A DNA stretch of 63,286 bases, counting the filler, from Sluysia triapertura (Eukaryota), in assembly GCA_046118255.1 (NCBI GenBank). It is 5 parts of 5 records of this genome, joined end to end, with 100 filler letters (N's around TTAATTAATTAA, not from the genome) between each part and the next. Parts side by side here need not be neighbours in the genome. Positions count along the whole stretch, not along the records: positions 1 to 12,303 come from JBJNIA010121416.1; 4 more parts are not named here. One strand, given 5' to 3'. The position numbers and the translations under genes were made by a program. Shown piece by piece: positions 1 through 63,286 of the stretch. Numbering within the stretch: position 1 is the stretch's first letter; each line of letters begins with the position of its first letter. A model generated the notes under the pieces. That model searched no databases. It worked only from the letters and a program-made list of their open reading frames with translations, and was not told the DNA's origin.

Positions 1-70
<70 letters not shown>
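1..70. repeat. (AAT)n microsatellite
   Basis: Perfect AAT run. Similar AAT/ATT tracts occur near 712-762, 29435-29485, 35758-35817, 49075-49128 and 53591-53648. Confidence 0.98.
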
Positions 71-73
<3 letters not shown>

Positions 74-315
74 GTGGTAGTAGTATTAATAATCATCGCA
101 AATGTCATGAATATTAATGAATAATAATAGTAATAGTAATAGTACAATAATAATAGTAATAATAGTAGTATAACAATAGTAATAAAATAATAATCTCCAT
201 TCTTTTTTGTTGAATTATTCAATATTATTATTTTAAATAGTTTTTTATTATTTTTAATTTTTATTATTTTAAATGAATATTATGTTATGCTTAATTTTAA
301 ATGAAATAAATATTA

Positions 316-620
316 TGTTACACTATGATTCCCGCCTAACAATTTTATTTTATTACAGTCAATTATACTATCATTATTCTAAGCGGTATTTTAGGCCTGT
401 ATCTCAACATATTTCACCCAATTCAATTATGTTTAACTTCAAACATCTTGTAAAAAATTAATTTCAACATCGAAAGGGTATTCGATATGTGGGCTCACCA
501 AATGTTAGACTTCATATAATAACTGACCGGCTGTGCAGTTCGATGCTCTGACTAATGAGCTGTTAGCCCCGTCATTTATGCCATCATTATTTTATGACAC
601 TTTAGGCCTGTACCCCAACA
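316..620 (-). mobile_element. Miniature LTR element (TRIM) with tRNA-like LTR, copy A: two LTRs, PBS and short internal region
   Basis: On the minus strand LTR1 runs 620-503 (TGTTGGGGTACAGGCCTAAA...tRNA-like...GAAGTCTAACA). It is followed by TT and the PBS-like TGGTGAGCCC, a ~90-nt internal region ending in a purine-rich tract, and LTR2 at 409-316 (TGTTGAGATACAGGCCTAAA...TAACA, internally deleted). Confidence 0.75.
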
Positions 621-709
621 CTTTACCTCAATTACATTACTAAATTGATTTATTATTAAAATTTAAATCAAATTTTTCTCAAAATTTTATTTAAATTAAA
701 TTTTACTAA

Positions 710-764
<55 letters not shown>

Positions 765-3700
765 TTTATAGTATAATTATTATTAAAATTTTATTTTATT
801 ATTTCTTTTTGTTTTAATAATATAAAATTCAAGAGTACTTTCCAAATTTTTAAAAATTTTTCATAACTCACGAAAAGAGATATGTATTAGAGAAATACCA
901 AAATGGAAGGATTTATCAAGTCAATAAATAATACTTTGAATTATTATTTATTCAAGTAGTTCCAGTAATAGTCAAGTCCAGTGTTATCCAGAAAGTCATT
1001 GAATGAATGATTGAAACTTAGAGAAGTATGCCAACAATAAATCTTAATTTAATGACACCATTATGTATTGTGTGGTTCTACAAAACATGATCCATTTCTT
1101 AAAATGAAATTCGATTGTTATTCGAAACATCATCATATTGTAACTCGAAGTTAAATCTAAAGAGTTTCTCATTCAAAATTGTTCAATCATGAAACAGAAG
1201 AAACAAAGATTTGATACAATTTTCTACTCGATTTAAAAATTGGATTGTGATTCCATTACGAATTTATGATACAAAAGATGTTATCGAATGAATTAAGATT
1301 ATGTTCTAAAACTAATGAAATGTGTGAGTTTTGGAATAAGAAGTGTGTTCTTAAGGTTTTTACGATTTTTGAGCCTTTTAATGATAGATGTTTCAAAAAC
1401 TCTTGCTTAAAATACAAAGTATACATCGATTTCAGTCAGCTTTAAGTCGTACAGATGTAAATTTTATTCAATTAAAAGTGATAACTTGACAGCGATTTTA
1501 GTTTCTAATTAAAGTCACTGATCAGTGTTATTAACCTCGAATAGTTATATAATCCATAACTTTACTGTGAATTCGAATTCGTGCTATAATAAGAATAATA
1601 ATTCCTCAAGTTCTCTTATGAAAATTATTTATAAAAAAGTAAAACCAGAATTGAAAAAGTGTTTATTATATTTCTTATATTCGATGTTTCCACTTCCTTG
1701 GTTGATTTGTTCGATTATTAGTATTCAGATTAGTTACATAATAATTACCGAATCAAATAATGTTATTAGTTAATATTAACTCTTTCCATTCCGGCCCAGT
1801 GATAGATTTACTCCACCAATAACACCAGCACTGCATCAGTTACAAGTTTGTATGTGAATATATGAAATAAAAAATACTCATCAGTTTGATGTATACTTGT
1901 TATGTCACATTTTTTCGCGACCCCTAGGGACTAAAATAAAAATAATAAAGTAAATTTTTTTAATAATAGCATATTAGAACATGCTACTCTTGTTGAGACT
2001 GATTTTTGAATTAAGAAAAATATACTATTTTGTCGACTAATGATAATATCAATAAAATAAAAGAATAATTGTATTAAACATTATTTAAAATTATACTTCT
2101 CATATTTAAAGAATGTTTTCTTATGAATACTTTGCTATAACTTTGAAATTTCTCGCGCCCCCCTTTTGAAGAATACTAATGTAACTGATCCGATTTTTCA
2201 CGTTCACTGTGATCTACGAGTTATTTCGTAAGTTGAAGTTTGTGTTTGGGTCTCTCATCAACGAACATGTTTAAAATACATGTAAATTATACTATTTTTG
2301 TACCTAGTTTAAGTCTAGGTTTAATATCAGACTTAATATATTAATTTTTTATTATATTTTATGTATATTTCTATTTCAATATTTGATTTTGTACATTTTT
2401 ATAGTAAACATTCAAGAGTGTTTGTGTTTAATTTTCAACAAAGAATCCAAAGGTGATTATGAGATACGAACTATTTGAGTAATATAAAGATTAATAAGAA
2501 AGAATTTGTAACAGTAATCACTTAAGAATAAGATATATATACAGATTTTATTAATGTATTTTAAAACATCTTTTTAGAAGAATATAGACGAATCCATACT
2601 GATTATTCATTTTCAGAGGAGATCCAGTCGAAACATAATTGTATAACTATTCGAAGTAATTGTGTTTTCAGAAGGAAAAAAATTAATGAATATGATTGAA
2701 ATGATGTTAGAAAAGAAAAATGTAATAATGACGTTGAGTTCCGTGCTCGACTTGATAAGTGATTGAAAAGAATTAAAGAGATAGCGTTATTATTTAATTA
2801 GTTATTATTTTCTGAATCTAATAACACACATATCTAAATAAAATACGTCTTCACACTTTAATATCACTATAGGACGCGCTTCTGCGTGAATTTTAGAGGA
2901 GCGAAATATTTATGTAAAATAAAATAGTTTATCAAGAATAATAAAGTATAGTTCATTCTTTACGTGAACTGTGTTCACTCTCTGGATTGTACTGCTGGGC
3001 ATTATCTGGGAAGTTGGGAACTTTATGAATGATGTTTTACTGAATCTCATATACTTCATCATCTATATGTTCATGGTTTATTCGTTTCATCTGACTTGCA
3101 GAATCACATAACTATTTTAAAGCAGAATGATTTTGTGTTGAACTGTGATTAGAGTTTACAGTTTAATTTGTTACAGTTGGAACTTGACACAAAATGTCAA
3201 ATCAACAAATAATATACATAAACAGAAACAATCTTCACGCGATAATTATGATAACAATACGTATTGCAACATTGATACACACAAACCAAAATTTAATTTC
3301 ATCGTTAAAATTACAATTGTTGATGATATTGTTGTCATAATTGTTATGTTCTATTGTTGTTACGTACTGTTGCTATTTTTTATTATCTCTTATTATTTGT
3401 TATCACTATGATTATTGTTATTCGATAAGAACAGTATTTACGATGAAAAACTTTTGAGAATGCATTTATTGAAAACACGGAATACGACATTCTTATTTTA
3501 AATTAGAATATGTCCAAATTGGAACAAAATAAAGAAAACATACATGAACAAATGAGAATCCAAATCATTGGTTGATAAAAATTCCAGTTTTCACCAAATG
3601 AATTATGGTTGATGAAGAAGGAAATGTGGGAAGCAAACGAATATTGATTACTCGGTTAGATTCTGAATCAAGTGACAATCAATCAAATTATATTTGTAAT

Positions 3701-5549
3701 GTCAAATCTAAAGAAACGGATTCAAAAATGAAGCTTAGTTCAACATGAGTAAGATATAAAGGATTATAGAAAGTGTTTCAAAATTATATAGTAATTTAAG
3801 TTTAATTTTTATTGATACTAAACAAATTAAAATTGTTCCTTTTATAAGTACATTATTATTACTATTATACTTAAAACAGTAAGTTGGTATTAATTATGGT
3901 TACCTAACAAATTTAATTAAAAAATATCGATTGTTTTATAATTATTATTAAAAATGTGATTATTTGGTAAATGGAATGAATTAACATAGATAGCGCAAGT
4001 AACAGTACAAGAATCGTTTCAATATTTGCTGTAGTTGTTTTATATTTTTTCTAAGTTTAATCCAATTACATTTACATATTTTTCTTGAATATTATGGTCA
4101 TGGATTAAAATTTAAATTATCATCTGTGATGAGCGATCCAAAAGATTATGTAACAAATATACAATTATCTTTTAATAGAACTGAAACTATCATTGTAGTA
4201 GTCATGTTAGTTAAATTATGTAACAATAATTATATAATAATGTAGCTCAGTATTTACTTCAGTCAAGCTTAATAAAATTTATAGTTTTGTTTTTTGTTTA
4301 AGGTTACTTAAATATGATGATGGTAAACATGTTATTAACATAACAACACAATCTGGTTCCGAAATGAGTTATCCAATATTTACATCTAATATTATCGGTG
4401 TTCTTAATTTTGCAGTAATTGAGACAATTCTTAATTTTATTCCTATTACAGTTTCATTGTTTTTCATATTTTTTGACTTATTTCGCAGTTCCGTTAATTT
4501 GACAACAGTTTTATTATTTCGTAGCTTTTGTGGCAATAAGAGTTAATAAAATTTTGTATTATTTGGTTTTTGGTGAGTCAATATTAAATTATGATATATT
4601 TGTGGTTCTTTATAATGTATTAAAACACATTTCTCTATTCAATCAGTACAATTTTTCTCCCGTTACTGTGGTGTTATTTAATGAAAATTTATTGATCAAG
4701 AAATATTAATATTTTTTGTTTTGTGTTTAATCAATTTATTCGTAATTTTTACGAAATTTTCATCATGAAGATTTACAAGTTTTACCTCAAAACCTTATTA
4801 TATTAGGAACTTAAGGTAAATGGTTAAATCAGTTGGAGTGATATCGAAATCTCACTTGGTGGTACAAACAACAACAACAACCTTAACATTATTTTTATCT
4901 ATGTAATGAATACGGAAAATTTTTATACTTACCAAACATTAAGTATAACTGCTATTGTTAATTTTGTTTTAGTATGAAACTGTTGAAATGCATCATGAGA
5001 AAATTTTATAAAAAACCGTGGTCAATATATGTCGGTAACATTTTAAAAAATCACTTGTGAAGAGCAAACGAAAACAATCAAATGAACAAGCAAACAGGTG
5101 AATTTAGTTTATTTAAGTTGATTTTTTACCACATCCAAGCAACTGTATGAAATCAATTTCATGAACAACAATATCAACAGCAGCAACTTCAACAATACCA
5201 ATAGTAACTACTTCATTACAAACTCTATTTGGTTTCTCAAAATATCAAATTATTAACTAATTTAAATATTAAGCATCAAATTTTAAGTTACAATGCAACT
5301 AATGATAATATAAATGAAATATTTGATAAATTTAGGGTCAAGTTCTCTAAGAATGGAGAAATTTAAAGTGGGAGAAAGTTAAATTGACAAGCTAACGTAT
5401 TAATGAGTAGATAGTTCCTAGGTTGGTATCCAAATTTTAGAAGCATATTTTGTTAGAACAAAATTTATAAATGGTACTTCATGCATTAAAACTCCACAAA
5501 GTTTAAAAGTACGAATGTTAGATATATCTAACATTTAAATTAATGGTCA

Positions 5550-5580
<31 letters not shown>

Positions 5581-5606
5581 AAAATTTTTTATGAATTACT
5601 AAATAA

Positions 5607-5720
5607 TAAAATACATAATTTGTAAAATTGTTGAGATTATCCAACCAGTGAGTGGAAAAAGGGTGAAGAATCGATACAAAATGATGAAGTGAGTATGTGG
5701 AGTGAGCATGTTGAAAGTGA
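5607..5720 (+). repeat. ~115-bp direct repeat, copy 1 (copy 2 at ~7124-7238)
   Basis: Near-identical sequence AATACATA...GATTATCCAACC..GAGTGGAAAAA..GTGAAGAATCGATACAAAATGATG..GAGTATGTGGAGTGAGCATGTTGAAAGTGAA lies on both sides of the SLC4 exon. Confidence 0.9.
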
Positions 5721-6072
5721 ATAAAAAACTGTTCCACTGTTCATAAAAAATGGTTTAAGTAGGCAGCGTTGGGTTTAAAAAATTGGTTCCAGCACACTTT
5801 GCAGTGTTGTATATGGACATGCTGCGTTTTATACTTAGTTTACTTTCAAAGATTATTAAACAATGGTTTATAAGACAGTGCTCGATATTATTATTATAAT
5901 CATTGAGCTATTTTATTAATAATAATGTTCTACAATTTTAAAACATCGATTTCGCCGATAAAACACATGGCAAATCAAGCAAATGAACCCTGCCGAGAGA
6001 TTGTGAAGATATATGTGCATGTATGTCAAATATATCTACTGTGGAAACACTTTTTGTATTTATATATTTATA

Positions 6073-6470
6073 ACGGGGTGTCCAAATTACGGCTATTTGA
6101 AGGATTATCTGTGGCTCTCGATAAATGTATTCGAGTTCCCTTTACATTTTTGTATTATTATATTTTAAAAAATGATTATCTTTTATTGTCTTTCAAATTA
6201 CTGTGACAACAAATATGATAGACTAAGCGCAACACGTTGTAAAAAATTTCATTTCCGTCCAAGTTAAGAATATTATGTTTAATTTTTAATATTTAAATTT
6301 AATACACATATTTTATACTTTTATTTACATGTTTTCAATAAATATAATTTCGGTAAAAAAATATTTGTAAATACCTTTTATGCTTATTTAATACTTATTT
6401 AATTGTGGGTGGCGAAAAATTTCAAATTTTGAAAAATGGCTCGGACTATCAAGGAGCTTGGCCAACCTTA
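6073..6470. mobile_element. Decayed non-autonomous hAT-type element
   Basis: Left end CGGGGTGTCCAAATTACGGC and right end TTGGCCAACCTTATG resemble hAT (Buster/Charlie) termini. Confidence 0.45.
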
Positions 6471-6804
6471 TGGATATTATGTTATTGCCAATAAAATTTT
6501 AATTACCTTCAATAGTGAATTCCTTCCTCTGGGGCCAAATTATTTAATGTATATTCGTTTAATTTCGTTAATTTTTTTATTTTAAGATATTTCAAGAATG
6601 ATTTCTTTGTAAATTAAATTGTTTTTCTAAAATATTAATTTTTTATAATATTAGACTATATTTTCACATTAATAATAATGATAATAATAATAATTTTCTG
6701 AACAAAAATAGAAATAAATTAAATTTATTTTTCGTAATTTAAATTAAAATATAAATAGCTATTTAATTTAAAACATTTTGCTATATATGTATTATTATTT
6801 TCAG

Positions 6805-7021
6805 ATCTTTGCCAATAACGCGAGTTCATTTGTTCACAATAATACAATTTATTTGCTTGATTCTATTGTGGGTTATCAAATCTGTGAAAGTTCTAGCAAT
6901 AGGATTTCCTTTGATGATTTTAGCAATATGTTTTATTAGAAAAGGAATGGAATGCATTTTTACATACCAAGAACTGGAACTCTTAGATCACCCACTTCCA
7001 GGATCCAAGCCTAATAAAACG
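6805..7021 (+). CDS. SLC4-family bicarbonate transporter / anion exchanger, penultimate coding exon
   Basis: Acceptor tttcag and donor gtaatc bound the exon. It translates to SLPITRVHLFTIIQFICLILLWVIKS..AIGFPLMILAICFIRKGMECIFTYQELELLD, the C-terminal transmembrane signature of SLC4. No upstream exons were found in this contig. Confidence 0.93.
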
Positions 7022-7599
7022 GTAATCTTTTAAATCTATATTTATCAATATACAGCCAAGTAAGTTATATAAGATGTAAAAATATGAGTATAGGTACGAT
7101 GTATTTAAGTAATTAAATATTAGAATACATAAATTGTAAAATTGTTGGGATTATCCAACCGGTGAGTGGAAAAAAGGTGAAGAATCGATACAAAATGATG
7201 TTGAAATGAGTATGTGGAGTGAGCATGTTGAAAGTGAAAGCATCTATGATCATTTTGAGAATTGAAAAATACCTTAGAGTTCCAAAGACATTTGTAAGGT
7301 TTTGAGACTCTTCGGGAGCCTTGAAGCAACGTTTTGAAGCATTAAAGAACCTTTGAACTTCTGAATCTTCAGACGAATTTACGATCTAATAAACATTTAA
7401 GGATCTTTGAAATCTTGAGAAGTATTTGAATAGCCCTATAAGTAGTTGAAATCCTTGAAATATTTAAGAAATGAAATTATTGTTATTAATATTAAAGATA
7501 AATTTGATACATTAATAATTAACATAAAAAAAGTAGAACGATGAAGATGAAAACATCTAGAACCCTGTGAGTACCTTATAAAGTACCAAACAACTTTAA

Positions 7600-8200
7600 A
7601 ACCTAAACATAAAATAAGATTAAGTCTAAAAATAGATTAATTAATTAAAAATCTTAATTAACTTAATTTAAAAAAGAACGTCTGAATGCGGTATGCTATG
7701 AAAAAGTTGTGATTATGTATGTGTTAGTTTTTAAAAGATCCTTTTAGATGAAGATATGGTTAGACCGGGTTCATGCAAGGAAAGCTTTAATATTGAGCAA
7801 AGTCAAATTTAATTAATTCACAATTATAGAATGTTGAACTTTTCATATTTGGAATACTGAAAGAATGATAAGTTGAATCTGGGATTATTGCTGTGAAAGA
7901 GTATCTGGAGGTGAGTTTGAAATGTTTGTTGAATGATCTATTAGATAATAAGAACCTTAAACATTTTCCATTAGATAATTGAGTTTGAAAACCTTAGGAT
8001 CAATTTAATTTTAGAAACTAAAATTAAATTTATCATTTTCATGTATGTTGACAATACTGATGATTGTTATTTTAATGAGAGATATAATTTTACAAAAAAA
8101 AGTAGACTAAAAGAAATAATGTACTCGTCAAAACTGTTATTGTTGGTCTGATTGTCTCTAATTGTGTGAGAGATTGTTTGATTGGATAATGAGAAAATAT
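7600..8200 (-). mobile_element. Decayed 3' fragment of an L2/Rex-Babar-like non-LTR element (dispersed family)
   Basis: Homologous to 46050-46520, 36024-36180 and (inverted) 56700-57150. Better copies translate to FYISLL...TTxTWYGLS and PFYKHFEL...FLPT, resembling the post-RT C-terminus of this group. Confidence 0.5.
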
Positions 8201-8701
8201 AAATGGAATACTTAAAAATTTTACAACACATAAAATAATATTAACAGTTTCACTTGTGGATCATTTAATTTTAATTGTATTTTATTGATTTACAAATAAA
8301 TTTCATTTCAGAAAAAAATAAGTCAATAATTACTGTTTAAAGAATAAATTGTTTTAAATTAAAATCACTGTGAATTATTTAACTACTTTTATTATTTTTT
8401 AATACTTATATTATCTTTAAGCTTTGTAAAAGCTGTTTTTAGGAGACTCCTGCCCAAATCGTTTTAGAATAAAATTATTAAGAATTATTTAATTAAGTTA
8501 TTTTTAGTACTAAAATAACTTTTCTTTTAGAGTATAAGATTTTTTTGGAAATTTTGTTATTTGCCTCACCCCTTGATTACTAGTGTGACGATGGAGAATT
8601 AGTGCTCCATTTACTTGATTGATACAACTGTTCGACCAGCAATCCAATATTTTGGTAGTATTACTACTTAATAATGATTTTGTTGAAATATATTATATTA
8701 A

Positions 8702-8770
8702 CCCCTTAACGCGCAGAAACGTATTAACACGGGTGTGCACGGTTTTTTTAAAAAATTGTGCATTAAGGGG
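8702..8770. mobile_element. 69-bp piggyBac-type MITE
   Basis: TTAA|CCCCTTAACGCGCA ... TGTGCATTAAGGGG|TTAA: a 14-bp imperfect TIR with CCC/GGG ends and a TTAA target duplication. Confidence 0.8.
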
Positions 8771-9102
8771 TTAATAAAGGACATTAACATTTCGTGTGCT
8801 GTGTCCAGGAATTTTGAGTGTTTTATTTATTAACTGATTATATAAAGACATTGATTTATAAGTGATAATATTTATTATTTCTGTGGTTAAAGAATAATTA
8901 TTAATTTGCATTCATTTTGAATTTTATTAAGCAAGGATTTTACATTAAATTAATTTAATAATTAAAAAGTTTGATATACATTTTATTTATCAATATTTTT
9001 TGCAACATTACAGATAAAATAGAACTTTAATGTTGAAAATATAATTTTAAATATATTTAAATTTAAATTAATTTAATTTTAAATTTATTTGTTTCTATTA
9101 AG

Positions 9103-9210
9103 ATTTCTTCATGTTGCAAACGTTCATCTACTACTAAACTTGACGTTGAGTTATCAAGTAATCAAAACGATGAAGATAATGGAAACCGTGAAAATTCATT
9201 AAATAGATAA
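9103..9210 (+). CDS. Probable terminal exon of the SLC4 gene
   Basis: Acceptor ttctattaag is phase-0 compatible with the donor at 7022. It reads ISSCCKRSSTTKLDVELSSNQNDEDNGNRENSLNR*, with AATAAA at ~9477. Confidence 0.7.
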   Translation: MSSCCKRSSTTKLDVELSSNQNDEDNGNRENSLNR

Positions 9211-9625
9211 ACCTGTAATTTCAGTCTATCCTCCATATAAAAATGATTAAACTTAGACTTACTAAACAATTAGATTTTATATTCTACCAAAAAATTATTA
9301 GATGATGTTTTTAAATATAACATTGGCTTTTATTTTTGAAAATACCAATTTTTTGATAATTTTATTTTCTAAAAATATTTCAATGATATTACTAATTAGT
9401 GTCATAAAAATTTGCTGCTTGCTTTGTTTTATTTAATTAATTGTATTTTATATTTCATTTTATTGAAAAACTCGCTAATAAAATTCTTTTTATATAAATT
9501 GTTTAGTTGTTAATTTTTCTAATTTTACAATTTCTACTTATTTTAAATTAGTAAAAAAAATTTCATTAATTTTAAATATTTTTTATCTAAATTAAAGTTA
9601 CATATAATGATTGATCACATGATAA

Positions 9626-9919
<294 letters not shown>

Positions 9920-11011
9920 TAGACGAATTTATATTTAGAAAACGTCACTGAAAGTAAAACTATTTAACATTAAACAATTGTTGATATATTCAATTAATTG
10001 GACTGTGCTAATAAAAGTTTATGATAATTCTTATTTAAACTGTATTTTTAAGCTTTAAAGGCAGTTATAATTAGATTTGGTATATTTATAATCTGTACTT
10101 TACGTGAAGGTTCAAATTCAATTAACTCGCTTATTTATAATGATTTAAGCTCTTAAAGAAATTTTAACAAAAAAGATATTTACTAAAACATGAAACTAAT
10201 TCCAATTTCTACATTTTCTCGTTCTTTGTACAGTAAATTGCGGATTTAATATGATGTAATAGCGATTGTTTGCAAAAGGCTAAGAATGTCTTACTATGAA
10301 TGTAAGCCACGTTTCATCAGAATATTCATGTATGTTGTATTGAATCAAAGAAGTAATAATACAGTTTTGCTGGTAAAAAAAGTGATTTATTCCAATAAAT
10401 TTTGAATTTTAATAGTCAATTAATAATGAATCATTATCTCTATGAATATATCAACAAAAAGAATTTTTTTATATTACAATTTAAAATTTTGACAAGTATT
10501 AATTCTTGGTTTTCCAGTATCTCATTTATTTTACTAGGCATTATACGTTTATTATACTTTTAATATAATGACATTTTGTTTTTTAAGGAAATCTTGATTG
10601 TTTATGATATTGGGTAATACTTAGGAAACAACAGTTATATAAGTTGTTGAACGATATTAAAAAGTTTAAAATGTTAAGATGGGGTGTTAGCTTGTTATTT
10701 TTCAAACATTTTGTCAAAATAATGAAATGGTCGTTTTGTACTAAAGACAATATGTTAAAATATTCAATATTTATTAATTATCAATTTTAAACATAAACAG
10801 GATTTATTTAACCAATTTTATTTTCAAAAAGGTAAAAACAAAGAAAAATTAACAAAACACAATATCAAATGAATTTGAAAGTAAATAAAAATCAAAACTG
10901 TTAAGTAAGTCACAACTTTTCTATTTTAATACAATACCAAGAAACGATATAAAATTAAAAAATATATCCGTCTTGACTGCAGTTACTAAACACCATTTGT
11001 TTCGTATAAAA

Positions 11012-11191
11012 CAGTGTTCTTCAAAAGGGGGCCACAACTCACTTGTGGGTCGAGAGAAATTTCAAAGTTATAGTAAGGTATACATAAGAAAATATTCTTT
11101 AAATATGATATGCCTAATTTTTAATAATGTGTTCTTCAAAGGGGGAATGACCGAACTGTGGGTCGCTGCACAAAAAATGTGAAGACTACTG
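11012..11191. mobile_element. hAT-type MITE in the K2P intron
   Basis: Termini are CAGTGTTCTTCAAA and TGTGAAGACTACTG. The flanks GTATAAAA / GTGTAAAA form a 7/8-identical 8-bp TSD. Confidence 0.8.
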
Positions 11192-11496
11192 GTGTAAAAA
11201 CGGAAATATCTATTCTGTCATTTGTTCAATGATTGTGGAATGATTGGAATATGTACAAAAGAGTAAAATTGATATTTCTTTCTCCACGTAGTCCTTAATT
11301 GAAGACCTAATTGAAGAATCGTTTACAAAATAGAAATGACTTATCAAGAGATGATTTGAAGAAAGTGATAAATAATTTAAATTAACTTTTATATTCAAAG
11401 CAAGATTGAATGCATTTGTAATATCTGTATCACAATTAATACAATTAATAAAATATCGCAAATAAACAATAAATGTTAAATTACAAATCAAATAAC

Positions 11497-11662
11497 TGTT
11501 AGGCTGACCGGAAATCGAACTCTGCACCTCTCCCTTCGCAGCCATGCTCACCAAATGTTAGACTTAAATAAATGGACAGATGCTCTGACAATTGAGTTAA
11601 TTTTATTTTATAGTCAATTATACTATCATTATTCTATTTCAATTTAGGTCTGTGCCTCAACA
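11497..11662 (-). mobile_element. tRNA-LTR miniature element, copy B (internally deleted, with TSD)
   Basis: Minus strand: TGTTGAGG...AGTCTAACA, then TT-TGGTGAGC (PBS), joined to a tRNA 3' half (GAGTTCGATTTCCGGTCAG) and CCTAACA. TAAC flanks both sides (11493-11496 and 11663-11666). Confidence 0.8.
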
Positions 11663-12186
11663 TAACCGTCAAATGACAATTAACTTAACAGAGCACTGTT
11701 AGCATAGAATTAGGAAAATAAACTAAGACTGACACAACCAAAAATTAAATTAAAGTGACCTATTTAAAAAGAAGTGATAAATAACCGTTGTCATAAATTA
11801 ATATAATGCGCGCCTTTCCGCTCAATATAATTGGTCGCGATTCCAAGAATTTCGTTAAATTAACTCACCTATGCAGTATATTTTTAATCATTGTTTCTGT
11901 GAATTATAATTAAATAACACGCAATCAAAGCACACTCACTAAGCCGATTATTTTGTCAAACCAACTTAAATTAAACCTGACAAGCCATGCAAAGTGATTG
12001 GTTCGTATCTAGAAACGAGAATTACACTTACACTGGTAAATTTACAATAAATTTCAATAAAATATATTAATTACAGAAATAATTATCGCAGTTTTAATAC
12101 ATATATGTTGAAATATCTTTATATCACTAAAGTATTCCGTTAAAGTAAACGTTAAATTTTATTGTTCAATAAACATGTCACTTTAA

Positions 12187-12303
12187 CCCATTCGCTGCCA
12201 AGGACGAGTATACTCGTCCTACTTTGAATGTATTATAACATGCAGGCTTTTGAATAAGCAAATTATAAATATAAATGGCAATGGGGATGATTTCATATAA
12301 TTT
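12187..12303 (+). mobile_element. Probable piggyBac-type terminus truncated by the contig end
   Basis: TTAA|CCC is followed by the perfect palindrome AGGACGAGTATACTCGTCCT. Confidence 0.5.
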
Positions 12304-12403
12304 NNNNNNNNNNNNNNNNNNNNNNNNNNNNNNNNNNNNNNNNNNNNTTAATTAATTAANNNNNNNNNNNNNNNNNNNNNNNNNNNNNNNNNNNNNNNNN
12401 NNN
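12304..12403. other. Artificial contig spacer
   Basis: 44 N + TTAATTAATTAA (stops in all six frames) + 44 N. Confidence 0.97.
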
Positions 12404-13014
12404 CTTGACTTAGTAAAGATAGAATTGTTTTATTTTGCTTATTATTTTATTATATTTTTTAACAATAATCATAATGAATAATAATGTTAATATGTCAATA
12501 TATACAAACATTGATATAATTGTTAGACAGTATGTAAATACTTATATATGTGTGCTATTTATAACTTCCTTGATTTATTGATTTATATTAATTAGTAATA
12601 TTTTTTTTTGTTATTTGGATTATTAAAATTATTTAAAAATTTGGAATAAGATTATTATTTGAAATTAGTAAGTTCTTTTTATTAAAAAGATTTTATCTAA
12701 TAAATATTAATAAAAGTTAAAGTTTTGTGTAATAAATATTAAAATTAATAAAACTTTTTAAAAAATTTAAATTTGTTGTTTAAATTTAAATGTGTTATTT
12801 TAAATGTGTCAAGGACAGTTTTATCAAACTCAAGACAAATCACAATTTTTTTATTTGCTATTCCTGATAACTGCGATTATTTGCTAACTGTCCTTTAAAA
12901 TTTTCCTTAGTTTATTTATTTATAAGCTCTTGATACAATTTAGTATTTTTTTAAATTACAGTTAAATTATTGGTTGATTATTTATTGGAACCTTTTCATG
13001 GTTTTCTTAGGTTG

Positions 13015-13975
13015 CCATCACAACCCTACAAAATAATTCTAAGACGACATAATAGCACCTTAAAATTATTTAAAATCACGAAAAAATTATCTAAAATCAT
13101 AAAAAAATATAATAAAATCAATTGAAATTAATGAAAAAACATTTATTTTCCAAAAAAGAAAATTATTTTCCAAAAAGGAAATTTATTTTCCAAAAAGAAA
13201 ATCATTTTCCAAAAACGAAATTATTTTTTCTAGAAAAGAAAATAAAAATTCTAGAAAAGAAAACTAGCTTCTATAAATAGCATAGAAGCATCTAGAATGT
13301 TCTAGAACATTCCGTCGATTTTCATTGGATGGTAACTAGTATATAAACTAGCATCAATACAATGAAAATCGTCATTTTGAAATAACTAATCATTTTTAAC
13401 AATTAGTCATTTGCAGCTATCAGTCGATTATTCCTTCTTCGTTGATTCGGACAATATAATTTTGGAATTAATATTACCGTTCCATGAACCAAGTAATTTG
13501 TTTTGTTTAGGTTTAATATTAATTTCGTTCAAGGAGATTAATATTTTAACATTTACTAAAAATCTATCCAAAAGAGTTTAATTTTTTAAGGTTCCCGATA
13601 TTTTGAGGGGTAAAATACATGTAAATTATCATTGTAAAATATTAAAGACTGTTGACAGTTTTAATATTAAAATTAAATAATTATTTTGTTTTTATTCTAT
13701 CCTAATTTCTTATTATATTATTTAAATTGTGAATTTTGTGTTTTCATTTTGTTAATAAACTTTAGTAGTCTTTTGTAAATTCTTTGAAGAATTAAACGAC
13801 CCTCTTAAGATTAAATTAAAAGTTTTGTTGATTTAATTCGTTTAACTTATTTGTTGCATAGGTGCCTTCTTTAAGACGTAATCCGCTTGCTGCAACCGAA
13901 CCCTGCTCGATTTTCTATTTTGCCGTAGGATTCACGTTAATTTTAATAAAAATTACAGCATATTTATTAGTATTA
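13015..13975 (+). repeat. ~1-kb LTR-like repeat, copy 1 (inverted copy at ~14840-15708)
   Basis: Blocks shared with the reverse complement of 14840-15708 include ATCACAACCC, TTTTCCAAAAAGAAA subrepeats, GCTTCTATAAATAG..HSE..TTTTCATTGG..ATAAACTAGCATCA..ATGAAAATCG and GGTGCC..CGCTT.CTG.A.CCG.ACC.TGCT..CCGTAGG. Confidence 0.8.
13284..13347 (+). promoter_or_regulatory. Heat-shock element array + CCAAT box + TATA box
   Basis: aGAAg-cATCt-aGAAt-gTTCt-aGAAc-aTTCc at 13284-13313, ATTGG at 13324 and TATATAAA at 13340. Confidence 0.65.
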
Positions 13976-14839
13976 TTATTTAAACAGCAGTACATTAATT
14001 GTTTCTATATTTTAAAATTAATAATCTTTTTTATTATTATTTGATTTAATATCGTTTATTTTGTGTTATTTGTAAATAATTTATTCTCGGTAAATTGATT
14101 TAAAGTCAAGCAATATCTTTAATAATAAAACAATCACATAAAATAAAATATAGTCTATGAATTTTTATATTAGTAATTATTATATATAACGGATTGATGA
14201 ACAATTAAATTATCAATGAGATAAAAATATACCGTTCCATTCATTGTATAAATCTTAAATTATTTTCTGTATCACATTAGCTTTTGTCACGAAATAATTT
14301 CACTATTTCCTACAATTCGAAAATATTTAAAATTATATTGATTTTGACGGTTTGTTAATTACATGATAAAAATTCAATGAATAAATTCTACTTAATTTGT
14401 TAATATTAGCACTATAAACTTTATTAAAAACATATTTAAAATATACTTAGCTAACTCTTAGCTAAGATCTAAACTAGATTTGAAAAATAAAATAATAATA
14501 ATTGTATTAAACAAATATAATAATGCATTTGTTGTGTTTTTCTTAACTTTTAACATAAGGCAAAATAAAATTGACCAGAGTTCTGTTACAGAAAATGACT
14601 TTTGACGTAGAATGGGCGTTTCTGCAATTATATATTGACAATTCGTCTTTCGATTTCTTATTCTTTCAGTTTATATGATGCGACCTAACTTATGTATTTT
14701 ACATTGATAATATCTTTGTTTTTAGAGGGTCATATTTGAAAAGCTCGAATGATTTATTTTAATGAATCTAATCTCAAATTAATATCAACAAATCTTAATA
14801 CTCCAAATTTTATTAAACTACAAGAAAATAAGTTGAAAT

Positions 14840-15708
14840 ACAAATAACAATAAAACAATACAGGTGCTGTGGTTTTCCATAATGCTAAACCTACGGTAAA
14901 ATAAAATTAAGCATGGTCCGGCTACAGTAAGCGTCTTGCAACAAATAGTTGGCACCGCTGTAACTAAGAAAATTAAAATCGTACTAAAACCTCTAAAGAA
15001 AGTCACTTATAACACCTTTTTATTATGAGGGTCTTACACCGATTTATCAATGAATAAATAACAATGATTAAATTTTATTATTATTATCAAAATAAACATA
15101 AATTTAATAATATAATATGAATAATATAATTTATAATCAAAATTTCTAAAAATATTTGATTTAAATTAAAAGTTTAGTAATCTAAAATTCCTCTCATTAT
15201 ATCGAGGATGAAAAACAATTAGAGTTAGATTTTGATATTTTTATCTTCTCCGGGAAGATAAAAATACCTTATAAAAAAGAAATTACCGTAGATATGGATA
15301 AGATAGAATTTCCAAAATCCAGATAATGTGGATGAACTAAATACCAAGATAGAGTCAATGAATAATTTGATGCTAATTGCAAAAGCGCCGATTAATGATT
15401 GAATAAAATTAAAATGGCGACTGAATGAAATTAAACGGTTGAATTAACTGGTTGATTAAATATCGATTTTCATTAAAATGATGCTAGTTTATATTTTCCA
15501 TCAGCCAATGAAAATAGATGGAGTGTTCCAGAATATTCTAGAAGCTTCTATTCTATTTATAGAAGCAAATTTTCATTTTTAGAATTCTTATTTTCTTTTT
15601 TGGAAAATAAGATTTTTTTTGGATATGTGGAAAATCTAAAATATTTTTTAAATGATTTAAAGGAAATTTTAATAATATTTTTCATAATTTTAAGGGGTTG
15701 TGATAATG
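14840..15708 (-). repeat. LTR-like repeat, copy 2 (inverted), with HSE at 15520-15549
   Basis: Minus strand aGAAg-cTTCt-aGAAt-aTTCt-gGAAc-aCTCc, then ATTGG and ATATAAA in the same order as copy 1. Confidence 0.8.
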
Positions 15709-18700
15709 AATTTAGTATCAGTTTAGTATCATAAATCTTAATCAATACATTTTAATTACAAATTATTACCCTCATTAAATCAGGTTGGAAAAAGTTAAAT
15801 AAATGATTTTACGTAATATTTCACTATTACAATTTTTTACATTAAAAATTACTTATATCAAATCAAGTTACTATGTACACAATAATTTGCCTTATAACTA
15901 TTTATTTTGAGTTATCACTTTGACAATTATTCGATCAGTTGTTGAATTACAATACAAATTTGATTATAATTTCTACTTTGACTATATTGTAGATGTAGTT
16001 TCTCGATAAATTTGTAACTTAACTTTCACCACTTTCACTGTGGTCAAAATACTACTCAAGCTCTTATTTTATTCATTTTCTGGTACCACTTTAAAAAGGT
16101 ACTTAAATTCTTTAAAGTCATAAAGAAACTTTAAAACTGTAAAATCATAGATGGTTTTTTCTTTTATTTTTTTATAATTTTCATATAATTTGTGTGATAC
16201 TGAAATCATTCTAAGAAAATCCCCAAAACTATAATAATCAGTGCACAATATGCTGTCCATTTACATAAGGACTAAGATTAAAGAAAATATTAACTTATAT
16301 AGTTTTAATACTTTAAAATAAGTCAATTTTATTATTTTGTAAGTCATTTCAAACGAATTCAAATTATTAGTTCAGGTCCTATTTTAAAGAAGGATTTAAA
16401 ATCACTTGATGAATTAATATAGTTATTGATAGAAATCCAATCGATAAAGAGTTATACACTCCATAATAATTGAGCATATTGAATGCCCTTATCTTAGCCA
16501 TTATTGCGAAAATGAAGATTAAAGATTAGTAAGCGTAATCGTACATTTGACCTCCATAAGTTACTTAGCTGTCTTATACTAAAATCCTGTGGACGAGAAC
16601 TCACTAATAAATTTTAAGAAACAAATTGCATAAAGAACCACAATATAATATCTTTGACTTATATAAATAACTTTCACAAAACCATGTAAATGTTCAGTCA
16701 TCCTCACATAATAATGTATAAGCCGTCTGAAACCATTAGCCATATTTTCAGCCAAATGTAAATTGTTAATATTAAAATATATTTTATAAATAATAAAACT
16801 ATTTTATAAAATTAATTAAATTCAAAAAACATAAATTATTTTATATTATCATGATTGTACTTAAAATGCTAAATTTTATAATTAGTGAGAAACTTACTTG
16901 ATTTCAATCTTACAAATGCTTATAACTTTTATAATAACGTAAAATTTATTAGTAGACAAATTAAGAACTTTCGCTGTATCTTAATAATGTGAACTAAAAG
17001 ATAAATTTTCATATACATTTGTTTTCTAAAATTATCTTCATGAATTTTCTATCAGTTAAATCAGATTATTGTTCCTATTCGAATGATATCAAATAACCTT
17101 TACTTACAAAAGAAATTCATATCGCTTTTAAAATTAATCTTTGATTTTGAGGATGCAAGTACTTTTAATTTGTGTCTGATGAAAAATTATTTAACGAAAT
17201 AAAGTTTCAAATAATGAAATTGATCACATAATTTATAGTTTATAAGTATCATGAAATTCACTGTTTTAATTTACATATACATTAAAAGGAAACGTAATTT
17301 TATGAATCAGTTTTGTTTTGATATTTTGTTTAAAATATTGTTTTAAAATTTTATTGAAAAATTCTTTCTTTTTTGAATTTTAATTTTTTTTAAAATTTCA
17401 TCTCGTAAAAACTAAATTATTTTTAATTAATTAGCACGATAAGCAGATTTGAGATATAATTTCACTTTGTTTTAGCAACGATTCAATAAGCAAGTTCAGA
17501 TCGTTTTTATAAATAATTTTCAATGTTATAATCAATGGCTCATAAATGGCAACCTTGTCAGTTAAAGGATTACAAAAATTATATATAATCACATTATTAT
17601 TATTATTATTATTATTATTGTGGAAATTTTTCTTAAAGCCTATAGAATAAAGTAAAACTTTTACGTGAGTTCACCAACGTACTAGGCTTACCAATTAGGG
17701 CTAACCGTTGGATTTTTGCAATTGAAAATAAATATTAGTATAAAGATTAAATAAATATTTGTATGCTTAAATAAATATTAAAAATATAATTATTAATAAT
17801 AAATGAATAAAAGTCATGAATGTTTAGCCATATATAATAACTGAATGTTTTATGAAACATGAATGTTAAAAAATTATAATTGAACAGTTAGCCATTGTCA
17901 ATTCTGAAATTAATTGAATGAATAATGAATGGTATACTGACAAAAAATTGATATGTAAGATGTATAAATAGTAGTTATGAATATTATGCAAATTTTAGTA
18001 TAGCAGTTAATAATTTTAAATTGTAATTAGTAATTAAGAAATTTATATGTAAAATTTGTTTATAATAATAAATTAATTTAAATAATAAATTATGTATAAA
18101 ATTTTGTAAGTAATAAATTAATTTTATTTAATAAATGCAGGAAAAAATAATTTTTTGTATATTACTACATATTAAAAATAGTATAAAAACAATAAAATAG
18201 AATTTCATGCACAAAAAAGTAAATTGTTTGATTGATTATTAGACAATCTAGACAATTTTGGTTTTAGTAATCATTTCATAAATTTATTGATCAATCTGTC
18301 AAACGATTTTGAATGTTAGGTATCTATATTAATAAATCGTATTCGGCAAAGGAATTCAATATTATCTGACAGTCTAATTTTTAGAAATCTTTTCATAAAG
18401 AATCGAGCCATTCCGAATTACCAATCGATTTCTAAACCTGGAATTTGAAAAATTATATTGAGATTTTAATTTTGATTTTTCCAAGTAAGTCTTCTTCATC
18501 TATTAAAATATAAATTCAACTTTATCGTTAAAAAATTAAAGCAATTAAGAAAATATTTTTATTTAATGTTTGTTATCGTGCATGATTTAAAGTATAATTT
18601 TTATTGGTCATATTAATAAATATTTGATTCAGTGAAATTTTTAATTATTTGTGACTAAAGGTTAAAATAATAAATTTTAAAATAAAATTTAAAATAATAC

Positions 18701-20671
18701 TTTATAGTTTTATAACTAGCACTTCTATCTTTAAGAACAGAGGCGAGTAATGAACTCATTCTCCAAATTAGACTTAGGAAAAAGTATTTAGTATTAAAAA
18801 TTGTTAGATCAAATATTGTACAAATTAAGTAAAATGTTATTATAAAGTTACAAGAGATAATTTAATTTTAAGTTAAAATTAATTCGCAAAAAGTAAACGA
18901 ATTAGATAGATACTTATTTGATTAATAGTTAAACTTTAAAGTTCGATCATTAAAAGAGTTATAAAGAATAAACACTTAGAAATTTAAAGAATATAAAGTA
19001 TATAAAAAAATATAAAGTTAAAACTTACGATAGCTATAAATAATTAAAATATTTCTATAAAAGTTACAAGTTTTACGAGAAATAACAAAATTTTATAAAG
19101 TTTATTCATTATACACAAAAGTTGAAGAGTTATAAATCAGGCATTTACGTAATGTTGGAAGTTATTTTACATTTGTGTAAAAGTGTAAAATTTTAACATT
19201 ACAAAAGAATAAAAATTAACTTTTAATAACCCAAAATAAAAACATTTTTTACTTTAAAACACTTTCACACTTTAAACATGTTTATAATTTTTAATGTCGA
19301 ATTTATATTATTGTAATTTGATAATAATTTTTAGTATTAACCATAAACTTATAAAATTCAAAATCCTCTCTAGAAGAGAATATGTACAATTCATGAAATT
19401 TTTATTGACAAACAATAATATTACTAATAGTCTGTTTAGTGTATTTGTATATTTAGTATTTTGACTTCTATTTGTTTACATATTTAGTATAATTTATCAT
19501 GTTTCTCAGTACAATGTTAACTTTTCTTTTTTAAATAACCATTTTAGTTTGGTTACTAAATGATTTTCTGTAAAATGTAATTGAATGAATTTCTAGTTTC
19601 ACCATTTAATATTGACAAAGAAATGATTAATAAAAATATATCTTGCAAAAAAAATATACTTTACTAAACGTATATATTTTATCAAATAAATTTAATTTTG
19701 ATAATATGATATTCAATCATAAGACATTAAAGTATCAAATCTCCGGTATTCTGACTAAAATAAATCTGAGCTTGAATCTAGTACATAAAATTGAAATAAA
19801 TAAAATAGCTATCAACAACCCTAGAAATAAAACTCTAATAAATGTTAGGTCATCAATAATTTCGATGTAGGTGTGATATTTCTAACAGATAATCTGTTTC
19901 CAGTTAAACTCATCTTGACAATTAAATGATCATACAGTCAAATGATAAGATAATAGTTCCAACCAGATTTATTATAAAAAGGTTGTTGATTTATATGATT
20001 CAGATAGTGATGGATACCATTTTATGAAATGTGAGTTTTGAAATGGAATCGTGTGATATACCTTTATTATACGAACTTTAGAAAAGAATTGAAACATATT
20101 AAATGAAGAGTTTACACTTCAATCTCGTGTGTTATTTGGTTCATAGAAGGTTTTTAACGGAATTAGCATATAATTATTCGAAATTTTATTTTATTTATAA
20201 TTTTTTGTAATTTTAAATGATACCAGATTATAATTTTCCTTAACATTATTAGAAACATGATATCCTTGTAAATTATTTCACATATTTTATATTTATTTCA
20301 CACGGATTTTGTTGTCAGAGTGATAATGTCGGCTCATGATTATTTCAATATGAATACTGACTCTGACAATTTTATTATTTATTAAGTCTTTATCTATTAT
20401 TTTGTAAGTAATCTCGCACAATTATTAAAAGTTTTTGGGAAGTGAATTACCCTAAACACAAAATAACAATAAAAATTGATATATATAAAATAATTAACTT
20501 GCATGATGTTAACGCTCAAAATGTTACTAAAAATAACACTTGGTAATTTCTTCCTCTGGCCCCTTCTTCACTTCAAGATCATCACATAGGAATTGTAATT
20601 ATTGACGTAAACTCAAGCATCTCGTATATCGATTCTATAATTGTCTAACTCGACTTCAGACTCATTAAATA

Positions 20672-20779
20672 TGTTGGGGTAAAAAGGCCTAAATTGCCAT
20701 TTGGTAAAATTGAATATAATAATAAAATGGAATGACGGACTGATAGCTCAGTGGTCAGTCCATTTTATGAAGTCTAACA
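20672..20779 (+). mobile_element. tRNA-LTR element, copy C: solo LTR with internal deletion
   Basis: AATA|TGTTGGGGTAAAAAGGCCTAAA...GGACTGATAGCTCAGTGGTCAGTCCATTTTATGAAGTCTAACA|AATA, with a 4-bp TSD of AATA. Confidence 0.85.
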
Positions 20780-22796
20780 AATAGTACATCACAATTATTG
20801 GTTATACGTATTATGTTAAAGTTAGTATCAACTACCTTTACTTCATGATTATTTATATGTGAATCAGCATTAATTAACATTGCTTGATTAACATTACGTT
20901 TAAATAAAGATTATGCAACTTTACTTCAAGACTATTTACATCAAATTAATTCATGATCATTAACATTAAGCTTAGCATCATTTAAATTGCTTTCACGAAT
21001 ATTCACATTAACATAAGCATCATCTAAAGTGACTTCACTGAAAGTCATCTAAATTAACTTCATGAATATTTACATTAAAATGAGAATCATATAAATTGAC
21101 TTCAGTGATATGAACATCATTGAAATGAACATCATCTAAATTATCTTCACGATCGTTTATGTTAAATAGATATCTGTTTAAATATGACTTGAAACGATGC
21201 ATTAATATCAGTATCAAAAAATTAAATTTTGGTATTCTAAAATTTTTTTGACTACTTGTAAACGTTTATTTTTATTTATTTTATTTTATTGGCATGTATG
21301 CTTGTACACAAAATTTCTGCTAAATATCTAATAAAATGTATTGGCACTGAGGTAGCCAAATCACATTTGATTGGATTCCAACGTTAAATTATCAAAGACA
21401 TACAGCCTAAATTTAGTTCTATGTCAATTAAAATTAAATTATTATTATTGTTGTTAAAATAAATATTACTATTATTATTATTATTGAAGTATTTCTTAAG
21501 TATTTAAATAATTTTCTGTGAATTCTCGATTTAATAAACATTCACGATTTAAGTGATATGAAAACGTTTTCGGTAACAAAGTGAATGAAGTAGAAATATA
21601 TTCTTTATGTTGCGCAAAATTTGTATTAACGCACTTTATACATCCAATGCATTTATGCTTTCGTCCGACTTCTAAAACATTGTGATAAAACGGATGATCA
21701 GATTCAATCATATTCTTAGGTGCAGATATTTTTAGTCTCACAAAAATCAATACTATTTGGCAAAGATTCTTTAATTTTAATTTTTGTCCTGAAAAACAAA
21801 ATGTATCATTGAAACTAATTATTTATCGCTAATTATTTTGATCGGAATTAAAGTGTTTATTTAAATGTACTAAAAGTTGACTCTATTTTCGAAAACTTAC
21901 TTATTGCTTCCATTCACTTTTTTAACAAATTGATTAATTGATGAGTATTATTATTCAGTTTATTTATATCGTTCAACTCTTCTTCAGTTTTTAGTGCACT
22001 CTTCAGAATCCAAGCTTAAACAAAAGCCATTAATAAATAACAGAAAACAAAATTAATACTACAAGAATTTTTATTCACAATCATTTTATTATTCAATCAT
22101 TCGCGTTTTCTAATTTCTGACGACCTAACTTTCCGGGTTCCTGCGTTAAAATTTTAGTATATAATTTATTAATTGCACAACATATAAAAAAGTGAAGTAG
22201 GAATTTCGTTATCACGTTTATTATTGCTTTTCTTAGATTACGTTAAAAGTTGCATGATTTTAGGTGTTAATTTATTTGTATAAATGTTAAAATTCTAAAG
22301 CACTACTTCATCTTCACAAATCAGGTACAGGCCGCAAAGCACTCAATGCAATTTTGCTTTGTTATAACTTGATTTGACTGCTGTCATTACTCTTGTCATT
22401 ATTGTCTTCAGTGATGCAATTGTTATTATTACTATTAAGCTTAGCAATGTATGACAAATGCTTTAAAATATATTTAATGAATATTTTAGTATTGTCCAAT
22501 CTATACTTATCATTATGACTATTATTATTATCATCAATACCTAGATATTTCGTAAAATGCGTCGAGCGAAACTATTACGAAGGGTTATCGAAAGAAAAAT
22601 CCAATAGTGGTAGCAAAGGATTCATAAATTAAAACGAACTCATGATATTTTACTAAATCTAGTTGAAAGAGTGAAATATAACTCTAAAGAAATCCAGAAT
22701 TATGCAAAAATGTTAAATAATGCCAAATATGTTTATAGGCTTAAATCGTTAAAATATACAATCTCCTAATGCGCCCAGCTGTTAATTCGCCTAATT

Positions 22797-22875
22797 TAGG
22801 GATAGCGAACCTTTTTTAATGTCTGTGCCACAAAGTCAAAAAAAATTCTTTTTTAAATAGGTAACGTGCCACAAT
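22797..22875 (+). mobile_element. hAT-type left-end remnant
   Basis: TAGGGATAGCGAACCTTTT followed by repeated GTGCCACA subterminal motifs. Confidence 0.4.
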
Positions 22876-23287
22876 AAAATTTCATTCGAATTGTTCGCGT
22901 GGTGAAATTAAACGTAAGTATAATTAAATAAATAAATAAAAGCAATTCTTCTTTAAACAATTTTTTATTGATCAATGTTTTACAAAAAGTCGTGACGCAA
23001 TATGTACTTGCAAACGAATGTAGAATATAAAATATGAAGTAATATGTAAAAATATTTACCTAAAAATAACACTATATCTATTTACAATAAACGGTTATAT
23101 TTTTTAACAAGTCACTGAAGTTTCAAAGACGACGGTTTACTAAAAATAACTAATGCAGTATGTCGTCTGATTCGAGCGCTGCGACGGCAACAACGCGCAA
23201 TAACATTAAAAGGCGAAACTGGATATGCAAAAAATTTTATCTAATGCCTATATTTAAATACTTCGAGAGATATTTTAATATAAAATG

Positions 23288-23436
23288 TGTTGGGGTAAAA
23301 GGCTTAAAAAGTACCAAGTAGTATAATTGAATACATTAAAAATGAAATTGTTAGACGGGGCTGATAGCTCAGTGGTAGAGCATTTGCACTGCGCATCGAA
23401 GGTCTCGGGTTCGATCTCCGGTCAGTCCATTTAATG
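23288..23436 (+). mobile_element. tRNA-LTR element, copy D (3'-truncated), abutting the gag remnant
   Basis: Same TGTTGGGG...AGGC.TAAAAAGT.CCAAGTAGTATA leader as copy E. Contains a 72-nt tRNA-like unit at 23358-23429 with acceptor GGGCTGA/TCAGTCC-A, A box TAGCTCAGTGG and B box GGTTCGATCT. Confidence 0.85.
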
Positions 23437-24827
23437 AAATGTTAATATTCATTAACATTCGCGGTTCCATTTTTCTTTCCATTAATGCAATCTTTTTTAA
23501 TAGTTTTCTGGCTTTATATTGATGAGGGTTACTAGCTTCACTTAGTATAACCAAACTTGGTTTAATACTTTGCGCGTTAAACATATTTAAATCCAAATTC
23601 AAAATTTTGTCTAAGTTTCTATCAATTTCATCATCATTTTCCAATTCATTAAGGAATGTCTTTGTTTCCTCGATCAGTGTTGGTTCTGGAGTGTCTATTT
23701 CTCTTTGATCAACTATTTGTTTTTCTTCTCCATTACCCAATATAATCATCGAATCCAAATCCTCAAGTAGATCATTGACCAAAATTGATTCTTCGTTTAT
23801 AATATTGTTGTCTTTCTCCCATCTTTTAATAATTGCTTCAACCTTTTTCTTTCCTTCCTCTGTTTCTTGCGTATTTGATTTCTGTTGTTTTTCCGATACC
23901 TTCATTATTTTATTCTCATTCTCCATTTTTCGAAAAAAGTAATTGATGAATGTTTCATCTTGGATTTCTGGTTCTATTTTTGCTTTTCTTCTTTCTTCAC
24001 GCATATCCATACTATCTAATTTCGCTCTACGAAATTCACGTAACATTTCTTCCTCTTCATCTGTTAGTCTTCTTGGATGTTTTTTACAGCCAAAATCTTC
24101 ATAGTCTTCATCGTAATTGCAGTTAATTTGTCCTTTATCTTCGAATTTTACTTTTTTCGGAGAATTTTTTCTATTTCTATTAAAGTTTTGCTTGAAAGTT
24201 TCAGTTTTCAACTTATTACAGTTACGAGCATAATGTCCTGATTTGTTACAATTATGACATATTAATTCTCCTTCGGTGTTAGTCCTTGTCTTGTAATTGT
24301 TGTCGTTTGAGCGGGATGAACTTTTATTTCTATCAAAGTTATTTCTTTGTCCATCGTTCTTTGGCCATCTGGGAAAAGGTCGCTGTTCGTAATCTCTGGA
24401 GCCATTGTTTGAATAGTTTCTAGCGAATCCTCTTGTAGTCCTTGCATTTTGATAATTTCTCTCCGAATTTTGGTAATCTCTTGATGAATTTTGACTTCTA
24501 TTAACACTTTGATAATTCTTTCCTTTGGTTTTGATAGTTGTTTCTTGAATTATAACTGTTTAGACTTCTTTTATTTTCCATAGATTTATATGTTTCTAAA
24601 TCATTATCCTCAAAGTATTCTCTTGGTTTACCTTTTGGTGATTCACTCCTAATATTTTTAGCCTTATCTAAGTAATTTATATTGCCTTTTTCTTTTTGAG
24701 ACTTTTCCGTTTCCGTTTGTGACCTTTCTATTCCTCTTAATGTTTTTACAACTTCCTTAAATGGTTTATTATCTATTAAGCTTACAAATACTTGCAATTC
24801 AGGTCGTAAGCCATTCTTAAGTTTATC
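23430..24827 (-). mobile_element. gag: Ty3/Gypsy-type gag remnant with one frameshift
   Basis: Capsid-like KLKNGLRPELQ motif, a frameshift near 24520, an R/N/Q-rich region and zinc knuckle CHNCNKSGHYARNC (~24218-24259). The knuckle is in frame with the 280-aa acidic ORF 23369-24211. Confidence 0.85.
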
Positions 24828-24927
24828 NNNNNNNNNNNNNNNNNNNNNNNNNNNNNNNNNNNNNNNNNNNNTTAATTAATTAANNNNNNNNNNNNNNNNN
24901 NNNNNNNNNNNNNNNNNNNNNNNNNNN
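24828..24927. other. Artificial contig spacer
   Basis: 44 N + TTAATTAATTAA + 44 N. Confidence 0.97.
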
Positions 24928-25592
24928 TAAGATTTAATTTGTATAATTGTTATATAAAAATATATAGAGATTCAGTTTTATTTGATTTTTAGTTATTAAA
25001 GAGGAATATTAATAAACGAAGAAACACAACATATATATATATGCTAATTCTTTTTTTATGTCAGATAGTTGAGCAATTCCAACAGTTATATGATTTACTA
25101 ATGGTAAATCAGATGTTATATGATAAACTGCAATAATGGTGTAGTTTTTTTATACTACCAAGTTTGAAACAATAGTCGACAAAAAATTTTTATATAAAGA
25201 TGCACTAATACTTCTATAAAAAAAATTAAATTATTCGGGCATATTTTATAAATAAATATTACCAACACTGTTGATCCATGCACAAACTTGCATTTATAAA
25301 CTTAAATTTGTAGCAAAGCTAAATAAAAAGAAATTTTTTAGTGATAAATGAATTTTAAATAACTTTGTGAGATAATTTGTTAGTCCGAAAAATTTAATAA
25401 CTCACTTCCTTGTTTTATGTATTTTAAGTTTTTTTATATTTAAAAACGTTTTAATATTTCACATTTTAAGGATATTTAGATTTTAAAAGTTTTTATAAGC
25501 TTACAATATGACACTAATTTTAATTTTGTAGTCCTTACGTGCTTACCCTTTAATATATTTACACATTTATTTTTACTATTTTAATTTTAATT

Positions 25593-26689
25593 ATGTCCGT
25601 AAGAAGTTAGTTTTTGACATAAATATTTGAGTTTTTAGAGGTAAAAAAGTTATTTAAATATGCTTTTTATGGATCAGGAATAATATTATCTTACAATTAT
25701 TTACAATATAGACAAAATAATGATTATGTTGTTGATGAATTTACTAAAACTCTTCCAGTACTATTATGCTTTTATTTAAATACGTTTAGGTCACGTTTTA
25801 CAGAATATTACCTATGTGTTATGTATCACGTTTAGTGGGGAAAATATCGGAAATTGATTTACCTATTTCGTTTCGTGAACCTGTATTAGGTGGAATTGCA
25901 AATTTATTAAAACTTAACATGTCAGAAGCACTATTGGAAGATTTTAAAGATTACAAATCTTTAAATGAGTTATTTATTCGTCGATTTAAACCAGACTGTC
26001 GTGAAGTCGATCGTTATTCAAATATCATCAGCCCTTGTGATGGAATGATTTTACATTGTGGATTAATAGATCCAAATACTGATACAATGGAACAAGTTAA
26101 AGGCGTTCGATTTACTTTAAATGGATTTTTAGGTGGTAAAGAAATGGTTGATAAAAAAAAATTATATTATTGCATAATTTATCTGTCACCGAGTGCAAAT
26201 CATAATTTCTATTCACCAGTAAAGTGGAATGTAAATTTAAGACGCTATTTTCCTGGTTCATTAATGTCTGTTAGACCAATATTTTCAAAATTATTACCAG
26301 GTTTGTTTTCAGTAAATGAACGAGTAGTTTATTTTGGTAAATGGGAATATGGTGATTTTATTATGTCAGCAATTGGTGCTACCTTTGTTGGTAATTTGAT
26401 TGTTAATTTTGACCCATTATTACCAACGAATTCTAGTAAACAATATTATCCAATTCCACGTAAACGAGGTGAACCAATTCCTGCTCCGAAGCAATATCGG
26501 CCAGAAATTTGGGAAAAATGTTTCATTGATAAACATATTGATTTCGATAAAGGTGATCATATTGGTTATTTTAAATTAGGTTCCACAATTGTGCTTATTT
26601 TTGAAGTACCATCAAATCGATCTTTTGAATTTAGTACAAATTCTGGTGAAACGATTTTAATGGGCAAAACTTTGGGTAAATTAATGTGA
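25593..26689 (+). CDS. PISD: Phosphatidylserine decarboxylase proenzyme (mitochondrial type); exons 25593-25605, 25639-25757, 25790-26689
   Basis: Motifs SLNELFIRRFKP, SPCDG, QVKG, LFSVNERVV, IGATFVG and the self-cleavage motif FKLGSTIVLIFE. Two GT-AG introns (33 and 32 nt) restore the frame to MSVRKVKKLFKY..., a basic N-terminus followed by a short hydrophobic segment. Confidence 0.93.
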
Positions 26690-27424
26690 CAAGAATTTTG
26701 ATGATTTTATGTAGTGTTAGAATTTACTTATAATTTTGATATGCAATTTTTTTGAGAATATATAATTAATTAGTTTTTATTGAATTATTAGTAGAAAGTT
26801 AGAGAGCAAGTGTTCGTGGTAACATATGACTGCAAAATTCGATTTAAAAATAGTAATTATTGATGGTTAAAATTCAGTTAATAAAAGATATGTCGTAATA
26901 TTTAGTCTGATTCTAAAGAATATTGCCCATAAAGGCTTTAAATCGGAAGGCCGATTTTGTGATTGATGTACGTATTGAAAATTTAGATACTGTGTAAAAG
27001 GTTCTTGTGTTGACGATTTATTAGATCAGTGAAAGTAAAATTATTGGAGAAGTCTGGCTTAATATGCAAAGAATTTCAGAAAAGAAACCATAGTATGAAT
27101 GTGATGAAATAGTTGAATTGTGTGGAATAAATGCGATAAGAGTTGGAGGTGGTTATTAGAAGCATTTCTGGATGAAGAGTCGATAATAGTAATTTAATTC
27201 GAAAAAGGATTACATTTCTTATAAAATGGAAATTTTGATTGAATGATCCACTGTTACTTTATTTAAATTACTGTGCAAATCAAACACAATTTCTTCGATT
27301 TATAAGAAATTGGAATTCATCAGTCAAGTTTCGTCACGTTCCTTATTTCTAAAAACTTTACATTACTTTATCTTTTTCAATAAACACACATTATTTTAAA
27401 ATAATATATTGTAACATTATTTTC

Positions 27425-27756
27425 CCTATATGCCCATCACTTTATACATGTGTGTGTGTAATCGATAGACTCAAAAACCATACATCCAATTACCGTGAAC
27501 ATTTGGGAAATTATTGGGTATAGCCCCGGAAGGATTTTGAAAATTTTTTAAAAGCAGAATTGGTGTTCTAGGTACAACCATGGTAACCATGAATATATAT
27601 ATGTTTTGTACATATGTTATATTCAAATGACATATATGTCGGGATAGTTTTATTGGTAATTTTGATATATTGTATGCATTTGATCATTAATAAATTATGA
27701 TTGATGTATCAAAACTGCCTTTTTTAACACGGCAATGCGTGAACGGTTACAGCTAG
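27425..27756 (+). mobile_element. Non-autonomous Helitron-like element
   Basis: A 3' hairpin CACG-GCAATG-CGTG lies ~10 nt before CTAG|T. The 5' part has a (TG)n tract. The 5' boundary is uncertain. Confidence 0.55.
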
Positions 27757-28072
27757 TAAACTATAAATATATTACTTATGTAAATAATACGTAATTAAAA
27801 ATAACTTACTAATATTTTTTATGAAATATTTTTTGGAAGACTTATAATATTCATCTCCTAGCTATACAAGACAAATAAGAGTCGATATTAACGACTCTTA
27901 GCAAATTATACGAAATATAATGGTCCGCCTACGGTATACGGTTTAAACCTAAGATGATAGCAGTTAAAGGTTCGAGACTACTCCTTGTGATCCTATCTCA
28001 TTATTCAATAAGTTATTCCTTCAAAATATTCCTATAAATTATAACTTCGGCAATTACTGATTTGTACGTATT

Positions 28073-28233
28073 TGTTAGACTTCTTAAAATGGACTGACCG
28101 GGGATCGAACCCGGGACCATCGTCTGCGCAGTCCGACTGCTCTATCACTGAGCTATCATCCCCGTCTAACGATTTTATTTTTAATATATTCAACTATACT
28201 ACTTGGCACTTTTTAGGCCTTTTTGCCCCAACA
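28073..28233 (-). mobile_element. tRNA-LTR element, copy E: full-length 161-bp solo LTR
   Basis: TGTTGGGGCAAAAAGGCC...GAAGTCTAACA, with an internal tRNA-like unit at 28162-28090 (TAGCTCAGTGA, GGTTCGATCCC). The flanks TATT/TTAT are not a clean TSD. Confidence 0.85.
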
Positions 28234-29081
28234 TTATCATGATGTTCTGAAACTATATATTCTAATCTAATCCTTCGAACAGGTTCCTGAAACTCTCTAA
28301 CAAGTAATTTCCGCAATACTGATTCTTTTTTTAATAATCGTTGCAATTTCTTGTGTAATTTATATTTTTGAGCTACACCTTCTTCATCCATTAAAAACTT
28401 TGCTTCATCACTCATTTCGCGACTCAATGAAATAAAATCATTCAATGATTTTTTTGTATTCGAAATTCCCCCAGTCAATATATTGTATTAAAAATCCTTG
28501 TTCATTACCGAATTTCAATATTTTACTCGATATCATAATAAATCTTCTATGCATTGTGTGAGGTATATATTTCTTCTATTGTATAAGTTATCTGTAAAAT
28601 TAGTATATTTTATAGCTAATGAATCTATGCATCTCTGTATTTTACTTGATTTATCTTTCATAGAAGACGTGCACTCTTGGACATAGAAATCTTTAGACGA
28701 ATGAAATAAAGTAATGTACACATGTTTCGTAAACTTAAGACCACAGCGATTACCACTGGAAATCGAATCACTTACGTTGTCCTTATTATTTACGTCCTCA
28801 GAATGTAAATGAGAAGCATTATTTTTACATTGTTGAATTTCTTTATTTTCTTTACTTTCATGGTGAAAAATAAATTCATTAGAAATAACAGGAACGTTTT
28901 CATCAAGTAAATACGTGCGAACATCTTTGCCACTTAAATTAAATGATATAAAACGAATTAAACATTTATCAACATATTCCGGTCCTAAAATTCTATTAAG
29001 AAATGGATCCTTTTCAAATGTTGTGGTGATAGAGGATGAGATGTATGTTGTGTGTTGAAGTGTGACATCACAGAACTCCAT
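28234..29081 (-). pseudogene. Interrupted coding region of unknown family
   Basis: Two consecutive protein-like ORFs (182 and 94 aa) in very AT-rich DNA. The second runs into tRNA-LTR copy E. No domain recognised. Confidence 0.45.
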
Positions 29082-29432
29082 TAACTTACTTTTCTTTTAA
29101 ATTTATCTTATAAAAATCCAACAGCTGGCCCTAGCAGGCAAGTCAGTACTTTAATATTACCATTTTATTACCATCTTTAAAAATATAAAATAATAACACA
29201 TTTTAATATTCACTTTCAATAATTTTAAAATAGATAAATAAATAATATATTAATAATTATATAAACGTTTAATGAATATTTTGTTTGGTTGCTTCATTAC
29301 ACATTGCTAGAATAAGATGTTCTGAGAAAGAAGAACCAATAATATGCTTTATTCATAAAAACTTTTATAACCACATATATAAGGAATGGTTGCATGCATT
29401 CCGTAAGGCTCTACAATAATAATAATAATAAT

Positions 29433-29486
<54 letters not shown>

Positions 29487-30129
29487 CGAGCCCCATAAAA
29501 AAATTTTAATTAAATTAAAATATAAATCAATAACTTATTTTTCGATACAATACTTTCAAAGAAAACTAATATAAGGTAGATATAAATAAATAAATAATAT
29601 TATTCAAAATCAATCATCCATAAAAGAGAATGATTACAAATAGAAAAAATAAGATAGAATGAAAATTAGTCAATATAATATCAGTGCTTTTTTTACTGAT
29701 TTAATATTTATTGATATTTTTTCAAAAAAACACACTTATGATGTTACATTTAAGTAAATGGACTTTAGCAAAAATATTATTTTAAAATAAAAGGTAAGTA
29801 ATAATACATAATTATGAATTATGTTTAAATGAATTAAAAGATTTAACTAAGAGATTTCTAAATAAAAAATATTTTCGTATTTTTGCTATAGTTAAATTAC
29901 AAATCAGACTTAAATATATTTTGTAGAAAAATAAGCTATTTCTATACGAAAACTTAGATTTTTAAAAAGCAATTATCATAAATGCTTTAAAATTCATTAA
30001 AACATTTTTGAAGTGCGATGTTATAATATATAGTTAATTTTCAAAATTTGAATTTCTTGATAGATACTAAGAACGAATGTGAAATAAAAGATGCTGTGAT
30101 ACGGGGAATAATGAAGAAAATTCAATCGA

Positions 30130-30300
30130 CTGTTCTATTGGAAACCATTGTAGGAAGGTGGAGGTGGTGATAGTGCAAAGATATATCAAGACCATCTCTA
30201 TAGGCATAAAGAAACATATTTGGAGATGTAAAAGAGCGCTTTTGAACTTATAATTGACGATAATATGATTGAATACATAAAAATATGCACTGAAACAAGA
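30130..30300 (+). mobile_element. piggyBac transposase N-terminal remnant
   Basis: Translates in part to SAFELIIDDNMIEYIKICTE, resembling the piggyBac F.LF.D..I..I...TN block. Stops and frameshifts surround it. Confidence 0.5.
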
Positions 30301-31739
30301 TAATTTGTCCATTACACACCTTTCTGGCAATTTTGTATGACCAAGGTCTAAGAAATAATGAAGCTATGTTTTTTCACAATGTCAGAGAACTTTTTCGATA
30401 CATACACTTCGATAAAAATAACAAACGAAGTCAGAGATTAAAAACGCACTAATTTTCAGTAATTTCTTGTTTCATACAAGCTAAAGTTCATGCTACAATT
30501 CAATAAATCAAACGTAGACTCCATATATTGATTAAAAATCGTTAATAAAAAACACAAAATTTAGTATAGTGGAGTATGTATAATTACAGTGATGTAAGGT
30601 AACCCTGTTCAGGATAGGCATCACATTTGATGGATTTCAAATTTTCACATTCTTCTGTGACTAAATCTATACCAACTGCCTCACTTGAAGTACCAAACAA
30701 AGATGTAGTTTCAGATTGACCAATCACAAACTAGCTACTACTCTTATGAAACTCTCTTTTCGATTAATTAAGTTACGTAATGAGCAGATAACTATCGGGA
30801 TATCAGCAGATATTATGAATGATGCTATTTTATTATCCGTATATGGTTTATGATCGATGTTGGGTCTGAGCAAATTCGGAAGTCCACATACTGCCAATGA
30901 ATTAGCCAATTCGAATGAAGCAAATGTTGTGTAAATAAAATGATGAAAACTAAGTGTCGTCAATTTCAAAAACGTTTCACTTAACTTTTTCATAGTTTTC
31001 GTTACATATTTCAAAGAATCCAAATTCAGAAAATTAATGATACATTCATAGTTAAATATTTTTTCGGTGATAGGACTATACATAACTATCAATCTTTAAT
31101 TTTCTAAGAAGCTGCGTTTTTTTCGATGTTCATATAATAATATTTTGTAACATAGTTGAAAGATTTATAACAGAATTATTCTTTTTTACTTTTGTTTCGT
31201 TTCTTTTTTCTTTTGGTTTGAAATGTGATTCGATATCGTAAGTATACCTTGTTAAAGCAATTTAATACCAACTTCAATAATCAAAATAGAAGGAATTAAA
31301 ACATAGTTTTAACATTGAGTCTTGACAATATTTGAGTTTGTTATTGAACTAATAGTGCTAATGGTGGTAACGATAATAATATCGACAATCATAGTTCATA
31401 AAAATCGCAATCTAATAGTGTTAAACTGAAATAGATGAATTAGATTTATATAAAACTTTTATGAGTTTACTACATGAGTCAACAAATCTACCACTTCAAA
31501 GTTAATGTTTGGTAATGAAGATATGGTGATTGGTGTGATGTTATGTAATGGTGCATATGGATTGCGTTATGATATGTATTTAAGATGAAACCGTGGTATA
31601 TGACACCTATTTTTGTTGTATATACAAACATAATTTATATTATAACAAATTAACAATAATATTTAATAAATAAAACACGAATAAATTATTATTTATTTAT
31701 AGTTTCCAATGTTAATACACTTTTACTTACTATATTGCA

Positions 31740-32227
31740 TTTAGTTAAATAAATCTCGTTCCAAAGTATAGGACACAATGTATTGTATTTTATTGATGTT
31801 TCCGAGTTTTTCAATACCGCTACACACCCTTTTGTCATCGAATTAATCAATGTACTTATTGCATTATTTAACTCAGATATATTGTTATATGGTTTTCCTT
31901 GACTGTATACCTTAAAGGATAAATTGAGGTCAGGGGATGTTGCTGGCCACTCTAACACTTTTAATCCATCTTCATTGAATTTATTAAGTGTAGTTTTAGA
32001 TCGATGACAAAGAGCGTTATCTTGCTAAGAAATGACATTTATATTTTCTTGAAGTTTGACATACGGAACTACTACTTCTTTTATCAAGTCATAGTGCCTA
32101 CCGCCATTAAGAATTGATGAAACCATACGTAAAGCTAGATTTTTATCATAAATTATGGCACCTCATACCATAACTGATCCTCCACTACAAATTCTCTTAA
32201 AAAATATTTCATTTGAATCTTTTAGAT
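31740..32227 (-). mobile_element. Tc1/mariner transposase pseudogene
   Basis: GGSVMV*GAI...*QDNALCHRSK...KVLEWPATSPDLN motifs with in-frame stops. Confidence 0.9.
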
Positions 32228-33430
32228 CACTGGTGTCAAACACGCGGCCCTCGGACCACATGCGGCCTGATAACAATGTATAAAATAATTTTATTTTAGG
32301 ATTAGATTGAAATTTTAATTTAAACTATTTTTAAGAATTTGAATATGCCGCCTATGGCATTTGCGTTTTTTGACAGTTTCTTCGTAGTTATAAATTGCAG
32401 ATATTATTTGCCTACTTTATTAAAACTCATCAAATAATTAACCGTAAGTACTAATTAAATTAGAGAGCATTCAAATTGGAGTAAAAAATCAGATAAGTAA
32501 TAATCAAAAAAGGTAACAAAATACGTGAAAAATCAAAGTGTCAGTGTTTCAATATTTACAAAATTGGTTCAATCATAGATTTTTGTTTAAAATCTTGATA
32601 AGGTGTTTAATTTCTAAAGACATGTTTATATTGCATATAAATAAAACAATGTTTTTTATTTTTATTTTTCAGAAAATAAAAATTATGCATGATTGTAAAA
32701 AATAACAAAAAAGATCAATACACGGTGAACAAGAATTTTTCGACCAAGATAGGAGTTAAATTACTTTTTTATAGAGCTCTTCATGTTTAATTTGTACACA
32801 GACTATAAATGTTTTGAAAGAATATAATTTAAAACGCCATTATGATATGCATTCAGAATATAATCAATATACGGGAAAAATCAGAGAAGACAAGTTAAAA
32901 AATTAAAAAGTGAACTTAAGTCAAAACAATCAAAAAATTGTTTGAAAACTCCGAAGGTCAAGTTCAAACTAGTTTCATTATTTCGGAGCTTATAGCCAAA
33001 CGTGCAAAATGTTTCACAGACGGTGAATTTCTTAATGAGTGCATGTTAAAAACTGCAGAAGCACTCTTTCCCGAAGAAGTCAAAACTATTCAAGGTATTT
33101 CACTATCAAGAAGTTGTGTTGCTGAGAGAATTAATGATATCGCTACTGAATATTAGTCAAAATCTTGATAATAATTTGAGAAATATTTCACATTTTTCAA
33201 TTGCAATTGATGAAACTACAGATATTACCGGTCAAGCGCAACTTGCTGTCTTTATTCGTGCTTGTGACAAAGATTTTACTGTGACTGAAGAACTCTTTGA
33301 CATTTTATCTCTTAAAAACACCACTATGGGTGAAGACATTTTTGAATCCGTCGACGAGCTTTTAAGTAAATATAATCTTCCTTTATCTAAATTAGTTGTG
33401 TAGCTACAGACGTGAGAAAGCAATGACAGG
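32228..33430 (+). mobile_element. hAT (Buster/SPIN/GTF2IRD2-like) transposon 5' part, decayed
   Basis: Terminus CACTGGTGTCAAACACGCGGCCC..CCACATGCGGCC, BED finger CLIC..KEYNLKRHY..H, IAKRAKCFTDGEF and FSIAIDETTDITGQAQLAVFIR, with frameshifts. Confidence 0.92.
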
Positions 33431-33444
33431 AAGATAAAAATGAG

Positions 33445-33790
33445 TATAAAGATGTAAAGGAAAAAGGTAAATTAATTAAAAATTTCAGCTGGACAGATAC
33501 TCAAGAAAATGCTTTTCAAACATTCCTGGTTATGGAAAAACCATTTATACTCATGACGGACACGAGTGACTTCGCAATAGAAGCAATATTGAGACAAAAG
33601 AAGACGAAAGAGTGCGTCATTGCTTATCAAAGTGACAAACTCATGTGAAATACATTATTCAGTCACATGAAGTGTCTAGCGATCATTTATACTTTTAGAC
33701 AATTCATACCATATTTATTACCACATAAAATATATTTATATCAGACCATAAATCCCTAATGTACTTAAGAGATATCAACATTTATACGAA
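33445..33790 (+). mobile_element. Gypsy RT-connection/RNase H remnant
   Basis: FSWTDTQENAF, KPFILMTDTSDFAI.AILRQ, VIAY.S, YSVT and CLAII...F.PYL, all broken by indels. Confidence 0.85.
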
Positions 33791-33879
33791 TCTTATGAAG
33801 TTGACCGATTGAAAAATGGACAATCAGAACAGCCTTAATGTAATACAGACGATGTTTGGTATTTCTGTAGTAAATATTA

Positions 33880-34166
33880 TTTCATTATTTCGGAGCTTAT
33901 AGCCAAACGTGCAAAATATTTCAGAGACGGTGATTTTCTTAATGAGTGCATGTTAAAAACTGCAGAAATACTCTTTGCCGAAAAAGTCAAAACTATTCAA
34001 GGTATTTCACTATCAAGAAATTGTGTTGGTGAGAGAATTAATGATATCACTACTGAATATTAGTCAAAATCTTGAAAATAATTTGACAAATATTCAACAT
34101 TTTCTAATTGAAATTGATAAAACTACAGATATTACCGGCCAAGCGCAACTTTCTGTCATTATTCGT
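33880..34166 (+). repeat. Duplicate of hAT transposase segment 32973-33260
   Basis: Direct, highly similar copy from TTTCATTATTTCGGAGCTTATAGCCAAACG to CAAGCGCAACTT.CTGTC.TTATTCGT. Confidence 0.92.
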
Positions 34167-34527
34167 TTGGGTAATGGCATTTTAATAGATTTTTTTATAT
34201 TTTTATTGTGATTTACGAAATATTCTATTTTAAATAAAATTCTGGTTATTACTTCTTTTATTTTGTCTTTTACATTACTATTGAATATTATTTCAAAATT
34301 TAAAATTGCATTACAAATTATATTAATCATATAAAAGAATTGAACTAATAACATTTATTTCTAAATTGAATAGTTAAAATTCTATTACGTATACGTCTAC
34401 TTCTGCATAAATTTCTTACGTTCTGACATGTTTCACTGTCTAAAGAAAATTTGATATAATCATGATCATCATCTACAAACAAAATAAATATTACTTTATT
34501 AAAGTTTACTTTATGATTATTACTTAC

Positions 34528-35045
34528 AGCTTACGAGAGCATAGACTTGATACTTTTATTTAATTCTAAGATTTGTCTATTGTTCATCCCATGTAAGTAA
34601 TTACAATCATCTCCGTATTTTAAACAGATTCACAATTCATTTGAAGAAAAAGGACAGAAAGCGAGGTTACAAATTAAAAAACTTGTTTTGATTTTTGCAT
34701 TCTTGTAGATATAGTGATATGAAAAGAGACCGCTTCGTAATCTTCAGTGACACTGAATCGCTGGATAACTTTTGCATTTTTCTTTTCTTTATTTCTATTA
34801 TCTTGATCACAGTTAATGTTTTTCAGGTGATCAAATATCAGATCGCTATATATTTTATAATATTTATAAAAATCATCAAAATTAATCTCTTTATAGACTT
34901 TTAAAAACATATTGTTATGTGATAATTTCACAATACGTATTGTATTATTCAATTGATATTTCGGACATATACTGTAGCAGAATTCGGACATATACATGGC
35001 AGCCCACCTATTCGGAACAATCAAAATGGAGAGCAGCATACTCAC
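34528..35045 (-). pseudogene. Decayed gene with a C-x9-C-x6-C-x3-H zinc finger
   Basis: 34656-34591 reads CPFSSNEL*ICLKYGDDCNYLH, downstream of the 123-aa ORF. A donor gtaagt is at ~34527. Confidence 0.55.
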
Positions 35046-35170
35046 TATGTCTCAGGATTAAACATTCATAGTTGCCTGAATTACTCTATGGTTGGTCACC
35101 GACAACTGTGGTAATCTTTTTTTACATTCGTAAGTAGGCACTTTCATACCGGATGATAAAGTTATAATAT

Positions 35171-35308
35171 TTAAAACATATTAACATATTTAAGTCTAAT
35201 AGTGTCATTAGGTTTTACAATATCTTGTGATATACATTCAAATGTACGACGACTATTTTCACTTCCATCGAGAGCAATAGCAATTTTTTGTCCAATTTCA
35301 AATGACAT
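35171..35308 (-). pseudogene. Universal stress protein (USP)-like N-terminus
   Basis: MSFEIGQKIAIALDGSENSRRTFE..DIVKPNDTIRLKYV matches the USP beta1-alpha1-beta2 pattern. The remainder could not be reconstructed. Confidence 0.6.
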
Positions 35309-35756
35309 CTTATTACTTTAATGAATAAGATTTAAATATACTAATTTATGAAAAGTTATTCTGATTTATTTCGATTATATTATTTTATTATTGTCACCAA
35401 AAAATTTTTAAAATCTCATTTTTGCATTATTTATGAAACCTTTGTAAATATTTTCTTTTGTTGATTGGTTATCCAACCAAATCATCCAAATAACATTTTT
35501 ACATAAGTGATTTTGGTTGGATAACCAATGTAATCAGAGTTTTGCCTTCAAGAGATTATAATGATGATGAAATAATAAACTGTGATGACTACCATCATCA
35601 TCAGTGACGCAAAATTGTAATTATAAAGCAAAGTGTCACTGCTGATGATGGCGATAACACAGCAGATTTTAGTCTTCGTAATTTTAAATTAATTTTTGCC
35701 TTGGAATGATAATAATGATTATGATTAAATGATAATAATAATAACGGCAATATTGC

Positions 35757-35820
<64 letters not shown>

Positions 35821-35923
35821 ATTAATTTTTTAAAAATTTAAAACGCATAAACTTTTGTATCTAGAAATGAACATGATCTTTTCTTTTATCTTTACTCTTT
35901 TCTCGACATATTAAATTTAATGA

Positions 35924-36023
35924 NNNNNNNNNNNNNNNNNNNNNNNNNNNNNNNNNNNNNNNNNNNNTTAATTAATTAANNNNNNNNNNNNNNNNNNNNN
36001 NNNNNNNNNNNNNNNNNNNNNNN
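35924..36023. other. Artificial contig spacer
   Basis: 44 N + TTAATTAATTAA + 44 N. Confidence 0.97.
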
Positions 36024-36367
36024 GTTGTGTTTTGCTTGACAGGTCGTACCATGTAAATGTCAAAGTCGTTTTAGTCGGTTTAATCTTTAAAAGAGGTTTT
36101 AATGATTCGCGTAAAGGTAATTCCTGATTGTAAGTTTGAGAGTGATTGGATAGTAAAGAGATATAAAAACGTGTCATTGTTCAATTTTAATGTTCAATAT
36201 ATATACTAAAATTATGTTGTATACTAAAAATAAATTTTATTGAAAATAATTGTAAATAATACTTAGTAAATACTTAGCAAATAATTGTAAATACTTAGTT
36301 CGAAAAATAAATTAGATTAATATTCATAGAATTTTAATAAAATTATTTTGGTATTATTATTATTATT

Positions 36368-36400
<33 letters not shown>

Positions 36401-39216
36401 ATTTATTATTTAGTATTATTGTTATTTATCTATTATTTAAAATCATAATTATACTTTTTAAATATTTCTTTAAACTGATCAAAAAATATATAGGTCAAGG
36501 TGACCATTTTTTCAATATAAATATTTCAAGTCAATATAATAAATCTCAATAAATTTTTCGTGGATTTCTATAAATCTTTGGTGAAGTTTTTCACAGTTTT
36601 CTCGGAACAATCACTTTATTTTGGAGCTTGAAGATTATCTTGTAAAAATCAGTTAGTTTGTTAATCGTAGGTTTTTTCATTTTTACTGATAGTAAATTAT
36701 AGACTTTAATTAAATATTTTTCGAACCCCTTTTTAAGGAGGTGGTAATTATTACTTAAAAAGATTATATTATAATCTTATTAAAATTGTATTCATATTTT
36801 GCTTATTATTAATTATTTCGTTAATATACTTTTCATCTTTATTTAAATTTCATTGAATAACTAATCCTAAGGTCCCCGATTTTAATCGGAGGTAAATTTT
36901 ACGAAAAAATCATAAACCAATTTGATAAAAGAAATTAAGGTACGCCGTTTTTACACGATCGAAAAATCCAGGTAAAATATTTTTGAAGTTCTTTGATATT
37001 TTTAGTAATTGAAAACTATCCTTCAGCGAATCGATTTTAAATTAACATTTACCTAAATTTATTGCATAAATAACAATGAAGAAGAATTTGTTAAGTCTTA
37101 AAGAACTAATATAAGTATAATTGATTACTGTACCTAATAGGTTAAATTTAAATTTAAGTTTTCTGCAGTATATTATCATCGAGAAAAATCTAATTTAGTA
37201 CCTCCATAATTTCTTCTAAAATATTGCTTACAACTTAGCCCTTAAGTGTGTAAGACTAAGATTGTAGGGAACTCACAGTTAAGGATAAATAAATCTTTCA
37301 TACTCTTTACGATTCACAATTATTAACAAACGAATACATAGAAAATTTTTCACATTACAACACTCGAGACAACGTTGACGAGAAAAAAGAAAATCCATGA
37401 TGATGGTAACATTTCTGTTTATTTTATAATTTTAATTAATTAAAATACTTTTATTTTGGAGAATTTTGTCTATTGATAAATTTAAATATTGTTTTGGGCT
37501 CCCTGTCCGAATTTCTATTATTTAACTATTATTTTAAGATTGAATTTTGATTCTTTTTAACTTTTAGCTGTTGATTTTAATTGAATAGTAGGAGACTTCT
37601 GCCCAAATTATTTTTACAATTTGTTTTTTTGGCTATTAAGTAAAAATAAAGCCACTTGACAAGACATAATACAACTGCTACTGACTCTAATTTCTGTGGA
37701 TATGGATATTTTAATTAATGTTTTTGAATACCTAATCCTTTTTAGTTAATTTACTCATTATTATATTTACTACTTATTATATTTGATTTTAATTTTTTCT
37801 CATGCTACATATATGACTTAATACAGTATTGAGTTTTCTTTTTTAATAAAAATAAATAATTTTTGTGTTGAATAAATTTCGTTATTTATAAGAAAATTGG
37901 TGATAAATTGTACTTGTTAATTGAATTTTCAAGGAGTTTAATATATAAATTAGAATTTTCATTTATTCTGTCAATATATTGAAATTTAGAGGATAATCAA
38001 CAATTAGTAACCATTTCACGATCACTGATGACATTAAAAAATTTAGAATTTAATTATTAAATTTTTGTCAATATTTTGGATTTACGACACTTGCAAACAT
38101 TTAATTTTCATTCGTTTTAATTGATAATTATTAAATTAAATTTGATAAATATTTAAGTGATACAAGAATATATCTGAAATTAAGCTTTTTTGAATTTTTA
38201 AGGTTTCGATTTAAAATTACTAAAATTAGATTAATACCCTATCAATTTAATGTACCATTAGGAGAATTATTACAAGAAAAAAATTTGATCCATAACAATT
38301 TTTAACAATCTTGCAGTTCCTTGTAATCTATAAACAATGGCGTATCCGTATCTATATTTTCCACTTATTTTTAATTTGAACTAGAGTCGTAAGATTTCTT
38401 CATATTTCACATTGGATTGGATACCCCTTAACAAATGGTATGCATAGAGCTTCATATGGTAAATCAATTTTCACCAATTTCTGCAGTTATATTTCTAAAT
38501 GGTAACAGTATCAAATGAAGGAATTATTTTTGGATACAATGTTTCACAACCTTCAAACTTTCAAATTTCTCATCAGATGCTTAATCAAGGCGACAGGGCA
38601 ATTCAGTATCAATTTTCCACACAATACTCTAAATCGATTCTATCAATAAAAATAACAACTTCATATTGGAAAATTAAACCAGAAAAAATAGACGAAATAC
38701 AAGTTCGATCCAATAATCCAATCCAACCTTAGTTTAATTATATTGTCAAACTTGAAAATAAGGAAATAAATTCATGTTCACAGTACGAGATTGATTATAT
38801 TTTCGTAGAACAATTTTCAAGTCAAATTACTGACAAAAAATATTAAAACAGACATTACTAGCAACAAAATAGATACACAATAATTCACAGCACGATAATT
38901 ATCACAAGCATACATCACATCACATTTGTTTGTCAAAGTCTGGTTCCATAGTTGGTTGAATTATTGACCAATCAATTAATGATCCAAATATGCTCTAAAT
39001 TATTTGATAAACCAAATTCTATTAATAGGTAAAACAAATGTTATATATACGAATCAGAACAGTTCGGGTATTGTAAACAAAATACTTCATACATACAGAC
39101 ATAGACAAAATAGAGATAAAACAAAATTTTAATTCGCATTATTATTTTTAATATGATCATCCAATGAAATAGGATCTGATTTAATAATATAATAACTGGA
39201 AATTAAAATCAAGGAA

Positions 39217-41298
39217 TTAATTGAGGTGGAATCCCGTTTCCTTAGCAGCTTCGAGTAATCTCTGACGCATGACAGATTTGTTAGTATATTCGGGCAACTT
39301 CAAGTAGTGAAGACATGTATTTACTGAGGGATACATACCATCCACGGAGCCAGTCCTGAATAATTAGACATGGATTAAAAATATATTGGATTAAACGAAA
39401 AATACTACTACTAAGTATTCGGTGCTACGATTAGAACATTAAGTAGAACAAAGATACACTTTTTAAATGTATCTAACACATTTACTACACTGCCACCGCA
39501 AATCAAAAGGTACCTATACATTTTCTATTTGAAAATATTCTCTGCTTCCAAAATTGAAATAAATAAAAATACTCACCAATTACATCTATATAATATCTAT
39601 ATTTATAAAAACGAGCTACTACTACAGTTTTGACGGACACTTATTTCACCAACATAATGATGTGAAACACTACAGGTGTTGCGATAGGCAAATTAGGTGC
39701 AAAAAAACTGCTTTGTTTATCAAATTTCTTGACTGGCCGGGGTTCAACCCCCTCCCGGCAGAATGCACACTTCGCAGTGAAACCCGGACTAAGTTTATTC
39801 GACGACGCCAATCACTCAGTTGATATTTTGGTCTCATCAAACGAAATTATATCTTATAATTATTTAAGAATTATTAACACGTCTTACACATTAAGCAGTG
39901 TTTGGATGTTAACCCGGCTAAAAGGTTAAGATACACAATTTTATCATTCAGAATTTTAGATAATCTTTTCTATCGACAAAAATTGCAAATTAAAATAATA
40001 CTTTAGATAATTTTTATTTATTAAGAACATCGAAACATTCGGTCTAGATCGTAAATGTCACTTCTGAAATATGATTATTAAGAAATCTAGAGAAATCTCA
40101 GCAAATTCAAATATTCCAAAGAGCAACTTATGACAGGCTAATTTGTTTCGTTAAGACCTGCAATTTTTACACGAATTAAACAGATCCGGATTAAATTCGA
40201 ATAAAAATAACTAACGTTTGTTCTCTCTTCACTACCACTATTCTCGGTTGTAGGCTCCGGAGCCCTCCAGGAGGAAGAGCAGCACTACCTGTAGAGAAAT
40301 GCAGAAAATCACGGCGTTCCGCCAAAGTCATCTCGGACAAAACTTCTAATAACAATCTGAAAGCTACTGAATCTTGTGAATATCCTCTACCCGGCTCAAT
40401 GTACATGCGCAATTCTTCGCGAGTCCAAGCAAGACCTTGCTGATCGCCGCACAACACGCGAGACAACTGAGGACCACTGAATAGTGCCAGATTGGTCATA
40501 GGAAACACTTGGTTGAATCCCTCTAAAATGATGTAATCAACATTTCTTTATTGAAACTTCAAAAATAACCAATGAACAAGGTTTAAATAACGAAAATAAC
40601 GAAACATTGTGATTTTGAACACCTAGATTAAATAATATCACATAATTTCTTATCGATTTGAATCAAATTCTTTGAATTTTACTTTGGTTCTCGTAATGTG
40701 CATCTTTTGCATTGTTTATTTAAAGAAATTGAGCAATTTGTCAATTTTAAGTAATAATTTATTTTTTATTATTATCTTCTTACAACCACGTTATTTCTTT
40801 TATTATTACCTTTTCAATTTTGCCTCGTCGCATTACTCAATTGTTTTCTTTTAACTTACTAATGATTACTAATAAACGACTTTTATTAGCTGAAGATGTA
40901 TCAATTAGAATATTGAAAATCAAATACATAAACGATTTTTAAGCACTCGCAATAATCTGTGGTGTTTCGCCGTATAAATATTTTTACGGCTATCAAATTT
41001 TTATAATATGCGCAACAAATCATTAGTTTTTATCATTTTTACAATATACAAAAATGAAACATGTTTGGTCTTGTTAAAGAATGGATGATAAAACTTTACC
41101 TGCAAAAGCATCCAATTGAGCTTTGATGCCCTTGTAAAGACAAAAGTCCAATAATCGTTTTAAATAGATATCCAATGTTTGCGCAGTTAGTATTTCATTG
41201 GAGTACATATCTTCTTCTAATGAATCGGCAGAGAACGTAGAATTTATGGAAATATTTTCCCATTCGTATTCATCTCGTAAGATAATCGGATTGATTTG
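39217..41298 (-). CDS. HECTD1: HECT E3 ubiquitin ligase HECTD1, last three exons (41298-41100, 40522-40216, 39355-39217)
   Basis: GT-AG introns with consistent phases join [10 protein letters not shown]|EGFNQVFPM...[28 protein letters not shown]|[23 protein letters not shown]...GFHLN*. The catalytic Cys and the HECTD1-type GFHLN end are present. Confidence 0.93.
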
Positions 41299-42399
41299 CT
41301 GAAAAATTATAACGTAAATCAATTTTCATATAAATCGAATGAATATTAATATCATTTCCTAGAACGAAGTCAAAGCTCATTATAGTTGATATATTAATAC
41401 AATTGTACAATTGTGTAATAATTATTTACTCTCCTGATCGCTTTAAAATGCATGCTTTAAAAATTGTGTTTCACTTACAGCTGATACTTTTAACGTTCTG
41501 ATTGTTTATAGAGCTCGTGTTGCTTAGCGACTAGTAAGATTTTCAGTTCAAATAAAAATATTTTTCAGATCAAATACCCAAAAAACAACCTTCTACAAAC
41601 GAAAAATTTGTAGAATTGAAAATGACCAGGAATTGAAAAGATCATCTCTTAGGCAGAAAAATAATGAAATGTATGTCATAACAAACATAGCAAATCCTAA
41701 AGAAACCATTAAAAAATGCCAGCAAAATTAAAAGAAATTGTAGTGTAAATATTTCAGTAAACTATTCGAAGATGATTGAGAAAAATAAATATAATGATAG
41801 GTGATTGTATCACACAGATTTTGTCCGCAAACTAGTATTTAAACTAGACGGGCCACTGGAGGGGTGTGTCGAAGTCAGAAACATGGAATGTAGTCGACTA
41901 AGTATAGTGATATTTTGAAAAATTATTTTATCACTGGTGGATAATTGTGTCCAGCACACATCCACATTGTTACAAATTAAAAAGAAACACTCCATAATTT
42001 GTCGAATTGACAATGGTGGGTTGGAAAGCTAATTTCGGTAATTAATGATATTTAGATGTGTCAGAAGTTGATTCACTGAACCAAAAGCTTGCAGAACCTA
42101 AAACTAAAGTGGTTTACTTCATGTTGTAGTACGGATGTGTTGAGGGCGAAAAATTACTTAGCTCGAATATATTAATTGTATTTTTATTTTTTTTCAAACG
42201 TTTAATAGCAAAATTACAAACATTAATCAAAAACAAATTATTTAACTTTAATTTTAAAATTACAAAAGAAATAGGCTTAAGGCCTGTAACAATTAACAAA
42301 TTTAAAATAACGAAGTATGATTTTATACTGAAATTGAAACAAATAAAGAAAAAGTATAAACACAGTTATTAATAACCCAAGCAGTACTACAATCATAGC

Positions 42400-43215
42400 A
42401 ATAACAAAAGATGATATAAAATGTATGATAAAATAGATATTTTGTTTCGATACTTATATCGTTAAAAAATGATTTAAACAGGTTAAAATTTGAAAATGCT
42501 AATTCGCGATCATTAATAAGTTTTTCGGATACAATATTCTTATCTACGAAACTGTATATATAAACTAGTTTTGGACATTTTGTCAAATATCCTCTTATTA
42601 TACATTCATAGCGACGAATAAAAGATTGAGTAATTATTAAATCTCCTTCCCTTACTGCTTGTAAAACATCAAAAGGGTTATCAGCAATTAATTTTTTAAC
42701 AAATATCAAAGTCACATCTAATTTTTTCGTAATATCATCTATATTTACACACCACTTTTATTCAAGCACATTGTTTATTTTTAATGATATCAATCTAAGA
42801 TATGAAGAGTAAATTAAAATATTATTTATTAATTATAAAATATTATCATGAATTAACATAGTACTGACACATGATTCAATAATCTTTAAATCAACTTCTA
42901 AAGTATTAGATAACACAAGTAACGAAACTTTATGGCAAATATTATTTATTAATTGTAAAATATCATAATGAAATAACATATTACTAACACATGATTCAAT
43001 AATCTTTAAGTCAACTTCTAAAGTATTAGATAACACGAGTGATGCAACTTTGTGATTTTGGAGTTCTATCTCTTCATAAATTTCTTTTTCTAATTCATCA
43101 CAAGTCAAAACACTTTTACCATCTAATGTATAGAACTTTAACTTGTTACTAGATATCAAAAAATTCATTATATCAATACAATTCCTTTCGCTTAATTTAT
43201 TAATTGATGGAATTT
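42400..43215 (-). pseudogene. UFL1: UFL1 (E3 UFM1 ligase) pseudogene fragment
   Basis: KLSERNCIDI..L......YTLDGK..LT...L.KEI..E and, in the same frame, LIITQSFIRRY..IIRG. There are two in-frame TAA (42833-42835 and 42758-42760) and a 120-bp tandem duplication. Confidence 0.82.
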
Positions 43216-46049
43216 CTTCATAAAAAGTTAAAAAATAATTGTAGAAGTTGCTATTGCAGATGAAGTACATTATCATTATTATAATTAAAAATTAGATATT
43301 GCATCGTTTAATATTGGCCAACATTAGTTTTTATTAATTTTTTTAATTTTTATTTTCAGGAAAAGGTAATATATTCATACAATTTTATCTGGCCATTCTA
43401 AATAATTGGGAATCATCATAAGTGATTTATTATCAAAACCAATAAAAGGACTATAATTTAATACAGTGAAAAATATCAGAAAATCATTAACTTTGACATT
43501 ATATTTGATTACTTTCCAATTCATAAAAAACAACTATAAAACACTTTTTAAACAACAAATATGCTTTATCAAGAATTTTAATATTAAAATTATCATTACT
43601 AAATATAATAATATAAGGATTATTTGGATGTAATAATTGTACTAAATCATCTAAAAATATAGTCTAAACAGTATTATTGGTTTGATTAAACGGATCCAGC
43701 GCATTTCATAATTATTTAATGAGAAACTTTGACGTAAATACGAAATTGGATTAAAAACTAATGTCACAGATGGCTCAAAATTGTTATTGATCAAAGATTC
43801 TCGTACTAATTCAATATTAAACATAAAGCATTAACACTAATAACATTACAACCATGTGATGCAATTCGAGATTAAAATAAATATCAACATTAGGTCCAGA
43901 TTCACTTCATACTTATCTCTAGAACCTTCAAATGGATTTGAATTAAAATAATCGCGACTATGCATTCCCAATCGAAATACGCCACGTCCATGTAGTTGCG
44001 TTCTATGTAAATCAATTTTTCGCTTCGCTTAATTCCTCGTTGCATCATATCAAATGTGAACTAAGAAATTAGCATATTTATATAACTTCTGTTGCTAAAT
44101 TATGGTTATTAATTATATTTCGATTATATCTAGTAGTTACTGTAATTTCTTTTGAGATGAATAGTGTGAATGGAGATCGAATATATTGTGTAGTAGTAGG
44201 AAAAATTGAGAAAAAACAAAAAAAATAGAAAGACAGATTGATAATAAAGATAAAAGAAACAATAATAATGATAATAATTACATGGTTATTACGTTTATTA
44301 ATACTGAAATGTTGATGTTGAAATTTAATATGAAAATTATTATAAAAGTTATTACTTGATAATCATACTATATAGCAATAATGACTATAATTATTATATA
44401 TATTTTAATACGATATGAATTGTAATAATAATAGTGGTAGTTCATGATAATTAGGTACGATGATCATGTTTGTTTTTTGAATGAGTTTAGTAGTTTGTAT
44501 ATGTGAAGTGTTTTTATGTGATGAATTTTGTGTGATGAATTCCCTACAAGACAGTTTGATTTAAAGACTTTGGACATGAAGAACTTCGTATAACCTTCAT
44601 TGTCGAAACCACATAATTATCACATGACTCCAAGAAAGAGATTGTAATAATAATAGTTGCAATAGTGATGTAAAATTTATAAAATTAACTGCTTTGTTTA
44701 AATACTTTTTGGTGATGTTACAAAATGCATTGTAACTTTATTCTTTGAAAATGAGATTGCGTTCCTTTAATTTAAACACTCTTGCCAATTTGTATGATGT
44801 ACAGAAATCTTTTATACTTCCCACAAATAATTTAAGATATTTTACTATTCTAGTTTTTATTATGCTTGTAACATCTGTGATATTTATAAACTATATGTAT
44901 CAAACATTAACCAGTTTCACATATAAATTTTATTTGAACCTGGCTTGTCGAGTCTTATATTCGTCTCAGCCGTTCGAGATGAAAGTGTTTAGTTAATGAT
45001 AAAAATAATCTTAACGTTTATTAACTTGATTTTCACTCTTCCTGCATCTCAACCCTTTTCTTTAGCTAGTAATAAGTGGAGTCATTATTGTGAAATGACA
45101 AAATACTTTCTTGATTTTTATAAATTCAATATAAAATTAATAACATTGAAATTTCGTATTTTTATATTTAGTTTGCATATTATTTTTATTTAATCTCAAT
45201 TTAAAATAATTATGTTTAGTTTAATGTTTCTAAATTTTGATTTCATATTATTTCTATTTGATCTCAATTTGAAATGATTTTATAAATATTCGAGCATAAT
45301 CAGAGCACCACAGAGTATTCTTAGACATTCTATTATTCAATTAAACATTTCAATTAATCATTACATGCAATTTACAATTATTGTATTTTTATGAATATTA
45401 TTATGAGTATTATGTTCAACACTGATAGCAATGAATCAAATAATATAATTTTGATAACGCTAATAACGAAGTAATAAAGATAACAGTGCTAACGACAATG
45501 TTTGCAATAATCATAGTAATAATTATGGTAATTGTTGGTCTCAAGATTTTCATTTAAATAAAGACAATTACGAAATGTGGACTTAAGGTCTGTTCCACAT
45601 TTCGAATATTTTAAATTTTTTAAGGCCATTTTTAAAATAACGCTTTATTAAATCACATTTATAATAGAAATTATAAAAAGGCTCTAAATTAATGAAAATT
45701 TCACTTGCAAAAATATTCATTTGGTGTCCATAACAATTTTTAAATATCAACTTTTCCTAGACGCTAATATGATATTTCCAACAATAAACCAAATAAAATT
45801 GTTTTTAAAGTTAATATTAAAAGTGGTATTATTTAAACAACAGAAAATTCGTCAGTTTTCTTTTAAAACTATCAAATCGATTAAAAAACTTTAAAACTTA
45901 TTATTGTGTGTCTCTTTTAATGTTAATACGAATTCCTTTATTTTATCATATTGCTCTATTAATTCTGATATATGAGAATTTCCAAAAAAACATGAGTATC
46001 ATTTATTTTATTTTCATTAACTAGACGATACATGAAAAATATTTTTTGA

Positions 46050-46520
46050 AAAAGAATAAAACAGGTGTTGGTAGAAAAATAAAGAAATTGAAAAATTGAA
46101 TGTTGAATTTTTTTATACTTCGAGTGATGCAAATGTAATGAATGGAATATGAAATGATTGCTATGAAATAGATGAATCTACAAGTGAGTTCGAAATGTTT
46201 GTAGAATGGTTCATTTGAGAATAAGAACCATAAAACATTTTTCATTAGAAAATTGGGTGAGAAAAATTGAAAATTAATTAAATTAATTAGTTTTATGTTT
46301 GTTAACAATATAGTTGATTGTTATCTTAATGTGAGACGGAATTTAAGTAAAATTATATTGAGTAGAGTAAAAGGAAATGATGATTGATAATAAATCAAAT
46401 TTCTGTGTTTTGTACCTAATGAAGTTTGACAGACCGTACCATGTAATTGTCGAAGTTGTTATTGTCTGTTTGATTGATTGTGAGACTTGAGATTGATTGG
46501 ATGATGAGAGAATATAAAAT
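46050..46520 (-). mobile_element. Decayed L2/Rex-Babar-like non-LTR 3' fragment
   Basis: TITTSTITWYGLSN...PFYKHFELT...FLPTPV; same family as 7600-8200. Confidence 0.5.
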
Positions 46521-47829
46521 AAAATTTTTATATTTTATTATATATTTATATGTATTCAATATAAAATTATATATTTACGCCTTCACCAGTTTATTTTTAA
46601 AATATTTTGAATTACTTATTTGATTTTTAGCGATTTTAAGTTAACTTCGCGGAAGGCAATATGCCAAATTAATTTTTTTTAATATTTAACCATAATTACT
46701 ATTTTAAACTTTCTGGATATTGATATTTTTTAGCGTCACTCCTGGTTTCTTCACATAAACTGTTATATTCTTGATAGTATTATTGTTAATCCTGTAGTTT
46801 TAATCATTTTATTGTTTTTTAGTAAATACTTATAACAGTAACTTGTATTTAATTTTTTGTAATAATTAAAAAGAAACGTGTGCTTATATGAATTATTTTT
46901 CAAAAACTGTACATAAGACGAACTCCTTAATAACTATGATATTTGCAAAAAGTTTGTTTACAGTCAATTGTACAAGTTATTCGATATCGAAATTTCATTT
47001 GTTCCATTTTGTAGAAACGCTTTTTACAATTTTATATTAAGATTCAAACTTAACAATCCAAGCAAACACCAAATGTTGAGCTTTCGATATTTCTTTCATT
47101 CACTCATTTATCTATTTTATTTCGAAAAATTAAATAACAATTTAAGCATCTAAAATTTAATAACAATAAATAATGCAATCTGTTTTAAATATAAAATATC
47201 AAGGTCAAGTTAAGTGAAACTTCTAAGAAACAGTTTTTCATAAAGTCAGCTGAATTAAAACATTACTTCGTACCATATCCAATCTGTAATAGGTTGAAAT
47301 AAAATATGTGATAATCGAGATCCAACATTACGGTTGCGAATGCAAAATTTCAAATTATTATCGACATAGAACAAAACATCTGAATTTAAATAAACTTTAA
47401 TTAAATAAAAAATTAATGAAATATTAAAAATACCAGCAACAATTTGTAATTTATTTAACTTAGATTCATAAGTTAGTGGAAATGAAATAATATAAGTATC
47501 AAAATAGTATTAATAAATGGTTGAATTATTCATTAACATTTTGATCAATTTTTTTTATATATTATTGATTATTTATTTTTCGTAATTTGTAGAATAAACA
47601 TTAAAATATTTAATCATTTAATAATATAACGATCTAGTTCTAGTAACAGAATGAAAGATAGATCAATGAATTAAACTGAGTGATTATAATTTAATTGTTT
47701 TGTGAATAAATATAAAATTAACAAACAATAAAGCCCTCACTGACAATTCAAATAAGTAAGTAGGTAACAAAAAATGTATTAAATATTTAAAATAAAATCT
47801 ATGCCCGAAGACTGCACTAAATAATGATT

Positions 47830-48385
47830 TTATTGTTTTGATGTAGCTGAGAAGCCAATATTTGTGGCTTGTTCTGGAGCATCTCCTGTCTGATTGTTGG
47901 GTACCGAGACAATACGTGGTTCGTGAATATTCTAAATGATATTTTCACCATTACCATGGAGCAATTTATTTATCGTGGATTTACTAAAATTGAAATTTTT
48001 AAGTATGCCAATATTCTCGGTACTCATTGTGCCCAATGCTGGAAAGATTAAGGTAAAGATTTTGACCTTGCGCCGCACGTTTCTACTAAGATTCTGAGAG
48101 AATTGTGAACACTTTACTGAATTTTCCCTATGAATGTCCGGATATGATTCGATTTTATCGAAAGGGGTTTTAATGTCAATAATAAAGTAACAGTCATTGT
48201 ATAGAAAAAGTAAGTCAGGGCATTGACGTTTGATGTGGTCAGGAACACCGGGTCGGTTAGAAAAGAGGTCGCATTGAGCATCACAGTTAACATCAATGCC
48301 ATTATCCCTGAAGAGAGAAGCGACAAGTCCAAGTGCTAAGTTGTGGCGTGAAGTGATAAGGCTGGAATTGAAAGGGCTTTTCTTA
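47830..48385 (-). mobile_element. RLE-type non-LTR retrotransposon (R2/NeSL-like) endonuclease fragment
   Basis: RHN...PDLLF...IIDIKTPFD...K...ALG, the restriction-like endonuclease signature. Confidence 0.85.
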
Positions 48386-49074
48386 TTATTACACATAATT
48401 AAAGGGAAACTCTGATCGCCAAATATTAGTTTCCTAAATTTGATTATCAAGATGCAACACATCTAACTAAAGTAATTTGAATATAAATACAATTGAATTT
48501 TATTATTAAGTCCCTTAAACAAAATTGTGTATAATAAAAATAATTATAATAATAATTATTATTATTATAATTTCAGAACCAAGATTATCAAAACAATCAG
48601 TCAATCTTCTGAAATTCGATCTCCAATGGTTTGTTAATTGTTGCTTTTATAACTTGCATAAATTTTTCTTAAAACTCTAAATTAATTAATATTCTAAATT
48701 TATTAACTTCTTAAGCGACTACTGGTAAATGTAATTGTCATAGATAATGTGCTTTTTTGTAATGCTTAAATTGATATAGAATTAAAATATTCAATCCATT
48801 ATCGAAAGTAGAATATTATGTTAATTTAGAGATTTTTCTTCCATTAAAAATAAAAATATATACTTTCACTATTAAAATGAAAAGTAAGTTAACGTATTTT
48901 CAAGCGTTGGGGTTAGCGATGAGATAACAACTTATACATATGTAACATAAAATTCATTTATTTATTATTAAAATTATTCATTTTTAATCATTAATTTAAA
49001 TTTAACAAGATAAAAGAAAATAAAATTTGGTCCAAAATGAAAATAATTACTCATTATTATTAGTATTATTATTA

Positions 49075-49129
<55 letters not shown>

Positions 49130-50329
49130 TCTTAATGAAAATCTATTAGAGTAATAACAAATGATTGACTAATAGAAAAATTATATGTATATAAAATTAT
49201 TTTGGTGTGCGTTATTACTGTTAACCAAAGTATTAGAAAAATTTAATATATTATTTTAACCAAACTATTAGCAAAATTATTTGTATAGAGAATTATTATA
49301 TAATATTCGCTGTATAGAGAAATTATTGCATATTATTATTACTATCGTTATTGTATTAAAGAAATTTAAATTACTATTATTAAAAGAATTTAAATCATTA
49401 TATGGAATATTGTATAAAAGGACGTATATAAAACTACAAAATCACTAACAGAGAAATAAGATAAATATAGAACAGACACGACCATTCGATCTACGTTACT
49501 ACAACTTATAATCGAATTCAACACTTTGCTATTGCGTCAATCGTCTCTCGGGCTGATTCAGAAAAGAACAGAATATCTATTGGAGATACAGTTATTTGTC
49601 TGTGTTAACGGTAATATAATATATATACATATATATCATCGACGTGACAATTTTTTATTATTGCGATTGATTATTGTCCAAGTGATTGTATTTTATTTTG
49701 GATAAAATTTTTATAATAAAATTTCTAATTTTTATATGCGTTAAATACATTGTAATACAGTAATAAATAGCTTAGTTATTTTGTTTGTTTTTGTTATTTC
49801 GACTAAATCGAGGATAGAGTTGCCATAAAAATAGTTTCTTTTTGATAAACCAACTATTCGCGTTTCCATTCCTGAACATCGGAACGAGTATAAGAACTCC
49901 GATCTCTTGATATCAATAACACATTTAATATTTAGTAAATATAGATTGAGAAAAAGAATAAACAAGTGTATTTACCAGTTGAATTATATTGATATAAGAT
50001 ACATTTAATTGTTAGATAAGTTTTTTGTGAGTCTAGAGATTTTTGAAAACAATTACTACATACCCATATAAATAAATAAATCTAACACATATATGGGATC
50101 ATACGATCCACGTGAAAAATTTTGTGCATGACAATATCATCTATTGATAAGTCACAAAAGTCAATTAACATCATAATAGCAAAAATGTATTAATTATTAA
50201 ATCTTAATTTAATTAATTATTAAATTATTAAGGCAGTGTAAATAAACGATTTTAAAAGCCATTTGGTCTTTGATTGTCTTTCAGAAATAATGCTGTTTGT
50301 TATCATAGGCCAGAGTAGGATTTGCAGGT

Positions 50330-52040
50330 ATAACTGGAACATAGTCTGGAGCAGGGATTGGGTCAGCAGGCATAGCAATTTTTAGCTGACTGATTTTTGG
50401 GTACCGGGAAAAGATATGATTCATATCAATCCGATAAGGAATCTTCAGCATTCCAATAGAAATGTTTGTTTATTACCGATTTACCGAATTTAAAAGTTTT
50501 TAGAATACTAATGTTATCAGGGTTCAATGTGCCAATAACCGGAAACATTAAAGTGAAGATTTTGACCTTACACCTGATGATTTTTCTAAGATGTTGGGAG
50601 AGTGGTGAATATTTAAGATAATTCCTTGTGAATATCTGAATAAGTCTGGATTTTATCAAATGGTGTTTTAACATCAATAAGAAAGTAGAAATCATTGTAC
50701 GAAAAGAGTAAATCATGCCGTTGTCGTTTGATGTGATCAGTTTCATCGGAACGGTTACAAAAAAGGGAGCTTTTGGCATCAAAGTTAACATCAATGCCAT
50801 TATCTCTGAAGAGAGAAGCGACAAGTCCAATTGCTAGGTTGTGGCGCAAGGTTATAAGGCTGGAATTGAAAGGGCAGTGGTTAAGAACGTGAGGTGCAGA
50901 TTCGCCGACAGTTTGTGGGAAGATTTGTTTTCAAGTTTCTTGCAGTGAAATTTGTTCGGGCTTTGAGTAAGAAGAAGAAAGTATTATCGGGGATTTCGGA
51001 GCTCATGAGCATTCTATTTGTAAGTCGAGACTTGGCAAAAGAATAAGTCAGGAGTGATTGGCATTTCAAGGACTGCGTTCTTAGAAAATGGGATGACCCT
51101 GTCAGTTTATGAAAGGCCTGAGTGACGTTATCATTTTCATCTTTGTTGAAGTCGATTGTAAAGTTAAGTTAATCGTGAAAGAATCATCCGCAAAAGTAAA
51201 CAAGACTCGGATTTGGTAGTATAATATTTGGTTTTAAATTTGTGATAAATTGAATATTAAAACTGCTTATTAATAAGATTAATTTAAATTCGTTTATAAC
51301 GATTATTGAAAATTGGAGATTAACATTAAAATTAGGTTTTATTACAAAGTTTATTACAGAAATTAATTTAGATTTATTTAAATCAAACAAGAAGTGTAGT
51401 AAAGACTAAAACTCTTTATTTTTATCATTCCTATATAAAAGACAATTATGTTTATAAATTGTTTTATAAATTTTCTGATTATGCCACGGCAAGTATTCAT
51501 GTGTCTTTCTAAAAGAATATAAGAATAAAAAAAGATTTAAGTCAATAAAATTTAAAAAAGATATAAAATTATTACCATTATATATTGTTGTGTCGTGCTG
51601 AAATAAAATTCTTAAAGTATTGGGTTGGTCACCACATCTGATATCGTGCTTTGATTTGAGAGCCTTACAGCAGTCCCTAACGTTAGACCACAGGGTTGAC
51701 TTGGGGCATTTCAGAATCAGTGATGCCCGAAAGTGAGTTGAGTGTGGTAATAATATCTGGTTTCCGGAAGTATAGTTTAGAGATTTCTTTAAGGTATTCT
51801 ATAGAAAAAGATTGAAGAGAATTGTCGGCAGAGGTAAATATACGTAATCAGTGAAATATAGTTTGAATTAAGTATTTGCTGTGAAGAGAAGATCCATAGT
51901 TGTGTAAAGGAAGTCAATAGATGATGACTAAAAGTAGATTTGAAGAGTGGGTCTCAGGATGTTTCTAAAACTTTTTTCAAAAGATCATTATCATCCTTGT
52001 AGTGCATTCATGCACTTCCAAGCTGTGATCGTAGTACTCT
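50330..52040 (-). mobile_element. Second, longer and more decayed copy of the RLE non-LTR element
   Basis: FLLKARTN, CRR, ESAPHVLNHC...RHN, RHDLLF..IDVKTPFD. Nucleotide-homologous to 47830-48385. The upstream boundary is approximate. Confidence 0.8.
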
Positions 52041-52061
52041 GCAAGCTCTTAATCGATAAGG

Positions 52062-52184
52062 CAGTGATTCTCAACCAATGTGCCGCGGCACTTTTGTGTG
52101 CCGCGAGATTCTAAAAATGTGCCGCCGAATTTTAGTCTTATGATTATGTTCACATTTGTATTCTATTCTAGTCCAAATATAAAT
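52062..52184 (+). mobile_element. hAT-type left terminus
   Basis: CAGTGATTCTCAACC followed by three TGTGCCGC subterminal repeats; cut by the contig end. Confidence 0.7.
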
Positions 52185-52284
52185 NNNNNNNNNNNNNNNN
52201 NNNNNNNNNNNNNNNNNNNNNNNNNNNNTTAATTAATTAANNNNNNNNNNNNNNNNNNNNNNNNNNNNNNNNNNNNNNNNNNNN
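52185..52284. other. Artificial contig spacer
   Basis: 44 N + TTAATTAATTAA + 44 N. Confidence 0.97.
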
Positions 52285-52294
52285 ATTATTTTCT

Positions 52295-52384
52295 TTATGA
52301 GGTTCAGGAGGAGAAACATGAGGTTCCTTCACGAAACCCATGGGCTCGAAGGGTTCCTAGAGTATAAAAGGTTGAAGACCCCTG
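52295..52384. mobile_element. hAT-type right terminus
   Basis: AAAAGGTTGAAGACCCCTG end preceded by GGTTC repeats. Confidence 0.65.
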
Positions 52385-52984
52385 ATGTAGATTATCAATA
52401 AGATTGTGATTGGATTACTCCAATACATCCAATTTTGTGAATATTACATCTTTAAAATTAAATATTTTTTAACGGTGTTGCATATTTAAATATATTATTT
52501 AATTATTTTTTAATTAAATTATTTTTGCATTGAATCAAATAATTAGTGATTAATTAGTCTGCATGTTTCTGCGTATTTACGTTCCTTAATAATAATAAAA
52601 GCCATTCTTTTGATACAAAAGGAACAATAATGATAATTTGCAAGATGCATCCAATTAACCCAGTGGCTGATAATGGAATCTAAATTGTAAAAGGATAAGT
52701 GCAATTAATCTTACTGAAAATGTTGACTAATACAGATATTATGCAAATCAGCTTGGTACTAAAGCATGCTATTATGAGTTTATATGAGTTATATTCGTAT
52801 TATATAATGTTACGTAGGTACATGCAGAGGCCCACGTCAATAATTGAAAAAATTACTAATTATTTATTAAGTATGCTAAATTATGCAAGGTTGTGCATTT
52901 CCTTCTTAGTTGTCTACAACTATTCTAATTTTTATAATTAATAATTTATAAGCATATTAAGCTGAAGTTGTGAAACTTTTTATT

Positions 52985-53407
52985 GTAATTTTATGAATAT
53001 CTCATGAATTTTTATTTTCAATTTTAATTTTGCGTTGGTCAAACCTCACGTAGAAGGAGAAAACATTGTAGAATTGCACACTGATATTTTGAGCGGAATC
53101 AAAGCCATTTGACCAGAGAAAAATTTAAACACAGTATCAACATGATCAAAAACAACAAGAACAACCTTCCGAGGAAGATGCTTTATTTGTTATAAATATT
53201 CTGTTACACGCGAAGAAAAGCAAAAGGCTAAAAGAATTTCTAGTATGTGTCATAAAATGTAACAATCATGTTTATCTTTTAAATTCAAAGAAGGGACTAA
53301 TTTGTAATGAGTATGCAATTTATTACGAAACTTAAATATGAAATATGTATTTTAGACACTTTTGTCCACGCTTAGTAATCTACGTAACTTTTTTGGTAAT
53401 CCTAGGG
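52985..53407 (+). mobile_element. piggyBac 3' remnant (Cys-rich domain and right end)
   Basis: ALVKPHVE, RGRCFICYK...MCHK/CNNHV, ending in GGG|TTAA at 53405-53411. Confidence 0.7.
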
Positions 53408-53587
53408 TTAAGGCTTATAAAATATTTTGTTCAATTAGATTTACCTACCGATGAAATCATCTGTCAAGTCTGTAACTAAATTAAATTAATAATAAAATTT
53501 AAAGAATTTTTAAAACTAATAAAGATAAAAATTTAAAAAGGAAATTACAATGAAAATAATTATAAAAATTAATTGTAAAACGATTGC

Positions 53588-53649
<62 letters not shown>

Positions 53650-56600
53650 TAAGTAATTATTATTTTTTTAAAAATATTAAAATTATTTTTGTTAAAAAAT
53701 TAATTATTTTTGTTTAAATTAATTGAAATAAGTATAAATAGCTAACACACTAGAGTTAAATAATAATTAATCAATTAATATTGCCAGGATTAGTTTTTTA
53801 GAAATTACCTGGACGCTAAACTTTTCAGAAAAGTAGTTAGTTTAATTATATTAAGTTTGTATACATGTAGGTATCCCGTAAAATCTACTTAAATTATTAT
53901 TGCACATATATTTCCTTCGCAAAATACAATCTAATATGACTTTTTATATGATATTAACTTTATGTCAGTTAATATTGCAAAATCCTTATCACTATTTGCA
54001 TTATAAAAAGTATTTTTAGTATTAGTCATAAAGTATTACTTGTTTTATAATGTACGTATTAGAGCCTAAGACTTTTATTATTCGAGTTGATTATTGATTC
54101 ATTTTGAAGAATCAAACGTAATTAAATAGTCTTAAAACATTAAACTTAATCATTATACCTAATCCTCCGAAATTTATCGGAATTGTAAAATTAAAATTTT
54201 ATATAAATCATGTATAATAGGATTTTATGTAAAATCATAATTAATAATATTTTGAAAATCTTTATTAACATTTATTTCAAATTTTATTTGTAAAATACAT
54301 TGTTTGCAATCCAAAATTCTTTAAAGGAACTTTCATAAAATTTTTAAACTGATTTAATTAAATTAAAACAATTACAATTACGATTTGACCTCCTACAGCT
54401 GCTCACTTTTAAAATCTAACGGCTAGATACGTTGATGGACTCACATTCTTAAACCTTTATTCTGAGAAAAAATAAAATAACAAAATCCCACACTTTTATG
54501 CACATTTGAATCACAAATACTTACAGTTAAAATCGCATTGTGTATCTTTCGGTTTTGTTCTAGTAATATATAATTGGATAATCTCAACACCACTATCTGA
54601 CTCGACAAATCCAATTTAAATTTCGTCTAAATTAGTACTTCAACCACTTATATTTATAAGATAGTAAGAATTACCAATCACATAACTGGCAATATTCATT
54701 TATTTTTCATAATTAATGGACATAATTTCTTACAAAAAATTAAACTATTCCGGAAATTTCTGGAATCAGAATTGAGGAAATAATAAAATATATCACAACG
54801 TGACAAAAAATAAAAATTAACCTTAGTATTACGAAGGAAAAAATTACTAAACGTGTACTAGTGTCCATAATACACATTTCATATTTAAGTTTCGTAATAA
54901 ATTGCATATTTAAACATACTCATCACAAATTATTCCCTTATTTGAATTTAAAGACAAACATGATTGTTACATTTACGACACATACTTGAAATCCTTTTTA
55001 GACTTTTGTTTTTATTCGTTTGTAACAAATAAAGTGTCTTCCTCGGAAGGTTGTTTTTGTTGTTATTTTGTAGACATTTTTTAATTCAGAGAATACGAAA
55101 TTTTTTCTCTATTTGTTAAAACTTATATTAATATTTTTCATACCTCAACATCAATTATGATCTGACTGTTTCGTATCTCTCTTATTTTAAAAATTATACG
55201 TAAGTCGAAAACGGCGTTCTTGTCTAGTGAATTCAAACAACTAAACGTTTAGAACACTTTCAATCTATGATGTTTACAAAATCTTTATTCCTAAAGTCTC
55301 TTTTTGGTCATGTGTAATAATTAACTTAATATGAATGAAAATTTCGTTAAATGAAACTAATAACTTTTTAAATTTTTTTAGGTTTTCTAATTCTAAATTC
55401 TAATAATAAATAAAATAATTATCGTACATTAAAAAATCAATACATTAATTGTATTTTTATGCTATTATTTGAGGCCTATATAGCCTAGTTTATTGACACG
55501 ATAATATTATTATTATATCATCATTTGTTGTTAATATATAATGGGCGATGAAACATAGCTGTCATTATTGTTTGGGAGAGTAATTTCAGTACGTAAGTGT
55601 AGTGCTTTTAATTTGAATTCTGTGGTAAATAAATCATCTCAGTAAATTCATACAGTAACTAGTAGTAAATATATACAAACTATTGAATGAAAAAGTGATG
55701 CTAAATCTGAACTTAAAAAAACCGTCTTTAAAATTTGTTTTCTAAAAGAAAGTATTAAACATCTTGAGCTTAGTTCTATTTCTACTTCTATGTCTTTTCA
55801 AACAGTCCAGAATGCGAATCTTTGTGACGTTTTTCAACGATTTGTTTTTCTCATAACTTAAAGATAATTAAAATAAGAATATAGTAGTAAATTAATTTAT
55901 TACTTAATTAATTAATGACTATTTTAATATGTCATGTAACATTCATTAGCATCAATCAGTTTTAATATAGTAGGAAGTGTTTCGATAGTTAATCACGTTT
56001 TAATTTTAATGATGATATAAACTATATCATTAAGTATATGTTACGTCTTTATTTTATTAGTAATGGTAAGTCGATAACAGATCACTTTACATAATAAAAT
56101 GTCAATAAATTCAGTATTCGCTAAATCAAAAATAAATTATCACAAATTCTCTTATTTTGACAATGATATTTATTAAATCAAAATATTTCAATTTAGATTA
56201 ATAACAATAACTCAATAATTTAATAATTACAAAAACAATTACAAATTGTTATCAGTTTTTATTTTAATAATAATACAATACAAATGAATTAATTAAAATT
56301 CACCAAATCTCAAAATTAACAAGACGTTTATGATAATGTTAAGAATTCAATAATGCATCCAAAAAAACCAGAGGTAATGAAACTAACAAAATCCAATTAT
56401 TGTTAACATAATTTTTTAGATAATTCTTTACATAAATAACAAATTTCGATAATCAAATTAGTCTAAAATATATGAAAAACAACAATTACAATTCACTAAT
56501 TAACCTCTTATAAATAAAAGTTATTAACTACAAACCGACTTTATTCGTCGATTAATCAAGAAACAAAATGTTTAGTTTAAGTGTAAATAATTAAAGAGAA

Positions 56601-56699
56601 AGTCTCCCAAAAACAAAACTAATTTACGTAAAATCAAAATAATAAAATAAATTCACAATTTGTCGTGTTGTTCTGTCGCATGTTTAAAATTTTTAGGTA

Positions 56700-57150
56700 T
56701 TCCGTTTTATACTTTCTCATCATCCAATCATTCTTGAATTTTTGATCAAACATTCTCTCACACAAATCATCGCAACATTATTTCAGAATTAATCTGGCAT
56801 TAATAACTTTGACAGTTACATGGTATGGTCTATCAAACTTTATTAGATATTTTATTATCTATTATTTTCTTTTACTCTGGTCGATCTATTTTTACTTAAA
56901 TTACTTTTCAGATTAAAATAGCAATCATTATTATTGTTAACATTCATAAAATGATGAATTTAATTTTAGTTTTTAGAATTTAATTGATTTTCGGTTTTTT
57001 ACACTCAAAAATGTTTAAAGTTCTTATTCTCAAATAAACCAATCTAAGGTCATTTCAAATTCATTTTTAGATTCTCCTCTGTCAGAACAATCATCTCATA
57101 ATAAATTTATTACATTTGCATTATTCTAAGTATTAAAAATTAATTAAAAT
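56700..57150 (+). mobile_element. Decayed L2/Rex-Babar-like fragment, inverted relative to 46050-46520
   Basis: AACTTTGACAGTTACATGGTATGGTCTATCAAACTT matches the reverse complement of 46422-46458. Confidence 0.5.
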
Positions 57151-57677
57151 TTAATGTTTAAATGTTTTATTAAGGTTCCAAAGCTATTTATTAGTTTATA
57201 ATGCATTCAGGAGGTTTTAAATGCTTTCTTTTTTCTACTTATTTATGGTAATCATTGCCATATTAAACTTATCTTTAATATTAACAACAATGATTCGTTT
57301 CTCAAATGATAATGTTATAAACTAAAATATATAATAATGTAATAATATATAAACTAAAATAATATTATAAAATTATAACGTTACTTATTACGTGTGGTTC
57401 TTTCAGTTTATAATAGGTTTCATTTTGGTAATAGTTTGCTTTTTTTATAAATAAATTTTTAGTTAATTAGAGTTTATTTTTATTGAAGAACAAGAGAAGA
57501 ATTCAAATTAAGAGTCTGTACATAAAAGCACTTCTATTTCTTACATCAGAGACGAGTAAAACTCTGACCTTCATAATAAATTTTAAGCAATATATTAAAG
57601 CAATTTTGTCTGACAGAATTAATATAGACAGTCATAGACGAAAATTTTAACAAAGAAATTTAGAAAATTAAAATTTA

Positions 57678-57714
<37 letters not shown>

Positions 57715-60700
57715 GAAATATCAAAAATTTTCCATTTAATCAATTTTGCCTAATTATAAATGCTTATTTATATTCACAATGAATTGTAATACTTTTGAAG
57801 AATTTAAAAGTAGTCTGTAAATTTTTATTTACTTATTCATATAATAAAATATAGTATTATATTTGTAAAATTGTGATGTTCTTACTTTGTATGAATATCT
57901 GAAATATTTTTGATTAATAATTATAAAGCGTGTCATCAAAAGTATGTACATGTATAAAAATATACTTGTTTACAGATTTAACATATCCAATGATAAAGAA
58001 CACACATAATGTTTAAAATAACTTTCTAATATGATTTAGATTTTCAAGTTTTAATTATTAAAAAAATAATCGTAGTATTTATATTATTCTCATTTTAATC
58101 TTATGCTTATTAAATTTTCATTTATTATTACATTAATATTAATAAGGTTGGTCAAAGTACCACTTTATTTGTAAAACTAGTAATATAAATTATTTTGTAA
58201 GTACTATATTATGATTTTTATATACTTAATCTAATCTATGCTGACATTTTGTAATTTTATTTGTATTGAGTAGATAATTAATACTTTATATAAGATTCTG
58301 ACTTTTCGGATTAATATTAAAAGTGATGAAATAAAAATGGACAAAATGAAATGGTAAAATAGTATCAAATTTGGGATAATAATAATCATAAAAATTTTTG
58401 ACTAAACAATTATAAAAAAATTACAAAAATATGAAACCATTAATTGCAATTACTACACTTACTTATTTGTATTCGATAAACTAGAATGTAATGTTCGATC
58501 ATTAATCGATCAAACAAAATAGTTAACTAAGTTAATATAACTCAATCCGATAAAATGTCCATATTCACTAGTTAGATTTAATGGCGTTGATATCCTTCAA
58601 GAATTCAAATGTGTATTCAATAACTATTCAATTCTCAACACATAGCATCGTCATCATAATCAACGTTCATTTTATTCAGTTTTTTTATTACATAACCAAT
58701 TTAATTCTAAAGTAACCAATATGACCAGTTTTATTTACACATTAGTCAATTACATTACATATTGGCTGTACGTATTCTTTCTATATTTTAAACGATAATA
58801 ATTCATATTATCGCGTTATTAATTATTTGTTTGTGTCCGTTAATATCGTGTTTTAGCGGGGTTTCCATGTTTATTGGCATCTACGTTTAACTTATGACAT
58901 TTTCCTGTGACGAATTTTTGTCTTCATTCATGTTGATTAACTAATTTCTGCTTAATGTCTTGCCATTTAAAAATGTTTCCAAATGTTTTTCGTAATTACG
59001 AAGATATTTTCTTGAATTTTTAAATTCATTTTAATGCTTTATGGATATTTTTCATATTTTGAAGTAAATGCAATTGCGGTGGTCAACCTAATACTTATAA
59101 ATTTTATTTCATCAACAAAATATTTCATAATTGTTAATACTTACAAACATTCTAAGCATAAAATTCTATAACATCAAAATCTTATTCAACATCGAAAAGC
59201 ATCAAACATATACTTAAAAACTAAGTTAAAACATTTCTAATTTAATTCAACATATCGCATATTCCATAAAAATACAATCATAATTACATTAGTTAACATT
59301 ATACAACTAATGTATCAAAACCTTTGCGTATTTTATTTCCTTCAGATCCATAAAAACAATTCTCACATCAATATATTTTCAAGTCACAATCTTTCAACAT
59401 CCAAACTTTACTTACACTCAAAAACATCAAAATATATTTAAAAATTCATATAAAATTCATATTCTTTGTCTCACAACATTAGAATCACAATTTACATCTT
59501 AAATTAGCAAACATATATCTTCAAATTAACTCAAAACATTTCAAGTTTTCAATTTGCTCACACTTAAGTATTTACACCGTTTAATCATTTTTGGCATTTT
59601 AAGTCAACAAATTACATCTTATTTAAATTCATTTAATTTTATGTAAAAAAATATTTTGTATATTTAAAATATGTAAATGTGTACAAAATTTTTATATTTC
59701 TATTTTATAAAAAATTATTAAAATTTATATTATTAAAAAAATTATTTTAATTATATTAAAATTAAAATTATTATTATTATAAATCAAAAAATATCTCAAA
59801 CGAAACTTCTAGATATAAATTTGTTTATTTAAATTAAATTTTAAAAGATGTCTTTATGATATATAAAGACATTCACAAATAAAGAAACGACCATTAGCAA
59901 ATAAAGAAGCCATTAAAAATAGACATAGAGAAAATTGTTACGCCATCCATTCGATAAACAAAGTTATTACAAAAAGATTATTTGCGGCTCCATCCGGCTC
60001 GTCAGCATCAAATTCATTGTTAATTTATTTATTTCAAACTCATCCTTCTATTTATTGTGCGATCTCTGCGTATTCGAATAGAGGGGTAGCATTTTCTAAG
60101 CAGCAGCAATTCGATCGGTCAATCCCAAATTCGAACAGTATCGCCAGAGATAAATTATTCATATTATTAATTAAATCCGTCAGTTTGATTTAAATAAGTA
60201 TATAAACTCCAACTTAAAATACTGTTTTTCACGGTTGGTCATTAAGGCAAATCATAAAATCAAACTAAAATATAAAGTCTCAAAGCTTTAGTTGGCACTT
60301 AGGTTAATTACAAAATAGCTATTGTAAGGTTATTTTGTGTATTATTAACATTTATTTTTCGTTGGATTATTATAAATTTATATTAATTTTATTTTTATTC
60401 GTATTTTTGGTGTAATAAAAATATTAAAAGACTTTTGAATCCTTTTATTTGAATTAAGTTTATAATTACTTTATTTTTCGAATAATTTACAAATAAATAT
60501 AATTATAATCTAGAATATATTGATTGTAATATTATCTCATTAAATTTTAAAAGTTCTAACGGCCATTATATTAGGATTTGGAGATATAAGAAACGCCACG
60601 TTTTTATACCATCATTATTTACTTGATTTTTATATTAATTTAAATATTCCATAAACTAGCGTTGGTCTTAATTAGTTTTTAAGTTATTTATTATTAATTG

Positions 60701-61472
60701 ACATAAACGACGATTTCCCCATTATTATTGAGTTACGGTAAAGAATATTTTTGTACGATTAATTTTGAAAATTGTTTTCACATAATTTTACAGGTACGCC
60801 ATTAGTAAGTCGTATATTGTAAACGGACTGAGAATAATTAATTATTTTCCTGTATGTTAGGTTTTTAGATTAAGAAAAGCACTCAGCAAAAAAGATCGTG
60901 TAAAACATTAAGAATTTATGCATATTTTTATTTTCCTTGTAATCATTTTATTATTATTAATACCTATTATAACAATTAATATTATTTTTAATGATTTAAT
61001 TATTATTATAAAATCATTATTATTACTATTTTTGTAACTAGGACCATCAATTTTAGAAGTATAATTTGTCACCAGTTGACAGTTTATTCAATTAAATTAA
61101 ATCAAAATATAGTATAAAGTCGACTCTTGACAGTTGCTGAGTTTCTGGCATCACCATCAGCACTTTTCCTTTTCACTAATACCAATACTACGTTAGTATA
61201 TTTGATTGGACGTTCAATCAATCATATTATTCTACATACTTATTTTCATTGTAGCTGGACGTCCAATCAAAAGAAAAATTCAAAAAACAAAAACTTAATC
61301 ATCAAAATCAGAAAGAAGAATTTTCACTTTTTATATTCAAGCTAAAAATTGTTACATCTTTCTAAAAAAATATAAAGATTCAGTAGTTTCGATTTAGTTA
61401 TTATAAAGATAAAACATTTATTGTAATTTACTTTACAGTTGAATATTTTAGAGAAATTCTCATTTTAATTAG

Positions 61473-62506
61473 ACTGTTTGTTGGATAAACATTGTATGTT
61501 GGAAAATCATCAAAGTGTCATTGATGAAGTATGTGTTAGAAATGAATATAAAAACTTGGTAACAATTTCCAGTGATGTTAATTTTGCATTTAATAAACGA
61601 CTTAGATTTCGAATACAAGCTATATTATCAGGAATGGTGTATTTTAAAAGATCTCATATAATGTATATTTTAAAGTGTAATGATTCATGGCTACTAGTAC
61701 CGACAACATTAATCTTGATGTCAAAAATTGATGAATTTAGTTCATTTTCACAAAAGACTATTACGAAATTTTGCAACAATGTTTACAGACAAGTTGGATA
61801 CATTCCTACACAAGACATTGGCCAATCCGCATTAGATCAAGGCCTTACTTTTATTGATAGTATTTCATTAAATGAACAAAGTAATGATGATAAACAAGAT
61901 AGATCTATACTAATCATAATCGAAAATTTTACAAGAAAGTCGTCTAGCGTCACCAATGACACTGTTTCCACAATTAACTCTATTGGTTGTTTTAAAATAG
62001 TAAAAACGAACCTATGTTTCAGAGAATTATTGCTTCATTTTGCTGATGAAAATATGAACGTATTTGGAGAGCTTAGTATTATGTATTCTTCAACAAATAT
62101 TCCCAATCAAATTGTCGAACATCATATTGATATTATCAAGGTTAAGAAAAATGATAGTGAATTCAAATCTTCACAGTGTCGGTTCCAGACTGACATGTCA
62201 GAGAAATGCATTAAATTTGGAATTTTTTGTAAACACTTTCATTCAGTCGATCAAATTAACCGCGTTATCAACAATACATCAGTATTACAATATCATGTCA
62301 TTTGCATTCAAAATCTAATACAATCCATGCTAGAATTTGATAAAATCAATCGTCAAATAAGTAAAGATCACTACAAGAAACATGAAGACGAGATTCAATC
62401 AATCCAATGTTTAGACGACAATAGAATTAAAGTAATATTAAATTTTAATAATCAATTAATATTTAATACTTATTTATTGTCATTTTAGGAACCAGCGAAC
62501 CGATGA
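61473..62506 (+). CDS. Unknown protein with an atypical CCCH zinc finger (large exon ~61473-62431 and probable short exon from 62489)
   Basis: A 1-kb open frame in very AT-rich DNA with acceptor aattag and a GT-AG intron at 62432-62488. CRFQTDMSEKCIKFGIFCKHFH lies at 62177-62242. The start is not defined. Confidence 0.7.
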
Positions 62507-63286
62507 AATTGGCAGTGTCCCTGGATAAAAGGTTTGTACAATAATCATAATCAACTTTTAAGTCGTAAATGTTTTATTGTTATTATCATTCGTGTCAAGT
62601 ATATCCCAACATTTCCGTATTTTCATTTTATAAATTTTAATGTAAATGTATCAGTTAACACTAAATTTGAATTTATAAAACCTTTTAAACAAGTTCACAA
62701 GTTAATTATTTATAATGATAACTTAAAGTTACAAACTTTTGATATTAATCAAATCATATTGTCCGTTACAGTAATAATTTTTAAATTATCATTTTTTTAA
62801 ATTTAATTGTATAATTTAAAATTTTTATCCAAAAATTAAAATATGTCAAAAAATGATATTCCAAATGGAGTTTTTACATTTAACTTATTAATACAAAACA
62901 ATTGCAAATAAATTTCAGTTAAATAAAGTGAATTATTTAAAGTGGATTATTTACATTTAAATGTAGGCTATAGTAAAACCTTGTAAATTAATTTAATTTA
63001 AACAAAGTAATATTAAGTAAAATTAAATTAAATTAAATTTGGACAGGAAACCATACACATTTGCAGTATATACAGTCATACCTCGATTTAATGCCAATTT
63101 TATATATTGTCAAATATAAATGTTGGGATTGCCCAACTCTGAATTAGGAGACGATTAGAAGACATAGAATTATAAATAAAAGAAAGAAGTGATGAGAAGT
63201 AATAGATGAAAGTATTATGAATATCGTTGAAACAAGAATCATGAAAAAGAAAACATTTAAAATGATCCTAACAATTAAAGAATATC

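Follow-up and report, generated by a model that had tools for sequence, protein, structure and literature searches.

A tRNA-bearing family of miniature LTR retroelements, probably of the Helenus group, in the genome of Sluysia triapertura

At positions 316-620 of the DNA studied here lies a short repeat that has the look of a tRNA-derived SINE, and that also appears to carry LTRs. What kind of element is this, how is it copied, and has anything like it been described? The window, by which we mean the whole stretch of DNA, comprises 63,286 nucleotides, filler included, from Sluysia triapertura. A sequence-only reading had answered with a family of TRIMs, miniature LTR retroelements, whose LTRs contain a tRNA-shaped cassette, and had named Helenus as a tRNA-carrying group already described. 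This is right: Helenus (TRIMp3) elements are TRIMs with tRNA-derived sequence in their LTRs (Kojima 2024, Biology 13:119, PMC10886601). The element at 316-620, which we call copy A, is most probably a dead copy of a non-autonomous, non-coding TRIM of about 400-430 bp that belongs to this group.

Copies A and B in the window

The analysed piece is extremely AT-rich (25% G+C). Both of the copies that had been placed within it, A (316-620) and B (11497-11662), are real. Copy A lies on the minus strand and has the layout claimed for it, i.e. an LTR, TT, a PBS-like stretch, a non-coding region, a purine-rich tract and a second LTR; the non-coding internal region, put at about 90 nt, measures 93 nt. 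The features of the two copies are as follows.

503-620, minus strand: 5' LTR of copy A, 118 bp, TGTTGGGG...GTCTAACA, from BLAST against the natural copies L027, L037 and L013
523-569, minus strand: tRNA-like remnant in the 5' LTR of copy A, from alignment to intact units
491-502, minus strand: TT spacer (502-501) and PBS core TGGTGAGCCC (500-491), the complement of the 3' end of a host tRNA-Trp
469-500, minus strand: putative tRNA-Trp-derived stretch (complement of positions 38-76), from the series L072, L073 and canonical copies
410-502, minus strand: non-coding internal region of copy A, 93 nt, 88% identical to the internal region of L037
410-419, minus strand: purine-rich tract GGGTGAAATA directly upstream of the 3' LTR, like a polypurine tract but weak
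316-409, minus strand: remnant of the 3' LTR of copy A with its U3-like part intact, TGTTGAGATACAGG...TTGTTAGGCGGG
11497-11662, minus strand: copy B, a single LTR of 166 bp, TGTTGAGG...CCTAACA, permuted inside
11663-11666, minus strand: GTTA, upstream copy of the target-site duplication of copy B
11493-11496, minus strand: GTTA, downstream copy of the same duplication

Copy A is badly damaged. Its 5' LTR has internal deletions relative to the 155-166-bp LTRs found elsewhere in the genome, and has neither the TATA-like stretch nor the B-box half. The tRNA-like remnant keeps the 5' strand of the acceptor stem, the D arm with the A box, part of the anticodon arm and the 3' strand of the acceptor stem; the B-box/T-arm part has been deleted. 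The match to the 3' LTR is good over about 75-85 nt but tails off once the A box has begun, at about 323-336, so that position 316 is no demonstrable terminus. Because both LTRs of copy A are defective, no tRNA is called anywhere in the analysed piece by ARAGORN or by an Rfam scan (E up to 10). The tRNA-shaped cassette is therefore not borne out by the window's own copy; it stands on better-preserved copies, which are described below. Between the LTRs, the stretch at 469-500 has four parts: the core of the PBS, a middle part that has decayed, TCGAA, and a final block, which carries mutations in copy A. A small hairpin, ATCGAA/TTCGAT, had been listed as a feature of the internal region, and this did not hold up: it is peculiar to copy A, and of 30 copies that were aligned, with that of the window among them, 28 lack it. 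There is no ORF of at least 90 aa within 316-620, and a target-site duplication sought at the flanks of copy A was not found (AAAG versus TAAT).

Copy B does have the 4-bp duplication that had been noted, GTTA on both sides. Its interior is unusual, in that an LTR end, TT and TGGTGAGC sit between the D-arm and T-arm parts. Since 8-9 nt of the start of a PBS, preceded by an LTR end and TT, lie inside its tRNA-like part, copy B is not a plain solo LTR.

The window contains some further repeats. Long (AAT)n and (ATT)n microsatellites at 1-75 and 712-765 flank copy A in inverted orientation, and these explain most of the inverted-repeat matches found in the window. Another repeat of about 110-130 nt occurs at 2069-2175 and 11040-11140, in inverted orientation and at about 84% identity; one of the two contains an insertion of 18 nt. 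A direct repeat of about 125 nt is found at 5600-5721 and 7114-7238, 93-95% identical and 1.5 kb apart.

The family across the genome

We searched the window's own assembly (619 Mb in 263,945 contigs). A first look gave 2,817 candidates for the 316-620 family, and scoring 40 of these gave 59 matches that are 74-89% identical, the window's own copy excepted. Many more copies have the order LTR, PBS, internal region and LTR. A 31-mer across the junction of LTR end and PBS, with up to 2 mismatches allowed, has 701 matches, and one across the junction of internal end and 3' LTR start, on the same terms, has 588. The last 26 nt of the LTR have 6,480 exact matches, and all three reversed-pattern controls have 0. 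The family is present far beyond chance. In contigs that carry both junctions, their spacing gives the internal region as 93 nt.

The homology between copies ends at TG...CA. In an alignment of 30 loci, the column-majority profile of which was used to locate the termini, it opens at TGTTG and closes at TAACA, with unrelated sequence outside. A pile-up of Logan contigs agrees: the 14,961 contigs of run X1, the one public run in which the window is found and a run of DNA-like contigs, that were placed on the two-LTR copy L037:512-1114 are confined between the first and last base of the element, and 106 and 159 contigs exit its two LTR ends straight into heterogeneous, unrelated flanks. Some Logan contigs also have joints at which the sequence 'goes back'. 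Such joints would be expected of a satellite-like tandem array of a unit of about 250 bp (LTR plus internal region) that does not move, and tandem arrays have been reported for one fish Helenus (Kojima 2024, PMC10886601). The chance that the family is such an array is next to negligible, and we rejected this reading: the copies are dispersed over thousands of contigs with unrelated flanks, and those assembled have two LTRs and 4-bp duplications.

A perfect 4-bp duplication surrounds 6 of the 12 two-LTR copies (TTAT, ATAA, TTAC, ATAC, AACA and GTAC), compared with a 4-bp match in 1 of 12 when the flanks are shifted by 5 nt. At this base composition a 4-mer matches by chance with P of about 0.01, so that about 0.1 matches are expected in 12 copies, and by the same arithmetic 6 of 12 has a probability of about 1e-9. 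Insertion makes 4-bp duplications. The other half of the assembled two-LTR copies have none, among them L037, whose two LTRs are different variants, which suggests recombination between copies.

How old are these copies? The LTR pairs of the duplication-bearing copies are only 80-86% identical (98% in L031, which has a truncated 3' LTR), and thus the assembled copies are old. Contigs also start or stop by the thousands 33-52 nt inside the LTR, next to unique sequence, because the assembler collapses many near-identical young copies. As thousands of identical LTR ends break the assembly, the family seems to have been active recently. We note in passing that this LTR family is a major cause of breaks in the assembly, where its copy number is therefore underestimated. 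The PBS comes next in 224 of the 6,480 exact LTR ends; since the repeat collapses in the assembly, the two numbers are not comparable, and a solo-to-full ratio drawn from them was rejected. Summed Logan depths place the LTR end at about three times the internal region, or about one to two solo LTRs per full copy, and as depth is an unreliable measure we make no claim from this.

The better-preserved copies show what an undamaged element looks like. Their LTRs are 155-166 bp long and read TGTTG...TAACA; with an internal region of 93 nt, whole elements come to about 400-430 bp, and full copies span 306-432 bp. Each LTR has an AT-rich part of about 65 nt that contains a TATA-like motif, followed by a tRNA-shaped unit of 71-73 nt, TTTT and 13 nt ending in TAACA. 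Downstream of the 5' LTR come TT, the PBS, about 80 nt more of internal sequence that ends in a purine-rich tract, and the second LTR. In most copies the tract reads GGGTGAGATA, with 8 purines in 10 positions. It immediately precedes the LTR in 588 junctions, and it falls short of typical polypurine tracts in both length and purity. The other structural features predicted by the sequence-only reading are all found in these further copies of the family: TG...CA termini at which homology ends, 4-bp duplications, a PBS that fits the 3' end of a host tRNA, and many more copies with two LTRs. The termini of the unit of about 160 bp, TGTTG and TAACA, were read correctly from the window alone. The tRNA-like unit was said to sit in the middle and in fact occupies the 3' half, at about 66-137 of an LTR of 154-157 nt.

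It is in these copies that the tRNA-shaped cassette can be recognized. ARAGORN finds cloverleaves of 71-73 nt in nine loci, mostly with an oversized anticodon loop ('tRNA-???'). In an Rfam scan of 11 loci the model RF00005 has 11 matches above the gathering score of 29 bits, the best with 52.8 bits, and the LTRs give tRNA only and no 5S; units that pass are present in both LTRs of L036, L037 and L043. Among 65 LTRs that span the unit, a match to the A box is kept in 37 and the exact B box in 32, and the spacing from A to B is 42-44 nt, the same as in real tRNA genes. CATTTT lies directly 3' of the unit in 52 of the 65, and a run of at least five T in none. Where the start of the unit could be located (35 LTRs), a TATA-like motif lies 25-26 nt 5' of it in 13 cases and is lacking in 9. 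The anticodon/variable region of an older subfamily is 8-9 nt longer. Several of the younger variants have a different anticodon stem, for which T-A and A-T variants both exist, as do both mismatched intermediates. The D arm and anticodon region of the unit presumably resemble tRNA-Cys(GCA) most closely. The scan also touched a near-perfect palindrome at L058:611-732, to which several miRNA models gave matches, on either strand and with scores far under threshold; it is probably just an inverted repeat.

Might the repeat be an ordinary tRNA-derived SINE that is moved by a LINE, with the apparent LTRs being partial tandem or nested copies? SINEs of this type (SINE2) are likewise short, non-coding and very abundant, and their tRNA-like head has A and B boxes, as the present unit does; copy A, moreover, has no duplication. 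However, in SINEs the tRNA part is at the 5' end, the tail is LINE-related or A-rich, the duplications vary in length, and LTRs, PBS and polypurine tract are lacking. A 5' tRNA head, a LINE-type or A-rich tail and variable duplications were all absent from the family copies, which also have no simple-repeat tail. Here the tRNA unit lies inside the repeat, the termini are constant (TG...CA), the duplications are constantly 4 bp, the tRNA-Trp PBS stands at a fixed 2 nt after the first repeat and the repeats are a fixed 93 nt apart. We rejected the SINE reading as highly improbable, contradicted as it is by the internal unit, the missing tail, the fixed ends, the 4-bp duplications and the PBS. 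Finally, 3,676 of the 4,692 exact T-arm 23-mers have the LTR tail next to them, and so the unit belongs to the LTR context with no sign of a separate SINE.

The primer tRNA and the pieces it left behind

A PBS should match the 3' end of a host tRNA, and this one does. A search for a matching tRNA found a tRNA-Trp(CCA) gene at L068:1450-1522, the 3' end of which is GGGCTCA, followed by CTTTATG. With CCA added, the last 10 nt of the mature tRNA (GGGCUCA+CCA) are the exact complement of TGGTGAGCCC. It is the only Trp gene in the assembly with this end, the two others ending in GAGGTCA and GTGGTCA. The common form of the PBS is perfect for only these 10 nt. A longer match is found in L064 (the same as L072), in which the LTR and TT are followed by 39 nt that are perfectly complementary to positions 38-76 of tRNA-Trp, CCA included, and then by the normal internal region. 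As the gene does not encode the CCA, this stretch was copied from the mature tRNA by reverse transcription. It is direct evidence that the host's own tRNA-Trp primes the reverse transcription of the family.

The copy of the tRNA in L064/L072 halts one base before position 37. Animal tRNA-Trp has m1G37 and m1A58, and m1A58 is the usual stop that gives a PBS of 18 nt. Three other loci, L073-L075, have a perfect 18-nt PBS and then CGAATAC and CTTTCTGA. One of these, L073, with 18 perfect nt and TCGAATAC, stands between L072 (39 of 39) and the canonical copies. The common form reads TGGTGAGCCC, ACATAT, CGAATAC and CCTTCTGAT, and the forms of L072, of L073-L075 and of the common copies are collinear. 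When the common form was compared with the complement of the tRNA, only 4 of 2,000 shuffles were not outscored, or 45 of 2,000 for the part past the first 10 nt. We infer that the first third of the internal region, about 39 nt, descends from a read-through copy of the primer tRNA.

Some other LTR-like junctions in the assembly have the PBS TGGTGACCCCGACGTG (L078, L079, L081, L086, L087, L089, L090, L092 and L095). This fits the usual animal tRNA-Trp end GGGGTCA, although no tRNA-Trp gene with that end was found in the assembly. The GC content of some of the contigs is far above that of the window, and they may be old elements or foreign DNA.

The tRNA-Trp PBS also turns up in incomplete pieces. 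A perfect 16-nt Trp PBS, searched with up to 1 mismatch, has 30 matches, about 20 of which come after the family LTR. In about 13 of these the sequence is unrelated after 15-18 nt copied perfectly from tRNA-Trp, and neither a 4-bp duplication nor a second LTR within about 1.5 kb was found. The pieces with a complete LTR are listed here.

L069, L076, L077, L080, L082-L085, L088, L091, L093, L094, L096 and L098: complete LTR, TT and a PBS of 15-18 nt

Judged by their outline, these pieces have the shape of plus-strand strong-stop DNA. At L070:1000-1260, an LTR+PBS piece abuts an ORF in antisense orientation, a relative of the env-like ORF found in L099, a Gypsy locus to which we return below.

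A different joint is seen at L071:1-1583 on the minus strand. Here an LTR end, TT and 17 nt of perfect PBS run directly into a degraded Gypsy reverse transcriptase at the motif KKDG, followed by RNase H and the start of an integrase; other Gypsy copies of this genome match the pol at 73-88% identity. The joint with the PBS falls in the middle of the reverse transcriptase, rather than at a leader or gag. This may have come about by a misplaced second strand transfer in a particle that held both RNAs, or by a later junction at the DNA level, and we take it as a hint only.

An LTR beside a Gypsy pol raises the question of whether this tRNA-bearing LTR is mainly that of some larger element, be it an autonomous Gypsy or a large non-autonomous derivative, of which the 400-bp form would be a minor product of internal deletion. 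The small share of exact LTR ends with the PBS next to them, 224 of 6,480, could be read in the same way. However, such a gap is to be expected where the assembly has collapsed, with thousands of contigs starting 33-52 nt into the LTR, and no fewer than 588-701 junctions contain the 93-nt internal region. The position of the L071 fusion in the middle of the reverse transcriptase also speaks against a larger element, as do the other LTR+PBS pieces, about 13, that run into unrelated sequence. We think this reading very unlikely, and keep to the 400-bp TRIM as the main form of the family.

Taken jointly, these loci may mean three things, and we hold the combination to be possible rather than probable: that the internal region opens with a fossil of its primer, that abortive or mis-transferred intermediates of reverse transcription have been fixed in the germ line, and that the host lies outside the animal groups in which Helenus is known. 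On the first of these, the 38-76 stretch would stem from a reverse transcriptase that ran past position 58 and was stopped at the methylated G37. On the second, the LTR+PBS loci, about 13, together with the joining of two of them to a Gypsy reverse transcriptase or to an antisense env-like ORF, suggest intermediates that were abortive or mis-transferred. If true, the family documents, in natural copies, both the making of such a miniature element and the errors in its copying. The aberrant copies are sequence-level evidence for steps in the replication of LTR elements that are usually studied only in cell culture.

Template, helper and place among known elements

How might such an element be copied? 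In the mechanism that we propose, the template RNA would start at the tRNA-like unit of the 5' LTR, with the internal promoter of this unit and the upstream TATA-like motif serving Pol III. It would read through the first TTTT and stop only at that of the 3' LTR. In this scheme the repeated R region, used for the first strand transfer, would be the tRNA-like unit, with a U3 of about 65 nt before it and the last 13 nt of the LTR as U5. The proteins would be supplied in trans by a Ty3/Gypsy element, and the first 39 nt or so of the internal region would have begun as a read-through copy of the primer. A Pol III template needs read-through because the TTTT directly 3' of the unit is a Pol III stop, which on its own would be expected to terminate the majority of Pol III transcripts after about 75 nt.

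That stop is one argument for the same TRIM having a Pol II template, transcribed from the AT-rich U3 with its TATA-like motif. The motif, which 13 of the 35 LTRs have at 25-26 nt on the 5' side of the unit and 9 lack, would suit Pol II just as well, and the use of Pol III by Helenus elements is called unproven by Kojima (2024, PMC10886601). The tRNA-like unit would then be no more than a passenger, be it a fossil insertion of a SINE or tRNA, the source of a separate small RNA, or a structured R region. We regard the Pol II template as unlikely, although well short of far-fetched. A passenger does not readily account for the cloverleaf, A box, B box and 42-44-nt spacing that are kept across subfamilies which otherwise differ. 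A further argument against Pol II, and a weak one, is that the AATAAA-like motifs overlap the TATA-like motif, which would leave almost no R region for a Pol II transcript. The family would be a good system for asking whether such elements really use Pol III.

As for the helper, the 4-bp duplication, the TT and Trp-type PBS and the L071 fusion point, if only indirectly, to an element of the Ty3/Gypsy type. The duplication, the TA-rich targets and the TT with a Trp-type PBS also agree with Kojima's animal Helenus and with Gypsy families of Nasonia. An autonomous Gypsy that shares the termini and the PBS had been named as something to look for. A first look finds 2,966 relatives of the L071 reverse transcriptase in the genome, and the four of these that were searched (the Gypsy loci L099-L102) have neither a pair of LTRs nor a Trp PBS, and do not resemble the TRIM. 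Of the four loci, L099 (2402-7384 and 2-1354) encodes a Gypsy-type pol ORF of 1,661 aa with protease, reverse transcriptase, RNase H and integrase, as well as an ORF upstream of pol. This upstream ORF matches the Monjiviricetes fusion glycoprotein profile PF24664, as does the N-terminus of the pol ORF, and L099 looks like an env-bearing Gypsy-like element.

The closest known elements are the Helenus TRIMs. These are known from fungi, one plant and six animal phyla, with LTRs of 104-323 bp and internal regions of 43-621 bp, and in animals with 4-bp duplications and Gypsy-like PBS regions (Kojima 2024, PMC10886601). The present family shares with them two short LTRs with TG...CA ends, a unit of tRNA origin that lies in sense orientation, with its A and B boxes, within the 3' part of the LTR, a short non-coding internal region, a PBS after a T or TT spacer and the 4-bp duplications that all animal Helenus have; the weak tract GGGTGAGATA may correspond to their purine tract. 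Its sizes (LTR about 155-166 bp, internal region 93 bp) are inside the published ranges. It differs in its primer, a tRNA-Trp isodecoder specific to the host; among the families of the paper, Helenus-2_SyJa alone is primed by tRNA-Trp, and its PBS is a different one. An origin of the first third of the internal region from the primer tRNA, as proposed here, is not reported by Kojima (2024, PMC10886601). Five family-specific 9-11-mers, and an internal region starting with TTGGTGAGC, are absent from the sequence file of that paper (PMC10886601), and in the literature collection searched no later paper uses the name TRIMp3 for a new case. The suggestion that the class is known while the family is new thus stands, and by these motifs the family is a new one within the already described Helenus kind.

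Other comparisons are less close. [quoted passage not shown] However, their unit is derived from 5S and not tRNA-like, and the duplications here are 4 bp rather than 5 bp. The ant element PbTRIM, with LTRs of 152-184 bp, elements of 480-781 bp and a tRNA-Leu PBS (Zhou and Cahan 2012, PMC3532108), is another animal TRIM with LTRs of similar size, AT-rich 4-bp duplications, abundant copies and solo LTRs. In contrast to the present family it is primed by tRNA-Leu, its internal region is longer and no tRNA-like unit has been reported in its LTRs.

Why should such small elements matter? Those of the Helenus type seed genomes with thousands of tRNA-like units. Predictions then contain too many tRNA genes, and Pol III factors may be drawn to the units, so that recognizing the elements improves annotation. 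The family described here is useful in that it is very abundant and apparently recently active, with a primer that is pinned to one host-specific tRNA-Trp gene.

The window also says something about the host. At 9635-9919 on the plus strand it encodes the first coding exon of a TASK-type two-pore (K2P) potassium channel, MKRQNVRTL...TVITTIG, and the host is therefore an animal. The best database identity of this exon is 76%, to an ENA contig, and named matches are at 60-66% over many animal phyla. Elsewhere the best identities are 52% for a Gypsy pol and 57% for an ABCC exon, and a look-up of exact protein sequence gave no match. Since the best protein identities are only 52-76% overall in a search of 5.8 billion proteins, they point to a host from a poorly sampled lineage.
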